Assembly: GCA_963676835.2 (NCBI GenBank)
Contig: CAXXFF010000003.1
Location: 128,001-192,000, forward strand
Source: Marispirochaeta sp.
GTDB lineage: Bacteria; Spirochaetota; Spirochaetia; JC444; Marispirochaetaceae
Length of the DNA stretch: 64,000 bases
Direction: 5' to 3'
The stretch's first letter is position 1. The number at the start of each line of letters is the position of its first letter. The translations under genes and the position numbers were made by a program. The notes under the pieces were generated by a model. It did not search any database, had not been told where the DNA came from, and saw nothing but the letters and a program-made list of their open reading frames with translations. Below, piece by piece: positions 1-64,000 of the stretch.

Positions 1-1419
1 CAGGTCCGCCAGTCTCTTACGATTCTTCCTACCGGTGCAGGAAAATCACTCTGCTACATGCTGCCCTGCCACATAATAGACGGCTACACCCTGGTAATAT
101 TCCCGCTGAATGCCCTCATCGCCGATCAGTATAAACGTTTTACTGCCGCAGGAATTACAACTGTGGTACTCCAGGGAGGCATGGACAGACATGCAAGAAG
201 CCGTTTATTAAATCAACTCCGGGATCCTGCATCCCGGGATCATTACGGTGTTCAGGCGGTGCTGACCAACCCCGAAACCCTGCTTCAGAATGATGTAAAA
301 AGCTTTCTACTGGACTTTCCTCCCGCACATGTGGTTATTGATGAAGCACATACATTTGCCGAATGGGGTAAAACCTTCAGGCCCGCATGCCTTGAGGCAG
401 CAGACTTCCTGCAGAGTGTAGCCTGCAGACGTCTGAGTGCATTTACCGCCACAGCGTCTCCACCGCTTTTGAAAGAAATTAGCTCAATACTATTCCCGGA
501 TAGTTCCTATAATCTTTTTACTAAAATCCCTGCGAAAGACAATATTGCCTTTTTCCTGTTTCCCAGCGGCAGCCGGGATGCTGATATTCTCCATTTTGTT
601 CTCTCAACAGAAACAGGCAGACCGCTGATTATATTCTGTGCGACCAGAAGTGAAACTGAAAATACCGCAAGAATGCTGTGCAGCTATCTCGATCCAGCAC
701 TTATCCGATTTTATCATGCGGGATTAACCAGGGAGGAAAAAATAACCACAGAGGACTGGTTTATGTCCGGAGGAGAAAAAATACTTGCATCCACCTGTGC
801 TTTCGGTCTGGGAGTGGATGCAAAAGGGGTAAAAACTGTAATCCACCGGACCGCACCTGCTTCCGTGGAAGCCTATATTCAGGAAAGCGGCAGAGCCGGG
901 AGAGACGGCAGTTTATGCAGGGCAATTCTACTGATTGGAACTGAAGATATAAACCTTTCAGAAAACTCAAAGATTGAATCCCGTCGAAAGCAGCTGATTG
1001 ATGCAGTTTCGCAAAGTGACAAATGCAGAAGGGTTTCGCTTATGGAGCTCTTTTCTCCGCACATGCAGCATAAAGAGTGTGGCATTTGTGATGTCTGTTC
1101 CCAACACCGATCAGAAATTCCATTGGGAATGCCGGAACTCGTCAGGCTTACATCGCTCTTTTTCGGGATGCTGCTTCCTTCAGAAGCTGCTGAATATATG
1201 AAACAATATCGAATACTTCCCGGACCACCTGAAAAGTACGACTTCCTGTCTGTTTTCAAATTCTGGGAATATGACTGGTGCCAGGAGCTTATCAGATCAG
1301 CAATCCGCCTCGATTATGTGAAACAGAGGGCTTCCTTTGGCAGAAGCGGCAGGCGTCTTTATTGTACCGCAAAAGGTGCGAAACTGTTGAAAAGAGAGGC
1401 ACCTGAAGGCTTCAGTTGA
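1..1419 (+). CDS. recQ: RecQ-family ATP-dependent DNA helicase (5' end runs off the window)
   Basis: Frame is open from base 1 (QVRQSLTILPTGAGKSLCY, Walker A). It also has VVIDEAH (DEAH box), TATA, YIQESGRAGRDG (motif VI) and a C-terminal CRR...CGICDVC zinc site. Confidence 0.9.
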   Translation, partial: QVRQSLTILPTGAGKSLCYMLPCHIIDGYTLVIFPLNALIADQYKRFTAAGITTVVLQGGMDRHARSRLLNQLRDPASRDHYGVQAVLTNPETLLQNDVKSFLLDFPPAHVVIDEAHTFAEWGKTFRPACLEAADFLQSVACRRLSAFTATASPPLLKEISSILFPDSSYNLFTKIPAKDNIAFFLFPSGSRDADILHFVLSTETGRPLIIFCATRSETENTARMLCSYLDPALIRFYHAGLTREEKITTEDWFMSGGEKILASTCAFGLGVDAKGVKTVIHRTAPASVEAYIQESGRAGRDGSLCRAILLIGTEDINLSENSKIESRRKQLIDAVSQSDKCRRVSLMELFSPHMQHKECGICDVCSQHRSEIPLGMPELVRLTSLFFGMLLPSEAAEYMKQYRILPGPPEKYDFLSVFKFWEYDWCQELIRSAIRLDYVKQRASFGRSGRRLYCTAKGAKLLKREAPEGFS

Positions 1420-1451
1420 GAGGCCTCGCATATTCTGCTACTATCCTGGCG

Positions 1452-2213
1452 ATGAAAGTAACATTTCTCGGTACAGGAACGTCTCACGGTATTCCGGTGG
1501 TCAGCTGTAATTGCAGTGTCTGCCGTTCAAACGACCCCAGGGATCAGCGAAGCAGAGCGTCCATATACATCAGGAACAGGGAAAAATCCCTGCTCATAGA
1601 TACCAGTACCGAATTCCGTATTCAAGCTGTGCGGGAAGGAATCTCGCAATTAGATGCAATTCTTTTTACCCACGCCCATGCTGACCATCTTCACGGACTT
1701 GATGACATCAGGCCCCTTACCATAAATCATCCTGTTCAGGCCTATGCTGCTGCAGATACTGCTGCTGACATACGAAAAAGGTTCGATTATATATTTAAAG
1801 ATACACAGAAAGGCGGCGGCAAGCCGAATCTTGTGCTTAATGAGATTACAGCACTTAAGTTTACCGCAGCAGGATTTTCTGTTGTCCCGGTGCCTCTGAT
1901 GCATGGAAACCTGCATATTTACGGATACCGCATAGGGAATTTAGCCTATCTTACCGACTGTTCAGAAATACCTGAAGCATCGTTTAAACTTCTTGAAGGG
2001 CTTGAAATTCTGATCCTGGGAGCCCTGCGGTACAAACCCCACCCGACCCATTTCTGTTTTGACCAGGCCATAGCTGCTGCTGCAAGAATCGGTGCGGAAA
2101 GAACATTTTTTACCCATCTTTGTCACGATGCATCCCACCGGGAGCTGTTAAACTATCTGCCAAAAAAAATAGAGCCCGCCTATGACGGACTCTATCTTGA
2201 TGTAAGGGTATAA
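1452..2213 (+). CDS. MBL-fold metallo-hydrolase (PhnP/YycJ-like phosphodiesterase)
   Basis: MKVTFLGTGTSHGIP, CxCxxC, THAHADHLHGLDD, THLCH motifs. Confidence 0.85.
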   Translation: MKVTFLGTGTSHGIPVVSCNCSVCRSNDPRDQRSRASIYIRNREKSLLIDTSTEFRIQAVREGISQLDAILFTHAHADHLHGLDDIRPLTINHPVQAYAAADTAADIRKRFDYIFKDTQKGGGKPNLVLNEITALKFTAAGFSVVPVPLMHGNLHIYGYRIGNLAYLTDCSEIPEASFKLLEGLEILILGALRYKPHPTHFCFDQAIAAAARIGAERTFFTHLCHDASHRELLNYLPKKIEPAYDGLYLDVRV

Positions 2214-2245
2214 GAAGCAGAATATGCTTCTCCTGTTACTGACGG

Positions 2246-2434
2246 TTAAGCCTTAACGACCTTTCCGGAACGCAAGCAGCTGGTACATACACGGAGGCTT
2301 TTTTTGCTTCCTCCGACAAGGGCCTTAACCTTCACGATGTTTGGCTTCCATACACGACGAGTTTTGTTGTGTGCATGGCTCACGTTGTTGCCCGCAACAG
2401 TTCCTTTTCCGCAAATATCACATCTTCGGGCCAT
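2246..2434 (-). CDS. rpmB: 50S ribosomal protein L28
   Basis: [32 protein letters not shown]...[11 protein letters not shown], zinc-ribbon type L28. Confidence 0.95.
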
Positions 2435-2503
2435 TGTCTCCACCTCTGGTAAATGAAATAATGCGTTGCAATATACAGGAATACATACTCTTTGTAAAGT
2501 CCT

Positions 2504-5500
2504 TTAACTGCATCCGGTTGTCCCTCCACAGGTTTCACATTTAAGACATGTACCGTTGCGAACCAGGGTAAAGTGGCCGCAGGAAGGACAGGGATCGCCC
2601 TCGTATCCCCGGAAACGGGCTTCTATGGCTGCGCTGCTTTCGGTTACACCGGGAGCACTATCCTCATCCTTTTCTGAAGTGTTCTTTTCTGAAGGTCCGG
2701 TCTCTGTTGAATCCAGATCCGACGGTTTGATCTGGGCAAGATCAGTGCGATGCAGATAGGTCAAGGCAAGATCACGGAAGATAAAGTCCAGTACGGAGGT
2801 GGCCATTTTGATATTATCATGGCCCTGTACCATGCCGTTTGGTTCAAAGCGGGCAAAGGTAAAGGCGTCTACAAACTCTTTCAGCGGTACACCGTACTGC
2901 AGACCAAGGGATACAGCAATGGCGAAACTGTTCAGCAGAGACCGGAAGGCTGCACCTTCCTTATGCATATCGAGGAAAATTTCCCCCAGACTTCCATCGT
3001 TATAGTTGCCTGTTCTCAGGAACAGGCTGTGGCCGCCGATTTTTGCCTTCTGGGTATATCCTGAACGCCGGTTCGGCAGCAGCTGCCGGCCCTGAACCGG
3101 AGTGGAGCTGATCACCGGTTCCACTTTCGATGGCTTATTTTTCTCCCTGCTTATTCGGAGAATAGAATCAGCAACCTTATCCGCTCCGGGGGAAAGTGAG
3201 CTGAGGGGCTGACTGAGTTTTGATCCATCCCGATACAGTGCGATAGACTTCAAGGCCTTTTGCCAGGCCATGAGATGTGCTCCCCGGACATCTTCGATAG
3301 TAGCAGTTGCGGGCATGTTGATGGTCTTACTGATGGCACCGCTTACAAACGGCTGGACTGCAGCCATCATATCGATATGCGCCTCCCATGCAATCGCCCT
3401 GCGCCCTATTTTTCCTCCCGGAGAGGCTGTATCAAATACGGCAAGGTATTCATCTTTTAAACCGGGAGCGCCTTCCAGTGTCATTGTACCGCAAGCAAAA
3501 GCTTCTGCTTCTGCAATCTGTTCAGCGTTATAACCCAAATGGGCCAGCAGATCAAACCCGGGAAGGCTGTAGGTAGCTTCCGGTATTTTAAGGGTATCAG
3601 TATAAAATTCACCCCCAAGAATATATGGCTGAAAACATCCGTTTAAAGAAACTGAGGACTTCACCGCATTGTTGATTTTCTCAAGTTCCAGGTCACTGAA
3701 TCCCTTCTCTTTCAGATCGGCGGCGCTTATCCCGGGTGCACCTTCTAAAGTCCCATGGCCTAAACAGTAGGCAATTATCTCTTTTCTCTCACCCGCACCA
3801 TACCCAAGGGCTTTAAGGGCCGGTTCAATGGAGTGGTTGATAATCTTGAAATATCCGCCACCGGCAAGTTTTTTAAACTTTACCAGAGCGAAATCAGGTT
3901 CTATCCCGGTGGTATCGCAATCCATCAGAAGCCCGATTGTTCCAGTAGGAGCAATTGCCGAAACCTGGGCATTCCGGAAACCATTATTCTCACCAAGCTC
4001 GATTGCTTTATCCCAGCAGGCAACCGCTGCTTCCTGCAGATATGCGGGACACACAGCAGCATCGATACCCATGGGGTAAACTGACAGATCTTCATATTCT
4101 TCTCTTGCTGCATTAAGCGCTGCCCTGCGGTGGTTTCTTATAACCCGGAGCATTGCATCCCTGTTTTCGGGATACTTATTAAATGTCCCGGTCTCTCCCG
4201 CAAGTTCCGCAGAGAATGCGTAGGCTTCACCGCTGAGAATAGAGGAAAGACTCCCTGCTATCGCCCTTCCTTCGGCACTGTCATAGGCTTTTCCCATAAC
4301 CATAAGCAGAGTTCCAAGATTGGCATACCCAAGCCCCAGAGTACGATAGTCATAACTGAGACGGGCAACTTTTTCTGAAGGGAACTGGGCCATATAGACA
4401 GAAATTTCAAGTATCAGTGTCCACAGTCGTATGGCATGCCTGAATTCTTCTACCTTGAAACTGCCGTTTTTGGCATTATAAAACTTCATCAGGTTAAGAC
4501 TGGCAAGGTTGCAGGCGGTGTTATCGAGAAACATATATTCACTGCAGGGGTTGGATCCGCGAATCTCTCCCCCTTCCGGACAGGTGTGCCACTCATTTAT
4601 GGTGGAATGAAACTGAAGACCCGGATCCGCACACTTCCATGCCGCCCGGGCAATTTTGTCCCACAGCTGCCGGGCATCCACAGTCTGACGGGATGACCCA
4701 TCAGTTCGGGATGTCAACTCATATTCCGTCCCATCGAGAACGGCCTGCATAAAATCCCGGGTAAGGCGGACTGAGTTGTTTGAAGCCTGTCCGCTGACGG
4801 TGGTATAGGCTTCACCCTGCCAATCAGTATCATATACTTCAAAATCCGGAAGTACTCCCTCTTCCTGGGCCATTCGTATAAGTGGATAGATAAAAGGCTG
4901 GGGTACATCGTCATCAAGAGCGTCCCGTATAGCCCCGCGCAGTTTGCTGTTTTTATCAGGATCGGTACTGAGGGTTTTATCTCCGGAAAAATCCCGTACT
5001 GCTTCGAGCAGACTGGCTGCATGACGGGAAATCCGCCGGCTTCCAGCCACAAGACAGGCTACCTTGTACTCCTCCTTCATTTTCCAGTCGATAAAACCTT
5101 CAATGTCGGGATGATCTGCATCAAGGATGACCATCTTGGCTGCCCGCCGGGTGGTTCCACCGCTTTTAATTGCCGAGGCAGACCTGTCGGCTATTTTCAG
5201 AAAGGAGAGAAGACCGGAAGAGATGCCTCCCCCGCTTAACGGCTCACCTTCTGCACGTATTCGGCTGAAGTTGGATCCTGTGCCGGAGCCGTATTTAAAG
5301 AGCCTGGCTTCTCTGGTTACAAGATCAAGAATCCCCTCATCGCTTACAAGATTATCCTGAACATCCATAATAAAACATGCATGAGGCTGTGGCCGCTGAT
5401 AGGCGCTTTCCGATTTCTTTACCGAATCGGTTTCGGGATCTACAAAATAATGTCCCTGAGGCGGCCCTTCGATACCATACGAGTCAAAAAGGCCTGTATT

Positions 5501-5881
5501 AAACCACTGCGGCGAATTGGGTGCACCCATCTGCCTGGAGAGCATATAGCGGACTTCATCATAAAAGCCCTGGGCATCTTCTTCTGTATTAAAATATCCC
5601 GCTTTCTTTCCCCAGTTTCTCCAGGCACCGGCAAGACGGTCAAACACCTGGCGGGAATCGGATTCTCCTCCGTCCGGTGATTCGGGTACACCTGCTTTAC
5701 GGAAGTATTTCTGAGCCATGATATCTGTTGCAATCTGCGACCACTCTTCCGGCACTACAACATCTTTCTGCTGAAAGATTACACTTCCGTCGGGATTCCG
5801 TATTTCAGACTCCCTGGGCACCCATTTTATACCTGCATATGGATCTTTCGTCTTCTTGGTAAACAGACGCGGTATTCTCAC
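2504..5881 (-). CDS. nrdJ: Vitamin B12-dependent (class II) ribonucleotide reductase
   Basis: APNSPQWFNTG, PQPHACFI, SNPCSEY, APTGTIG, QPFVSGAISKTIN, YRDGSK, TSCPD-like C-terminus with CxxC...CxxC. Confidence 0.93.
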   Translation of the reverse strand: MRIPRLFTKKTKDPYAGIKWVPRESEIRNPDGSVIFQQKDVVVPEEWSQIATDIMAQKYFRKAGVPESPDGGESDSRQVFDRLAGAWRNWGKKAGYFNTEEDAQGFYDEVRYMLSRQMGAPNSPQWFNTGLFDSYGIEGPPQGHYFVDPETDSVKKSESAYQRPQPHACFIMDVQDNLVSDEGILDLVTREARLFKYGSGTGSNFSRIRAEGEPLSGGGISSGLLSFLKIADRSASAIKSGGTTRRAAKMVILDADHPDIEGFIDWKMKEEYKVACLVAGSRRISRHAASLLEAVRDFSGDKTLSTDPDKNSKLRGAIRDALDDDVPQPFIYPLIRMAQEEGVLPDFEVYDTDWQGEAYTTVSGQASNNSVRLTRDFMQAVLDGTEYELTSRTDGSSRQTVDARQLWDKIARAAWKCADPGLQFHSTINEWHTCPEGGEIRGSNPCSEYMFLDNTACNLASLNLMKFYNAKNGSFKVEEFRHAIRLWTLILEISVYMAQFPSEKVARLSYDYRTLGLGYANLGTLLMVMGKAYDSAEGRAIAGSLSSILSGEAYAFSAELAGETGTFNKYPENRDAMLRVIRNHRRAALNAAREEYEDLSVYPMGIDAAVCPAYLQEAAVACWDKAIELGENNGFRNAQVSAIAPTGTIGLLMDCDTTGIEPDFALVKFKKLAGGGYFKIINHSIEPALKALGYGAGERKEIIAYCLGHGTLEGAPGISAADLKEKGFSDLELEKINNAVKSSVSLNGCFQPYILGGEFYTDTLKIPEATYSLPGFDLLAHLGYNAEQIAEAEAFACGTMTLEGAPGLKDEYLAVFDTASPGGKIGRRAIAWEAHIDMMAAVQPFVSGAISKTINMPATATIEDVRGAHLMAWQKALKSIALYRDGSKLSQPLSSLSPGADKVADSILRISREKNKPSKVEPVISSTPVQGRQLLPNRRSGYTQKAKIGGHSLFLRTGNYNDGSLGEIFLDMHKEGAAFRSLLNSFAIAVSLGLQYGVPLKEFVDAFTFARFEPNGMVQGHDNIKMATSVLDFIFRDLALTYLHRTDLAQIKPSDLDSTETGPSEKNTSEKDEDSAPGVTESSAAIEARFRGYEGDPCPSCGHFTLVRNGTCLKCETCGGTTGCS

Positions 5882-5982
5882 ATTCCCCTCCCGGATATAA
5901 TTCTATTTAGTATTAATTATCAAAAATGATTTGATATCGTCCGGTTAAGATAGAGTAAAAGCTCCCGAAAAGCAAGAGAAAA

Positions 5983-6030
5983 ACGCCACATATAGCGGAT
6001 ATTTTTCTTTCCCGCCACCATATACAGGGG
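5983..6030. promoter_or_regulatory. Tandem NrdR boxes upstream of nrdJ
   Basis: ACGCCACATATAGCGG (5983-5998) and CCACCATATACAGGGG (6015-6030) match the acaCwAtATaTwGtgt consensus and start 32 bp apart. Confidence 0.8.
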
Positions 6031-6040
6031 ATTTATTGAA

Positions 6041-7762
6041 TCAGTTAAATTTAAAAATCAGATGACTGAGATTACCGGCCCGGACACCCCAGCGATTAGT
6101 CAGATATTCATCCAGAACACCGGCTGCAGCGGTAAAATGCAGAGGATTTTCTGTAAGTAAGGCATCCACCACAGGTGCTGAGGCGGGATAAACCGAAACC
6201 ATTCTTGGAAGGGTATAATCTATATAGTAAGGATCTGCGCCGGCTACTGACTGCTGCAGCAGGTAGGCCTGAAGTTCGTTGACCACAAGATACTCGTCTT
6301 CGGGATCATACCCCTTCCAGGAAAAGAAAGTTCGCCAGAAATTCTGTTCCACCGGGCTGAAACTGTCCCAAAGCTTCTGACTCTCCTGACGTAGCCCTGC
6401 ATCAGTAAAAAACAGTCCATGGCAGCCTTCGTGGGTAAGAAATAAGTGCCGAAGATAAGGCGGAGATTCCCGTGTTATAGACAGGAAGCCCCCGCTAAGA
6501 GGAAGATATCGGTTTTCGTCTTTTGATATAACCCTGTTTTCCACCAGAATCTGTGCAAGTTTCTCTTCTTCGGGATTAAGGGCAAACCCTTCATCTATTG
6601 CGGTAGAAAAAAACCGGGCGATATCTTCAGCACGGTAGTCATGAGCATTCCAGCCATGCAATGGCTCCAGAACCTCATTCGCAAGCAGGGTTCCGCGGAC
6701 CCCCTCTTTTTCCACAAAAAAGGCCATCCTTTTAAGAAAGGCGGACTGAATTCCATAATCGGCGAAATCAAAGACAAGAATTTCAGGAGCAAGACTCCAG
6801 CGGAACAGTTCAAACTCATCCTGACGCCACAATTCCCTCGGATAAACCAGTAAAGATGAAAAATCAATATCCACTGGTCCTTTGTGATCTGCCATGGAAA
6901 GGAACTCTGCAGCGGTTATGGATGCATCATCAGCATCCAGTTCAACTTTTACGGGGACAAACCCAAGTACGCTGTAATGAAAATCATAAACCCCTGTGCC
7001 CCGGGAATGGGTAAACTCAACCCTGTTCATACGATTTTCCGTATCGTAAAACGAAAACTCCGCAGGAGCTTTTCCCGTGGATTCAAGTCTTAAGCGCAGA
7101 AACCCCTCTCTATTTGTCTCTCCCGGCAGCGAAATATTACTGAGAGCAGGAGGAGTAAAGGCCAGCTCCTTTATTTTTCCATCATACAGTACGAAGGGCT
7201 GAATATTCCCGCCTATAAGAACTTGAGAATTATCAATGGTTATTCCCGAATAGCTGTCGTCAATACCGGTCCCCTGAATATCAAGCATGCCCCCTCCGGA
7301 ACTTCCGCTTATGCGGAAACCTTCCAGGAGATCATTGGCATCAAGAGCAACCCTGAACTCAATTTCTCTACCCGACATAAAGGGCATTTCGATAGTACGG
7401 TCGATACTGTTGATTTTCAGCTCCAACTGAAGCGGTGTATCGCTGGAGTATACGATAAAAAAGGAACGCCCCCGCTCTTCAACCTTTACAACCTCGTCGA
7501 GACGATAAAAGGGGGTACTTACACCGGTCGCTGTATACTGAAGGAGACTTTCTCCTTGTTCCTGCGTGCCTTGAGGTTTTACATCAGATTCCTGGGAAAA
7601 AGACATCTTCCTGCCGGAATACTGAAGAAAGTGAAAATCAGCGACACTGTTATGTACACAGGAGGAGAAAAGCATGGTGATAATTATCAAGATGAGAAGC
7701 GGCAAAACAGAATTGCGGATACTTCCCTTACTCCTGCTGATGTCTGCCTTTCTGCTGTTCAA
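6041..7762 (-). CDS. Hypothetical exported/lipoprotein-like protein
   Basis: 573-aa ORF with a hydrophobic N-terminal stretch ending LFSSC (spirochaetal lipobox-like) and a C-terminal HEGCH (HExxH) motif. Start uncertain. Confidence 0.6.
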   Translation of the reverse strand: MNSRKADISRSKGSIRNSVLPLLILIIITMLFSSCVHNSVADFHFLQYSGRKMSFSQESDVKPQGTQEQGESLLQYTATGVSTPFYRLDEVVKVEERGRSFFIVYSSDTPLQLELKINSIDRTIEMPFMSGREIEFRVALDANDLLEGFRISGSSGGGMLDIQGTGIDDSYSGITIDNSQVLIGGNIQPFVLYDGKIKELAFTPPALSNISLPGETNREGFLRLRLESTGKAPAEFSFYDTENRMNRVEFTHSRGTGVYDFHYSVLGFVPVKVELDADDASITAAEFLSMADHKGPVDIDFSSLLVYPRELWRQDEFELFRWSLAPEILVFDFADYGIQSAFLKRMAFFVEKEGVRGTLLANEVLEPLHGWNAHDYRAEDIARFFSTAIDEGFALNPEEEKLAQILVENRVISKDENRYLPLSGGFLSITRESPPYLRHLFLTHEGCHGLFFTDAGLRQESQKLWDSFSPVEQNFWRTFFSWKGYDPEDEYLVVNELQAYLLQQSVAGADPYYIDYTLPRMVSVYPASAPVVDALLTENPLHFTAAAGVLDEYLTNRWGVRAGNLSHLIFKFN

Positions 7763-7839
7763 TCCTTTAACCGCCCTAAGTGTACATAATTTTAAACAGG
7801 TATCCTGAAAAATACAGCAACCGGTTTATTTCCGCTTTT

Positions 7840-8613
7840 TCAAGACATCATTGGTAAGATACTGCGAACCAGCAGTTCAGCCAACTCCTGCTTTCTTGAA
7901 GGAGGAAACTCATCACTTTCATGAACAATACTGTAGAATCGCCCACGAAAGTTTTCCGGAAGGTCCGGCAGATCGAGCACCCGTTTGTACAGATCACGGC
8001 CGGATGGTTCAAAACGACGGTTAAGCACAAACATTGCCGAGGATAGATGCTTCACAAATGCGGCCAGAGAAATCAGATAAAAAAGCCTGTCATCCCGTAT
8101 TACAGAAGCCTGCAGGTCAGAAAGACAATGCTCGGTTACGGCCAGACTGCTCTCTTCAAGGGCTTTCCAGAATTCAAGCGGCAGACTGGTAAGCCGTGCC
8201 CGCATGTTTTCTATCCATCCGGAGGTGGATTTTAAAACAGAGTAGTTGGCAATGCGATAGTATAGATAGGTTCCGGTCTGGCGGAAATTCCATAGCCGCT
8301 CTTCAGCATGCCCCATGTCCGCCTCAATCTGATCCATGTCCTTATATTCCACCCTGACAGGGACCGAATCGATAATAAACCTGTCTTTCGATGAGACACT
8401 GGATGATTCAAATGCGCCGGCATCGGAAAAAGTCTTCATACGTGAATTTAATTCCGGAAGGGTTCCACGGTAGAAAACATCGAAACTCATAAAAAAATAG
8501 GGATCCGTCGGGTCCATTTCGGCAAACTCTGCCAGGGTTATAGTATCTACACCCGGCCATGCCGCAAGCCTGCTGCTCAGGTCTTCTGCAATTCTTTCAA
8601 CCCGTAGTCTCAT
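7840..8613 (-). CDS. Nucleotidyltransferase-like / DUF4037-like protein
   Basis: 257-aa ORF with an N-terminal polbeta-like fold pattern and a helical C-terminus (LNRRFEPSGR). Confidence 0.5.
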   Translation of the reverse strand: MRLRVERIAEDLSSRLAAWPGVDTITLAEFAEMDPTDPYFFMSFDVFYRGTLPELNSRMKTFSDAGAFESSSVSSKDRFIIDSVPVRVEYKDMDQIEADMGHAEERLWNFRQTGTYLYYRIANYSVLKSTSGWIENMRARLTSLPLEFWKALEESSLAVTEHCLSDLQASVIRDDRLFYLISLAAFVKHLSSAMFVLNRRFEPSGRDLYKRVLDLPDLPENFRGRFYSIVHESDEFPPSRKQELAELLVRSILPMMS

Positions 8614-8741
8614 GTCGCTTTCCTTTACCTGTACTTGTCAATATCCGACAGTAGTACCGTTGTACCGTGATAGGGGCATCTCCAACAAAACAATATTTTT
8701 AGAGTGTCCGTATAGTAATAGTAGCACAACAGGCTTTACCC

Positions 8742-9347
8742 TTGAAAGATGCTGTGTCAGAATTACGGATCATGACGGAGAAATATTACCTGCTCGGCCT
8801 GACCCCGCCCCTTACGGTAACAGCGGCATTGCAGCACTATCAGGAAAAAGTTTTCAGCCTTACAGGGAATGTTTCAGCATTATGCTTTTCTCCGCTTATT
8901 CCCCTCTGTTTTTTCGAAACACCTTTATCTCCGCCGAAGAGAGACTTCCGTTTAACCGGGCCCCTCAAATTGATGCAACCTTTTGTATTAAACACCAGCC
9001 TCTTTCTGGAACTGCAGGGAGCTGCGCTCATTGATACCCTTAAAGCAGAAATTATCTCCTGCTACGGTCAAAACGGGTACAATCCATCAAAAGAGTTTTT
9101 ACCTCTTAATTCTTCGCTCTTTATTGCCCCTGATTTCCTCCTGCCAGTCAATCCAGCCATTGAGAATAGTGCTGCAGCCACGGCACTGCCCACCTTCAGT
9201 CCCGAAGATAATATCAAATCATTTTCTTCGCTTACTCTGTGTTTCTTTGAATACCGGATATTTCGGGGAAAAGATCATGGGGAAATACAGGAGTTTGGGG
9301 AAACCCTCCACTGGGAAGCCAGGATCCGTAAACCTAAAGCTTGTTGA
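8742..9347 (+). CDS. Hypothetical protein
   Basis: 201-aa ORF filling the gap before xseA. Likely start ATG 8772. No recognised motif. Confidence 0.45.
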   Translation: MKDAVSELRIMTEKYYLLGLTPPLTVTAALQHYQEKVFSLTGNVSALCFSPLIPLCFFETPLSPPKRDFRLTGPLKLMQPFVLNTSLFLELQGAALIDTLKAEIISCYGQNGYNPSKEFLPLNSSLFIAPDFLLPVNPAIENSAAATALPTFSPEDNIKSFSSLTLCFFEYRIFRGKDHGEIQEFGETLHWEARIRKPKAC

Positions 9348-9422
9348 AACTAAAGGCAGGTTCCCTCTCTTTCTGCTTTCACGGTCTTTGCTATTCCCTG
9401 CAAACGCGTTACATTGTGGCAG

Positions 9423-10655
9423 ATGAACAGTATCAAGAATGAAGTTCCGGCAGTATTCAGCGTCAGTCAGATAACAGGCCTCATTAAAGAGACCCTTGAA
9501 GGCGGTTTCGGCAATCTGAGCGTGGAAGGTGAAATATCCAATTACCGGCCCGCCTCCAGCGGTCATGTCTACTTCAGCCTGAAAGATGCTGACGCAATGA
9601 TTTCCTGTGTTCTGTTCCGCGGGAACGCTGCTAAACTCACCTTTCTTCCGGGGGACGGAAAACTGGTAAGAATCCGCGGCGATCTCTCTGTTTATCCGAA
9701 ACGGGGTAATTACCAGATTATCGTCTCTTCCATGTCACTTGCAGGTGAAGGGGCTATTCTGCAGATGCTTGAAGAACGGAAGCGCCGCTTTGCAGCCGAA
9801 GGTCTTTTTGACCAGAACCGCAAAAAACCGCTTCCTCTTAATCCTGAAAGAATCGGGGTAGTCACCTCGCCAACCGGTGCAGCTGTACGGGATATCCTGC
9901 AGGTTCTTAAGCGACGTCATTCCGGAATTTCGGTAATTATCCTTCCCGCGGCAGTTCAGGGAGAGGACGCACCGGAACAGATTGCCCGGCAGATCAAAAC
10001 TGCAAACCTGCATATGCTCTGTGACGTACTTATTATTGGTCGCGGCGGAGGATCCCTGGAAGATCTGCTGCCTTTCAGCGATGAAAAGGTTGTTCGGGCG
10101 GTGGCAGAATCGGATATCCCGCTTATATCATCGGTAGGGCATGAAATTGACTGGGCTTTAAGCGATTTTGCCGCAGATCTGCGAGCACCGACTCCATCGG
10201 CGGCTGCAGAGCTGGTAAGTGCATCCAGGGATGAGCTTGGTTCAAGAATAGAAACGTCTGTTCGCTACCTCAGTGCCGGTCTGCAGTCAAGAATCAGCGG
10301 CATCCGCAATTTGCTTGAGCGTTTCTCGCCCCGTACCATGGAGCGCACTCTCCGGCAGAAACTTCAGCCCCTGCTGCTGCGTCTGGATGACGGCAAAGAA
10401 GATCTATCAGTATCTTTAGAAAAGCGTATTCTCGCATACCGCCATAGACTGGCACTTGCAAAAGAGCGTCTGGTAACCGGCAGCCCTTTACAGATAATGT
10501 CCAAGGGTTATTCCCTGGTAAAATCCGGGGATAAAATTATCTCCGAGGCAAACCAGATAAATCCTGATTCGCTATTGGATATAAAACTCTACCGCGGAAA
10601 TATAACGGCACGGGTAGAGAGCACCCGTGAGGAGAATAACAGTGCAGAAATTTGA
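9423..10655 (+). CDS. xseA: Exodeoxyribonuclease VII large subunit
   Basis: VEGEISN, SGHVYFSLKD, VVTSPTGAAVRD, GRGGGSLEDL, VGHEID, RAPTPSAAAE. Confidence 0.95.
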   Translation: MNSIKNEVPAVFSVSQITGLIKETLEGGFGNLSVEGEISNYRPASSGHVYFSLKDADAMISCVLFRGNAAKLTFLPGDGKLVRIRGDLSVYPKRGNYQIIVSSMSLAGEGAILQMLEERKRRFAAEGLFDQNRKKPLPLNPERIGVVTSPTGAAVRDILQVLKRRHSGISVIILPAAVQGEDAPEQIARQIKTANLHMLCDVLIIGRGGGSLEDLLPFSDEKVVRAVAESDIPLISSVGHEIDWALSDFAADLRAPTPSAAAELVSASRDELGSRIETSVRYLSAGLQSRISGIRNLLERFSPRTMERTLRQKLQPLLLRLDDGKEDLSVSLEKRILAYRHRLALAKERLVTGSPLQIMSKGYSLVKSGDKIISEANQINPDSLLDIKLYRGNITARVESTREENNSAEI

Positions 10656-10887
10656 AGACCGCCTTACAAGGCTTGAAGAGCTGAGTGAAAAAATACATGA
10701 CCAGGAAACCGGACTTGATGAGGCTATGGCCTGTTTTGAAGAGGGAATAAAGCTGGCGAAAACTCTGGAAAAGGATCTGGCCAAAGTGGAAGGAAAGATC
10801 GAGATTCTGGTAAACCAGCCGGACAAGGCGGAAGATACTCCCGCCATGGAGCTGTTCCCGGATATCGATACAGGCAGCAGGGACTGA
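10642..10887 (+). CDS. xseB: Exodeoxyribonuclease VII small subunit
   Basis: FEDRLTRLEELSEKI...LDEAMACFEEGIKL. GTG start behind GAGGAG, overlapping xseA. Confidence 0.9.
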   Translation: MQKFEDRLTRLEELSEKIHDQETGLDEAMACFEEGIKLAKTLEKDLAKVEGKIEILVNQPDKAEDTPAMELFPDIDTGSRD

Positions 10888-10938
10888 TCTTGCGACTGTC
10901 GGGGATTCTCCGCAGCGTACCCTGATCTTCCGATTCTG

Positions 10939-11448
10939 TTAATTAAGGGGAAGCCCGCCTATCTTGTCTCCCACACTTACTCCTGCAGCAGTAAATGCTC
11001 CGCGATTCATTTCCAGGGCATACCGCAGTGAACGTCTTGATGTAACAGGGCTCTCGTTATGAGGCTCAAGATCATGAATCTCCCGTATGGTGCCGTCAGA
11101 AGAGATATATGCAACGGAAAGTGGTATCTCCGTATTTTTCATCCAGAAACTCAACCGCTGATCCCGGGAAAAGACAAAAAGCATTCCCTGGTTTTCCGGT
11201 AGACTTTTACGCTTCATAAGCCCCTGCGCTCTGGCTTCCGGGCTGTCGGCCACTTCAACTTCAATAAGAGTTTCGCCAAGAGTCAGGGGAATCCGCTCAA
11301 GTGCGGTACAGCCCGGGGGCATTAAAAGCAGCAATAACAGAAAAAGTGCTTTTACAATTGTTTCAAGCTTAAAATCTGGAGAGAAAATCCTCGCGGCTGA
11401 TTTTTTCATACGATGTAAGTGCCTCCCCTTCTTCGGCAAGTCGGTCAA
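10939..11448 (-). CDS. DUF192 family protein
   Basis: EVADSPEARAQGLM, GMLFVF, FWMKNTEIPLS, YALEMNRG. True start probably further downstream. Confidence 0.85.
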   Translation of the reverse strand: MTDLPKKGRHLHRMKKSAARIFSPDFKLETIVKALFLLLLLLMPPGCTALERIPLTLGETLIEVEVADSPEARAQGLMKRKSLPENQGMLFVFSRDQRLSFWMKNTEIPLSVAYISSDGTIREIHDLEPHNESPVTSRRSLRYALEMNRGAFTAAGVSVGDKIGGLPLN

Positions 11449-11929
11449 AAACTTCTGAGTAAATATACCTCAGTGTTACCGGCCGCTCAAGAGAGAGTCG
11501 CATACGTTTATCTTCCCAGAAGGACCGCTGCGGAGAGACATCCTCGGGATTACCGTATTTTTCGGTAAGAGTTGTATACAGCGAGTAGTAGTCAATACGC
11601 CGGGGATCCATAACCAGAACTATTACAAACAGTTCATCCTCCGGACTGAACTGAAACTGAGCAGAAGCAAAGAAGTTTAACCCTTCAACCTCAAGCAGAG
11701 TCCTGTTTTCCCGTTCCAGAAGACTCACATCGGGATCTCCCTGATAATAGAAGGAGTCGTGGCCTTTTAAAATTTCTTTTACCTCTTCAAGGCTCATTCC
11801 AAGGTTTAAATTCTCAAAACCAAAGGGCAAGGCGGTGCCGTCACTGGTTTCCTGGGCACTGAGAAAAGACGCAATCAGCAGAATGAGAATTATAAACACA
11901 CTGCGTTTTCTGATTATCATTGACTCCAC
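11369..11929 (-). CDS. Hypothetical exported protein
   Basis: Signal peptide (SVFIILILLIASFLSAQE), 186 aa. Confidence 0.65.
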   Translation of the reverse strand: MESMIIRKRSVFIILILLIASFLSAQETSDGTALPFGFENLNLGMSLEEVKEILKGHDSFYYQGDPDVSLLERENRTLLEVEGLNFFASAQFQFSPEDELFVIVLVMDPRRIDYYSLYTTLTEKYGNPEDVSPQRSFWEDKRMRLSLERPVTLRYIYSEVFDRLAEEGEALTSYEKISREDFLSRF

Positions 11930-11969
11930 CTGCTCATTATCGACTTATATGCTACACTTCATAACGACC

Positions 11970-12299
11970 ATGATACATGAATCCCCGGAATATAAACTAC
12001 TGCGTTTAATTCGTACCGCACCATTAATATCCGTACAGGATGCTCTTCTGCGGGCACCGGCACGGGAAATTGCAATGTTCCTCATCTCGTTATCGAGGGA
12101 TGAACAGATCGAAATCCTTGCAAAGATTCCTGGAGTAAAAAAGAAAACTGCAGAAAATGAACTTTTATATCAGACACATATACGCAGCACCCGGGCTCAG
12201 CGCCTGGAGATGATTGAGAATCTTACCCGGAGAATCCACGGGGACAATCCTTCTGCCATAGCCAGCTATCTCAGACCATCACTCCGTCGAAAACAGTAA
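11970..12299 (+). CDS. Small protein resembling the FliG C-terminal/ARM region
   Basis: VQDALLRAPAREIAMFL...EQIEILAKIP pattern resembles FliG_C (IQxxLRxVxxxxLAxAL). Weak similarity judged by eye. Confidence 0.4.
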   Translation: MIHESPEYKLLRLIRTAPLISVQDALLRAPAREIAMFLISLSRDEQIEILAKIPGVKKKTAENELLYQTHIRSTRAQRLEMIENLTRRIHGDNPSAIASYLRPSLRRKQ

Positions 12300-12359
12300 A
12301 GAGAGGTGAAAATCAGTACAATCTTGTACTTATACTGAGATCTGCGGTAATCTTGCTCC

Positions 12360-14567
12360 ATGGAACTTTTTGGCCAGACTTCAAATAAATCCTCCCCGGA
12401 AACACCCCTGGCAGACAGAATGCGTCCCCGTAATCTGGATGAATATGCCGGCCAGGACCATATTGTCGGGCCCGGAAGGCTGTTGCGCCGGGTTATCCAG
12501 GCCGATCAGTTAAGTTCCCTGATCTTCTATGGACCGCCTGGGACCGGAAAAACAACCCTTGCCCGGGTTATCGCAGGATCTACAAGCAGCCATTTTATAA
12601 CCCTCAATGCCGTCCTTTCCGGTGTTAAACAGCTGAGGGAGTCTATAGAAGAAGCCAGGCAGAAGCGTCAGTACTATGGCCAGAAAACAATTCTTTTTAT
12701 TGACGAAGTACACCGCTGGAACAAGGCTCAACAGGACGCACTGCTGCCCTGGGTCGAGAACGGCACGGTTGTTCTTATCGGGGCCACCACGGAAAACCCC
12801 TACTTTGAGGTAAACTCCGCCCTGGTAAGCCGAAGCCGTATTTTCCAGCTTAAATCCCTTACCGAGGATGATCTGCGAAAAATTCTTCATTTTACTCTTT
12901 CCGAAAAAGAACGGGGTTACGGGCGGTTCAAGGTAAGTATAGATAAGGAAGCGGAGGATCATCTTGTGCAGGTAGCCTCCGGTGATGCACGAACCCTGCT
13001 TAATGCCCTGGAACTTGCCGTAGAAACTACGCCGGAAAGCTTTCCTCCGCCTGAAGATTCGGAAATACATATAAACCTGGAAACTGCCGAGGAGAGTATT
13101 CAACGCAAAGCTCTTTTATATGATAAAGAGGGTGATTACCATTTTGACACAATCTCTGCGTTCATAAAATCTGTCCGCGGGTCAGATCCGGACGCGGCAT
13201 TGTACTGGATGGCAAGGATGGTCAAAGCCGGGGAAGATCCCCGCTTTATCTTCCGCAGAATGCTGATTTCCGCCTGTGAGGATGTAGGACTTGCCGACCC
13301 CAATGCCCTGGTTGTAGTTGAGGCGGCGGCAGCTGCCTTTGACCGTGTCGGCCTGCCGGAAGGACAGTTTCATCTTACCCATGCTGTTCTCTATCTTGCT
13401 ACGGCACCGAAGTCCAATTCGGCGCTTGGATATTTTGAAGCCCTCCACTCCCTTGAAAGCGAAAAAACCCATGAGGTACCCAATCACCTGCGGGATGCAA
13501 GCAGGGATGCGAAAGGTTTCGGCCATGGTGAAGGGTATAAGTACCCCCATGCTTACCGGGATCACTGGGTGGCACAGGCCTATCTTCCTGCTGATCTTTC
13601 CGGCCGTGTATTTTATTCACCCTCTGATCAGGGCTATGAAGGCAGCCGTAAACCATTACTTGAAAAACGCCGAGAAGAACAGCTTGCAGGTGCTATGGAA
13701 GAACCGCCGGAAATTCTCACCTATTCTCCCGGCGACAAAAGCCGTAAACGATGGGCGGACAGAACAGAAAACGGGGCTGCCGATTTTCAGCGAAGTCTCC
13801 GGGACAAGGTTTTTTCAGCTCTTCCACTGCAGCGCCACTGGAGAATCCTGGACATAGCCCCCGGTTCCGGCATTTTTATGACAGAAGCCCTGCGTTCTGT
13901 ACCGGAAGGACAGGTTGTTGTCTGCGAACCCTCTGAAAAAAAGCGTAATATGCTTATCCATATGGCAGAGCAGCTCAGCCTCTGGGAACAGCCATTGATC
14001 CTGAATGGGTCCTTTCCCGAACCCTTTGAGAACAAAGAAGCGGAATGGTCAAAGTTCGAACTTATTACCGGAAGAGACCTTATGCTGACCTACCCGGACA
14101 GGGAAAAAATGTTTTCTCAAACAGCAGGGCATCTGAAACCCGGCGGATATCTCGCCTTTGCAGACACCGTCCCCTCCGAAGGAATCAGACTTTCGGCAAT
14201 TCTTGAAGAGAGCGGCCTCGATAAGGAAACATTCGGCATGCTGATGGACGGCGAAAACCGGCTCTATGCGGATCCCGACAACAGGCTTACCAACTGGAAC
14301 TCTCAAACGCCTGTTACACTTCTCGAGAATGCCGGTTTTACAGATATTGCAGCGGAAACTGTCACCCACAGCTTTGAGATCGAACTTACACCGAGTTTAT
14401 TGGGCAGCTGGTTTTCTCCCGATAGCGCAAGCTATGCGACAAGACTTACTGCCGCCTGCGGAAAGGATTTTGTACAGTCTATTCAATCCTGGGCCTATGA
14501 AAATATAGCCGGAAGAAGGATTATATGGAAAAGAACCTATCTTCTCTGCAGGGCACAATTTCGCTGA
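12360..14567 (+). CDS. rarA: Replication-associated recombination protein RarA/MgsA (AAA+) with C-terminal SAM-methyltransferase-like domain
   Basis: [53 protein letters not shown]-terminal ILDIAPGSG and LKPGG motifs. Confidence 0.88.
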   Translation: MELFGQTSNKSSPETPLADRMRPRNLDEYAGQDHIVGPGRLLRRVIQADQLSSLIFYGPPGTGKTTLARVIAGSTSSHFITLNAVLSGVKQLRESIEEARQKRQYYGQKTILFIDEVHRWNKAQQDALLPWVENGTVVLIGATTENPYFEVNSALVSRSRIFQLKSLTEDDLRKILHFTLSEKERGYGRFKVSIDKEAEDHLVQVASGDARTLLNALELAVETTPESFPPPEDSEIHINLETAEESIQRKALLYDKEGDYHFDTISAFIKSVRGSDPDAALYWMARMVKAGEDPRFIFRRMLISACEDVGLADPNALVVVEAAAAAFDRVGLPEGQFHLTHAVLYLATAPKSNSALGYFEALHSLESEKTHEVPNHLRDASRDAKGFGHGEGYKYPHAYRDHWVAQAYLPADLSGRVFYSPSDQGYEGSRKPLLEKRREEQLAGAMEEPPEILTYSPGDKSRKRWADRTENGAADFQRSLRDKVFSALPLQRHWRILDIAPGSGIFMTEALRSVPEGQVVVCEPSEKKRNMLIHMAEQLSLWEQPLILNGSFPEPFENKEAEWSKFELITGRDLMLTYPDREKMFSQTAGHLKPGGYLAFADTVPSEGIRLSAILEESGLDKETFGMLMDGENRLYADPDNRLTNWNSQTPVTLLENAGFTDIAAETVTHSFEIELTPSLLGSWFSPDSASYATRLTAACGKDFVQSIQSWAYENIAGRRIIWKRTYLLCRAQFR

Positions 14568-14587
14568 TTCTTTCTTGTCCATATCTA

Positions 14588-14616
14588 TTGACATTTTTCC
14601 ACTAATTAGGCATATT
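14588..14616 (+). promoter_or_regulatory. Sigma70-type promoter for the His-Arg-Lys tRNA cluster
   Basis: TTGACA-17 nt-CATATT just upstream of tRNA-His. Confidence 0.55.
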
Positions 14617-14631
14617 CATCCCCACGTTCAC

Positions 14632-14704
14632 GGTGGGTATAGTTCAGTGGTAGAGCACCTGATTGTGGTTCAGGGTGTCGCGGGTTCAAATCCCGTTACC
14701 CACC
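14632..14704 (+). tRNA. tRNA-His (GTG)
   Basis: Cloverleaf with G-1, anticodon loop TTGTGGT, T-loop GTTCAAATC, C73 discriminator. Confidence 0.95.
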
Positions 14705-14768
14705 CTTGTTTATAACTTCAAGACCTTGTGTGTTCCGCCTACGGAACGGTTTTGCAGTTATTTATTAC

Positions 14769-14842
<74 letters not shown>

Positions 14843-14851
14843 TAAAAACAT

Positions 14852-14924
14852 GGGCCGTTAGCTCAGCTGGCAGAGCAGCAGACTCTTAATCTGCGGGTCG
14901 AAGGTTCGATCCCTTCACGGCTCA
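14852..14924 (+). tRNA. tRNA-Lys (CTT)
   Basis: GGGCCGT acceptor, GCAGA-CTCTTAA-TCTGC anticodon arm. Confidence 0.95.
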
Positions 14925-14972
14925 CTATCGGAAACCTTTAAGAAATCAAATGATAAATTGGTTTTTTTCGGG

Positions 14973-15000
14973 TTGACGAAAAAGGTTTAGTGTGTATAAT
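14973..15000 (+). promoter_or_regulatory. Sigma70-type promoter for tRNA-Leu/tRNA-Gly
   Basis: TTGACG-16 nt-TATAAT, 11 nt upstream of tRNA-Leu. Confidence 0.7.
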
Positions 15001-15011
15001 TGCGAACCATC

Positions 15012-15093
15012 GCGAGAGTGGTGGAATTGGCAGACACGCTAGACTTAGGATCTAGTGCCGCAAGGCGTAAGGGTTCAAGTCCCTTTTCTCGCA
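15012..15093 (+). tRNA. tRNA-Leu (TAG)
   Basis: CTAGA-CTTAGGA-TCTAG anticodon arm, long variable arm GCCGCAAGGC. Confidence 0.95.
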
Positions 15094-15111
15094 TTGGATC
15101 CTGCACTTCGC

Positions 15112-15183
15112 GCGAGAGTAGCTCAGTGGTAGAGCTCCACCTTGCCAAGGTGGATGTCGCGGGTTCAAATCCCGTCTCTCGCT
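15112..15183 (+). tRNA. tRNA-Gly (GCC)
   Basis: CCACC-TTGCCAA-GGTGG anticodon arm, T-loop GTTCAAATC. Confidence 0.95.
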
Positions 15184-15191
15184 TATTTGAT

Positions 15192-15226
15192 AAAGCGATC
15201 TGGTCTGTTCCAGATCGCTTTTTTTG
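15192..15226 (+). terminator. Intrinsic terminator after tRNA-Gly
   Basis: AAAGCGATCTGG-tctgtt-CCAGATCGCTTT followed by a T-run. Confidence 0.85.
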
Positions 15227-15307
15227 TATTTATCCTTTTTTTGTATAACAGTGTATCCCGCGTTTGTGGGCGTCATATTATAGATGTCGGATCGAAGAGG
15301 TTTTAGG

Positions 15308-16657
15308 ATGGTAGCGAACAAGGAAATTGAACGGTTGGAGAAATCCGCAGTTAAACTTACTGTAACAGTAGAAAAAGAGGCAGTAAAGAAAGAATTTAAC
15401 CAGCTGGTTAACAAATACTGCAAATCCGCCCATATCAAGGGATTCCGTAAAGGCAAAGTGCCTGCGGCAATTCTTCTGCAGAAATACGGTGAAAGCATCC
15501 GCTATGAAACATCAATGAAGCTCATTGAGGACAGCCTTAAAGTGCTCTTTGATGAAATCGAAGAAAAACCCCTGGCCTACTCAACTCCCGAGCTTCAGGA
15601 CGAAGCCATTATTGAAGAAGATAAAGAATATACCTATGCGGTGAAATACGATATCTTCCCCGATGTAAAGGTTGGTGAGTACAAGGGACTTACTATTGAA
15701 GAACCGGAAGTAAAAATTGCCAAGAAAGATATTGATGCTGAACTTGAAAAGATTCAGGATCAGAACTCCGTAGTAATGGAAAAAGACGGTGCCGCCGCCA
15801 AAAATGACATTGTTACCGTTGACTACTGCGAACTTGACGAAGAGGGCAATGAAGTAGAAGGCGGCAAACGGGAAGACTTCGTCTTCACCATTGGCACAGG
15901 CTATAACATCTACAAGTTTGACGATGATATCATCGGCATGAAAAAAGACGACGAGAAGGTTATTGAAAAGAGCTTCCCTGAAGACTTTGAAAACAGTGAA
16001 CTTGCGGGCTCAAGCAAAAAAATCAAGGTGCTGGTAAAGGTAGTCAAGGAAAAACAGCTTCCCGCGCTGGATGACGAACTGGCACAGGATGTGAACGAGA
16101 AGTTTGAAACCCTAAAAGACCTCAAAGACGACATTAAAAAGCGTCTTAATGACAGCCTCGACCAGCGGCTCCGGGGTCTGAAAATCGAAGCGCTTCTTGA
16201 TCAGATTGCCGAAAAAACAGAAGTTGAAATCCCCGAGTCCATGGTAAGTGCCGAACTGGATAACTCCTGGCGGAACTTTATGATGCAGTCAAGAATGCCC
16301 GAAGAACAGCTTCTCCAGATTCTTGGAATGCAGGGTAAAGGCAAGGAAGATCTGCAGAACGAATGGCGTGAGGACGCGGTTAAATCCATTAAGCAGCAGC
16401 TTATCATCGGCAAGCTCATCGAAGATGAGAAAATTGAAGTCAGTGATGACGACTACGAGAAAGAGATTGCCGAACAGGCTGAACGCACCGGTATGAGCGT
16501 TGAAGAGACAAAGGAATACATTAAAAATCAGCAGATGGAAGAGTATTTACGCTCCGACTTGAGAAATAAAATACTCTTCGATACACTGATTGGATACTCC
16601 ACAGTGGAAAAGGGTAAAAAACAGTCTTATATAGACGTAATGAATAAAAATAATTAA
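15308..16657 (+). CDS. tig: Trigger factor
   Basis: GFRKGKVP ribosome-binding motif, FKBP-like middle domain, position upstream of clpP. Confidence 0.95.
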   Translation: MVANKEIERLEKSAVKLTVTVEKEAVKKEFNQLVNKYCKSAHIKGFRKGKVPAAILLQKYGESIRYETSMKLIEDSLKVLFDEIEEKPLAYSTPELQDEAIIEEDKEYTYAVKYDIFPDVKVGEYKGLTIEEPEVKIAKKDIDAELEKIQDQNSVVMEKDGAAAKNDIVTVDYCELDEEGNEVEGGKREDFVFTIGTGYNIYKFDDDIIGMKKDDEKVIEKSFPEDFENSELAGSSKKIKVLVKVVKEKQLPALDDELAQDVNEKFETLKDLKDDIKKRLNDSLDQRLRGLKIEALLDQIAEKTEVEIPESMVSAELDNSWRNFMMQSRMPEEQLLQILGMQGKGKEDLQNEWREDAVKSIKQQLIIGKLIEDEKIEVSDDDYEKEIAEQAERTGMSVEETKEYIKNQQMEEYLRSDLRNKILFDTLIGYSTVEKGKKQSYIDVMNKNN

Positions 16658-16710
16658 ATTGTGGGGATAAGCCGATCTTAGGCATAGAGAGCTAAAGGAT
16701 ATAGAGAGAT

Positions 16711-17328
16711 ATGATGAACGAACAGATGAACACCCTTGTCCCTATAGTCGTTGAACAGACCGGAGTGGGAGAACGATCCTACGATATCTTTTCCCGTCTT
16801 CTAAAAGACCGGATTGTCTTTATAGACGGAGAGATCAACGACATAAGCGCCGACCTCGCGGTTGCTCAGCTGCTCTTCCTGGAATCCCAGGATCCTGAGC
16901 GCGATATCAGTCTCTACATCAACAGCCCCGGCGGTTCTGTTACCGCCGGCCTCGCAATTTATGATACAATTCAGCACATCAAGGCCGATGTGCAGACAAT
17001 CTGTCTCGGACAGGCTGCGTCTATGGGTGCCGTTCTGCTTACCTGCGGAACCCCCGGCAAACGCTATGCACTTCCCTCCTCCAGGATACTGATTCACCAG
17101 CCCTGGGGAGGCGTACAGGGGCAGGCTACCGATATAGGTATTCAGGCCCGGGAGATTGTCCGTCTTAAACGTATGCTTATTGAATACTTCAGTCAGCACA
17201 CAGGAAAGGACGTCTCTGTAATAGAAAAAGATCTGGAACGGGATTATTTTATGTCCGCCGCTGAAGCTGTAGAGTACGGCCTGGTAGACAGTGTCCTCGT
17301 GAGAGGTGGAAATGGCAAAAACGCGTAA
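16711..17328 (+). CDS. clpP: ATP-dependent Clp protease proteolytic subunit
   Basis: [35 protein letters not shown]. Confidence 0.97.
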
Positions 17329-18553
17329 TGATGGACTGAAAGTCTGCTCTTTCTGCGGAAAAAGCGCGGATATAGCCCGGCGTCTTATCGCCGGTCCCGG
17401 TGTTTTTATCTGTGATGAATGTGTTAACGTATGCAAGAAAATTCTCGACGAGGAAGAAGATGTTCTTACCAATGAGTTCATCGACGAAGTTCCCACCCCG
17501 AAAGAGATAAAAGAATACCTCGACAACTACGTAATAGGACAGGAAATGGCCAAAAAAGTTCTGTCCGTTGCGGTATACAACCACTATCGCCGTATTACCC
17601 ACAAGGGTATTATGGACGATGAGGTTGAACTGGAAAAGGCAAATGTACTTATAACCGGTCCCACCGGAACCGGAAAAACTCTGCTGGCAAAGACTCTGGC
17701 CCGCAAGCTTAAGGTACCGTTTGCCATTGCGGATGCCACAACCCTGACAGAAGCAGGCTACGTTGGAGAAGATGTGGAAAACATCCTTCTCAAGCTTATC
17801 CAGAATGCCGGCAATAATATAGCTGCCGCCGAACGGGGTATTATCTATATCGATGAAATCGATAAAATATCCAGAAAAGGCGAAAACGCTTCCATTACCC
17901 GGGATGTTTCCGGCGAAGGTGTACAGCAGGCTCTCCTCAAGATCATTGAAGGTACCGTTGCCTCCGTCCCTCCACAGGGCGGTCGAAAGCATCCCAACCA
18001 GGAAATGCTCAAGATTGATACAAGCAATATCCTTTTTATCTGCGGTGGTGCTTTTGTGGGACTTGATAAAATTATTGAGTCCAGAACAATGGAACATCCC
18101 ATGGGATTCGGCGCTGATGTCCGGGCTTCGGCCGAAAAGAATCTGGCTGACCTGTATCAGAAACTTCATCCGGATGATCTGGTAAAATTCGGACTTATCC
18201 CCGAGTTTATCGGGCGTCTGCCTATCGCAGTTAACCTTACCAATCTGGAAAAGGCAGATCTTACCCGCATAATCACTGAGCCGAAAAACTCCATCGTAAA
18301 ACAGTATCAGGCCCTGATGAAACTTGACGGAGTTGATCTTATATTTACCGATGAAGCCATCGAAAGTATTGCCCAGCAGGCCCTTGACCGGAAAACCGGT
18401 GCCCGTGGATTACGGTCTATTGTGGAAAATACCATGATGGAAATCATGTATGATATTCCTTCTATTGAAGGTGAGAAGAAAGTTATTATTACCGGGGATG
18501 TTATTCGTAACGGCGAAAAACCGGAAATTATTTTAGACAAAAAGAGCGCATGA
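17312..18553 (+). CDS. clpX: ATP-dependent Clp protease ATP-binding subunit ClpX
   Basis: CSFCGK...ICDECV zinc finger, [34 protein letters not shown]. Confidence 0.97.
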
Positions 18554-20919
18554 AGCTGACAAAATTACCTATATTCTCTGCAAAGCAGGAGCTCCCTCTT
18601 ATACCAATGAGGGAGCTTGTTGTTTTCCCGCACATGGTTATACCTTTTTTTGCGGAAAAGGGCCCGAAAAACAAAGCCCTCGAAGCCGCCATGGCGGCGG
18701 ACCGGATGGTCTTTTTTGCCTATCAGAAAAACCTGAATGAACCGCCATCCATGGAGGATTTTTACGAAACCGGTACGGTTGCAAAGATTCTTCAAATGCT
18801 CAAACTGCCGGACGGTACGGTAAGGGTTCTTGCGGAAGGTAAAGGACGGGCAAAACTCAATAAGGTTATTGACCGCAAGGGCTTTATGGCCGCTGCTTTT
18901 AACCAGTATGATATTCCCCGGGAACTCAACCCTACCCTTACAGCCCTTATGAACACCGTAAAGGAATCCTTTGGGACTTATGGGACTATCAACAAAAAAA
19001 TCCCCAAGGAAGCCCAGGATGATATACGCAAGGCAGAATACCCGGAAAAACTGGTTGATCAGATCTGCGCTCACGTACCGCTGAGAATAGAGAAGAAGAT
19101 TGAAATACTCTCATCAATTAATCCCGAAGAGCGCCTGGAGCTTCTGGCAGTAGCCCTTGAAGGGGAAAATCAGGTTCTGCAGATTCAGAACAGAATTACC
19201 AGCAAAGTCAAAAAGAAAATGGAACGCAATCAGCGTGAATATTTTCTTAATGAACAGCTTAAGGAAATAAATAAAGAGCTGGGCAAGGAAGAAGGTGATG
19301 CTTCCGGTACCCGGGACCTTCTGAACCGCATAGAAGACCGGAATCCACCTAAAGAGGTGTTTGAAAAAGCTCAGAAAGAGATGGCCCGGCTGAATAAACT
19401 TCAGCCCATGTCTCCCGAATCCGGAGTACTGCGCACCTACCTTGAGTGGCTTGCAGACCTTCCCTGGAGCACCCATTCCGATGACAACAAAGACATAGAC
19501 GAAGCCGCCCGGATCCTTGATGAAGATCATTTTAATATGAAAAAGCCCAAGGAACGGATTCTTGATTTTATTGCCGTACGGCAGCTTAATCCCTGGCTGA
19601 AAGGGCCAATTCTCTGTTTTGTGGGCCCTCCCGGTACAGGTAAAACATCTCTGGGAAAATCAGTTGCCAGAGCCCTTAACCGTGAGTTTGTCCGGATATC
19701 CCTTGGCGGTGTCCGGGACGAAGCGGAAATTCGTGGTCACCGCAAAACATATGTCGGTGCCCTTCCGGGAAAAATTATTCAGGGAATGAAGCGGGCCAAT
19801 AATATTAACCCTGTTTTTCTCCTGGACGAGATAGACAAACTCAACTCGGATTTCCGTGGTGACCCTGCATCCGCCATGCTTGAGGTGCTCGATCCTGAGC
19901 AGAATAACTCCTTTGTGGATCATTATCTGGAGGTCCCCTACGATCTTTCAGAGGTAATGTTTATTACCACCGCAAACTCAACCCATTCCATTCCCTATCC
20001 TCTCCTGGACAGGATGGAGATTATAGAAGTTCCGGGATATTCGGACTATGAAAAGGTAGAGATTGCCAAACGCTTTATTCTTCCCAAGCAGCAGGAAGAA
20101 AACGGCCTTTCCTGGGCGGATGTAAAAATTCAGGATAAAGCCCTGATTGAAATAATAAACTCCTACACCATGGAATCCGGTGTGCGTAACCTGGAAAGAG
20201 AAATTGCCACAGTAATCCGCAAAACCGCAAGAGAGGCGGTTAAACAGGGCTTCACCGACGATGAAAAACGGGAGAGCGATAATTTCTCTGCTCAGATCAC
20301 CCCTAAAAAGGTGCAGGATTATCTCGGCCAGCCTAAATATCAGAAAAACCTCCTGCATAAGGAGCGGAAACCGGGGATTGCCCTTGGATTAGCCTGGACA
20401 GAGATGGGCGGAACCATGCTGCCCGTTGAAGTCGGGGTATTTGAAGGCGGCGGAGAATTAATCCTGACCGGAAGTCTCGGAGATGTTATGAAAGAGTCCG
20501 CCAGAGCTGCCCTCTCCTTTTTGCGGACCCATGCCGAAGAACTTGGACTGTCCAGTGATTTCAGTAAAAAGAAAGATATACATATTCATGTTCCGGAAGG
20601 AGCTATTCCAAAAGATGGTCCATCCGCTGGAATTACCCTGACATCAGCCATGCTGAGCGCTTTTACCGGAAACCTTATCCGTGAAGGTATTGCCATGACC
20701 GGAGAAATCACCCTTACCGGACTTATTCTGCCCATCGGAGGTGTAAAAGAGAAGGTACTTGCTGCATACCGTAATGATATGTCGGAAGTGTTGCTGCCTG
20801 AAGGCAACCGTAAGGATTCTCTGGATTTGCCGAAAGAAGTTACAGGCAAAATCAATCTGCGCTATGCATCTGGAATTCATGAGGCATTGAGCATTCTCTT
20901 CGAAGAGTATAACCTGTAA
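18550..20919 (+). CDS. lon: Lon protease
   Basis: [27 protein letters not shown] (catalytic Ser), GGVKEK. Confidence 0.97.
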
Positions 20920-20989
20920 GAATAAGGTTTTACGCTTGATTTTAAACGAGACGGCTATATATAATGTGTAAAGAACAGGAGGTTCAATT

Positions 20990-21409
20990 GTGAAAATTCG
21001 AATCATTCCCGTAATCGCTGCATTACTGCTTATAGGATGCGCAGTATCACTTGCAGCCGATGAATCAGGATACTTCTTCAAAAGCATACCAATCACAAAG
21101 GTATACTCTCACCGGGATGGTTACCGTATCATCTACCGCCGCAGTAACATGCAGCTTGCAGAACTGTATCTGCCGGATAACTGGTTTCAGTTTGAAGAAG
21201 GACAGGGCATGCGGGGTAAAGCCGAGATAGTGATGGCCGACGATCCTTCATATCCATACATGTCTATTTTCTGGAAGGACGGAGCTTTTGACCATATCCG
21301 TGTGTATCTCCGGGAAAACAAGAATGATTTCACCTGGGGCAATCTCGATAATCCCGAAAACTACACTGACAAGTTCAATGTAGAAACTCTGGATAATATT
21401 CTTTTTTAA
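20990..21409 (+). CDS. Hypothetical exported protein
   Basis: Signal peptide. GTG start behind AGGAGG. Confidence 0.7.
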   Translation: MKIRIIPVIAALLLIGCAVSLAADESGYFFKSIPITKVYSHRDGYRIIYRRSNMQLAELYLPDNWFQFEEGQGMRGKAEIVMADDPSYPYMSIFWKDGAFDHIRVYLRENKNDFTWGNLDNPENYTDKFNVETLDNILF

Positions 21410-21418
21410 ATCGTCCAC

Positions 21419-22582
21419 TTGAAACCCGAAATTGCTCAATTATGTGAAGCCGTCCGTCAGGAGGATATCGACGGATGGCTTTTTTACGGCTTTCAGCACC
21501 GTGACCCCATCTCAGACAGTCTTCTCGGCATTGATATAAGCTGTGTTAATACCCGGCGCTGGTTTTATATTCTTCTGCCGGAACCGTCACAATGCATTAA
21601 AATCTGCCATGCCATTGAATCTTCAATTCTCGATCATCTTCCTGGTAAAAAGACGGTTTATACCTCACAGTCAGATCTGAAGCATCACCTGCTGGAGCTT
21701 ACCGGCCTTACCCTTGCCGCCCAGGTTTCTTCCGACCTTCCGGCAATTTCCTTTCTGGATTGCGGAACAGCTGACCTTTTCAGAAGCGCCGGGGTTAAAC
21801 TCGCTTCATCCGCAGTTTTACTTCAGAAAACCTACGGGGTATTGGATGCCGCCGGAATCGATTCCCACAATCGTACAGCACTGCATCTCTATGAGATTGT
21901 GAGGCTTGTACATTTACGGCTAAAAGGTTCTTTTGCAGATAATACGAAAGTTTTTGAAGGTGATATTCAAAAACTTATTCTTGATGAGTTTTCAAGCAGA
22001 AACCTGGTAACCAATCATGATCCCATAGTTGCTGCAGGAAAAAACAGTTCAGACCCGCACTACTCTCCTGTTAATCAGGGCAGTGAAATAAAGCATGGCA
22101 AAATAGTGCAGATAGATCTCTGGGCCAAAGAACCTGACGGCATTTACGCTGATATTTCCTGGGTGTTTTATACCGGAAAAAAGGTTCCGTCATCAGCAGA
22201 GAAGGTATTCTCCCTTGTTTGCCGAGCCCGGGATCTTGCTGTTTCAGCTGCTGGATCCGGTCTTTCTGACGGAGGAATCTCCGGATTCTCTATAGACGAA
22301 AAGGTGAGATCCCTTATACAAAAGGAAAAACAGAACAAGTTTCAGCTTCTCCATCGCACCGGGCACGCTATAGATACAGAGGCTCACGGAAGCGGGGTTA
22401 ACCTGGACTCCGTCGAGTTTCCCGATCATCGCCCGCTGCTCCCTGGTTCCTGTTTTTCCGTTGAACCCGGCCTGTACGGGCCCTCTTTCGGAATGCGCAC
22501 GGAAATTAACTGCTATGTGGATCTCGAAGGCACAGTGCGTGTTTCCGGCGGTCCGGTCCAGACACAGATAGAAACCCTATAA
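21419..22582 (+). CDS. M24 family (Xaa-Pro) metallopeptidase
   Basis: DPHY, IDLWAK, YADISW, HRTGH, FSVEPG, RTE metal-binding motifs. Confidence 0.88.
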   Translation: MKPEIAQLCEAVRQEDIDGWLFYGFQHRDPISDSLLGIDISCVNTRRWFYILLPEPSQCIKICHAIESSILDHLPGKKTVYTSQSDLKHHLLELTGLTLAAQVSSDLPAISFLDCGTADLFRSAGVKLASSAVLLQKTYGVLDAAGIDSHNRTALHLYEIVRLVHLRLKGSFADNTKVFEGDIQKLILDEFSSRNLVTNHDPIVAAGKNSSDPHYSPVNQGSEIKHGKIVQIDLWAKEPDGIYADISWVFYTGKKVPSSAEKVFSLVCRARDLAVSAAGSGLSDGGISGFSIDEKVRSLIQKEKQNKFQLLHRTGHAIDTEAHGSGVNLDSVEFPDHRPLLPGSCFSVEPGLYGPSFGMRTEINCYVDLEGTVRVSGGPVQTQIETL

Positions 22583-22620
22583 ACAGATCTCCTGTTTTTT
22601 ATTACCCACGGAGTTACACG

Positions 22621-23616
22621 GTGATACATGATTCTGAAAATAATCCCGAACAGTACTTACAGCCTAACCGGGAAATTCTCGATTTTCTTAAAGCCTATAA
22701 ACACTACATAGTTATCGGCCATTCAGAACCTGATGGAGATTGTCTGGGATCTCAAATAGGCATCGGAATGTTTCTCCAGTCCAGGGGAGCAGTCGTTACC
22801 CTCTTTTCTCCAGGCCCTTTCAGCCGCCCCGAAACTGCAGATCTTGCTCCGCTATTTTCAACTGAATGGCCTGAAGCAGCATCGGATACAGCTGTTCTTA
22901 TTATGGATTGTTCCACTCCCGACCGCATAGGCCCATTTAGCGAGAAACTTGATCTTTTTCCAGTGGGCGTTATTGATCATCATGCCTCCGGAAGCCATTT
23001 CGGAAAAGCACGATGGATAGAGCCTTCAGCAGCCTCGGTAACCCAGATGGTTCTTTCTATTATTCTGAACGAAAATGAGCTCCCTTCCCGGGAAAATGCA
23101 GAGCAGCTGTTCTTCGGTCTTGCAACCGATACAGGTTTTTTCAGGCATCTGGATGCCGGAGGAGCAGCAGCACTCGAAGCAGCAGCTGCCCTGGTTAAAG
23201 CCGGAGCATCCCCGAAGGCTGCTTTTGCCAGAATGTACGGGAATCGCCCCTTCAACTCGCGTATACTTTTAGGGAGGCTTCTCGGCCGCTGCCGTCAGCT
23301 TGCAGAAGGCAGGCTGATATACACCTGGGAAACCCTTGAAGACAGCGGGGAACTGGGAAAAGAAGCCCGCGACTCAGATGCCCTTTATCAGCTGATCCTT
23401 GGTACAAAAGGCTGTGTTGCTGCTGCGGTAATCCGGGAAGAAGCTCCTGGAGAACTCTCTGCAGGCCTGAGATCCATGTATGGCCTTGATGTGGGTAAAA
23501 TTGCCGCAGGTTTCGGCGGAGGCGGACATGCGAAGGCCTCAGGGTTCAGCTACAAGGGCAGCCGTGAAGAGCTTGAAAGGCTGCTGCTCCCGCAGCTTGA
23601 GAATGAACTGAAGTAA
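22621..23616 (+). CDS. nrnA: DHH/DHHA1 phosphoesterase (NrnA-like oligoribonuclease/pAp phosphatase)
   Basis: HSEPDGDCLGS, IDHH, TDTGFF, GGGGHAKASG. Confidence 0.85.
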   Translation: MIHDSENNPEQYLQPNREILDFLKAYKHYIVIGHSEPDGDCLGSQIGIGMFLQSRGAVVTLFSPGPFSRPETADLAPLFSTEWPEAASDTAVLIMDCSTPDRIGPFSEKLDLFPVGVIDHHASGSHFGKARWIEPSAASVTQMVLSIILNENELPSRENAEQLFFGLATDTGFFRHLDAGGAAALEAAAALVKAGASPKAAFARMYGNRPFNSRILLGRLLGRCRQLAEGRLIYTWETLEDSGELGKEARDSDALYQLILGTKGCVAAAVIREEAPGELSAGLRSMYGLDVGKIAAGFGGGGHAKASGFSYKGSREELERLLLPQLENELK

Positions 23617-23699
23617 TGATTTTCCACCGGAAAATCTTGGTAATCAGCCAAATAATTAGTAATCTATAATACGTATCAAATTACCAGATTGGAGTATAT

Positions 23700-25094
23700 A
23701 TGGGCAAAACACTGCTCGATAAAGTATGGGATAAACATCTTGTACGCACCCTTCCCTCCGGACAGGATCAGCTTTTTATCGGCCTTCATCTTATTCATGA
23801 AGTAACATCCCCTCAGGCATTTGACATGCTGAGGTCCATGAACCTGCCGGTAAAATATCCTAAAAGAACCTTTGCCACAGTAGATCATATTGTTCCAACC
23901 AGTACCCAAAAGCGTCCCTTCGAAGATCAGCTTGCCGAGAAAATGATGCAGGAATTGGAAAAGAACACCAGAGAAAACGATATTCTGTTTTTTAATATTG
24001 ATTCCGGCAAGCAGGGGATTGTTCACACCGTGGGCCCCGAGAGAGGTCTCACCCAGCCGGGGATGACCATTGCCTGCGGAGATTCCCATACTTCCACCCA
24101 TGGAGCTTTCGGTTCCATTGCATTCGGTATAGGAACATCCCAGATACGGGATATTCTTGCTACCGGCACCATGGCTATATCCAAACCGAAGATTCGTCGT
24201 ATTCTTATTAACGGAACGCTCGGGAAAGGGGTATATGCCAAGGATATTATCCTGCGAATAATACGGGATCTTGGAGTTAAAGGCGGCCTTGGTCTTGCCT
24301 ATGAGTATGCCGGTTCTGCCATCGAGAAGCTTTCCATGGAAGAGCGGATGACTATCTGCAATATGAGCATAGAAGGCGGTGCCCGGTTTGGATATGTAAA
24401 TCCTGACCAGACAACCTTCGACTATATACGTGGTAGAGATTTTGCTCCTGCCGATTTTGACGAAGCTGTAAAAATATGGAAATCCTTCGCCACTGATGCG
24501 GATGCTGTATTCGACGATGAATATGTCATTGACGGAGACTCCATTGCTCCCATGGTCACCTGGGGGATCAACCCCGGACAGGCTCTTGAGGTTGACAGAA
24601 ATCTTCCGGAGATAGGCGAATTCCCGAAAGATGATCAGGAGACAGCCCGCCGTGCCTATGAGCATATGGACCTGAAACCAGGCACCCCCATTGCAGGCAC
24701 CCCCATCGATGTTGCCTTTATCGGGTCCTGCACCAACGGCAGGATCAGTGACCTGCGGGAAGCTGCAGCGGTGGTTAAGGATAAGAAAGTAGCATCATCC
24801 GTCCGGGGTATGGTAGTTCCCGGCTCCATGGCGATAGCCCGTCAGGCTGAAGCCGAAGGCCTGGACAGGATTTTCAGCGAAGCGGGGTTTCAGTGGCGTG
24901 GAGCCGGGTGCTCCATGTGTCTGGCCATGAATCCTGACAAACTTAAAGGAAGAGAAATCTCTGCAAGCTCATCAAACCGGAATTTTATCGGCCGTCAGGG
25001 CTCACCTACCGGAAGAACCCTGCTCATGAGTCCCGCCATGGTCGCCGCTGCCGCCGTAGCAGGCCATGTAACAGACATCCGGCAGAACGGATAA
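23700..25094 (+). CDS. leuC: 3-isopropylmalate dehydratase large subunit
   Basis: [45 protein letters not shown]. Confidence 0.96.
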
Positions 25095-25107
25095 GAAGGA
25101 GTTCAAA

Positions 25108-25707
25108 ATGGAAAAGATTGTAGAACGCACCGGCAAAGCACTGCCCATAGTCGGCAACGATATAGATACTGACAGAATTATTCCTGCGCGATACATGAAG
25201 AGTGTAACCTTTACCGGACTCGGAGCTTTTGCCTTTTATGATGAACGCTTCGACCACGATAAAGAACCGAAAATTCATCCAATGAATGCGGAGGAATATA
25301 ACGGTGCCTCTGTTCTTGTGGTAAACAAGAATTTCGGCTGCGGATCATCCAGAGAGCATGCTCCCCAGGCATTAAAAGATTACGGCATACGGGCCATAAT
25401 CGGAGAATCTTTTGCCGAAATCTTTGCCGGAAACTGTACTGCCCTTGGGATTCCTGCAGTGAGCGGAGCGGAGGCAGATATAGAAAAACTCCAGGGGCTG
25501 ATTGCTGAAAAACCTGAAACAAGGGTTGAGATTAACCTGGATAAAATGACTGTCACCGCCGGAGATTTTACCGCTGAAATAAGCATGCCCTCCTCCTACC
25601 AGAAGGCGATGCTTGACGGAAGCTGGGATTCTACCTCGCTGCTGCTTCAGGCAGAAAAGGATATCGAAAAAACAGAAACAGCGCTGCACTACTCTTTTGC
25701 AGACTGA
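25108..25707 (+). CDS. leuD: 3-isopropylmalate dehydratase small subunit
   Basis: DIDTDRIIP, NFGCGSSREHA, SFAEIF. Confidence 0.96.
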   Translation: MEKIVERTGKALPIVGNDIDTDRIIPARYMKSVTFTGLGAFAFYDERFDHDKEPKIHPMNAEEYNGASVLVVNKNFGCGSSREHAPQALKDYGIRAIIGESFAEIFAGNCTALGIPAVSGAEADIEKLQGLIAEKPETRVEINLDKMTVTAGDFTAEISMPSSYQKAMLDGSWDSTSLLLQAEKDIEKTETALHYSFAD

Positions 25708-25817
25708 TGCAGCCGCAGGCAGGGTACAGCAGCTCCCTGCCGCTGCATTGTATTGAGAGTACAATACAAGCATGGTTAATCGGAAAGACTAAGCCTGAAA
25801 GATAAACAAGGGAGAGC

Positions 25818-27095
25818 ATGAAACAGACCGGAAAAAGAAAGGTTATCAGCTGGGCCCTGTATGACTGGGCCAACAGTGCCTTTGCCACAACGGTAATGGC
25901 CGGATTTTTCCCGCTTTTCTTCGGCTCCTACTGGGCCGATCCTTCAGCACCTGAGGCAAGCACTTTTTATCTGGGATCTGCGGTCTCTATTGCCTCTATA
26001 ATAGTCGCGGTTACAGCTCCTCTGCTCGGTTCCATTGCCGACCGGGGGTCTGCCAAAAAGCGGATGCTCTCTGGCTTCGCCTGGCTTGGCATACTCTCCA
26101 CCGGTGGTCTCTGGTTTGTCAGTCAGGGAAACTGGCTGTTCGCTGCATTACTTTATGTGCTGGGTACCATAGGATTCTCGGGAGGCAATATTTTTTATGA
26201 TGCCCTCCTTGTAAGTGTGGCAGATAAAGATAAAGTTGATTTCGTCTCTTCTCTGGGCTTTTCCTTGGGTTATATAGGCGGAGGGCTTCTTTTTCTGGTG
26301 AATGTTATTATGTACACCAAACCGGAACTGTTCGGCATACCCGACGGAAGCACTGCAATACGAATAGCTTTTATCTCTGTGGCACTGTGGTGGGCGCTTT
26401 TTTCCATACCGGTTTTTCTTTTTGTTCCGGAACCTGTGACAGGTAGAGCTTCGGGAATTGCACAGGCAGTGCGGGAAGGGTTCAGCCAGCTTTCCAACAC
26501 CTTTATGCATATCCGCAAACTGAAAGTGCTTGGTCTGTTCCTTCTGGCCTACTGGTTTTACATAGACGGCGTAGACACCATTATAAGAATGTCCGTTAAA
26601 TACGGCAGTTCTCTGGGCTTTGACTCTTCAGCCCTCATTGTTGCCCTTCTGCTGGTTCAGTTTATAGCCTTCCCCGGAGCCCTGCTGTATAATTTTTTCG
26701 CCTCCCGGGCAGGGATAAAAACAGCCATATTAACCGCAATTGCCGCGTATGGCGGGATCTCGATTCTTGGATTTTTCATGCAGACCGAAGTCCATTTCTT
26801 TCTGCTTGCATCTCTGGTAGGACTTTTTCAGGGAGGGATTCAGGCCCTGAGCCGCTCATTTTATGCAAGACTCGTCCCGGTGAGCCGGGCAGGAGAGTTC
26901 TTCGGATTTTTCAATATGCTCGGCAAATTCGCCGCCGTACTTGGCCCTTTCCTGATGGGAGCTGTAACCCTTTTCAGCGGCAGCAGCCGCCTTGGGATTC
27001 TTTCCATAATTCTTCTGTTTATTGCAGGAGGTGTCCTCTTTTCAAAGGTTGATCTGGAAGCAGGAGAACGTATGGCAGCTGATTTTACCGATTAA
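25818..27095 (+). CDS. MFS transporter (UMF1/Atg22-like)
   Basis: SWALYDWANSAF, about 12 hydrophobic helices, QALSRSFYARLVP, EFFGFFN. Confidence 0.88.
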   Translation: MKQTGKRKVISWALYDWANSAFATTVMAGFFPLFFGSYWADPSAPEASTFYLGSAVSIASIIVAVTAPLLGSIADRGSAKKRMLSGFAWLGILSTGGLWFVSQGNWLFAALLYVLGTIGFSGGNIFYDALLVSVADKDKVDFVSSLGFSLGYIGGGLLFLVNVIMYTKPELFGIPDGSTAIRIAFISVALWWALFSIPVFLFVPEPVTGRASGIAQAVREGFSQLSNTFMHIRKLKVLGLFLLAYWFYIDGVDTIIRMSVKYGSSLGFDSSALIVALLLVQFIAFPGALLYNFFASRAGIKTAILTAIAAYGGISILGFFMQTEVHFFLLASLVGLFQGGIQALSRSFYARLVPVSRAGEFFGFFNMLGKFAAVLGPFLMGAVTLFSGSSRLGILSIILLFIAGGVLFSKVDLEAGERMAADFTD

Positions 27096-27130
27096 ACACT
27101 GCCGTATACGTTAAACCTTAACCTCAAACT

Positions 27131-27589
27131 CTATGCATCAAGAAAACTCATAATCTCATCCACATGGCCTGCTACCTTAACTTTGGGATATACCTTTATT
27201 ACGGTATTGTCACCATCAAGAATAAAAGTAGACCTGATAATCCCCATATAGGATTTTCCGTACATCTTCTTTTCGCCCCAGGCACCGAACTGCTGGATAA
27301 CCTTTTTTTCAGGATCACTGAGCAGATAGAACGGCAATTCATATTTTTCCGCGAAATTACTGTGAGATTTAACCGAATCAGCACTGATCCCTATAACAAC
27401 TGCTCCCTTTGATGTGATAGCAGCATAGTTATCCCTAAAGCCGCATGCCTCTGTTGTACACCCGGGGGTATTATCTTTTGGATAAAAGTAAACAACCTTG
27501 GGTTTACCGGCAAAACTGCTGAGGCTTATCTCCTTTCCTTCCCCGTTTTCAAGGGTAAAATCTGCAATTTTGTCTCTTTCCTGCACCAT
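27131..27589 (-). CDS. bcp: Thiol peroxidase Bcp (peroxiredoxin Q)
   Basis: YFYPKDNTPGCTTEAC, RSTF. Confidence 0.93.
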   Translation of the reverse strand: MVQERDKIADFTLENGEGKEISLSSFAGKPKVVYFYPKDNTPGCTTEACGFRDNYAAITSKGAVVIGISADSVKSHSNFAEKYELPFYLLSDPEKKVIQQFGAWGEKKMYGKSYMGIIRSTFILDGDNTVIKVYPKVKVAGHVDEIMSFLDA

Positions 27590-27800
27590 GGCCGCTCCTT
27601 TTCTGCAAGTATCTTAAAAAAATAATAACGTATTAATCTTTCATTGTTAAGAAAAATACAAATCCTCCAGTCCCCGGGCAAGTTCTCTTTAAGATTCCCG
27701 ATTATCTTGATTTATCCCGTATCTATCGAGTATGCTGGTTCTTCGGTAATACCCAACTTACTGTGCTTGAACAGCGATACCCGATGAAGGAGCTTGAGGA

Positions 27801-28982
27801 ATGGCAATTTCCAGAAAAATATTAGCAACAATGGAGAAATCATCATGGATCCGGCGGATGTTTGAAGCCGGAGGTAAACTGAAAGCCCAGTATGGAGCGG
27901 AAAATGTTTACGACTTCAGCCTTGGTAATCCCAACCTCAATCCGCCGAAAGAGTTTTACGAAACCCTTGCCAGACATTCAGCAAGCCTCTCTTCAGGATT
28001 TCACGGCTATATGCCCAACGCCGGATACCCGGATGTACGGGAAAAAGTAGCCGCTTTTATAAGCAAAGAGTATGAAACACCTGTAACTGCAGGGGATGTA
28101 CTGATGACTGTAGGTGCAGGCGGAGCCCTTAATGTAGCTCTCAAGTCTATCTTAAACCACGGGGATTATGTTATTGCTCCCAGCCCCTGTTTTATGGAAT
28201 ACCAGTTTTATGCGGATAACCATGGAGGCAGTTTAAAACTCGTTCCTTCGGGAGATAATTTTATTCCTGATCTCGATAGAATAGCAGCGGAAATAGGTCC
28301 CAGAACCGCCGCTGTTATTATCAACTCACCCAATAATCCTACCGGAACAGTCTATTCCCAGGAGTTTATGGACAGCCTGGGCGCAATGCTTGAAGAAAAA
28401 AGCAGGGAAAATAACCGGACAATCTATCTTATTTCCGATGAGCCCTACAGAAAAATAATTTTCGGCGATACAAAACCCGGCAGCGTATTTAAATCATATA
28501 AGAACAGCATGATTGTCACCAGTTACTCTAAAGACCTGTCTATTCCTGGAGAACGTATAGGCTGGCTGGCAATACACCCCGAAGCAGAAGACCATGATAA
28601 TCTAGTAAACGCTGCAGTACTCTGTAACCGCATACTGGGATATGTAAACGCCCCGGCCCTTATGCAGCATGTTGTTGGAGAACTCCAGGGGGCTAATATT
28701 GATATTGAGGCTTACAGAGTTAAACGTGATTTAATCTGTAACATTCTTGATGAAGCCGGTTTTGAATTTACCCGGCCGGCAGGAACCTTTTATGTATTTC
28801 CGAAAGCCCCGGGAGGTGATGACCTGCGCACCGTTCAGGCGCTCCAGGAGGAACGAATTCTGGTTGTACCGGGGCGCGGCTTCGGTACTGAAGGTTATTT
28901 TAGAGTGGCTTTTTGTGTTGCAGACAGCACGATCAAAGGATCTGCCGAAGGGTTTAAAAAGGTACGACAACTGCTTGGATAG
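27801..28982 (+). CDS. PLP-dependent class I/II aminotransferase (aspartate/aromatic)
   Basis: NSPNNPTG, SDEPY, SYSKDLSIPGERIG. Confidence 0.9.
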   Translation: MAISRKILATMEKSSWIRRMFEAGGKLKAQYGAENVYDFSLGNPNLNPPKEFYETLARHSASLSSGFHGYMPNAGYPDVREKVAAFISKEYETPVTAGDVLMTVGAGGALNVALKSILNHGDYVIAPSPCFMEYQFYADNHGGSLKLVPSGDNFIPDLDRIAAEIGPRTAAVIINSPNNPTGTVYSQEFMDSLGAMLEEKSRENNRTIYLISDEPYRKIIFGDTKPGSVFKSYKNSMIVTSYSKDLSIPGERIGWLAIHPEAEDHDNLVNAAVLCNRILGYVNAPALMQHVVGELQGANIDIEAYRVKRDLICNILDEAGFEFTRPAGTFYVFPKAPGGDDLRTVQALQEERILVVPGRGFGTEGYFRVAFCVADSTIKGSAEGFKKVRQLLG

Positions 28983-29092
28983 CAGCTCATTACCGCTTAC
29001 CTCAAACACACCTATCCTTGACCCCTCAGGAGTTGTGGCTTAGAATGATTCTCCGATAAATAACAGCAAAGCCTTGCTATAGGAGTCATTCA

Positions 29093-30724
29093 ATGAGTGA
29101 AAGAGTCCTCCTGGGGGATGAAGCGGTTGCACTTGCCGCAGTCCATGCCGGGATCAGTGCCGCTTACGGCTATCCCGGTACTCCCTCCACGGAAATACTT
29201 GAATATCTGATCAACCTTTTTGAAAAAGGAGAAGGTCCCCGGGCATCCTGGTGTACCAACGAAAAGACCGCCTACGAAGACGCCCTGGGTGTCTCTTTTG
29301 TAGGAAAAAGGGTACTGGTTACCATGAAACATGTCGGCCTTAATGTTGCCGCCGACGCTTTTGTTAATTCCGCCCTGCTGAATATCCGCGGAGGACTGGT
29401 TCTTGCAGTCGCCGATGATCCCGGCATGCACAGTTCCCAGAACGAGCAGGATTCACGCTTCTTTGCAGAGTTTTCCAAGATAATCTGCCTGGAACCGCGC
29501 AACCAGCAGGAAGCGTATGATATGACCCGGGAGGCCTTTGATCTTTCCGAGCGTTTCAATATTCCCGTAATGCTCAGGCTGGTAACCCGCCTTGCCCACT
29601 CCAGGGCGATTGTAAAAACAGGTACCGGCCGTAAGGAAAACGGTTTAAGCAAACCGGAAGATAAACGGGGATGGATGCTTCTTCCTGCAACAGCCAGGGT
29701 AAACTATACCAACCTGCTTAATAAACAGAAGGATATACAGGACTGGGCTGTCAGTACAGAATACAACCCCGTTGCAAACCTGCAGGAAGGTAACGCTCCT
29801 CTTGGAGTTATTACCACCGGGCTGGGAAGAAACTATTATGAGGAACATCTTTCGACGGTGGTTACAGAAACAGGAAAACCGCTTCCTCATCTGCACATTA
29901 GTGCATATCCCCCTCCATTAGAAAAGATTCATGCCCTTGGAAACTCCTGTGACGAACTGCTGATAGTTGAGGAAGGGTATCCATTTATCGAGGAGAAAAT
30001 CCGCGGTATTTTTGCTCCGACTTTTGCGGTTAAAGGAAAACTGGACGGAACAATACCACGTACCGGAGAACTCACTCCGGAAACAGTCAGTGCCGCCCTG
30101 GGTCTTTCTTCTCCAGAAAAGAGAAAGGCTCCCGGTGTGGAAGTTCCCGGCCGTCCGCCTCAGCTCTGTAAAGGATGCCCCCACATTGATACATATCTTG
30201 CCATCAATGCCGCTATAGAAGGTGATCCTGATGCTGTGGTCACTTCGGATATCGGATGCTATGCCCTTGGAGCCTTACCCCCTTACCAGTCAATTGAAAC
30301 GATTGTATGTATGGGCGCATCTATCGGTATGGCAAAAGGCGCTGCCGAAGCGGGTGTAAAAAAAGTTATAGCCACCATCGGTGACAGTACTTTTCTGCAC
30401 TCCGGCCTTACCTCACTGATTGATGCTGCCGCAGCGGATGCCCCCATGACTGTTGTTATTCTCGATAATGAAACCGTGGGTATGACCGGGGGACAGGAAA
30501 CCATGCTGCCTACATCCCGGGTACGCCGAATGCTTGAAGGGCTGGAACTTGATCCCGCCCACCTGCGAACAATGATCCCCTTAAAAAAGCATGCCGATGA
30601 AAACAAAAAAATAATCGAGGAAGAGCTTGCTCATCCCGGGCTGTCGGTAATTGTCTCAATACGGGAGTGTCTTGAAACAGCTAAGCGTCACCGCAAAACC
30701 GGCGAGAAGGGAGCACAAGCATAA
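29093..30724 (+). CDS. iorA: Indolepyruvate:ferredoxin oxidoreductase alpha subunit
   Basis: GYPGTPSTE, MKHVGLNVAAD, DDPGMHSSQNEQD, LCKGCPH, SDIGCY, GDSTFLHSG. Confidence 0.92.
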   Translation: MSERVLLGDEAVALAAVHAGISAAYGYPGTPSTEILEYLINLFEKGEGPRASWCTNEKTAYEDALGVSFVGKRVLVTMKHVGLNVAADAFVNSALLNIRGGLVLAVADDPGMHSSQNEQDSRFFAEFSKIICLEPRNQQEAYDMTREAFDLSERFNIPVMLRLVTRLAHSRAIVKTGTGRKENGLSKPEDKRGWMLLPATARVNYTNLLNKQKDIQDWAVSTEYNPVANLQEGNAPLGVITTGLGRNYYEEHLSTVVTETGKPLPHLHISAYPPPLEKIHALGNSCDELLIVEEGYPFIEEKIRGIFAPTFAVKGKLDGTIPRTGELTPETVSAALGLSSPEKRKAPGVEVPGRPPQLCKGCPHIDTYLAINAAIEGDPDAVVTSDIGCYALGALPPYQSIETIVCMGASIGMAKGAAEAGVKKVIATIGDSTFLHSGLTSLIDAAAADAPMTVVILDNETVGMTGGQETMLPTSRVRRMLEGLELDPAHLRTMIPLKKHADENKKIIEEELAHPGLSVIVSIRECLETAKRHRKTGEKGAQA

Positions 30725-31302
30725 TGAAATACGATATTATTCTCGCCGGCGTCGGCGGACAGGGAACCTTAAGTGTTGCGGCCATTATTGCTGCATCTGC
30801 CCTCAAACAGGGATTAACCGTTCGTCAGTCTGAAATACACGGTATGAGTCAACGTGGAGGTGCAGTTGTTTCACATCTACGTCTTTCCGACAGTGTAATT
30901 TCATCCGATCTTATACCCCAGGGAACAGGGGACCTGCTTCTCAGCATGGAGCCCCTGGAAGCACTTCGCCACCTGGAATATCTTTCTCCCGAAGGCAGCC
31001 TTATTTGTGCCGAAGAAAGCGTTGAAAACATTGCGGTGTACCCTTCTCTGGATGAAATTCATAAGGCCATAGAATCCCAGCCTGGCTCTAAACTGATTGA
31101 TGCCCGGTCACTGGCAAAGGATGCAGGCAGCCTCAAGGCAGTGAACATTGTTATGATCGGTGCAGCATCCTCGGCAATTCCAATTTCGGAAGAGAACTTC
31201 CTTTCCGCCATTGATGAGCGTTTTGCATCAAAAGGTGAAGCTGTTCAGGAAGCCAACAGAAAAGCCTTTAAAACAGCCCGCGGAGACTCCTCCGATGCCT
31301 GA
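30724..31302 (+). CDS. iorB: Indolepyruvate oxidoreductase beta subunit
   Basis: GVGGQG, SEIHGMSQRGGAV, EPLEALR. Confidence 0.92.
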   Translation: MKYDIILAGVGGQGTLSVAAIIAASALKQGLTVRQSEIHGMSQRGGAVVSHLRLSDSVISSDLIPQGTGDLLLSMEPLEALRHLEYLSPEGSLICAEESVENIAVYPSLDEIHKAIESQPGSKLIDARSLAKDAGSLKAVNIVMIGAASSAIPISEENFLSAIDERFASKGEAVQEANRKAFKTARGDSSDA

Positions 31303-32620
31303 TACTGCGCGGTCCATAGCGTTTCACAGTAAAGCAGTTGAAACTGCGAGCAGAGCCGAAATAGAAAATATCCAGCTGGAAAGACTTAAAACCACGGTAT
31401 CTTACGCCCTGAAAACGCCATTCTACCAGGAACGTCTTGGCGGCATCGGGCTTACAAGCTCTGAAGATATAAAAACCCTGGACGACCTTAATAAGATACC
31501 CTTTACTACAAAGGACGATCTTCGCAGTGCCTTTCCATACGGGCTGCTCTCTGTACCACGGGAAGAGGTTTTACGTCTGCATGCATCTTCCGGAACCACC
31601 GGTACGCCTACGGTTATCTATCATAACCGCAACGACCTTGATGCCTGGACTGATCTTTCAGCCCGCTCAATTGTCTGTACCGGCGCTACTACCAGTGACG
31701 TATTTCAGAATATGATGACCTATGGCCTTTTTACCGGCGGTCTTGGGCTCCATTATGGAGCGGAAGCTGCAGGTCTGCTGGTTATTCCTGCAAGCAGCGG
31801 TAACACCAAGAGGCAGTTTAAACTCATGAAGGATTTTGAATCCACCATGGTACATGCCACTCCCAGCTACATGCTTCATCTCTGGTCCAAACTGGAGGAA
31901 GAGGGAATCAAGCTTGAAGACCTTAAACTCAAAAAAGCCCTTGTGGGCGCAGAGCCCCACAGTGAGGATATCCGCCGGAAAATCGAATCACTGTATAAAA
32001 TCGATGTCTATAATTCCTATGGACTGAGTGAAATGAATGGGCCCGGTGTGGCGTTTGAATGCGTCTATAAAGACGGAATGCATGTCTGGGAAGACAACTA
32101 CATACTGGAGGTAATCGACCGTCAGGATCTGTCGGCGGTACCCGACGGTGAATATGGTGAGCTGGTATTTACCACCCTTTGCAGACAGGCAACGCCACTG
32201 CTCCGCTACCGCACCAGAGATATTTCCGCAGTCTACCCCGATACATGTGAATGCGGACGGAGCCACCGGCGCATACGCAGGATTACCGGCCGAAGCGATG
32301 ACATGCTGATTATCAACGGCGTAAACGTATTTCCTTCCCAGATTGAAGAGGTAATCATGGCCATGCCGGAAATTGGCACAAACTATCTGATCGTTGTGCA
32401 GAAATCCGGAGCTCTGGACAAACTTATAGTTAAAACTGAAGTAACCAACAAGGTTTTCACCGACGACACCCGTGATCTTAAACAGCTGAGTGCCAGGATA
32501 GCGGAAAACCTGAAGGTCTCAATCAGTATCAACCCCCAGGTGGAACTCCACGAACCCGGGTTTCTCCCGGTATCAGAAGGAAAGGCCGTACGGGTTGTTG
32601 ATGAGCGGCCTGCTTTATAA
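31295..32620 (+). CDS. paaK: Phenylacetate-CoA ligase family protein (copy 1)
   Basis: [52 protein letters not shown] overlaps the iorB end. Confidence 0.9.
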   Translation: MPDTARSIAFHSKAVETASRAEIENIQLERLKTTVSYALKTPFYQERLGGIGLTSSEDIKTLDDLNKIPFTTKDDLRSAFPYGLLSVPREEVLRLHASSGTTGTPTVIYHNRNDLDAWTDLSARSIVCTGATTSDVFQNMMTYGLFTGGLGLHYGAEAAGLLVIPASSGNTKRQFKLMKDFESTMVHATPSYMLHLWSKLEEEGIKLEDLKLKKALVGAEPHSEDIRRKIESLYKIDVYNSYGLSEMNGPGVAFECVYKDGMHVWEDNYILEVIDRQDLSAVPDGEYGELVFTTLCRQATPLLRYRTRDISAVYPDTCECGRSHRRIRRITGRSDDMLIINGVNVFPSQIEEVIMAMPEIGTNYLIVVQKSGALDKLIVKTEVTNKVFTDDTRDLKQLSARIAENLKVSISINPQVELHEPGFLPVSEGKAVRVVDERPAL

Positions 32621-32649
32621 CATAAACAGGATTCAAAGGAGGATTACAG

Positions 32650-33951
32650 ATGATATGGGATAAGGCTGCAGAATGCCGCAGCCGCAGCGAAATGGAAGCG
32701 ATTCAGCTTCAGCGTCTCCAGGAACTGGTAACAAGGCTTTACATCCGCGTACCTTTTTACCGCAGAAAATTTGATGAAGCGGGCATAAAACCCCAGGACA
32801 TCGCCAATCTTTCAGATATTGCCAAAATACCTTTTACCACCAAGCAGGAGTTAAGAGAAACCTATCCTTACGGTCTGCTTGCTGTAGATGAGTCTGAAAT
32901 TGTCGAAGTACACACCTCCTCCGGAACAACCGGAACCCCGGTAGTGGGTGCATACACTCATAAGGATATAGAAACATGGTCTCAGTCCATGGCGCGAACC
33001 CTGGCTATGGCCGGCGCAGGACCGGGAGATGTAGTCCAGAACGCATACGGATACGGTCTTTTTACCGGCGGTCTCGGCGTTCATTACGGAGCCCGGAAGC
33101 TCGGAGCTAATGTAATTCCAATTTCCGCAGGCAATACGAAGCGTCAGCTTATGATTATGCGTGATTTTGGAACCACCCTGCTGACCTGTACCCCCTCATA
33201 CTCGCTTTTTCTTTCTGAAGTTGCTCATGAGGAAGGCATTGATTTTAAATCACTGCCCTTGCGGTCCGGATGTTTCGGGGCTGAACCCTGGAGTGACAAC
33301 ATGCGGGTTGAGATTGAAAACAAGCTTGCCCTTAAAGCCCACGACATCTATGGTCTCACCGAAATTATCGGCCCGGGTGTTTCTTCTGAGTGTGAGGTTC
33401 AGGACGGCCTGCATGTAAATGAAGATTTCTTTTATCCTGAAATTATCAACCCTGAAACCGGTGAGGTTCTTCCCCTTGGCGAAAAGGGAGAACTGGTATT
33501 CACCACCCTGACCAAGGAAGGTACTCCTATCCTGCGCTACCGCACCAGAGACATAACCTATCTCTATAAAGAACCCTGCTCCTGCGGCAGAACCACGGTT
33601 AAGATGCATCGTCTCCTTGGCAGGACAGATGATATGCTTATTATCCGCGGTGTAAATATCTTCCCATCTCAGATCGAAGAGGTGCTGATGCGCATCGAAG
33701 AGACTCAGCCCCACTACCAGATTGTTGTAGACCGGGGAGATACTCATCTTGATGAAGTTGAGATTCACGTAGAGGTGGAAGAGAGCTTCTTCTCTGATGA
33801 AACCAGGGTGCTTGAAAGAATCCGGGGAAAAATCGCCGCAGAGATTCGCTCAAGTCTTGGTATCGGTGCAGTGATCAAGCTGGTTGAACCAAAATCGATC
33901 CAGCGAAGCGAAGGTAAAGCAAAACGGGTAATTGATAAACGGACCCTGTAA
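32650..33951 (+). CDS. paaK: Phenylacetate-CoA ligase family protein (copy 2)
   Basis: [53 protein letters not shown]. Confidence 0.92.
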
Positions 33952-33962
33952 GGTAAGAGGAG

Positions 33963-34385
33963 TTGAACATGACTATTCAGCAGATTTCAGTTTTTCTTGA
34001 AAATAAATCCGGCCGCCTCGCTGAGGTGACCGGCACTCTTGGAAGCGCAGGTGTCAATATGCGTGCCGCCACCATAGCAGACACAGAAGACTTCGGTATT
34101 CTGCGTATTGTCGTGGATAATCCGGCAAAAGCCCTGGACGCACTGGAAGCAAAAGGCTTTACTGCCAAGGTGACCGACGTATTTGCTATTGAGATGGATG
34201 ACACCCCGGGCGGTCTCGGAAAAATTATGGGGCTGTTTCATGAAACGGGTGTTAACATTGAATATCTCTATTCTTCACTTGAAAATAAAAACAATACAGC
34301 TGTGGTTATTTTTAAAGTTGATGATGTCGAGCATGGCAACCAGGTGATTAAACAGCACAAACTTTCATCCATTCAAAGTTTCTAA
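33963..34385 (+). CDS. Tandem ACT-domain protein
   Basis: QISVFLENKSGRL...DTEDFGILR...DDTPGGL...VNIEYLY, the typical paaK-adjacent ACT protein. Confidence 0.9.
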   Translation: MNMTIQQISVFLENKSGRLAEVTGTLGSAGVNMRAATIADTEDFGILRIVVDNPAKALDALEAKGFTAKVTDVFAIEMDDTPGGLGKIMGLFHETGVNIEYLYSSLENKNNTAVVIFKVDDVEHGNQVIKQHKLSSIQSF

Positions 34386-34400
34386 CCTGTTTAAATCCTT

Positions 34401-34432
34401 AAACCGCTCCGCTGAAGGAGCGGTTTTTTTTT
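34401..34432 (+). terminator. Intrinsic terminator of the ior-paaK-ACT operon
   Basis: AAACCGCTCC-gctgaa-GGAGCGGTTT followed by a T-run. Confidence 0.88.
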
Positions 34433-34542
34433 GCTTCAGTTCTAACAAAGTGCCTCTGTCAATGTAACCGTATGTAAGTACTTTCAACAGTATTCATGCG
34501 AAATAGATACGAAACATAGTTTTTGCTCAAATAATTTTACCT

Positions 34543-34558
34543 GGGCACACTTTCTGCA
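34543..34558 (+). promoter_or_regulatory. Sigma54-type (-24/-12) promoter candidate
   Basis: GGGCACACTTTCTGCA gives GG-N10-GC, ending about 42 nt upstream of ATG 34600. Confidence 0.55.
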
Positions 34559-34599
34559 ATGTATTTACGGGAGGGTACTATTTCTATGAGGTAAAGTTA

Positions 34600-35472
34600 A
34601 TGAAAAGAAATTTGGGCACTACGGTGTCTGATTGGAAAAAAGGTAAAATATCAGAAAAAAAAGTTATTGGAAAACTGGCAATTTATTCCTACAATTTTCT
34701 GAAAAACAAATTTCATGATCACGAAGATGCTGCATCTGAAATCTTTTGCGAGGTTCTCAGACGTCTGCCCCGTATTATAAACCTGTTCACCTTCAGGGGT
34801 ATTCCCTTTGAAGCTTATCTGCACATTTCAATTAAAAAAGCAATCAGCTCCTACTTCCGGAGAGAGAAAAAAGAAAGCACTCTGGAAAATTATGCTGCAG
34901 AAACTTTTTATGAAAGCATGGAGGAATATTCACCGGTAGATTCCGTTGCAGAATCTGTTCCGATGGAATCCGCCTTTCTAAGAAGTTACACCGATGAAAC
35001 CAATGCAATAACAGATGTGCATCAACATATGCGCAAACGGGTTCTTTGTCTTGCCTGCAAAAACGCCTATTTTATAGACAACCGTTTAATACAACGCACG
35101 GCACACCTTGCAGGGGTTTCCGATAAATGGCTTGCAAGTATAGTCGAAGATTTGCGGACGACTATGGCGGAAAGACTTGAAAGATATGAACAGTTATCCT
35201 TGAGAAAGCAGCAAAACCTTGCCTTTACCTACCTTATGGAGGTTCAACAAGCACAGAATCCGGATGCAGAACAACATGAAAAATACCGTAAAAAATACGC
35301 TGTATTCTCTTCACGGGCACAAAAGCTGAACTTAAAATTAAAATCCGTCCCCCTCACTCCAACCCATATAGAAATCGCCAAAGCCCTGAAGATGCCAAAA
35401 GGATCTGTGGACTCCGGACTGCATTATCTCAGACGTTTTAATGCAAGGAGTAAGAAAGACAATAGGAGTTAA
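34600..35472 (+). CDS. Sigma70/ECF-like sigma factor homologue
   Basis: Region-2-like EDAASEIF...FEAYL...SYFRR and region-4-like HTH THIEIAKALKMPKGSVDS, separated by a long helical insert. Confidence 0.65.
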   Translation: MKRNLGTTVSDWKKGKISEKKVIGKLAIYSYNFLKNKFHDHEDAASEIFCEVLRRLPRIINLFTFRGIPFEAYLHISIKKAISSYFRREKKESTLENYAAETFYESMEEYSPVDSVAESVPMESAFLRSYTDETNAITDVHQHMRKRVLCLACKNAYFIDNRLIQRTAHLAGVSDKWLASIVEDLRTTMAERLERYEQLSLRKQQNLAFTYLMEVQQAQNPDAEQHEKYRKKYAVFSSRAQKLNLKLKSVPLTPTHIEIAKALKMPKGSVDSGLHYLRRFNARSKKDNRS

Positions 35473-35510
35473 AGCTTCCCGGTCTGCCTATTTTCCGCTA
35501 AACTTGCTCC

Positions 35511-36116
35511 ATGGAATTATTACTGGCAACAGGAAATCTGCATAAAAAGCAGGAATTTGAAAAATTATTATCACAATGGACCATTCTCACTCCCGAAGAG
35601 GCAGGTTTACAATTTTTTTGCGATGAAACAGGAAAATCCTTCAGCGAGAATGCTCTGCAGAAAGCTGAAGCGCTCTACAGGGTTTCTGGAAAAGCGGTTA
35701 TTGCCGATGACTCAGGCCTTAGTGTGGATAGTCTTAACGGCAGGCCCGGGATACACTCTGCCCGCTATGGGGATACGGATACAAAAAAACTTACTTCTAT
35801 AGAAAAGTACAATCTGCTTCTTGCAGAAATGAAAGGCACCACAGATCGCAGTGCAGCCTTTATCTGCTCCCTTGTTCTAATGATAGATCCCGACAGGTTC
35901 TTTGTTTTTCAGGAGACATGCACCGGGGTTATCAGTGAAAAACCATCAGGAAGCGGCGGCTTCGGGTATGATCCTGTTTTTTATCTTCCCGAATTGGGAA
36001 GAACAATGGCTGAACTTACAGAGGATGAAAAAAACAGTATCTCTCACCGGGGCATGGCAGGTAAGGCGCTTTCCATTTTTCTCGACAACTACGGAGACTC
36101 CCTTGGACTGGTTTGA
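35511..36116 (+). CDS. rdgB: Non-canonical purine NTP pyrophosphatase (RdgB/HAM1)
   Basis: ATGNLHK, ADDSGL, PGIHSAR, GFGYDPVF, SHRG. Confidence 0.95.
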   Translation: MELLLATGNLHKKQEFEKLLSQWTILTPEEAGLQFFCDETGKSFSENALQKAEALYRVSGKAVIADDSGLSVDSLNGRPGIHSARYGDTDTKKLTSIEKYNLLLAEMKGTTDRSAAFICSLVLMIDPDRFFVFQETCTGVISEKPSGSGGFGYDPVFYLPELGRTMAELTEDEKNSISHRGMAGKALSIFLDNYGDSLGLV

Positions 36117-36843
36117 AGATGACCAGTTCTGGGTCCGTTTTGCACCGGTAATGTTTGATTCTGCCCGTTGGGAAGACACTTCCTGGGAAGTAGATGGATT
36201 ACTGAACATGACGAGCCTTTCAAAAGGTACATCTATCCTTGACTCGTGCTGCGGAGTTGGCAGACACTCCCTGGAATTCGCCCGCCGGGGATTCAATGTA
36301 ACCGGAGTAGACAGGACACAAGCCTATATAGATGCCGCCATAGAAAGTGCAGACACAGAAAACCTCTCTATTGAGTTTATTCTACAGGATGTTCGTGAGT
36401 TCTGCAGACCGGAGACCTATAGTCTGGCAATGAATATGTTTACTTCCTTTGGTTTCTTCTCGTCCATGGAAGATGAAAAGCAGTATATTGCAAACATCCA
36501 CACAACCCTGAAAAAGGGCGGACTATTTGTTATTGATGTGAATGGAAAGGAAATTCTTTCACGGGACTTTAAACCAATGGAGGAATATACGGAGAACGGC
36601 ATTACCGTCAGGGGAGAATATAAAATCGAGAATGATTTTTCTGTTCTGAACAATCACTGGAGTATTTATGAAAACAGTGAACAGTACAGTTTCCAGTTCT
36701 CGCACCGCATTTATTCCGCAGTTGAACTTAAAGAGTTGTTGCTTGAGTGCGGTTTTCAAACAGTATCTGTCTTTGGCGGCTTTGACGGACGTCCATATGA
36801 TAACAATGCACAACGGCTGATTACAATTGCACAAAAAGCATAA
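36103..36843 (+). CDS. Class I SAM-dependent methyltransferase
   Basis: ILDSCCGVGRH, VTGVD, LKKGG. Probable TTG start behind GGAG. Confidence 0.85.
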   Translation: MDWFEDDQFWVRFAPVMFDSARWEDTSWEVDGLLNMTSLSKGTSILDSCCGVGRHSLEFARRGFNVTGVDRTQAYIDAAIESADTENLSIEFILQDVREFCRPETYSLAMNMFTSFGFFSSMEDEKQYIANIHTTLKKGGLFVIDVNGKEILSRDFKPMEEYTENGITVRGEYKIENDFSVLNNHWSIYENSEQYSFQFSHRIYSAVELKELLLECGFQTVSVFGGFDGRPYDNNAQRLITIAQKA

Positions 36844-36857
36844 AAGGAGTATTACCC

Positions 36858-38648
36858 ATGTCAGATACAATACCACTTCGCTCAGAACTTAAACCTGAGG
36901 ATACCTGGGACCTTTCCGGTCTGTTTAACAAGCCTTCAGAATGGGAAAAATGCCTTGAAGAGTTCAATAAACAGATCAGCAGAATACCCGGCTTTAAAGG
37001 AACCATATCAGATTCTGCGGAATCCTTTGCAGATCTGCTTGATTTTCTTACTGTTCATGAAAAACTTGGCGAACGACTTGGCTCCTATGCACATCTCCGG
37101 ACCGCGGAAAATGGCGGTGATGATGAGCATCAGGGACGCTTTGCCCGGTTTATCCGCAGTGCCAGTGAGTCAAACAGCGCTTTAAGCTTTTTCCGCCCCG
37201 AACTGCTCAGCATTCCCGACGATACTATGAATAAAATGCTGCAGCATCCCAGGGTAGAACCCTACAGCATAATGCTTAATAAGATGCTGCGATTTAAAGC
37301 CCATGTCCTCAGCGAGAAAGAAGAAAAACTTCTTTCCATGCAGACAGAAGCCAATCAGACCGCCTCAAAAGGTTTTAAGGCACTCACCGATGTCGACCTC
37401 GAGTTCGGCACCATAGAGACCCCTGAGGGCCCGAAAGCGCTTACTCAGGGCACATATTCCGCATTCCTGATGAATCCCGATAGAGAGTTACGGGAAAAAG
37501 CATACCGGCAGTTCTATGCAGGCTTCGACAGCCACAAACAAACTCTGGCAGCCCTCTATTCCGGCAGCATCCACCTGGATGCGTACAGAGCAAAGGTTCG
37601 TAACTACCCATCCTCCCGGGCAGCGGCTCTCTTTCCCGATAAAGTTCCGGAAGAGGTTTACGATAATCTTATTGGCACTATCCACGAATCACTGCCCAAA
37701 CTTCACACCTACTACAGCCTGAGAAAAAAACAGCTCGGACTGAAAGAACTACGCCACTGGGACGTGTATGTACCCCTCACTGCATCCGTCCATGTGCATA
37801 ACACCTATGATGAAGCGGTGGAAACCATTATACCTGCTCTCTCTCCCTTGGGCGATGAATACTGCAGCACCCTTGAAAATGGTCTGAAAGGGCGCTGGGT
37901 AGACCGCTATGAGAACAAGGGGAAGCGGTCCGGAGCCTTTTCCGCCGGCAGTTATCATGGAGATCCCTATATTCTCATGAACTACAAAGAGGATGTCTTC
38001 AGGGATGTCTTTACCCTGGCCCATGAAGGCGGCCATTCAATGCACAGCTGGTACAGCGTAAAATCCAACCCCTTCCAGCACTACGACTACACGATCTTTG
38101 AAGCTGAAGTTGCATCCACTTTCAATGAACAGCTCCTGGGTAAATACCTAATGGAGAGAGCTGAAACTGAAGAGATGAAATCCTATCTTATCGGTAAACA
38201 GATAGATGAAATTGTAGCCACCATATTCCGGCAGACCATGTTTGGTGAATTTGAGCATCTTGTACATAAGATGGCCGAGGAAGGAACTCCCCTTACCCTT
38301 GATGCCTTCAGGCAGACATATAGAAAACTTCTGGAACAGTACTTCGGACCTGAAATGGTCCTTGATGAAGTATCCGATTTGGAAGGTTTGCGAATACCAC
38401 ATTTTTACCGGGCGTTTTATGTATATAAATACGCAACCGGTTTATCCGCAGCTATTGCTCTTTCCGAGCGCGTACTGAATGGCGGGGACAAAGAACGGGT
38501 AGATTACCTTTCTTTCCTGAAATCAGGAGGGTCCAGATTTCCCCTTGAGTCTCTTAAAGTTGCCGGAGTGGATATGTCTTCACCGGAACCCATCAGAGGT
38601 GCCATGACCCGCTTCAGCGATCTGGTATCACAGCTTGAAGCTCTGTGA
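36858..38648 (+). CDS. pepF: Oligoendopeptidase F (M3B)
   Basis: KRSGAFS, TLAHEGGHSMHS (HExxH), AEVASTFNE, RQTMFGEFE, IPHFY, FYVYKYATG. Confidence 0.95.
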   Translation: MSDTIPLRSELKPEDTWDLSGLFNKPSEWEKCLEEFNKQISRIPGFKGTISDSAESFADLLDFLTVHEKLGERLGSYAHLRTAENGGDDEHQGRFARFIRSASESNSALSFFRPELLSIPDDTMNKMLQHPRVEPYSIMLNKMLRFKAHVLSEKEEKLLSMQTEANQTASKGFKALTDVDLEFGTIETPEGPKALTQGTYSAFLMNPDRELREKAYRQFYAGFDSHKQTLAALYSGSIHLDAYRAKVRNYPSSRAAALFPDKVPEEVYDNLIGTIHESLPKLHTYYSLRKKQLGLKELRHWDVYVPLTASVHVHNTYDEAVETIIPALSPLGDEYCSTLENGLKGRWVDRYENKGKRSGAFSAGSYHGDPYILMNYKEDVFRDVFTLAHEGGHSMHSWYSVKSNPFQHYDYTIFEAEVASTFNEQLLGKYLMERAETEEMKSYLIGKQIDEIVATIFRQTMFGEFEHLVHKMAEEGTPLTLDAFRQTYRKLLEQYFGPEMVLDEVSDLEGLRIPHFYRAFYVYKYATGLSAAIALSERVLNGGDKERVDYLSFLKSGGSRFPLESLKVAGVDMSSPEPIRGAMTRFSDLVSQLEAL

Positions 38649-38698
38649 AAGCCCTTAAAAAATAGGTTGATTGATACACCGATTTTAGCTAAATCCTG

Positions 38699-38727
38699 TT
38701 GACACAGGAAGCTAAAATCGGTAGTAT
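38699..38727 (+). promoter_or_regulatory. Sigma70 promoter of tRNA-Leu(GAG)
   Basis: TTGACA-17 nt-TAGTAT, embedded in a long palindrome. Confidence 0.7.
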
Positions 38728-38743
38728 CACGTTACATTTTTGA

Positions 38744-38827
38744 GCGGCGGTGGTGAAATTGGTAGACACGCTAGCTTGAGGGGCTAGTGGCCGTTAGGCC
38801 GTGCTGGTTCAAGTCCAGTTCGCCGCA
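38744..38827 (+). tRNA. tRNA-Leu (GAG), integration target
   Basis: GCGGCGG acceptor, CTAGC-TTGAGGG-GCTAG anticodon arm, variable arm GGCCGTTAGGCC, T-loop GTTCAAGTC. Confidence 0.95.
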
Positions 38828-38830
38828 CTA
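38775..38830 (+). repeat. attL core (3' part of tRNA-Leu)
   Basis: CTTGAGGGGCTAGTGGCCGTTAGGCCGTGCTGGTTCAAGTCCAGTTCGCCGCACTA, identical to 46963-47018. Confidence 0.95.
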
Positions 38831-38939
38831 CCAAACTCCTTACACTGTAAGGATTTATAAAAGTGACGGAAAATTGTGCTAATGGGGTACGCTCCTTGAT
38901 GGTGGCCGAAAGGTGGCTGAAATATCAAGGAGGTAGCCC

Positions 38940-39038
38940 ATGGCTACAAAAACACTTTTCCATTTTCCTACGATTGATATGCTGGAGAGCTTCGGGGGGG
39001 GTCCTAAGACTACCTATGTCCTCGGAGGTGAAGCATGA
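38940..39038 (+). CDS. 32-aa leader ORF (not in ORF track), coupled to the next gene
   Basis: AAGGAGG SD 6 nt before ATG. Translates MATKTLFHFPTIDMLESFGGGPKTTYVLGGEA*. Its stop overlaps the next start (ATGA). Confidence 0.55.
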   Translation: MATKTLFHFPTIDMLESFGGGPKTTYVLGGEA

Positions 39039-39316
39039 ATTTTCAAGATCAAATCGAAAAAGCAAACAACACTCTACTCGAAAACACGAGCAGTGCCGTT
39101 CTTCTTATCGGTAAGCTAAAAGTGATAGCCGATTGGCTTGATCGAGCTTCTCAAGATTACCCCAGACCAATGGAACATTTGGACGTGCATTTATCAGGCG
39201 CATCTGAGCTGATTAAAGGGGTTATTACTGATATCGATGCATTGTGGGATCGAAACGACTTTCAAATTCACATTGATAAATCCGACTTTCCCAAAGTGCT
39301 GGAGGTAGTAAAATGA
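39035..39316 (+). CDS. Hypothetical protein (93 aa) coupled to integrase
   Basis: GGAGG SD. Its stop overlaps the integrase start (ATGA). Confidence 0.7.
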   Translation: MNFQDQIEKANNTLLENTSSAVLLIGKLKVIADWLDRASQDYPRPMEHLDVHLSGASELIKGVITDIDALWDRNDFQIHIDKSDFPKVLEVVK

Positions 39317-40527
39317 CCTCCATAAACCTTGATACGGATTTTCACATCCTTAAAAAATGGCGATACAAAGACGGAAAGAGGACCAATAAATATGTTTACT
39401 ATGCGGCCTCTACAAATCCTGATTGGAACCATGAAAATCCCAAAGCTTGCCCCAAATATCTGATAATGAAAAGTACAGGGCAAACCAGTAAAACGGCAGC
39501 AAGGAAGGTTGCATTACACTGGATGCAAACGGGTGAGCTTGTGCCAGACAAACCGAAAGAAGCGAAGGACAGCATTTCATACCTTTCAACGGTTTTTGAA
39601 CCCGAGAGTACATATGTCAGGCGCCGTAGAAGCTTGGGAAAGTCAATGTCTTTGACCTACATCAATATCAGTAAAAGCTGGATTGATCGCTATTTTGTCG
39701 CCTATTGCAAGGAACGCGGGATCACCCGCATGGGTGAGATTACACGAAAATTCGTCGACGACTGGCAGCTATATCTTTATGAAAGCAAAGTTATAGGTCC
39801 GGTAACTGTGAACAAAGTACTCCAAGCGGTAAAGGTTGCGTTTGGACAGGCTGTAAGAGATGAATTGATACCATCTAACCCAGCCAGCTACATAGAGCCC
39901 GTAGAGGCAAGGGAACGGGAAAGAGGAATCTTTTCCCTGGAAGAGTATGAAAAGCTATTCGCAGAGCCTTGGGACGATCTGGAAGTATATTCAGCTTGTT
40001 ATCTGAGCGCCACGACTGCTATGCGTTTAGGGGAAGTGAGAGGGTTGTTGGTAAAGAACCTTGATCTTAAGAAAGGGGTGGTTCACATCAAAACAAGCTG
40101 GCAAGACAACGAAGGGATAAAGGATCCTAAGTGGAAAAGCTTCAGCCATGAAGATGGCCTTCCACTTGCCCCTGGAGTCATCAAGGTCTTATCAGAGATT
40201 GTACAGCATCATCGCTGGGGAGCAGATCCTGGACGCTTTGTATTCTGGGATATAGACTCACCTGACCGACCGATAGGAAAAGAAAAACTCACTAAGGGGC
40301 TCTATGCTGCAATGAAGCGGGTAGGAATAGACAGGAAAGCAAAGAACCTCACCTTTCACAGTCTACGACATACCATGATTACCACCCTGAAAGATGATCC
40401 GCGCCTACTTCGCTACTTCGCAAGGCATAAACAGGAACGGATTACAGAGCGATATATTCACCTTACCGAAGAAGACACAAATCGCTTTGAAAGCACTATT
40501 TCTGGCCGTTTTAGCTTCGCCAGCTAG
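39313..40527 (+). CDS. int: Tyrosine recombinase/integrase
   Basis: TAMRLGE (R), DPK (K), FHSLRHT (HxxR), ARH...TERYIH (H, Y). N-terminal arm-binding-like and core-binding domains. Confidence 0.93.
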   Translation: MTSINLDTDFHILKKWRYKDGKRTNKYVYYAASTNPDWNHENPKACPKYLIMKSTGQTSKTAARKVALHWMQTGELVPDKPKEAKDSISYLSTVFEPESTYVRRRRSLGKSMSLTYINISKSWIDRYFVAYCKERGITRMGEITRKFVDDWQLYLYESKVIGPVTVNKVLQAVKVAFGQAVRDELIPSNPASYIEPVEARERERGIFSLEEYEKLFAEPWDDLEVYSACYLSATTAMRLGEVRGLLVKNLDLKKGVVHIKTSWQDNEGIKDPKWKSFSHEDGLPLAPGVIKVLSEIVQHHRWGADPGRFVFWDIDSPDRPIGKEKLTKGLYAAMKRVGIDRKAKNLTFHSLRHTMITTLKDDPRLLRYFARHKQERITERYIHLTEEDTNRFESTISGRFSFAS

Positions 40528-40598
40528 TTATTTACTACTTAAAACCATACCCACGGGCCATTTACACATTGTAGGTGGCCCAACTGGTGGCTGGGCAT

Positions 40599-40649
40599 AA
40601 AAAAACCCCGACTACCTTAAGGGTGGATGATGAAACCCAGTAGCCGAGG
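40599..40649 (-). terminator. Terminator/structured 3' end of the minus-strand structural operon
   Basis: Minus strand CCUCGGCUAC...GUAGUCGGGG (with G-U pairs), inner GGGU/ACCC stem, then U7. Confidence 0.6.
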
Positions 40650-40681
40650 AAGGCAACGCCTTTTTCCTTACCGGAGCCAGC

Positions 40682-41005
40682 TTACTTTTCTATTCTCCGT
40701 TCATACGCTCCACGGATCGCCTCTGTCAGAGCGATTGATCCGCGAGTCTCGATGAACTCCTGAGGTTTGCCGTCGATACGGTCATAGATATATTTGATTG
40801 CAGTTATATCTCCCGAGAGGGCAAGATCCCACAATTTAGCAGCCAAAGCTTGATTACGTGACATCATTTTCCGTTCACCGGTTTTAGGGTCAATGTACTC
40901 AACGTCTCGCTTCTTGGCATGTGATCCCAGAATGTCAGAAAGGCCCTTTCCCTTTCGGGGGCGGCCTTTTCGGTTTATGTTCTCGGGATGTTCTATAAAT
41001 CCCAT
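40682..41005 (-). CDS. Putative terminase small subunit (DUF5681-like)
   Basis: MGFIEHPENINRKGRPRKG...ALSGDITAIKYIYDRIDGKP resembles the NxxGRP small proteins that precede TerL in phages. Confidence 0.6.
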   Translation of the reverse strand: MGFIEHPENINRKGRPRKGKGLSDILGSHAKKRDVEYIDPKTGERKMMSRNQALAAKLWDLALSGDITAIKYIYDRIDGKPQEFIETRGSIALTEAIRGAYERRIEK

Positions 41006-41129
41006 TGTTCCCCCCTTGTAAAACAAGGGCCCACCCCGAAGGGTGGGCAAAGTTATTAGTGCCGGTAAATCAGTATAAAAACCCGGCACTAAACATCCGG
41101 GTGAATAACTTCCGGATGTCATAAACAAT

Positions 41130-42269
41130 TTAGCTGGCGGCTGTCATCAGCCGGGAGAAAGCGGACCGCTTTGCGTATTCCAGCGCAAGGCGCTGCACGA
41201 TAACAATCCGGGTCTGGTACTTCGCAGCCAGGGTGTACGGGTCCATGAGCATTCCTGCATTCTTGCGAGCTCCGTATAGTATCCAACGGAAATTCCCGAA
41301 CCCTACAAAGGCGGTATCAGCACCGGATGTGCTGGGCGCCTGATTACATTCCACAATGGGGTATTTTCCGTGTATCGAGGTCCTGTTCTGACCATAGGGG
41401 TTCCAGAGATAGTTGCCTGCGGCATCGGTCTCTTTCTGAAGATTTACCGCCACATCGGGATGCATGACAAAGAGTCCATTTTCCCGTGCATAGGTCGGTA
41501 CATCGTGGTACAGGTCAATCAGATGCTCAACACTGATACTGCTGAATGCCGTGGATCCGGAACCGAACACAGTACTGTAGCTGATTGTCGGGGTAAAGAT
41601 TCCAGAGAATCCGCCATAAGTATCCGAGCCGTCACCATTCAGAATGGCGTTGTCGATTGCCTGACCTGCTTCCTCTGCGAACTGCTCAATCAAGAGGCCT
41701 GCAATGTCGGTTGCTGAGTCTTCAAGCAGCTCATTTGAGCAGATGGTGTAACAGTCAAGCCGGCGGGTATTCAGGGTAGCTTCCGAGAAGGTTGCATCTG
41801 TCTGGTCGATGTCATCCCCTTCCTGGTGCCAGGAAACTGAAATGCGGTCATCGAGGATAGGCACCTTCATGCTATCCCGATTCATCCGTATTTTGGTAAG
41901 GTAGGGAATCATTTCTGATGCCCCTTCAACGAATTTCATAAGCATGGTGTGGAACTCTGTTGGAACCAGATAACCTCCTGAAGCGTCGGTCCCTTCGACC
42001 ATGTTCGCCTTGGTATGCCACTGCTTAAGCTGGTAGTTTGCCTCGGGGCTGCCCTTCTGAGCCTTGTACATGGTCTGAAAATAGGTTGCCAGCTCCACGG
42101 TCTTCGCGACTTCTTCGGGATCCTCTGCATTGAAATTCTTATTCCTTACAATCCCCTGGAGCTCCAAGCCCCTTTCAGCGATAGACTCCCGCAGTTTTAC
42201 GCGGTATTCATTCAGGCTCAATTCGCCGTTTTTAAACTGTTCTGTAAAATCTGTTGCTTTATGGTCCAT
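41130..42269 (-). CDS. HK97-fold major capsid protein
   Basis: N-terminal coiled-coil delta domain, then GTDASGGYLVPTEF, SNELLEDSATDI, AILNGDG, FVMHP, GNYLW, FGNF. Confidence 0.92.
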   Translation of the reverse strand: MDHKATDFTEQFKNGELSLNEYRVKLRESIAERGLELQGIVRNKNFNAEDPEEVAKTVELATYFQTMYKAQKGSPEANYQLKQWHTKANMVEGTDASGGYLVPTEFHTMLMKFVEGASEMIPYLTKIRMNRDSMKVPILDDRISVSWHQEGDDIDQTDATFSEATLNTRRLDCYTICSNELLEDSATDIAGLLIEQFAEEAGQAIDNAILNGDGSDTYGGFSGIFTPTISYSTVFGSGSTAFSSISVEHLIDLYHDVPTYARENGLFVMHPDVAVNLQKETDAAGNYLWNPYGQNRTSIHGKYPIVECNQAPSTSGADTAFVGFGNFRWILYGARKNAGMLMDPYTLAAKYQTRIVIVQRLALEYAKRSAFSRLMTAAS

Positions 42270-42279
42270 AAATATCCTC

Positions 42280-42957
42280 TCAATCGTTTACTATTAAACA
42301 TCCGGGGGTTACGCGATTTTCCATACGTATCCGCCGTTCTAAAACATCGAGCTCCTTGAGTTCCTTCTCAAGCTCCTCAATCTCCTCGTAAAGCGCTTCC
42401 CTTTGTTTTGCTTCCCGGATAGCACGCTCCACGGCCTTCATGTATTCATCCGGATCGCTATCACCAAGTAGCAGCCCTTTAGCATGAACTACCGGCATAA
42501 GAAAATCTTTTGCGTCACGGATAACACGAGCCCCTTCATTTGCGGGGATTGAAACACAGGAAACTTCCAGTAAATCAGCTTCCGTCCATACCCTGGTTCC
42601 ATTCTGCTTTGTCCACTTCTTGGGCTGAAAGCCTACCGAAAAGCTGGTAAGGAAATCTTCTTCATACAGCTTTTCAAGCTCTTTCCCCAGGTCCGTGTCC
42701 GCAAACACAATGTCCAGATTCAATGATTTGGAAGTGATTTCACCTCCTACGGCCTTACCTACCGGGGGTATATTCTGGTCATGCCCCCAGAGAACAACAG
42801 GGTTATTCTTGAGATACCGCGGGAGTGATTTTGTCCAGGCGGTGGGAAGTATCACTTCACCATCCCGGTCAACGTCTGAAGTTGATGCAACGATCCGGAA
42901 AACCTTCTTGCTTCCCTTCTCGATTACGTCATCGACTCCAGCCTTAAACCTAATCAT
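42280..42957 (-). CDS. HK97-family prohead maturation protease (S78)
   Basis: ASTSDVDRDGE, NPVVLWGHD, SFSVGF, LLEVSCVSIPAN. ATG behind GAGGAGG. Confidence 0.92.
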   Translation of the reverse strand: MIRFKAGVDDVIEKGSKKVFRIVASTSDVDRDGEVILPTAWTKSLPRYLKNNPVVLWGHDQNIPPVGKAVGGEITSKSLNLDIVFADTDLGKELEKLYEEDFLTSFSVGFQPKKWTKQNGTRVWTEADLLEVSCVSIPANEGARVIRDAKDFLMPVVHAKGLLLGDSDPDEYMKAVERAIREAKQREALYEEIEELEKELKELDVLERRIRMENRVTPGCLIVND

Positions 42958-43185
42958 TTGTCCTCCTCGCGAATCGTGCCCTTTACGCCTTCCTGCCTGA
43001 TTTACATCCCGATTTACGCCATTACTGACTGAGCGGTTAACGACTGAGCAGACAACCCAGACTGATGACCCTTTTCGCATAATACTATACACACGTATAG
43101 TTATAATATAACAATTAGCTATTTACGCTAATAGATCCCTATGTACTGTAACGATTTAACCGCTACAGGTGGCCACCAAGGTGGC

Positions 43186-45108
43186 TCAAGTATTAACAAC
43201 CGACTTACTGTCAATTAACAACTCACCGTTTTTTGTCATTTTGAAAAGCGCTTTTCCCACTTCATTGCCATTCAAATCAATATGGAAATGGTAAGTTCCG
43301 CCTGTTGCCGTTTTCGCCTGGTCTTCGTTCTGGATGGAAACGCGCTCCCCGGAGGCAACCCCGATCATGTATGAATCATCCCGGTAGCCTTCCGGGACTG
43401 TGAAGTCACCGCCAGATTTATAACTGGGAACCGGGGTGCTCTGAATGGCGGCAACCTGTGCAGCACCTATCCCTGCAGCGGCTACCGACAAACCTATGCC
43501 AGCAAACCCGCCAGGGTCGGCAAGGAAGCCGATAATGGCCGCAGCTGTATCAACTGTCGCCTGAAGCGTTCCCAGGGCCTTGGCGCGCTCTGACTGCTTT
43601 CTGGCGATCTCTTTTTTCTTGTTTTCAAGGCGTTCCTCTGCAGCTTCCCTTTCGGCTGTCCCTTCCTTGGTCGCTTCAACTTCTGCCTTCAGGCGGTTAA
43701 GCTCTTCCTGCTCTGCATTTGAGGTTATGGTGTTCAGGGATCCGAAAAAGCTTCCCGCCATGCCTGACAGAGTGCTGTAGTAAAATTCCATTTCAGAATG
43801 CCGTTCAGCTAGTATCCGCGCTTCTTCAGCGGCGACAGCTTCGGCAGCGGATATCTGCTCAAGCCTCCACTGTTCAATCCAGTCAGATTTCTGGGACCAA
43901 AAATTCATCTCTGTATCAGCCAGCGATTGAGTGGCATTCTTCATTTGGACAAGCTTTTCGTTTAGCTCCTCGAGTACCGCTCGCACTTTTGGGCCGTCTT
44001 CAAATGATTCAAATAATTTTATTTCCTGCTCAAGTGCTTTTTGAGCTCCCTCTGCCGTACGCGCATAGGCCTCTTCCAGGGCATCAAGATTAGCCTGTCG
44101 CTGGGCCTCTTTGGCAGCTTTGTCCGCTTCCTGAGCCGCAAGTACTTCAGCTGCAGCTCGTTGCTGTGCTGATGCAACAGCAGCATAATCATCCGAAATA
44201 GCAAGCTGTGCCTGGCGGCTTCTCATTTCGGCAAGACGCTGCTCTTCTTCGCGGAGCTGTCTGTTGACGTTTATCCCCCGCATCTTCTGGGTATTAAGCT
44301 CGGCAATGCGCATTACCTGCCGCTCAATTGCAGTTGTGAGTGTTGTTGTATCATCAGCTTCGCCTGTAAGGATCTTCTGCAGGGCCATTTCACCAGCGAG
44401 AAGGTTGTTTACCTCGGTAAGCATTTCGGTAAAAGCTCTCCGGAGAGGAGTCATACCCCGGGCTACATACTGGCCAATAGCCTCCTGGGTATCCCCGATG
44501 GTGTTCTGGTACTGCAGGTAAGCTCCGGAGGCAGTATTTGCTTCCTCCTGGGCTACCAGGAAAGCGGCAGCAAGCTGACGCTCTGCAATAGCAGCTTTCT
44601 CTGTTTCGGTGGCTGCATTTTTTACAGCAGGCATGTACCGGTTCATCATGTCGTAATTGCCCTGCTGGGCATTTACCGTTGCTTTTATCGCTGCTTGAAG
44701 ATCGACGCCGAAGGCCTTTGACAGCCCTATGGCGTCCTTGGTTGCCTGCTTGGCGGCTTCAGCCGAGAGTCCGGCAGAAACAGCATACTGCTGCAGTTGG
44801 ATTGAAGCTTCATCGCCGACTGTGGTTATCCCCTGCAGTTCTGAGGCAAAATCCTGCATAGCTCCAGAGACTGCTGCCGAATACTTTCCAGTAGCCCGGA
44901 GTGATGCATTCAAAAGGGCAACACTTTTCTCCTGAACAAAGAAGGCTTGTTCAGCTTTCGCCAGCTGCTTAGTGACTGAGACAAGCGCAGCGCCTGCGGC
45001 GGCGATACCGGTAGTCATTAAGGCTACGCTTTTCATGTAGTCTTTGACGCTTTTCTGTGATTTCTTTGTCTCTGTTAAAATATCAACTTGAACTGTATCT
45101 TTTGCCAT
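43186..45108 (-). CDS. Tail tape-measure-like protein (640 aa)
   Basis: Ala-rich helical protein with QEKSVALLNASLRATG...ASELQGITTVGDE N-terminal pattern, long coiled coils, a Gly/Ala hydrophobic segment and a C-terminal YKSGG...DS...SGERV motif typical of TMPs. Confidence 0.78.
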   Translation of the reverse strand: MAKDTVQVDILTETKKSQKSVKDYMKSVALMTTGIAAAGAALVSVTKQLAKAEQAFFVQEKSVALLNASLRATGKYSAAVSGAMQDFASELQGITTVGDEASIQLQQYAVSAGLSAEAAKQATKDAIGLSKAFGVDLQAAIKATVNAQQGNYDMMNRYMPAVKNAATETEKAAIAERQLAAAFLVAQEEANTASGAYLQYQNTIGDTQEAIGQYVARGMTPLRRAFTEMLTEVNNLLAGEMALQKILTGEADDTTTLTTAIERQVMRIAELNTQKMRGINVNRQLREEEQRLAEMRSRQAQLAISDDYAAVASAQQRAAAEVLAAQEADKAAKEAQRQANLDALEEAYARTAEGAQKALEQEIKLFESFEDGPKVRAVLEELNEKLVQMKNATQSLADTEMNFWSQKSDWIEQWRLEQISAAEAVAAEEARILAERHSEMEFYYSTLSGMAGSFFGSLNTITSNAEQEELNRLKAEVEATKEGTAEREAAEERLENKKKEIARKQSERAKALGTLQATVDTAAAIIGFLADPGGFAGIGLSVAAAGIGAAQVAAIQSTPVPSYKSGGDFTVPEGYRDDSYMIGVASGERVSIQNEDQAKTATGGTYHFHIDLNGNEVGKALFKMTKNGELLIDSKSVVNT

Positions 45109-45136
45109 AATTAGGCTCCTACTCTAGTGATGGTCA

Positions 45137-45613
45137 CTACCCTGCAAGTACTTGCGTGCGATTGGTGGCCGTGGTGGTGGCTATTTTCCGATGAAATGCC
45201 AATTTTTCCCTGTAATACACCCCCCAGGTCTCTTTGTTGGAATCGTCCGGAGCTGCATTGAATGATAAATGTTCATAATAGGGAAATTCACAGGAGGGGC
45301 AGCAATCTTCAAATCCTTGACGATACTGGAAGATTTTTCCGCATGCTGGACATTTCACCTGAGTGCCAGGGTGCTGATACCGGACTACGTTTTTCTGTTT
45401 GAAAAAGATTTTCTTTTCTTGAGCAGCCTCAAAAACTTCTTTAACAGAAACGACCTTGTATCGATTGCTATGGTGTTCAATCAGGGAGTCTTTCAAGCTA
45501 TCACGCTCAGAGTCGGTGATAGTAATTATGCGGTCCCGAATTTCTGCCATCGAAAGGCGAATAGTATTCGGGTAATATTCTTTAAGATATTCTAGAAATT
45601 CCTTGCTCGTCAT
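45137..45613 (-). CDS. Hypothetical protein with C4 zinc finger; possible helicase loader/inhibitor
   Basis: CPACG...CCPSC. The N-terminal MTSKEFLEYLKEYYPN resembles G39P-type loaders, and the gene lies directly after the initiator. Confidence 0.45.
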   Translation of the reverse strand: MTSKEFLEYLKEYYPNTIRLSMAEIRDRIITITDSERDSLKDSLIEHHSNRYKVVSVKEVFEAAQEKKIFFKQKNVVRYQHPGTQVKCPACGKIFQYRQGFEDCCPSCEFPYYEHLSFNAAPDDSNKETWGVYYREKLAFHRKIATTTATNRTQVLAG

Positions 45614-46094
45614 CGCTCCCCTCCCCAGGTGATCGACTATTGTTCATAAGATCATCAATTGAAAAATCTTCTCCGCCCCATTGTTGAGGGGTACTGTTAT
45701 TGGTACCTGTTCCCTGGTAATGTTCGGGCGTATCCATTACGCTCCCAGGGTGACACTCTTTCGCCCCGGTAGTGTCATCGTTACGCAAGGGGGGTGTCAT
45801 CATTACGCGCCCCGGTATGTAATAATCATTTGACCGGTTATATTGTTTACCAGTTTTCCCGGTAGCTAATCGTTGTCTAACCTTAATTTCACCCTTTTCT
45901 TCAAGACTTCTTATGCAGCGCTGCACAGTTCGTCTGCTCAGCTTGGTAATCTTTACAAGCGATTCTATTCCAGGAAAACACTCTCCTTGCTTATTGGCGT
46001 AGCGTAATAATCCGATCAAAACGAGAGTTTCACTCGAGCTCAAAGCCGCATTTTCCATCAGTGCATTCGGCACTACGAAATACCTACCTGACAC
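45582..46094 (-). CDS. Phage-type replication initiator with N-terminal winged HTH (HTH_36-like)
   Basis: GTG start behind GGAG. FVVPNAL...LLRYANKQGECFPGIESL...LSRRTVQRCIRSLEEKGEI. Iterons lie inside the gene. Confidence 0.75.
   Translation of the reverse strand: MSGRYFVVPNALMENAALSSSETLVLIGLLRYANKQGECFPGIESLVKITKLSRRTVQRCIRSLEEKGEIKVRQRLATGKTGKQYNRSNDYYIPGRVMMTPPLRNDDTTGAKECHPGSVMDTPEHYQGTGTNNSTPQQWGGEDFSIDDLMNNSRSPGEGSDDEQGISRIS
45728..45808. repeat. Four 15-bp iterons with 22-bp period (putative ori)
   Basis: GCGTATCCATTACGC (45728), GTGACACTCTTTCGC (45750), GTGTCATCGTTACGC (45772), GTGTCATCATTACGC (45794). Confidence 0.7.
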
Positions 46095-46095
46095 A

Positions 46096-46287
46096 TCAAA
46101 CTTTCTCCACGCGGCCACGGCCCAAGAGCCACTCTTCAAGCTCCTGAACATCAAATACAACCCGTCTACCCCATTTGTAAAATGGAACGGTTTTCGCGCT
46201 GGTCGCATTCCAGAAAAATTGTTTACTGAGGCCGTAACGAGTTACAGCCTCAGAGACACTGATCAATTCTTTTCCCTGGATCTGCAT
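46096..46287 (-). CDS. Excisionase/AlpA-like HTH DNA-binding protein
   Basis: LISVSEAVTRYGLSKQFF...VPFYKWGRRVVFDVQELEEWL (HTH_17 pattern). Confidence 0.8.
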   Translation of the reverse strand: MQIQGKELISVSEAVTRYGLSKQFFWNATSAKTVPFYKWGRRVVFDVQELEEWLLGRGRVEKV

Positions 46288-46290
46288 GGC

Positions 46291-46728
46291 TTAATCCTTC
46301 CTCACCAGCTTCCTTGGGTCCATTAAGCCTTCTGGCAGATTCTGGTCCATTGTTTTAACTAATTCATAATCAAAACCAAAATAATCACAGGTAGACATAA
46401 GTTCTTGCTTGTAAGTCCCCTCTATTTCGGTGGAAATCTTTTCCCCAAAAGACGGATCTTCGTCACGTTTTAGCTCCCAAAGCAGTACAGCTCTGTCAGT
46501 GCTGAAATATCGGTAATCAGTGTCTTTCCCTCCTGGGTTATATGGAGCCATCAATCGACGCCATGTCATAATTGCTGCTGTCTGAATTATCTGTTTCCAG
46601 GTTTCTTTTGTGATCATATCCCTAATGAACTGAGCTTCAGAAAGATCATTATCTGAAGCAAGCTTATTGAGCCATTCACACTGACGTTCTGTAAGGTAGA
46701 AATTTTTCAGCTTGTCTTTCTTTTCCAT
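46291..46728 (-). CDS. Regulator with N-terminal ribbon-helix-helix-like domain
   Basis: KNFYLTERQCEWLNKLASDNDLSEAQFIRDMI. ATG behind GAGGGGAG. Confidence 0.55.
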   Translation of the reverse strand: MEKKDKLKNFYLTERQCEWLNKLASDNDLSEAQFIRDMITKETWKQIIQTAAIMTWRRLMAPYNPGGKDTDYRYFSTDRAVLLWELKRDEDPSFGEKISTEIEGTYKQELMSTCDYFGFDYELVKTMDQNLPEGLMDPRKLVRKD

Positions 46729-46747
46729 TGCACTCCCCTCTTTTAAT

Positions 46748-46776
46748 AAGATACCGCTCAATTCTTTATATGTCAA
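46748..46776 (-). promoter_or_regulatory. Sigma70 promoter driving the satellite's minus-strand operon
   Basis: Minus strand TTGACA-17 nt-TATCTT, overlapped by ATTCTTTAT repeats. Confidence 0.7.
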
Positions 46777-46884
46777 TCTTATTCTTTATGTTTGATGTTT
46801 TATAAAGATTTTGTATTGGTGGCCAAAAGGTGGCCGGGGTGGTGGCTGTTTTTTATTAGGTAAAAAAGAGTAAACATTAACAAT

Positions 46885-46913
46885 TTGCGTAATTCTTTGT
46901 TATGTGGTATATT
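46885..46913 (+). promoter_or_regulatory. Outward-facing extended -10 promoter next to attR
   Basis: TTGCGT-17 nt-TATATT with TGn extension. Confidence 0.55.
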
Positions 46914-46962
46914 ATAAAAACTAATACAGCCAACTAAAGGCTATTAAAGGCAGCATTATTAC

Positions 46963-47018
46963 CTTGAGGGGCTAGTGGCCGTTAGGCCGTGCTGGTTCAA
47001 GTCCAGTTCGCCGCACTA
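46963..47018 (+). repeat. attR core (duplicated 3' part of tRNA-Leu)
   Basis: 56-bp exact copy of 38775-38830. Confidence 0.95.
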
Positions 47019-47020
47019 TA

Positions 47021-47059
47021 AAAAGACCATTCGACTTTTGTCGGATGGTCTTTTTTTTT
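47021..47059 (+). terminator. Original tRNA-Leu terminator, displaced behind attR
   Basis: GACCATTCGAC-tttt-GTCGGATGGTC followed by T9. Confidence 0.88.
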
Positions 47060-47392
47060 GGCGCGAACTGGACTTGAATAGAGTGAGCGCCGACCGATCA
47101 GGGAGGAAAAGCAGGCATGGATGCCTGCGGCAGCGAACGGCAGGGGCCCGGAAGGAGGAAACAGGATGTTTCCGACTGGAGGGCAAGTCCAGCCCTCAGA
47201 CTAAGATCAACTTCCAAACCCAGATGGTCTTTTTTTTCTGCGCGAACTGGACTTGAAACGGAGTTTCGGCGCGACTGAATAAGGAGCGCAAATCGACAGG
47301 ACGTCGATTTAGAAACGCAGGCAGCCTGCAGGGAGGAGACACGATGTCGACGACCGGAAGGCAAGGCCAGCCCCCAGAGTAAGATCAACTTC
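47044..47392 (+). repeat. Two ~179-bp degenerate structured repeats
   Basis: Shared GATGGTCTTTTTTT, GCGCGAACTGGACTTGAA (47061/47240) and TAAGATCAACTTC (47202/47380), with internal hairpins. Confidence 0.75.
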
Positions 47393-47501
47393 AAGAAACA
47401 GAGTCTCTTTATTTATTATCTTAAACCTGCAATAATTATTTGTCTCAGGCACATGTTCCTGAAACCGACCGGCTTATGTGCACGAAATCGGGAGTAGAAA
47501 T

Positions 47502-48605
47502 ATGATTGAAAAGATTATCAAATCCCCTATTAAGGTAACCGGTGAAAGGGCCTGGAGAACCTATGTGGGCGGAATGAAGATTGATGAGCTGACCAATGTT
47601 TCAAATCCTGAGGACACCAACTTTCCGGAACTATGGATCTTATCTACCGTAAAAGCCGTTAACAGCAATCGCATGGATATTATTGAAGGTCTGGGGAAAA
47701 TCTGCATAGACGGCTATGATGATCTGAACCTGGCAGATTTAATTGAAAAATATCCCGTTGAAATGCTTGGCAGAAAATATGCCCTTTCAACAGGCAACAA
47801 GATGGGGGTTCTTACCAAGATTATAGATTCAAAGGAACGTTTGACTATACAAACCCATCCGACAAAACAAAAAGCAAAAAAATATTTCAATTCAAATTAC
47901 GGCAAAACAGAAGCCTGGCATATTCTTGATACAAGAGATGATAATGCATGTATCTACTTAGGTTTTAAAGAGAATTTTTCTTTTAATGAGTTCAAACAGA
48001 CTTTCTATGATCAGGATCTGTATAGAATGCTCGGCATGCTGCACAAAATAAAGGTTAATACAGGAGAGACCTATCTGATTCCCGGAGGGTTTCCCCATGC
48101 TATTGGCGAAAGCACCATGCTGATTGAAATACAGGAGCCGACCGATTATACCCTGCGTGTTGAAAAAACAACGCCTTTTGGCTTGAAGATCAACGATATC
48201 GATTGTCACCGTGGAATAGGTATAGACAATATGTTTGACTGTTTTGACCCGATTGGGTACTCAATTGAGAAGGTCCTGGAAAAATGCCGGTTATCTCATC
48301 CAGTAATGAAAATAAGTAATAATGAGGTTGAACAGTTGATTACCCATGAAGATACCGACTGTTTCGCCATGGAAAAAATAACGGTAAAGGATCAGATGCA
48401 TTTTACCGCCGAAGATGATTTCTTCGGAATTTTCATGTTTGAAGGTAGCGGCAATCTGGTTATGGGGAATTCAACAGATAAAAACACCGTATCTTTTGAC
48501 ACATGTGACGAGTTCTTCATAGCACCGGGGTGCATGGATTTTGCGGTAAAAACAGGGACAAGGGATCCTGTTGTACTCTTTAAGATTAAAGGCCAGGCCT
48601 TGTAG
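47502..48605 (+). CDS. Class I mannose-6-phosphate isomerase-like (cupin)
   Basis: PELW, KIID, LTIQTHP, GKTEAW, PHAIG, EIQEPTD. Confidence 0.85.
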   Translation: MIEKIIKSPIKVTGERAWRTYVGGMKIDELTNVSNPEDTNFPELWILSTVKAVNSNRMDIIEGLGKICIDGYDDLNLADLIEKYPVEMLGRKYALSTGNKMGVLTKIIDSKERLTIQTHPTKQKAKKYFNSNYGKTEAWHILDTRDDNACIYLGFKENFSFNEFKQTFYDQDLYRMLGMLHKIKVNTGETYLIPGGFPHAIGESTMLIEIQEPTDYTLRVEKTTPFGLKINDIDCHRGIGIDNMFDCFDPIGYSIEKVLEKCRLSHPVMKISNNEVEQLITHEDTDCFAMEKITVKDQMHFTAEDDFFGIFMFEGSGNLVMGNSTDKNTVSFDTCDEFFIAPGCMDFAVKTGTRDPVVLFKIKGQAL

Positions 48606-48912
48606 CTTCTTATTTTTTCAGGTTGTTAACGAACCGACGAAGAATTGGGACTTTCCTCCATTAAGCTTGATATACCCCTTTTCACATACGACTGTTACTT
48701 TAAAGCGAATATAATCATTCCTTAAATAGCAGGTTACGTGGTAAAATCTTACCCTTTAAAAGGTGTAACTGAACCTTGAACCTTCAATCTAAAAGGGGAA
48801 TATCAGGTCACATCTAAAAACTACTCATACTGCAGTTTTCCTTAATTTCTCCGGTTAATTTCTGAACCTCAGCGCTTGCAAGGGGTTTTGATCTTACAAT
48901 ACTATCAGAAAC

Positions 48913-49260
48913 ATGAAAGCTGAAATGAAAAAGAAGAAACACAGAATAGATCTCCGTGGGACCATTCCTCTGTTTTTCAGGAAATACTATTTTGTAATAC
49001 TCATAGGCAGAGACACCAGAGAAACAACCCAGGCAATCGAAGCCGACCGCAGAGCCGGAGTAAGGAGAGTCGGCTTTATTATGTCTCTCGTTTTCATATC
49101 CATACCGCTTTTGATCTTCATTTTTCTGCTGCTGTACTTTTTAAAATCTGCTTTAGGAATCAATATCTTTCCCCACAGACATCTTGGTGATTTCACCGAC
49201 CCGATATTGAGTTTTTTTGATACAATACTTGAGAAAATTGCTGCATCAATATCTAATTGA
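48913..49260 (+). CDS. Hypothetical membrane protein
   Basis: HRIDLRGTIP...YYFV..GRDTR, one TM helix, YFLKSALGINIFP. Confidence 0.65.
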   Translation: MKAEMKKKKHRIDLRGTIPLFFRKYYFVILIGRDTRETTQAIEADRRAGVRRVGFIMSLVFISIPLLIFIFLLLYFLKSALGINIFPHRHLGDFTDPILSFFDTILEKIAASISN

Positions 49261-49332
49261 TTCGGATGTCTCTAATCCATAAAATTGCATCGTTCTATGG
49301 TTTAGATTAAAACACCAATCAGGAAACACAGT

Positions 49333-49731
49333 TCAACCTGGTCTATATCCGGTAGTTGTAGCAATAGCTACCTGTCTTCCTTCTTCATCGCTGACTTCAA
49401 TCTTGTAAAAGCAAATTTTCTTCTTATTCTCAATGCAGACTGCCTCTGCAAACAAGACAGGTCCTTTTGAAGGACTCATAAAGTTGATATTACTGTTTAA
49501 AGAGACTGTAACACCTTCATTTCCACTGTTTGCGGCTACTGCGAAGGTAAAATCGGCCAGAGTGAAGATTGCTCCTCCCATGACATACCCTGCAGCGTTC
49601 ATATGCCTTTCAGTTATTTTAAGCATACATCTGGCAGTATCTAAACCTGCGGATTGTATAGCTATTCCCGTGGTTTCTGTTGCATATATATCATCACAGA
49701 ATTTCTCTACAGCTGCATTAGTATAATCCAT
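49333..49731 (-). CDS. PaaI-family hotdog thioesterase
   Basis: HMNAAGYVMGGAIFTLADFTFAVAAN. Confidence 0.88.
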   Translation of the reverse strand: MDYTNAAVEKFCDDIYATETTGIAIQSAGLDTARCMLKITERHMNAAGYVMGGAIFTLADFTFAVAANSGNEGVTVSLNSNINFMSPSKGPVLFAEAVCIENKKKICFYKIEVSDEEGRQVAIATTTGYRPG

Positions 49732-49908
49732 TTACTTGCTTTAACCTTCCTTGAATATGTGTAATAGTATGCTCGATTTTCATTACCGGATACTCCGTAC
49801 TTCCGGCCTTAAAACTTTTAATACTTAATATTTGGTAGAAAATTCGAAATTCAACTTACCAATCATTACAATTGAATAGACCAACTCTCTATATAGAAGA
49901 GGAACTGA

Positions 49909-51777
49909 ATGGTTAACCATCGACGCCACTATCTGATTAATATTTTCATATCCATAATTTTTGGATCCATTGCTATAGGTTTAAGCAGCGCTTTTTTCAA
50001 GGCTGAAGAGTCATCATACATCAGTACATCAATACGTACCATCCTGGTATGTCTCCCCTTCGGCCTGCCTGCCTTAGGAGCAATGGCCTGGTATTCCCGC
50101 ATATATAATCACCTTTCCGCAGCCGCAGCAGACGGAAATGATACTAAAATTGGTGAAAATATTGAAACAATCGGAAAACTGCCGCTTATTTCAATGGCGG
50201 TTTTCAGCATAGCGCTTATCTTGTTTGGTTTCGGTATAGTAAGTTTCAGCAGGTTTATACAAATTTTACCAGGCCTTGAAATTACCCTTGCAATACTCAG
50301 CGTTTCGTGGGGGATGCTTGCGGCGGCATCAGTATACATGGGAACAGACCAAATCAACGGGAACTTCCTTGAGAATTGTAAAATTACCCATTACCCTTCT
50401 GCCCTGAGAGCCAGCCGGCAGTCTCAAAAAATGATTATTATTCCGGTAATGACTGCCATACTGGGACTTACCTTTACCTTCGGCCTGGCGGGCAGCCTGT
50501 TGCTGAAATATGGCAGTTTGACAGCAATACCTTCGGGTTCTCTCCTGCTGCTCATTGTGTTTGTCCTGGTTTACTATATCACCATAGTTTCCCTTGCCAT
50601 TACCGGAAGCTCTAATCATAAGCGCGTATTCAACTCGGTTATTAAACAGCTGGATCAGCTTTCTTCCGGAGACAAGGATCTTTCAAAAAGAATATTTATA
50701 GGCAGTATTGATGAGGTGGCCTCGATATCAGGGCTCATCAACACCTTTGTAGAAACCCTGGCAGATAGCATCATTCTAATTAAATCAACACAGAACGAAC
50801 TGATTACAGTCGGAGATAACCTGAGCATAAACGCCCATGAATCTCAGATCAATGTCGAGGAAATCTCCGGTTTCATCGAAAAAATGCAGGACCAGACCAC
50901 TATTCAGACCAATAGTATCCAGGAAACATCGTCGGCCGTTGAAGAAATAGGCATGATAATCAGCAATATGAACAAGCTGATTACAGAACAAACCTCAAGT
51001 ATAAATGATTCATCCACATCCATTGAGCAAATGACCAGTAATATTACCTCTATCAACTCCTCAATAAACACAATGGCTGATGAGTTTAAGGCATTGACCG
51101 AAACATCCCGGACAGGGCTTTCTATCCAGGAAGAAACATACATTCGTACATCGGAGATTTCCAAACGTTCGGAGGATCTTCAGGTCGCCAATAAAGTGAT
51201 ATCCGATATTGCAGCCCAGACTAATCTTCTGGCAATGAACGCTGCAATTGAAGCGGCCCATGCGGGGAAATCCGGTCTTGGTTTTTCTGTTGTGGCCCAG
51301 GAAATACGCAAGCTGGCGGAACATTCTGCTGCCAATTCCAAAACAATTGGTACAATTCTTAATGAGGTACAGTCAGGAATTCAACAGGTTGTGGCATCTT
51401 CATTATCCTCAAAAGATATTTTTTCCCAGGTTGCAGATAAAATTTCAGCCACAGATCAGCTTGTCCATGAAATCAACAGCACCATGACAGAGCAGCAGCA
51501 GGGAACAAGCCAGATACTGAAAGCACTTGAGACAATGAATGATATTACCGCTCAGGTACAAACAGGGGCAACGGAAATGAACCTGGGAAGCCAGACAATT
51601 GTCAGGGAAATCCACACACTCAATGAGCACACATCCGAAACCAACGCCAATATGGATGCCATTGTACAGGGAATAGAAAAAGTTAACGAAAGTGTCCGGA
51701 CAGTATCAGAAATTTCGCTGCAAACCGGGGACGCTATAAAACAAATTGCAGAGGCAATCGGCGATTTTATGGTATAG
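49909..51777 (+). CDS. Methyl-accepting chemotaxis protein
   Basis: Multi-TM N-terminus, HAMP-like DLSKRI..DEV, signalling hairpin IAAQTNLLAMNAAIEAAHAGKSGLGFSVVAQEIRKLAE. Confidence 0.93.
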   Translation: MVNHRRHYLINIFISIIFGSIAIGLSSAFFKAEESSYISTSIRTILVCLPFGLPALGAMAWYSRIYNHLSAAAADGNDTKIGENIETIGKLPLISMAVFSIALILFGFGIVSFSRFIQILPGLEITLAILSVSWGMLAAASVYMGTDQINGNFLENCKITHYPSALRASRQSQKMIIIPVMTAILGLTFTFGLAGSLLLKYGSLTAIPSGSLLLLIVFVLVYYITIVSLAITGSSNHKRVFNSVIKQLDQLSSGDKDLSKRIFIGSIDEVASISGLINTFVETLADSIILIKSTQNELITVGDNLSINAHESQINVEEISGFIEKMQDQTTIQTNSIQETSSAVEEIGMIISNMNKLITEQTSSINDSSTSIEQMTSNITSINSSINTMADEFKALTETSRTGLSIQEETYIRTSEISKRSEDLQVANKVISDIAAQTNLLAMNAAIEAAHAGKSGLGFSVVAQEIRKLAEHSAANSKTIGTILNEVQSGIQQVVASSLSSKDIFSQVADKISATDQLVHEINSTMTEQQQGTSQILKALETMNDITAQVQTGATEMNLGSQTIVREIHTLNEHTSETNANMDAIVQGIEKVNESVRTVSEISLQTGDAIKQIAEAIGDFMV

Positions 51778-51792
51778 CTGAATTATAGGTGT

Positions 51793-52869
51793 TTATAGCT
51801 TAAGATCAGGCAGCCGGGTTTTATCGTACTGTCTTGCACCACCATCTCTTACACGGAAATCAGCCTGGATAATCACCGGAGCGGTAGAATCTCCTTTTAT
51901 CGCAGACAAGGGAAACCGGGCCTCAAGGAAACCTTCTCCCACAGAGGTTTGACACCCCCGGGTAATATTTTTCTGGCTTGTATGATCAAGAGTCCAGCCG
52001 TCCCCCTGAAGTTTTAAAATATTTACAGTGGCGGGCTGCTTGTTTTTGAGACACCATAATTCATAATGATATCCGTTTATATTGAAAACAAGATCATAGG
52101 TTATATCAGCAGAATCTGCCCGGGGCTTACCCCCGCGGAAATCGACTCTTATATATATATTCTCAGTATCCTTTGCCAGATAAACCTTGTTGATGTCCCT
52201 TTCCGGGGAAATATCCTCATTCAGCATGGCCAGCGCCTGAGGACCGAAAGTCCAATCTGCAAGATTACCATCAATCTTTATTACACCATCCGGAACGATA
52301 ACCATATCCCATGAGAACTCTTTATCGTGGTACCAGGTATCAGTTTCGTTTGTAATTACTGTTTCAACCGTATCTATTACAGAAATTAATGCCTCGGGAG
52401 CTATCGCCTGCTCCAGGCTGTAACTGAGAAGTACTCCCTCTGCCATATCCAAAGAACAGTTTGCCGGAGCCTTTACCAGTATCCAGCAGACATCCGCACT
52501 GTCTGTATAGGAATCAAATATTTTGGCCCCTGCTACCCGAATATCTGTAAGCTGATGATCAACCCTGGTTAATATCTGTTCCTCTTTCCCGCTGGACGAG
52601 AAAGTATTCTCCGTTGATAGAGCTGATACAACAGTTGTTTTAAACTGCCTTGCAATACTTACAAAAGCCTTTTCTTTGGCTTCGGACATATCCGGATCAC
52701 AGCCAATGCCGAAAAAATAGCCTTCCTCCTTCGGGGGACTATAAAGCCATGAAGGACCATTTCCAGGATTGACAGATTCAGTAGACTGCATATTTCCCGA
52801 GCTGTTGCTGGCGCAGCCTGCAGTAAGGAGACAAAGAATAAACACAGTTACATTAGTACTTTTAAACAT
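51793..52869 (-). CDS. LPP20-family lipoprotein with C-terminal beta-sandwich (DOMON/CBM9-like) domain
   Basis: Lipobox LTAGC, PSWL...YFFGIG, C-terminal IKIDGNLADW...NIYIRVDF...LEARFPLS. Confidence 0.6.
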   Translation of the reverse strand: MFKSTNVTVFILCLLTAGCASNSSGNMQSTESVNPGNGPSWLYSPPKEEGYFFGIGCDPDMSEAKEKAFVSIARQFKTTVVSALSTENTFSSSGKEEQILTRVDHQLTDIRVAGAKIFDSYTDSADVCWILVKAPANCSLDMAEGVLLSYSLEQAIAPEALISVIDTVETVITNETDTWYHDKEFSWDMVIVPDGVIKIDGNLADWTFGPQALAMLNEDISPERDINKVYLAKDTENIYIRVDFRGGKPRADSADITYDLVFNINGYHYELWCLKNKQPATVNILKLQGDGWTLDHTSQKNITRGCQTSVGEGFLEARFPLSAIKGDSTAPVIIQADFRVRDGGARQYDKTRLPDLKL

Positions 52870-52939
52870 AGTTTTGACCTCATCCCCGGCAAACAGAGAT
52901 ATTTCATTTTAACCCGAAGGCCGGAAGGTATCTACCAGT

Positions 52940-55321
52940 TTACCAGTAAGTTGCCTTGATTCGGAAGAAAATGCCGTCTACGCCCCCTTCATTCCAGGTT
53001 TTATTGTTGTAAAGACCGGAAAGGGTATTAAACCCGGCCATGGTAAACCCTGTCATATAATCAACGTCTTTATAATGAAGTATTATCCCCGATTCTATAC
53101 CTGAAGTCTCACCCCAGAGCATATCTGCAAGATCATATAAGGTAAGCACCGTATAGAACTCAAAGGATTTGTAGAGGATTCCGAAATCCAGCCCGCTCAT
53201 TTGACGGAAAGACGATTCACCGAATACTGCCTGATAAGCAATCCCGGGGTTTAGATACACCGCAGAGTAAGGGTAAAGAAAGGACCATCCTGTGGATAAT
53301 CTTAAGGTATTGTTCAGATGATCCCATTCAGGATAAGTACTGAACTCTTCTCCCCGTGTGTATTTTAGTCCTGCACTGGCCGACAGGCGCAGGGAGTTGA
53401 TATTCCGGTAGTAACCGCCTTCTGCGGCGAGCTTCAGGGTATCACCATTCAAAGCAAAGGCAATCTCACCATCAAGTGAATCAGTATCGTACCACATCGA
53501 ACTGAACAGATTTGGAACTCCAAGGTTTTCCTGATAGGTCAATGTATTTATATCACTTCCTGCCTGATCCGTGCCGATGACATCCGGGACAAGGGCAAAT
53601 TGCGCTCCAAAAGGACCATTATGCTGCCATTTACCGTTTATCCACAATGAGGTCGGCGTCATATCCTGACCCAGGGCAGGTTCTATACCTGCTGAGCGTG
53701 TAACCTGCAGCCATTTGTGGAGTGGATCGGGAGAAAAATAGCCTGCCTCAAACGTTACTTCATCATTAAGATCCTGCTCCATATAGAGTGCTTTCAGATA
53801 AACATCAGAACCGTTTATTGCACCTTTGTTTAAATCATCAAAATTCACCTCTTCTATACCTGCAGATGCATAGAGACGGGTTCCTTCGGAAAGTTGGTTC
53901 TGTATGTACAAATGGAGATCATCCAGCTGACTGTAGAACCGGGGGTCGCCATCACCGTTCAGCCCCCAGGCCATACGCCAATCCAGACTGAAATCAAATT
54001 GGGTTTTATTTAATACTGTCAGCGGCGTACCTGGTCCTGTAGTCGACAGAGGATCATCTTCAAGAGGCGAAACTGTTTCAGTTACGACAGTTTTTTCTGG
54101 TTGAAACAGTGTTGCCGCAGACCAGTCCAGAATTAGGTCCACGCCTCTCACGGAGAAATTTGCCGACAGTTCCTCCATTGTTTTCACCGGTATTCCGGAC
54201 CTGGCAACAACCTCACAAAGACTTTGAAATTCGGATGCACTAACCTCTGTTTCAGCATTGGATTCAGAACCTATTTTATGCAATACAAGGATTAATACTT
54301 CGCCTTTAGAGTCCATAGTCCTGAGCCGTTCTTCCAGAACTGCAGGATTTACCGGCGGAACGATATTTAACACACGAAGATTGTATCTGTTTCCCGGCGG
54401 CAGCGTTTCACGAAACTCTATGATACTTCTGGCGCTCCTGAAATATGTTGGTACAATACCCATTACTTCACCCCCGGAAGCACCATTCGGAAAAGCAAAA
54501 TCATACGCTGAGAAAGAGTTATCATCAAACCATGCCTGCTGAGCCTGAAAGATTGCGGTAAGTTCACTTTCAGTTTTATTATCCAGCCTTTCCATATAAT
54601 GTCCGCCGAGACTCCAGTGAAAGCTATCAGTAAGACTTCTCAACTCTTCAAGACTCATATAGTTATCAGTACCTATCCGCTCCGGTATGATATAAGCAGT
54701 ACCTTTGAGATTAAAATCCGCCATTATCGGCGCAGCTGTTTCATACTGGGATTTCCACCCGTCATCAAAAGTAATAGCCACAGCAGAATCCTGTAGAGTT
54801 TCTTCCAGAAGGACAGGACCTATCTTTATTGAAACTGGTTCGGTACCATCATCATTAAGCCAGAACTGAAATGCCCTTAGATGGGCCGGATCCGGCTGTC
54901 CCCAGGCGCTGCCCGAAGAGAGAGTAAAGCTCAACCTGTTCCACTCCCCTTCCCTGAGTTGTGTCTTGTCACTGCTAACGAGAAATACTATACGGTCGGA
55001 AAAATCCGCATCGTTAGCAGTAAAAATCCAGAAATCTTTTAGCGCTTTAGTGTTCTCAGGTTTAACCCAGACAATCAGGTTCTTTTGTTCAAGGCTGTAA
55101 ACCGGCACCGTCGCTGCGGTCACCTGAACATTCCCGCCTTTCCCATCAGCCTGAATAAGCATGGACTGGTTCCACATATCTTCACCTGTCTCAATACTGA
55201 TTGTGCCGGTGGGAGAAAATAAAACAAAGGGGTTATCCTCTCTCGGGAGATACAAAAGGGATGTTTCATTTGAAAGGAGATAAGTGGGCATAATAAGCAG
55301 CAGAAGAATAAATCTCTTCAT
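52940..55321 (-). CDS. Secreted polysaccharide deacetylase (CE4/NodB) fused to a probable outer-membrane beta-barrel
   Basis: Signal peptide, ITFDDG, FAFPNG, LVLHKI, then ~350 aa of alternating aromatic beta-strands ending FFRIKATYW. Confidence 0.65.
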   Translation of the reverse strand: MKRFILLLLIMPTYLLSNETSLLYLPREDNPFVLFSPTGTISIETGEDMWNQSMLIQADGKGGNVQVTAATVPVYSLEQKNLIVWVKPENTKALKDFWIFTANDADFSDRIVFLVSSDKTQLREGEWNRLSFTLSSGSAWGQPDPAHLRAFQFWLNDDGTEPVSIKIGPVLLEETLQDSAVAITFDDGWKSQYETAAPIMADFNLKGTAYIIPERIGTDNYMSLEELRSLTDSFHWSLGGHYMERLDNKTESELTAIFQAQQAWFDDNSFSAYDFAFPNGASGGEVMGIVPTYFRSARSIIEFRETLPPGNRYNLRVLNIVPPVNPAVLEERLRTMDSKGEVLILVLHKIGSESNAETEVSASEFQSLCEVVARSGIPVKTMEELSANFSVRGVDLILDWSAATLFQPEKTVVTETVSPLEDDPLSTTGPGTPLTVLNKTQFDFSLDWRMAWGLNGDGDPRFYSQLDDLHLYIQNQLSEGTRLYASAGIEEVNFDDLNKGAINGSDVYLKALYMEQDLNDEVTFEAGYFSPDPLHKWLQVTRSAGIEPALGQDMTPTSLWINGKWQHNGPFGAQFALVPDVIGTDQAGSDINTLTYQENLGVPNLFSSMWYDTDSLDGEIAFALNGDTLKLAAEGGYYRNINSLRLSASAGLKYTRGEEFSTYPEWDHLNNTLRLSTGWSFLYPYSAVYLNPGIAYQAVFGESSFRQMSGLDFGILYKSFEFYTVLTLYDLADMLWGETSGIESGIILHYKDVDYMTGFTMAGFNTLSGLYNNKTWNEGGVDGIFFRIKATYW

Positions 55322-55382
55322 GAGTATAAATCCTCTAAAAGTACCTTGCAGTTAACTCCTAGTGTATTAAACTTTCACTGAA

Positions 55383-56087
55383 ATGAAAAAGAAATTTCTG
55401 GTTTATCTTATTTCATTTATGTGGCTCCTTTCTGGGGTTAATCTTTCTGCCGAGGATGCGTCCACTGTCAGGTTTAGTGGCTATACATGGATTGTGAAAG
55501 ATGCTCCGAACCTGAGGGGCCCCGGCCCAAACCGGTTCTCCAGAACAGCAGTAATGGTTGAGAATGACGACCTTAAACTGGCTATTAGCCCCAAAGGCAA
55601 CCGGTGGGTCTCTTCGGAAATATACAGCACGAACAGGTTCGGGTACGGTCTGTATGAGATTACTTTTTCCGTTCCATGGGCGCTGGACTCTCAGGGGGTA
55701 TTCGGTTTTTTCCTGTATAACGGGGACAAACCGCCATTCTTTAATGAAATCGATTTTGAAATCTCCCGATGGGGTTATACCGGCAATCCACCCTATTCTT
55801 TCACAGTGCAGCCATATACAAAGCAGGGCAACAGTATTGCTTTCAGGACCGTGCAGCAGGGCATTTTCACCTGCAGTATCGAATGGACTGAGGATGCGGC
55901 ACATTTCTTACTGAAAAATGATCAAAACAGGATTTTGCAGGAGTTTGAATATCGGGGCAGTTATTTACCGCGAAACACGGAGAGCCGGGTTCATATAAAC
56001 CTGTGGCTCTTTAATGGTGACCCGCCTCAGGGGGATGGCGATCTTGAGATAACGGTACATTCTTTTACGTATATGCCTCGTCATTAA
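55383..56087 (+). CDS. Secreted GH16-like glycoside hydrolase
   Basis: Signal peptide, FGYGLY, catalytic EIDFE (ExDxE), HINLW. Confidence 0.8.
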   Translation: MKKKFLVYLISFMWLLSGVNLSAEDASTVRFSGYTWIVKDAPNLRGPGPNRFSRTAVMVENDDLKLAISPKGNRWVSSEIYSTNRFGYGLYEITFSVPWALDSQGVFGFFLYNGDKPPFFNEIDFEISRWGYTGNPPYSFTVQPYTKQGNSIAFRTVQQGIFTCSIEWTEDAAHFLLKNDQNRILQEFEYRGSYLPRNTESRVHINLWLFNGDPPQGDGDLEITVHSFTYMPRH

Positions 56088-56131
56088 TACAAATATTTGA
56101 TTTTTTAAACAACTCTTCTATACTTTTCAGT

Positions 56132-56464
56132 ATGACCACGGAAGAAAACGGAAACATTACTATTATAACTCCGGAACAGAAACAGCTGGATGTTACCAAC
56201 ACCACAGACTTTTTGGATACCCTGACGATCTACCTTAAAGGACGGCGGGACGTAGTACTGGACCTAAAAAATATACTCTTTATGGATTCTTCCGGTTTGA
56301 ATTCCATTATATCAACCCAGAGAATGATGAATCAGGAGAATAGAAATCTTGTACTTTGTAACGCCTCTTCAGCGGTGAGTCTGCTTTTTAAAATGGTAAA
56401 GTTATCCAAAATTGTAAATATTACCCAGGATAGAGATGCTGCTCTCGAAAGCCTGGGTGAGTAA
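56132..56464 (+). CDS. STAS-domain anti-sigma-factor antagonist
   Basis: VVLDLKNILFMDSSGL phosphorylation motif. Confidence 0.88.
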   Translation: MTTEENGNITIITPEQKQLDVTNTTDFLDTLTIYLKGRRDVVLDLKNILFMDSSGLNSIISTQRMMNQENRNLVLCNASSAVSLLFKMVKLSKIVNITQDRDAALESLGE

Positions 56465-56548
56465 GGTTTTTGCTGGTGGGGGTCTACTCAGGGATGTAAA
56501 TTATACAGGAATACAAGCCCGGCTTATTCATATGGGTAAGAGATAAAT

Positions 56549-58240
56549 ATGAAATCAAAAAAGATCGCACCGGTAGAAATCGCAGACTCCATTTACTGGC
56601 TCGGATCTACAAATGTCAGCGATTTTCTTCAGATCAACACATATATGGTTTATAGAAACGGGAAAGGAATAGTCATCGATCCCGGCCCGAGAAAATATTT
56701 CAAGGAAACCCTGACTGCCCTTGAAGAAATCGCTCCCAAGGAAGATATTTTCGCCCTGGTTCTCTCCAACCAGGATCCGGATATCTGTTCCAGTATCACC
56801 TCATGGGAAAATGAGGGGTTTAACGGCAAGATTATAGCCCACTGGAGAACCGGTCTTTTTGTAGATTCGTATGGTCTGCTAAATCCGATTCACAATATAA
56901 AAGACGATTTTACCGGACCCCAGGCTGAGTATTTATCCCTTGATTTCATATCGTTTCCCTACCTCCACTCTCCCGGAGCATTATTGACATACGACAGTGT
57001 TACCGGAACACTTTTTTCTTCAGATCTTTTCGGCGCCTTCGGAAGTACAGGTAACCTGTATGCTGATGATGAATATTTTAAAAGGATGTTGAAATACAAT
57101 AAACACTTCCTGTTAACCGGACAAAATCTATCTGCCGCTATTTCACAGCTTAATACACTCGATTTAAAAATAATTGCCCCCCAGCACGGCTGTGTAATCA
57201 CCGATCAGCATGAAAAATATTTTCAGGCATTTCGCCATATTAATGAAAATTTTTTCCCCTCCACTCAGGGTGCTGTCAACGAGGGAACACCTGCAACAGA
57301 TAATGCCTCCCTGTTCTTTTTTGAACAGGGACAGGAACTGGTAACAAACAGAGAAGAAAATCTTGTTGACCCGGCAACGGAATTATACAACAGCCTGTTT
57401 GTAGAGCATTTTCAACCGGATTTTATCGCCTCCCACGATGAAGGGGCTATTGCCTATATCCACCTGGATGGAATGAATGACTTTAACAGTGAGTATGGGT
57501 GGGAAGAAGGTGACAAAGCTCTGGGAACCCTGGCTTCCATATTAAGAGAAAACAAGCCCGATAATTCTTTCCTGTTCAGAGAACAGAGCATCAATCTCTG
57601 TTTGATGATTGCCGACGCGGAAAAAGAAGAGTTTATGTCAATATTGAGCAGTCTTCAAAATACCGTTCGGCTTTCTCAGGATTTTATAAAAGAAATGACA
57701 TGCAGTATTGCAGTGGTCGGGTTAAAGGAGCTAAGTTCCGGATCTGATGATAAAAGTGACCTGGCAGCAAAAATGCTGCGCAACCGTCTGCATACCCTGG
57801 AGGAGATGGAAGCGATGTCCATCTGTGATTTCTCCAATAAAGAAGATGTACGGTCCAGCGCGACTCTTGTGCTTCTTATTGAACCGGAAGCAGGCTATGC
57901 CAGAATGATTGAAGAGTATTTCACCTCCAAAGGAATCAGAATAGAAATCTGTTCCAACGGAGGAAATGCCATCTATATGATCGATGTTCTCCGTCCCGAC
58001 GTAGTTATATCAGAAATACATGTTCCTCAGATTGACGGATTCCGTATTCGGGAGAGGATGCTTAATATACCTGAATTCAGAAATATTCCAGCCCTTTATC
58101 TCAGCTATGAGAAAACAGAAGCCATTATTCACAGGGCAAATTCTCTCGGTGTTCATAATATACTGAAAAAACCGGTAATACTGACAGAACTCTACTGGCT
58201 TGTAATTTCTGAGCTTAAATCAGAGATCATACATGGATAA
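56549..58240 (+). CDS. MBL-fold (ODP/FprA-like) + degenerate GGDEF + receiver-domain regulator
   Basis: SNQDPD, PYLHSPG, FSSDLFG, APQHG; DPATELYN...NDFNSEYGWEEGD with no GGDEF motif; C-terminal REC-like PDVVISEIHVPQIDG...KKP. Confidence 0.75.
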   Translation: MKSKKIAPVEIADSIYWLGSTNVSDFLQINTYMVYRNGKGIVIDPGPRKYFKETLTALEEIAPKEDIFALVLSNQDPDICSSITSWENEGFNGKIIAHWRTGLFVDSYGLLNPIHNIKDDFTGPQAEYLSLDFISFPYLHSPGALLTYDSVTGTLFSSDLFGAFGSTGNLYADDEYFKRMLKYNKHFLLTGQNLSAAISQLNTLDLKIIAPQHGCVITDQHEKYFQAFRHINENFFPSTQGAVNEGTPATDNASLFFFEQGQELVTNREENLVDPATELYNSLFVEHFQPDFIASHDEGAIAYIHLDGMNDFNSEYGWEEGDKALGTLASILRENKPDNSFLFREQSINLCLMIADAEKEEFMSILSSLQNTVRLSQDFIKEMTCSIAVVGLKELSSGSDDKSDLAAKMLRNRLHTLEEMEAMSICDFSNKEDVRSSATLVLLIEPEAGYARMIEEYFTSKGIRIEICSNGGNAIYMIDVLRPDVVISEIHVPQIDGFRIRERMLNIPEFRNIPALYLSYEKTEAIIHRANSLGVHNILKKPVILTELYWLVISELKSEIIHG

Positions 58241-58787
58241 GAGCTGGCTAGTAATCTATCTCCTTATTATCACACTCATCTCTCTGATTGCCTGGGTACT
58301 CGGAACAACTCTTCTGATCAGATTTCAAACCAGACGCAGGAAAAGGAAAACCGAAAGATTAGAGGAACTTATACGGCAATCTGTTGCCGCGGGAAAAATT
58401 ACCGGAATAGAGCATCTATTAGAAGAGCATCAGTTAGACTATCTGCTTGAGTGGGAAGTTGTTGCTCAGGACATTGAAATTCCCGATGCTATTTCACAAG
58501 AACTCTCTTTTTATATTAAAGAATGGAATATACAGGCAAAGGTTGAATCAAAACTACGCAGCCGGTTTTTAAAAAATAGAGTCTCCGGTATTCGTTTAAG
58601 CGATCTATTTGATAATCAAACAAAGGCGGAAATTCTATGTAACCATCTGATATCTGAACCAAAACTGTTTTTGCGTTTAAAGATGGTTTATCTCCTCTGC
58701 GAAACGGGCATACCGGATATTGTAGATTATGTCGTAAACAGTATGGAGGGGGCAGAAGATTTATACAGAAAAAAGTTATCAGCATAA
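58233..58787 (+). CDS. Membrane-anchored HEAT-repeat-like protein; probably the N-terminal part of the next ORF
   Basis: N-terminal TM helix and helical repeats. Ends shortly after an A_AAA_AAG site, with TAATG overlap to the next ORF. Confidence 0.6.
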   Translation: MDKSWLVIYLLIITLISLIAWVLGTTLLIRFQTRRRKRKTERLEELIRQSVAAGKITGIEHLLEEHQLDYLLEWEVVAQDIEIPDAISQELSFYIKEWNIQAKVESKLRSRFLKNRVSGIRLSDLFDNQTKAEILCNHLISEPKLFLRLKMVYLLCETGIPDIVDYVVNSMEGAEDLYRKKLSA

Positions 58788-61700
58788 TGAAGGAACATCA
58801 GGATCTTCTGAATGCCTGGGCCGAATCAGACTGGCAAGGACGGTCTGCAGATGTACAGCGGATTCTGATCCAGGCGGGGCGGTCCAAGATGCAGAGCTGG
58901 TACTATGATTTTCTTTCTGAAATGAGCCTGAACCAGGAAGAGGATATTGCCAGGGAAGCCGCTGAAGTACTGCTAAAACTGTATGGTAACGATGATGTTT
59001 ACCAGAGAATGTTGAACTCTTCCTCAAAAGATGTTCGTCAGCAGGCTGTTTACTTTTTTTTCCAGGATGATGCGCTGCCGGATAAACAGACTGCCAGAAA
59101 ACTTTTACAAATAGAGGAATATCACCAGAAAATAGTAGATGGCCTTATCGATCGTGTTAAGGAAACCCCACGGCTGCTCCCGGAACTCTTTGAACGCTAT
59201 AAAACCGCTGAAAATGAGCTGGAAAGAACCGGCTATGCACGGGTCTTATCAACAAGGATCCGCTATTTTATCATGCAGATAGACAAGGAGGATGCAGGCG
59301 AAATCAGAGAACTTATTGATGATATAATTACCCTGAGGCTTAGCTCTCCGATTATTAATTTTCTGAATATCAATAAAAATCTCTCCAAAGAAAAACTTCT
59401 TTTGGAAGCAATTGCACCACATTTTCATACCCATGAATATTTTCTTCATCAATGCCAAATGTACCTGAACCCGGAACTGAAAAAAAAGCTGAATCTTCCC
59501 CCGCTGCCAAGATCATACAGTACAAAAAAAATACAGCTGACACTAAAAGACCGCCAATATCTTATTGCTCTGGCCGCTCTCACGCTCTCAGTACCCTTCG
59601 TTATCTTCTTTCTGCTCAAAGGCGCCATTTTACCTTTTATGAGTAGAGAAGAAAAACTTGTTTCATTTATTTTCATGTACCACAGTATCTTCGCTGTATA
59701 CACTGTTGCCATTAACAGCATCTACTTTTTTCTGCTGATTCAGTCATGGAAAGGATTTCACGAAAAACAGCTAAACTGGGAGTCTGCAGGTAAGAAGTTC
59801 CTGTATACAAGCGGGATTCTGCCGTCTGTAACAATTCTTGCACCGGCATATAACGAAGAAAGTACGATAGCAGAAAGCATATATTCACTCCTGTCACTGC
59901 GATACCCGGACTCCGAACTTATAGTGATCAACGACGGCTCCAGCGATTCTACAATGGAAACCCTTGTATCCCAGTTCGACCTTCAACTTGTAGATTATTC
60001 TCTGAACGGAACAATCGAAACATCGCCGGTAAGGGGGCTCTATAAAAATGATCGCATTCCCAACCTGCTGGTAATAGATAAGGAGAACGGCGGAAAAGCA
60101 GATGCATTGAATACGGGGTTAAACATTGCTTCGGGAGAATATATCTGCAGCATTGATTCTGACAGCCTTTTAGAACCTGAATCATTAACAAAAATGATGT
60201 TTCAAACCCTCATTCGCTCTGAACGAACAGTTGCAGTTGGTGGGAATATTATTCCCGTTAACGGCTGCAGAGTAGAAAAAGGTGCGATCAGCGAAGTGCA
60301 CGTTGCACAGAACAAATACGCCAGATACCAGACCATAGAATACCTGCGTTCTTTTATAACCGGACGAATGGGTTGGGCCCGGATGAACATGCTCATGATT
60401 ATATCCGGTGCTTTCGGAGCATTCAGAAGGCAGGATGTCATGGACATCGGCGGATATATGACCGGTAAGGGCACGCAGAAAAAAGATACTGTCGGTGAGG
60501 ATATGGAACTTGTGGTCCGCCTGACACGCCATCTTCATGAGCAGAAAATTAAATACTTTGTCGATTATGCCCCCAATGCAAACTGCTGGACTGAAGTACC
60601 GGATAACCTGAAAGATCTGATGAAACAGCGTGATCGCTGGCAGAGGGTTCTCATAGAAAATCTGGTATATCACCGTAAAATGTTATTAAACAGGAACTAC
60701 GGGATTACAGGCCTCCTTGTTTTCCCCTACTTCTATCTGTTTGAATTGCTGGGACCATTCTGGGAAACGGGAGGCTATTTTGTCCTGATTCTGACCCTTC
60801 TTCTCGGGTTGCTGAGCAGTAAGGTTTTTCTCGTAATGTTTTCAATTGTCGTCCTTTTTGGAATTCTTATTTCATCTACTGCACTTTTCCTCTCCGAAAA
60901 AGGAATACTGACACTACCCAAACAGGATTTTGGAAGATTGGTTTCCAGAGCTGTAATGGAAAATCTCGGTTTCAGACAACTTATAAGCATGTACCGAACC
61001 TTCACGTACTTCTCATACCTTACAAAAAATAAAGATTGGCAGAAGTTTAAAAGAATCGGATTCAACTCCTCTGGTGATCATATCAGAAGCAATTCCACAG
61101 TGAGGGTGATTATTATTGCAGCTGTATCTGCAATCGCAGTGGCATTTACAGCCACAGCAGTCTATATGAAATATCTTCGGCCCGGCGGGCATGCCGGGAG
61201 TTTCACCTATGCAGTTTCGGATATACAAACGCCGGAAAAATACAAAATCAACCAGCTCGAGTGGCCTTTTCAAAACTCCCGGGGTTATAGAAAAGAGAGT
61301 CCGGCTGAAGTTTTTATTCTGTCATCAGTAGTACCTGCTGAAGCAAGCGATGAAGAAGCATTACGCGGCATTGACAGTGTAAAGGAACGGGCCAAGGACA
61401 GTTCATTGCTGGTCTGCAATGGGTTATTGCTTAATTCTGACATTCACCCTTTATACAGAAATCTGCTTCAGGATTATATTCAGGTGGAACCCTCAGGCTG
61501 GTCGGTAATCTATTCACGGGAAAAGGATCCTTCCCTGGTATTTCAGCATGAATCAGGAAAAATAATCACCTTGAAAGGAAAAGAACATTTCAACGGCAGG
61601 CCGCCAAATGCGCAATTTCGCGAACATTCTGCAAATATATATTCATGGATACCCATTTACAAAGCTGCGGGAGCTACACGGGTTACCACACTGGTAAACC

Positions 61701-63994
61701 TTGGCCTGAATCAAAAAGGAGGGAATCTGCTGCAGGAAGCAGGAATTCCCGAAGATATCCCGTTGATTATGGAAAATTACAATTATCCGACAGCAACTGC
61801 TTTTTTTACGGTCAATATTTATCATTCAACACCAGTCTCGGAACGTTCATGGCTTTTTAAAAGATATGCGTACAATCTGAAAACCACATTGTATAAGCAG
61901 GGCAGCAACGATGAACTTTACTGGCGCATTTTCGATCCATGGATTGATGATCTGGTGGAAACAATTACGGCCACCAACCCAAAGCCCATGGTGGAGACGG
62001 AAAAAACAATATTCACTACAGATAACAGTCAATTCTATATAAAAATACCGGGGGAGGATACAACTCCTTTTTATATAAAAGGCGTGAATCTTGGTACAGC
62101 ACTTCCGGGAAAATGGTTTACCGAACCACCTGAACGTGAACGCCTCTATTATCACTGGTTTACATCAATGAAAGAGATTCATCTCAACACGTTGAGAGTT
62201 TACACCCTGCTCCCTCCCTCTTTTTATCGTGCTTTCAGAAAATTCAATTTGGATCATCCCGCGGATCCACTCTATCTGATACAGGAGATATGGCCGGAAG
62301 AAAACCCGCCGAATAAGGATTATCTTGAAAGGCAGTACGATGAAACATACAGAAAAGAGATAACACTGAATATAGACGCTCTTCACGGTAAAGGAAATAT
62401 TCAATATCGCTTACACCAGGCCTGGGGGAATTATTCGAATGATGTCACACCATGGCTGATAGGGTATCTCATAGGTCGGGAGCTTGAGCCTGAGGAAGTC
62501 GAAGAGACTAATCAGCGTAATCCTGAATATATCTATCATGGCAATTTTGTTTCAGCCCCCCGGGGTCCTGCAACGGAAGCATGGTTGGCTGCAATGGTAG
62601 ATCATGCAATTAGCTACGAAACAGAAACCTACGGCACATCGCATCCCATGGGCATAGTGAGCTGGCCTCTTCTCGATCCACAACATCACCCTGTTGAATG
62701 GAATGATCCGAGGCTCCAGGGAAAAACACCCCCCACAGATAGAATCGAGATGGATATAAACCGCCTTATTGTTGAAAACAACTCCTTCGGGGGGTTATTC
62801 GGTGCGTACCACATCTACCCGAACTATCCTGATTTTATGAACAATCAGTCGTCATATGCAGAGTACAGAGACGACAAAGGAGTTTTCAGGTATGGTGGAT
62901 ACTTGAATGAATTTATCCGCACCCAGGTGAAATATCCGGCCATTGTCGCAGAATACGGAATATCAACAAGTGCAGCAGAAGCACATCACAGTCCCGATGG
63001 ATACCACCATGGAGGACTCTCCGAAGATAGCCAGGCAGAAGGGATAATCCGTATGACTGAAGCTATCCGCCGCGAGGGGTATGGCGGTTCAATTATCTTT
63101 GAGTGGATAGATGAGTGGGCAAAGAAAACATGGACAACCGAACCATTCATGATTCCCTATAACCGCCACGCCCTCTGGCATAACCCGCTGGATCCGGAGC
63201 AGAATTACGGAATAGTCGCCATGGCCGCCTCTTCAGAACGTTCTTTCAAGGAACATGCTGCAGCTGATTCCCCGATAAAAATTCAATTATGGGGTTCGGA
63301 AGCACATTTGTATATTCGGATAAATTACTTTGATCCGGATGTTTTTAATCTGCAGACCGGAAAAATACTTTTCGGGTTTGATACATATGCGCCAAACAAG
63401 GGGATTCTGAACTTTCCAAACCTCCCGGATTTCTCCACCCCCACGGGGATGGAGAGTATAGCTGAGATTAGTCTGAAAGAAAACAAGGCCCGGATTTTAA
63501 ATGCGACGGACTATAATATAGGCAATAATACCTTTGGAAGCTCCAGCCGGGAATCACAAACCTTTGACCCGATAAAAATACTTATTAACGCGGCATACAC
63601 GAACGAAAGAGGTATACCTGTTCCGGCATACTTCACTGAATGGGGAGAGCTGCATACGGGCCCCCTCGATGAAGCCCGTAACTCTTTCTATACAGACAAT
63701 GAGAGCTTAACACTGCGAATACCCTGGGGGCTGTTAAATGTAAGCGACCCCTCGACTGGTTTCGTTCTGGATAATCCGGAAAAGGTTACAACAGTACTGG
63801 CGGCCGACCAGCTGAACACCGCAAACAGCAGAGAAATACGTGTTTACGGGGTTTTAATAGACAATAGTAACCAGGTGCTATTCCAGTTCCCTGAACTTTC
63901 CTATACCTGGGGAAAATGGGACAAACCTGAATATACAGAAACACCTAAAAAGTCGGTCAGAATGCTTTCTGAATATTTTTCACAGATTGAATAA
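58787..63994 (+). CDS. Multidomain protein: HEAT-like + processive GT2 polysaccharide synthase + extracytoplasmic GH-A-clan TIM-barrel hydrolase
   Basis: GT2 motifs PAYNE, NDGS, KENGGKADALN, IDSDS, SGAF, GEDME, QRDRW with flanking TM helices. C-terminal IKGVNLG, NTLRVYT, GRELEP, AYHIYP, VAEYG, FEWIDEW. Confidence 0.8.
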   Translation: MKEHQDLLNAWAESDWQGRSADVQRILIQAGRSKMQSWYYDFLSEMSLNQEEDIAREAAEVLLKLYGNDDVYQRMLNSSSKDVRQQAVYFFFQDDALPDKQTARKLLQIEEYHQKIVDGLIDRVKETPRLLPELFERYKTAENELERTGYARVLSTRIRYFIMQIDKEDAGEIRELIDDIITLRLSSPIINFLNINKNLSKEKLLLEAIAPHFHTHEYFLHQCQMYLNPELKKKLNLPPLPRSYSTKKIQLTLKDRQYLIALAALTLSVPFVIFFLLKGAILPFMSREEKLVSFIFMYHSIFAVYTVAINSIYFFLLIQSWKGFHEKQLNWESAGKKFLYTSGILPSVTILAPAYNEESTIAESIYSLLSLRYPDSELIVINDGSSDSTMETLVSQFDLQLVDYSLNGTIETSPVRGLYKNDRIPNLLVIDKENGGKADALNTGLNIASGEYICSIDSDSLLEPESLTKMMFQTLIRSERTVAVGGNIIPVNGCRVEKGAISEVHVAQNKYARYQTIEYLRSFITGRMGWARMNMLMIISGAFGAFRRQDVMDIGGYMTGKGTQKKDTVGEDMELVVRLTRHLHEQKIKYFVDYAPNANCWTEVPDNLKDLMKQRDRWQRVLIENLVYHRKMLLNRNYGITGLLVFPYFYLFELLGPFWETGGYFVLILTLLLGLLSSKVFLVMFSIVVLFGILISSTALFLSEKGILTLPKQDFGRLVSRAVMENLGFRQLISMYRTFTYFSYLTKNKDWQKFKRIGFNSSGDHIRSNSTVRVIIIAAVSAIAVAFTATAVYMKYLRPGGHAGSFTYAVSDIQTPEKYKINQLEWPFQNSRGYRKESPAEVFILSSVVPAEASDEEALRGIDSVKERAKDSSLLVCNGLLLNSDIHPLYRNLLQDYIQVEPSGWSVIYSREKDPSLVFQHESGKIITLKGKEHFNGRPPNAQFREHSANIYSWIPIYKAAGATRVTTLVNLGLNQKGGNLLQEAGIPEDIPLIMENYNYPTATAFFTVNIYHSTPVSERSWLFKRYAYNLKTTLYKQGSNDELYWRIFDPWIDDLVETITATNPKPMVETEKTIFTTDNSQFYIKIPGEDTTPFYIKGVNLGTALPGKWFTEPPERERLYYHWFTSMKEIHLNTLRVYTLLPPSFYRAFRKFNLDHPADPLYLIQEIWPEENPPNKDYLERQYDETYRKEITLNIDALHGKGNIQYRLHQAWGNYSNDVTPWLIGYLIGRELEPEEVEETNQRNPEYIYHGNFVSAPRGPATEAWLAAMVDHAISYETETYGTSHPMGIVSWPLLDPQHHPVEWNDPRLQGKTPPTDRIEMDINRLIVENNSFGGLFGAYHIYPNYPDFMNNQSSYAEYRDDKGVFRYGGYLNEFIRTQVKYPAIVAEYGISTSAAEAHHSPDGYHHGGLSEDSQAEGIIRMTEAIRREGYGGSIIFEWIDEWAKKTWTTEPFMIPYNRHALWHNPLDPEQNYGIVAMAASSERSFKEHAAADSPIKIQLWGSEAHLYIRINYFDPDVFNLQTGKILFGFDTYAPNKGILNFPNLPDFSTPTGMESIAEISLKENKARILNATDYNIGNNTFGSSSRESQTFDPIKILINAAYTNERGIPVPAYFTEWGELHTGPLDEARNSFYTDNESLTLRIPWGLLNVSDPSTGFVLDNPEKVTTVLAADQLNTANSREIRVYGVLIDNSNQVLFQFPELSYTWGKWDKPEYTETPKKSVRMLSEYFSQIE

Positions 63995-64000
63995 ATCGGA

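Follow-up and report, generated by a model that had tools for sequence, protein, structure and literature searches.

The island inserted in a tRNA-Leu(GAG) gene of the spirochaete Marispirochaeta sp. is interpreted here, with a probability of roughly 70%, as an intact, helper-dependent phage satellite of PICI-like type to which a gene for a tail tape-measure protein (TMP) has been added. The element possesses genes for a capsid shell, a terminase small subunit (TerS) and a TMP of its own but nothing else for a virion, and is therefore most likely a parasite of a helper phage. It is read as a satellite rather than a decayed prophage because its gene order is rearranged, its virion genes derive from mixed donor lineages, sister elements share its backbone, and a second island with capsid and TMP genes occurs in the same genome. 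Thus, the original prediction of a satellite with its own capsid, protease, TerS and TMP, which borrows portal, TerL and tail, is supported as the most likely reading. Its claim that the combination fits no known class is not borne out, as PICIs with capsid and TerS, the EPIPs, and Escherichia coli satellites with MCP and TMP all precede it.

Boundaries and Overall Organization of the Element

Repeat comparison in the window, i.e., the whole stretch of 64,000 nucleotides that was analysed, yielded a perfect 56-bp repeat at 38775-38830 and 46963-47018 with a spacing of 8188 bp, exactly the att repeats, tRNA and coordinates predicted at the outset. The features of the element are as follows:

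38744..38828 (+), tRNA-Leu(GAG), the integration target, intact at attL (ARAGORN)
38775..38830 (+), attL core, 56 bp, exact repeat of 46963-47018
39035..39316 (+), ORF of 93 aa with no assigned function, coupled to int, RBS present
39313..40527 (+), tyrosine integrase (Int), 404 aa (PF00589, phrog_1)
40682..41005 (−), predicted terminase small subunit (DUF5681), 107 aa (PF18932)
41130..42269 (−), HK97-family major capsid protein (MCP), 379 aa (TIGR01554, E 6e-57; PF05065; phrog_10)
42280..42957 (−), HK97-type prohead protease, 225 aa (PF04586, phrog_80)
43186..45108 (−), TMP, 640 aa, with relatives at the siphophage TMP position
45137..45613 (−), CxxC/CxxC zinc-ribbon protein, 158 aa, a backbone marker
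45582..46094 (−), HTH replication initiator (Rep) (HTH_36, phrog_270)
46096..46287 (−), excisionase/AlpA-like HTH protein (Xis), 63 aa (HTH_17, phrog_66)
46291..46728 (−), putative ribbon-helix-helix (RHH) regulator (weak Pfam matches, E 0.05-0.08)
46963..47018 (+), attR core, 56 bp, exact repeat of 38775-38830

An empty site occurs in a related genome (G004), where DNA matching the sequence beyond attR directly adjoins the tRNA. Ten uninterrupted ORFs, as tightly packed as had been predicted, cover 7147 of the 8132 internal bases, and the largest non-coding gaps measure 125-234 bp, so that none of portal, TerL and tail tube could be accommodated. Pfam, PHROG and NCBIfam profiles, run over all ten ORFs, gave no match to a portal, TerL, connector or tail tube, so that both the absence of these genes and the lack of room for them, as originally claimed, are confirmed; neither a tail assembly chaperone (TAC) nor a hub was found in the element. 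Pseudogenes and gene scars are absent, the catalytic motifs are intact, and the virion genes follow the order TMP > protease > MCP > TerS. Promoter and terminator predictions remained at chance level (9 vs 10.4 and 9 vs 9.7, respectively).

Capsid Protein, Protease and Terminase Small Subunit

About 90 N-terminal residues precede the Pfam match of the MCP and probably form a delta domain. Among PDB sequences, the MCP is closest to the RcGTA capsid protein, and no encapsulin family of Pfam matched the ORFs of the element. The closest relatives, 35-49% identical, occur on contigs of less than 6.4 kb; the 80 IMG/VR loci found with an alignment of these relatives are 24-38% alike and mostly resemble full phages, and a locus scan with the single MCP found nothing. 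A predicted model of the MCP was poor (pLDDT 46.5) and was discarded. In the protease, for which no PDB sequence match was obtained, a motif search located H59 and S107, which we take to be the catalytic residues.

The DUF5681 protein is assigned as the terminase small subunit by synteny, as in 41 of the 50 loci with relatives the large ORF that follows encodes a TerL, in line with the predicted TerS-like character of this ORF. In phage record G737, the gene at the TerS position is 62% identical to it, while the GenBank phage collection yielded no match. Foldseek gave no match at E <= 0.001 for the predicted model (pLDDT 69), and the identification as TerS is accordingly a prediction from synteny.

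Tape-Measure Protein

The 640-aa ORF has no Pfam match, and no named TMP occurs among its PHROG matches. The predicted tape-measure identity was nevertheless borne out by its relatives at the siphophage TMP position, the best of which (45-48%) stands where a complete siphophage has its tape-measure gene and itself matches TMP PHROGs. A locus scan with the single protein and the GenBank phage collection gave no match. The TMP is a mosaic, compared by region-wise BLAST against 16 TMPs, and its first 260 aa are 64% identical to the TMP of phage G738, a protein of 626 aa and hence of nearly the same size. Phage G738, however, has a different capsid family, whereas phage G737 resembles the element in TerS (62%), protease (42%) and MCP (32%) but only to 29% in the TMP. 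With TerS, protease and MCP nearest to G737 and the TMP nearest to G738, the donors of the virion genes are mosaic.

Integration, Regulation and Replication Genes

All motif residues of the integrase (R238, H349, R352, H372, Y381) were recovered by motif search, and the protein is 62-65% identical to the integrase of a sister element in genome G003. The Xis proteins of the sister elements are 75-81% identical, the G003 copy reaching 81%. Rep probably starts at a GTG at 46094, coupled to xis, even though its open frame extends to 46208. The zinc-ribbon protein is 38-44% identical to its counterparts in G003 and G005; Atlas leads, all below 0.9, hint weakly at a helicase loader. The putative RHH gene is 33% identical to a G005 gene in the equivalent place. 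The 93-aa ORF had no match in Pfam, PHROG, NCBIfam or PADLOC. With respect to the original gene list, int, xis, rep, protease, MCP, TerS-like and TMP genes stand, while the 93-aa ORF before int had been missed and the loader-like and RHH labels are weakly based.

Sister Elements and the Second Island

The proposed search for the same gene order at tRNA-Leu in relatives revealed two genomes of the genus (G003, G005) in which this backbone likewise occupies the tRNA-Leu but is combined with another head module. The elements thus form a family of small islands with swappable virion modules. The G003 sister (7,994 bp; integrase 62-65%, Xis 81%) carries a scaffold gene, a phrog_267 MCP and a defence-like NTPase, and TMP, portal and TerL are all absent from it; the scaffold and MCP pairs of the sisters belong to another capsid family than that of the tRNA-Leu element. 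Full-length prophages at the homologous loci, of which the present element would be a unique deletion, had been named as the outcome speaking against a satellite; the sisters are instead equally small and likewise devoid of portal and TerL. Of seven genomes of the order, three carry the zinc-ribbon marker, and the tRNA-Leu element is patchily distributed in the genus. In 12 of 12 element comparisons, pS (0.61-0.95) exceeded pN (0.19-0.48), synonymous sites being near or at saturation, so that a recent relaxation is still compatible with these values. A second copy of the exact gene set was not found in locus and collection searches. The element is also present in one public run, which is probably the source run and gives no independent support.

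A second island of the same genome, inserted in a tRNA-Val with a 48-bp att repeat, extends over 11,291 bp and is unrelated to the tRNA-Leu element. It encodes a TMP, a scaffold-like and a decoration-like protein, a lambda-E-type MCP and ClpP, with no match to a portal or TerL. Its TMP best matches that of another prophage (68%), and a locus scan with this single protein found nothing. In a third integrase region (tRNA-Thr, at about 103 kb of contig C1), no virion genes were seen.

MCP and TMP labels occur together in 60 of the 484 loci examined, which are partly redundant. Most of them (50/60) are arranged as in phages, MCP > TMP, the two genes being 2.5 kb or more apart; the ten short-gap rows correspond to the present element (five rows), the second island, locus L246 and three Clostridia-type islands.

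Search for a Helper Phage

The HK97-like helper prophage suggested for the same genome was looked for and not found: PF04860, phrog_9, phrog_21 and phrog_64 had no match, phrog_2 matched only at E 7e-4, and none of the 30 reference phage proteins used matched in this genome. Portal, TerL, connector and tail tube were not found elsewhere in the genome either. Among five genomes of the same genus, the two TerL matches (G002, G004) revealed no full prophage around them, and no recognisable portal, capsid or tail genes flank them.

Proposed Cycle and Alternative Explanations

On the pattern of PICIs, PLEs and EPIPs, the element would reside in tRNA-Leu until infection by a compatible siphophage leads to its excision by Int and Xis, and Rep would then replicate the excised DNA. 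MCP and protease would form a small HK97-type head around the portal of the helper, and the TerS of the element may steer the helper TerL to satellite DNA. The TMP would take the place of the helper TMP in an otherwise helper-built, chimeric tail of roughly 70-100 nm, and cell lysis would be supplied by the helper. Head size, length of the tail and identity of the helper are likewise extrapolated from these three systems. Several points count against the satellite reading. The searches yielded neither a helper in this genome nor a second copy of the exact gene set, and the TerS model had no Foldseek match. Unlike the PLEs, the element has neither a tail chaperone nor a hub. Moreover, the best candidate helper has a capsid protein to which the MCP shows no more than about 32% identity, which leaves the uptake of a foreign portal unexplained.

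Alternatively, the element could be a satellite in which the MCP, the TMP or both interfere with the helper or switch particle size. The MCP would then co-assemble with the helper capsid protein, as SaPI Ccm and the 'capsid morphogenesis' genes of PICIs exemplify, and the TMP would poison helper tail assembly. We consider this unlikely. The absence of portal and connector genes would agree with it, as would the accessory nature of the TMP, deduced from the G003 sister which manages without one; in SatelliteFinder, too, the capsid gene of PICIs is taken to modify capsids hijacked from the helper (PMC10085698). A mere modifier, however, hardly accounts for a dedicated maturation protease with catalytic motifs next to a full-length MCP, nor for the scaffold and MCP pairs of another family in the sisters, and the TMP is of full length, near the size of a phage TMP, the TMPs of PLEs being structural (PMC12987554).

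A decayed prophage or dead-end recombinant, deprived of its portal, TerL and tail genes, is very unlikely. Although every virion gene has relatives in full phages, a single instance of the exact gene set is known from the searches and the genome yielded no helper, the rearranged order of genes drawn from different phage lineages, the lack of pseudogenes and scars, the intact att sites, the sisters of like size at this site and the independent second island following the same logic all argue against decay. Finally, an autonomous portal-less small HK97-fold virus, as suggested by 'twilight zone' genomes of 5-11.6 kb with neither portal nor tail genes (PMC13669383), or a domesticated encapsulin- or GTA-like particle, as the RcGTA match of the MCP might evoke, is highly improbable, since TerS and TMP are sensible only alongside TerL, portal and tail, the search for encapsulin families gave no match, and the element is att-bounded and patchy in the genus.

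Comparison with Known Satellites

The satellite assignment was set against the published SatelliteFinder definition of PICIs (PMC10085698), whose types A and B have a median size of about 9.5 kb, include phiRv1/phiRv2-like elements, and comprise a capsid gene and TerS in their core, with a protease occasionally. Like these PICIs, the element is an att-bounded island with an integrase, a replication gene and a capsid gene followed by TerS, and it lacks portal and TerL. Its HTH_17/phrog_66 excisionase-regulator is a candidate for the alpA, merR or stl homologue of the model. It differs by the orientation of int, directed toward the remaining genes in the integrated state, by an HTH_36 initiator and a zinc-ribbon protein in place of a primase-replicase, and by its full-length TMP, as the model forbids tail genes. 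The cf-PICIs similarly possess their own MCP, protease and TerS, and some carry a putative tmp according to a figure legend (PMC12987554, Extended Data Fig. 10), but they also encode TerL, a portal and a head-tail adaptor/connector, all absent here.

A close likeness in annotation is offered by the EPIPs of Mycolicibacterium aichiense (2025 preprint, PMC12822802; OR387110, Alyssa1), elements of about 11 kb that encode an integrase, an HTH protein, TerS, MCP and, at about 651 aa, a TMP comparable in length to that of the element; portal, TerL, tail tube and lysis gene are not annotated in the record. The combination of TerS, MCP and TMP in the absence of portal, TerL, tail tube and holin is shared by the element. 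As annotated, they differ by a serine integrase, a head-tail adaptor and stopper, the order MCP > TMP and no annotated protease, whereas the element has a tyrosine integrase at a tRNA, a protease, no connectors and the order TMP > protease > MCP > TerS. According to the preprint, EPIPs were isolated as particles whose heads are small and whose tails are altered, and they induce a resident prophage; for the element, no resident helper was found. Neither its TMP nor its TerS matched in the GenBank phage collection, which contains OR387110.

Putative E. coli satellites with MCP and TMP, reported by Barth, Dunham & Seed 2023 (PMC10055350), are likewise tRNA-integrated, with a tyrosine integrase and most tail genes missing, but measure about 13 kb and carry a decoration protein and a baseplate hub with no terminase or protease; the present element encodes both TerS and a protease but lacks a hub. 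A satellite-encoded TMP is shared with the PLEs of Vibrio cholerae, the only system with a proven chimeric tail, where the TMP is incorporated into virions and required for transduction (PMC12987554), the first proof of a satellite-encoded tape measure (Nature 2026). PLEs, however, use the helper capsid protein in their virions, encode their own TAC (and some a hub) and parasitize a contractile-tailed helper, ICP1 (PMC12987554), whereas the element has no TAC match, an MCP of its own and a spirochaete host.

The general plan of a satellite with capsid, TerS and TMP is thus already known, and the element is not new in kind. New are the spirochaete host, the protease with a lone TMP and neither connectors nor chaperone, the swappable virion modules on one backbone, the GGTGGC repeat placed at either end and between modules, and the assignment of DUF5681 as a predicted TerS by synteny. 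No paper on spirochaete phage satellites was found in the literature searched, a coverage outside of which most subscription papers fall. Such satellites would extend to spirochaetes, with two independent capsid and TMP islands in one genome, and the sisters of the genus with the same backbones but no TMP provide a natural with/without comparison. The element also raises the structural question of how a satellite capsid acquires a helper portal and a lone TMP uses helper chaperones.

The GGTGGC Repeat

Copies of a GGTGGC(C/T) repeat are located at the following places:

38901..38918 (+), GGTGGCC-N4-GGTGGCT pair, at an equivalent position in the G003 sister
40574..40592 (+), internal pair, 47 bp past the int stop
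43168..43186 (+), internal pair abutting the TMP stop codon, at the border of TMP and head genes
45164..45182 (+), internal pair within the 3' end of the zinc-ribbon gene, at the border of replication genes and TMP
46818..46847 (+), three GGTGGC(C/T) copies, with pairs at the equivalent place in G003 and G005

All five matches to the pattern in the window fall inside the element, compared with none in 100 shuffles. The copies at 38901..38918 and 46818..46847 are probably arm-type sites of the integrase; Chi-like or pac sites were considered as a further reading of the repeat. The G003 sister retains two of the internal positions although synonymous sites are saturated, as single copies 47 bp past int and at the same codons of the zinc-ribbon gene.

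The repeat, which flanks both att sites, also brackets the integration, head, tape-measure and replication modules, and it is conceivable, although rather doubtful, that Int and Xis of the element swap these modules there as cassettes. If true, this would explain why an HK97 head, TerS and TMP occur here and a scaffold, another capsid and a defence gene in the sister, and satellites would thereby be equipped with an inherent means of changing helpers. Against it, arm sites are not known to serve on their own as crossover points. One copy doubles as coding sequence, and a conserved backbone motif of any kind would border a variable region. The GGTGGC sites may alternatively be binding sites for a regulator.

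Borders and gene content

The 3' part of tRNA-Leu(GAG) is repeated exactly, over 56 bp, at 46963-47018 with a spacing of 8,188 bp, which bears out the perfect att repeats and the distance from att start to att start of the original prediction. The ten uninterrupted ORFs located between the repeats occupy 7,147 of the 8,132 bases, with largest gaps of 125-234 bp, and are as tightly packed as had been claimed.

38744-38828: tRNA-Leu(GAG), integration target of the element
+ strand: ORF of 93 aa
+ strand: tyrosine integrase, catalytic residues present
On the - strand, from attR inwards: RHH-like gene, xis, HTH replication initiator, zinc-ribbon protein, 640-aa protein, prohead protease, HK97 major capsid protein (MCP), DUF5681 protein

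None of the ten ORFs convincingly matches the portal, large terminase (TerL), connector, tail tube, holin or lysin families, in agreement with their predicted absence; the 640-aa ORF gives a single marginal Rz-like match (E 0.007).

Just past attR, at 47044-47414, the 3' end of the tRNA recurs in inverted orientation, together with a two-copy repeat of 178-bp spacing. Since a similar sequence follows the tRNA in the same-genus genome G004, this repeat belongs to the host and lies outside the element.

Identity of the tape measure and small terminase

The best relative of the 640-aa protein (45-48% identity) occurs in the full-phage IMG/VR record G738, where it follows, in order, TerS (small terminase), TerL, portal, scaffold, MCP, major tail and two chaperone-sized genes, and matches tape-measure protein (TMP) PHROGs; relatives occupy the same slot in Spirochaetia prophages. 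Among 50 loci with DUF5681 relatives, a large ORF occurs at most 1 kb downstream in 43 and corresponds to TerL in 41 of them, to a methyltransferase in one and to an ORF without match in another, the remaining seven loci having no large ORF within that distance. Judged by gene context, the 640-aa protein is thus a tape measure and the DUF5681 protein a TerS, as had been proposed; a fold search of the latter added no support. The named records among TerS and zinc-ribbon relatives carry the titles Spirochaetales, Spirochaetaceae or Treponema, which suggests a spirochaete host. A GC-rich hairpin between the MCP and TerS genes (41029-41048, - strand) could reduce TerS expression; terminator counts are overall at the chance level.

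Gene order and mosaic origin

Phages are arranged in the order TerS, TerL, portal, protease, MCP, connectors, tube and TMP; the order in the element is TMP, protease, MCP and TerS. Using custom profiles, MCP and TMP labels were found together in 60 of 484 loci, in partly redundant rows. Fifty show the phage order with a gap of at least 2.5 kb, and the other ten comprise the element (five rows), the second island of the same genome, the contig L246 and three near-identical Clostridia-type islands. Identity to phage G737 (34.7 kb, 94% complete) reaches 62% for TerS, 42% for the protease and 32% for the MCP, and just 29% for the TMP, whose first 260 residues share 64% identity with the TMP of G738, a phage whose capsid belongs to another family. 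With its rearranged order and differing donors, the element does not read as a simple deletion of a phage.

A family with swappable modules

The zinc-ribbon marker occurs in three of seven genomes of the order, counting the present one. At the same tRNA-Leu, G003 harbours a 7,994-bp element related by its integrase (62-65% identity), Xis (81%), Rep (47%) and zinc ribbon (44%), in which the TMP-protease-MCP-TerS module is replaced by two small genes, a scaffold-like gene, a phrog_267 MCP and a PDC-S20/KAP-type NTPase. G005 possesses the same backbone with a scaffold-like gene and an MCP as far as the contig end, past which a TMP may lie. The site is empty in G004, soon followed by host genes in G001 and occupied by a different element in G002. 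The search for the same gene order in relatives thus recovered the backbone in G003 and G005, with the virion module replaced (in G005, to the contig end), and these elements form, from their sequences, a family with swappable modules. In all 12 comparisons of the elements, pS is 0.61-0.95, with synonymous sites near or at saturation, and pN 0.19-0.48, which shows purifying selection over the long term, a result whose scope stops short of the most recent branch. The NTPase of G003 (L523:11585-12979, just after int), a low-GC gene of 464 aa with a PADLOC PDC-S20 match (E 1e-107), is a candidate anti-phage cargo.

The 64-kb window contains five occurrences of the motif GGTGGCC-N4/5-GGTGGCT, all on the + strand and within the element (none in 100 shuffles); a slightly looser pattern has six matches genome-wide, five of them in the element. 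Two copies are close to the ends, at 70 bp from attL and about 120 bp from attR on the inner side, and pairs occupy the same positions in G003 (both ends) and G005 (both ends, to the extent of the assembly). This layout agrees with the arm-type site architecture of integrases, and the end copies may represent such sites. Of the three internal copies, one follows int by 47 bp, another is located at the stop codon of the TMP gene and the third in the terminal part of the zinc-ribbon gene. In G003, single copies are present at 47 bp beyond int, within the same codons of the zinc-ribbon gene and behind the MCP gene. The two conserved internal copies, between which the exchanged module is located, may serve in regulator binding, the plainer candidate role, or in cassette exchange, the bolder one.

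A second island

G000 C1:136389-147727 (L014:389-11727): second, independent island of the same genome, at tRNA-Val, 48-bp att repeat, 11,291 bp

This island encodes an integrase, Xis, an AAA_25 helicase, a 688-aa TMP (phrog_3336), a lambda-E-type MCP and a ClpP protease, together with scaffold-like and decoration-like genes assigned by position; portal and TerL gave no match. The best match to the N-terminal region of its TMP is found in another prophage (68%) and not in the TMP of the element, so that two backbones each acquired a block of TMP and capsid genes, the source phages apparently being different. Related islands of G002 and G003 retain the ClpP and 151-aa genes, with no TMP or capsid seen. 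L246 (int, helicase, MCP and TMP on an 8.9-kb contig with undefined ends) may be a third spirochaete case. A third integrase region, at tRNA-Thr (C1, about 80000-103787; L012, L015), has DNA-methylase-like and ParB-like ORFs as judged by eye; it shows no virion genes, and its outer limit was not located.

Helper and proposed mechanism

In the assembly (97% complete, 4 contigs), PF04860 and phrog_9, 21 and 64 had no match, phrog_2 had a marginal match only, and none of 30 reference phage proteins matched by tblastn. Custom profiles for TerL, portal, tube, chaperone and TerS detected only the genes of the two islands and host ClpP. The suggested HK97-like helper prophage was accordingly not found by profile or tblastn search, so an incoming siphophage is the probable helper, for which G737, G740 and G738 are candidate types only.

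The element is real, and probably a functional satellite. The observations cover its parts list and the pattern of its family. Most likely (probability about 0.7), it builds its own head from MCP and protease and supplies TerS and TMP, in combination with the portal, TerL and tail parts of a helper. In the cycle we infer, helper infection would set off excision and replication, MCP and protease would make a small head with the helper portal, TerS would recruit helper TerL, and the TMP would enter a tail of helper parts, some 70-100 nm long for 640 aa at the 10-15 nm per 95 aa expected in PMC12987554. That MCP and TMP act instead as co-assembling or interfering factors is unlikely, though the best placed alternative. 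A decayed prophage is distinctly improbable, given the rearranged order and mixed phage donors, and an autonomous or domesticated particle is the most doubtful reading.

Comparison with known satellites

As defined in PMC10085698, PICIs contain an integrase, a regulator, a primase-replicase, a capsid gene and TerS, in some cases a protease, tail genes being forbidden; cf-PICIs add TerL, portal and connectors. EPIPs contain TerS, MCP, TMP, adaptor and stopper, with portal and TerL not annotated (PMC12822802; record OR387110). E. coli islands that combine MCP and TMP with a decoration protein and a hub are described in PMC10055350; PMC12987554 proves chimeric tails in PLEs and reports tmp genes in some cf-PICIs. 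PMC13669383, PMC10654092 and PMC12409344 provide further background. The element resembles a PICI or an EPIP in its working, yet departs from every one of the named families in a defining trait. The claim that it fits no known satellite is not supported: the element is a variant of a satellite kind now emerging in print. No account of its exact gene set or of spirochaete satellites was found in the literature covered, to which most subscription papers do not belong.

Other satellite-like elements

Seven of 26 Spirochaetia regions (L468, L470, L472-L475, L478) are cf-PICI-like candidates according to custom-profile labels, with int and/or xis, TerL, portal, protease and MCP and no tail label; several adjoin tRNAs. 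Two further small Spirochaetia elements are L480:3513-11081, at tRNA-Val, with int, helicase, portal and MCP, and L482:6788-12540, with MCP, a 238-aa gene, TerS and portal, without TerL. In G002, a small integrase/xis element (L568:15126-20000 and L569:1-4406) carries a TerL-like gene, in whose vicinity neither capsid nor portal is recognised. L255 (G219:C70, 9,599 bp), probably circular from its 54-bp terminal repeat, contains TMP, a chaperone-sized gene, primase, ParA and integrase; without a recognised capsid, it is a candidate capsid-less TMP satellite. L199:1472-14923, L092 and L172 are Clostridia-type islands. The first adjoins tmRNA and possesses a primase, a sigma-like gene, MCP, a head-closure gene, TMP and a serine recombinase, an EPIP-like layout in Firmicutes.
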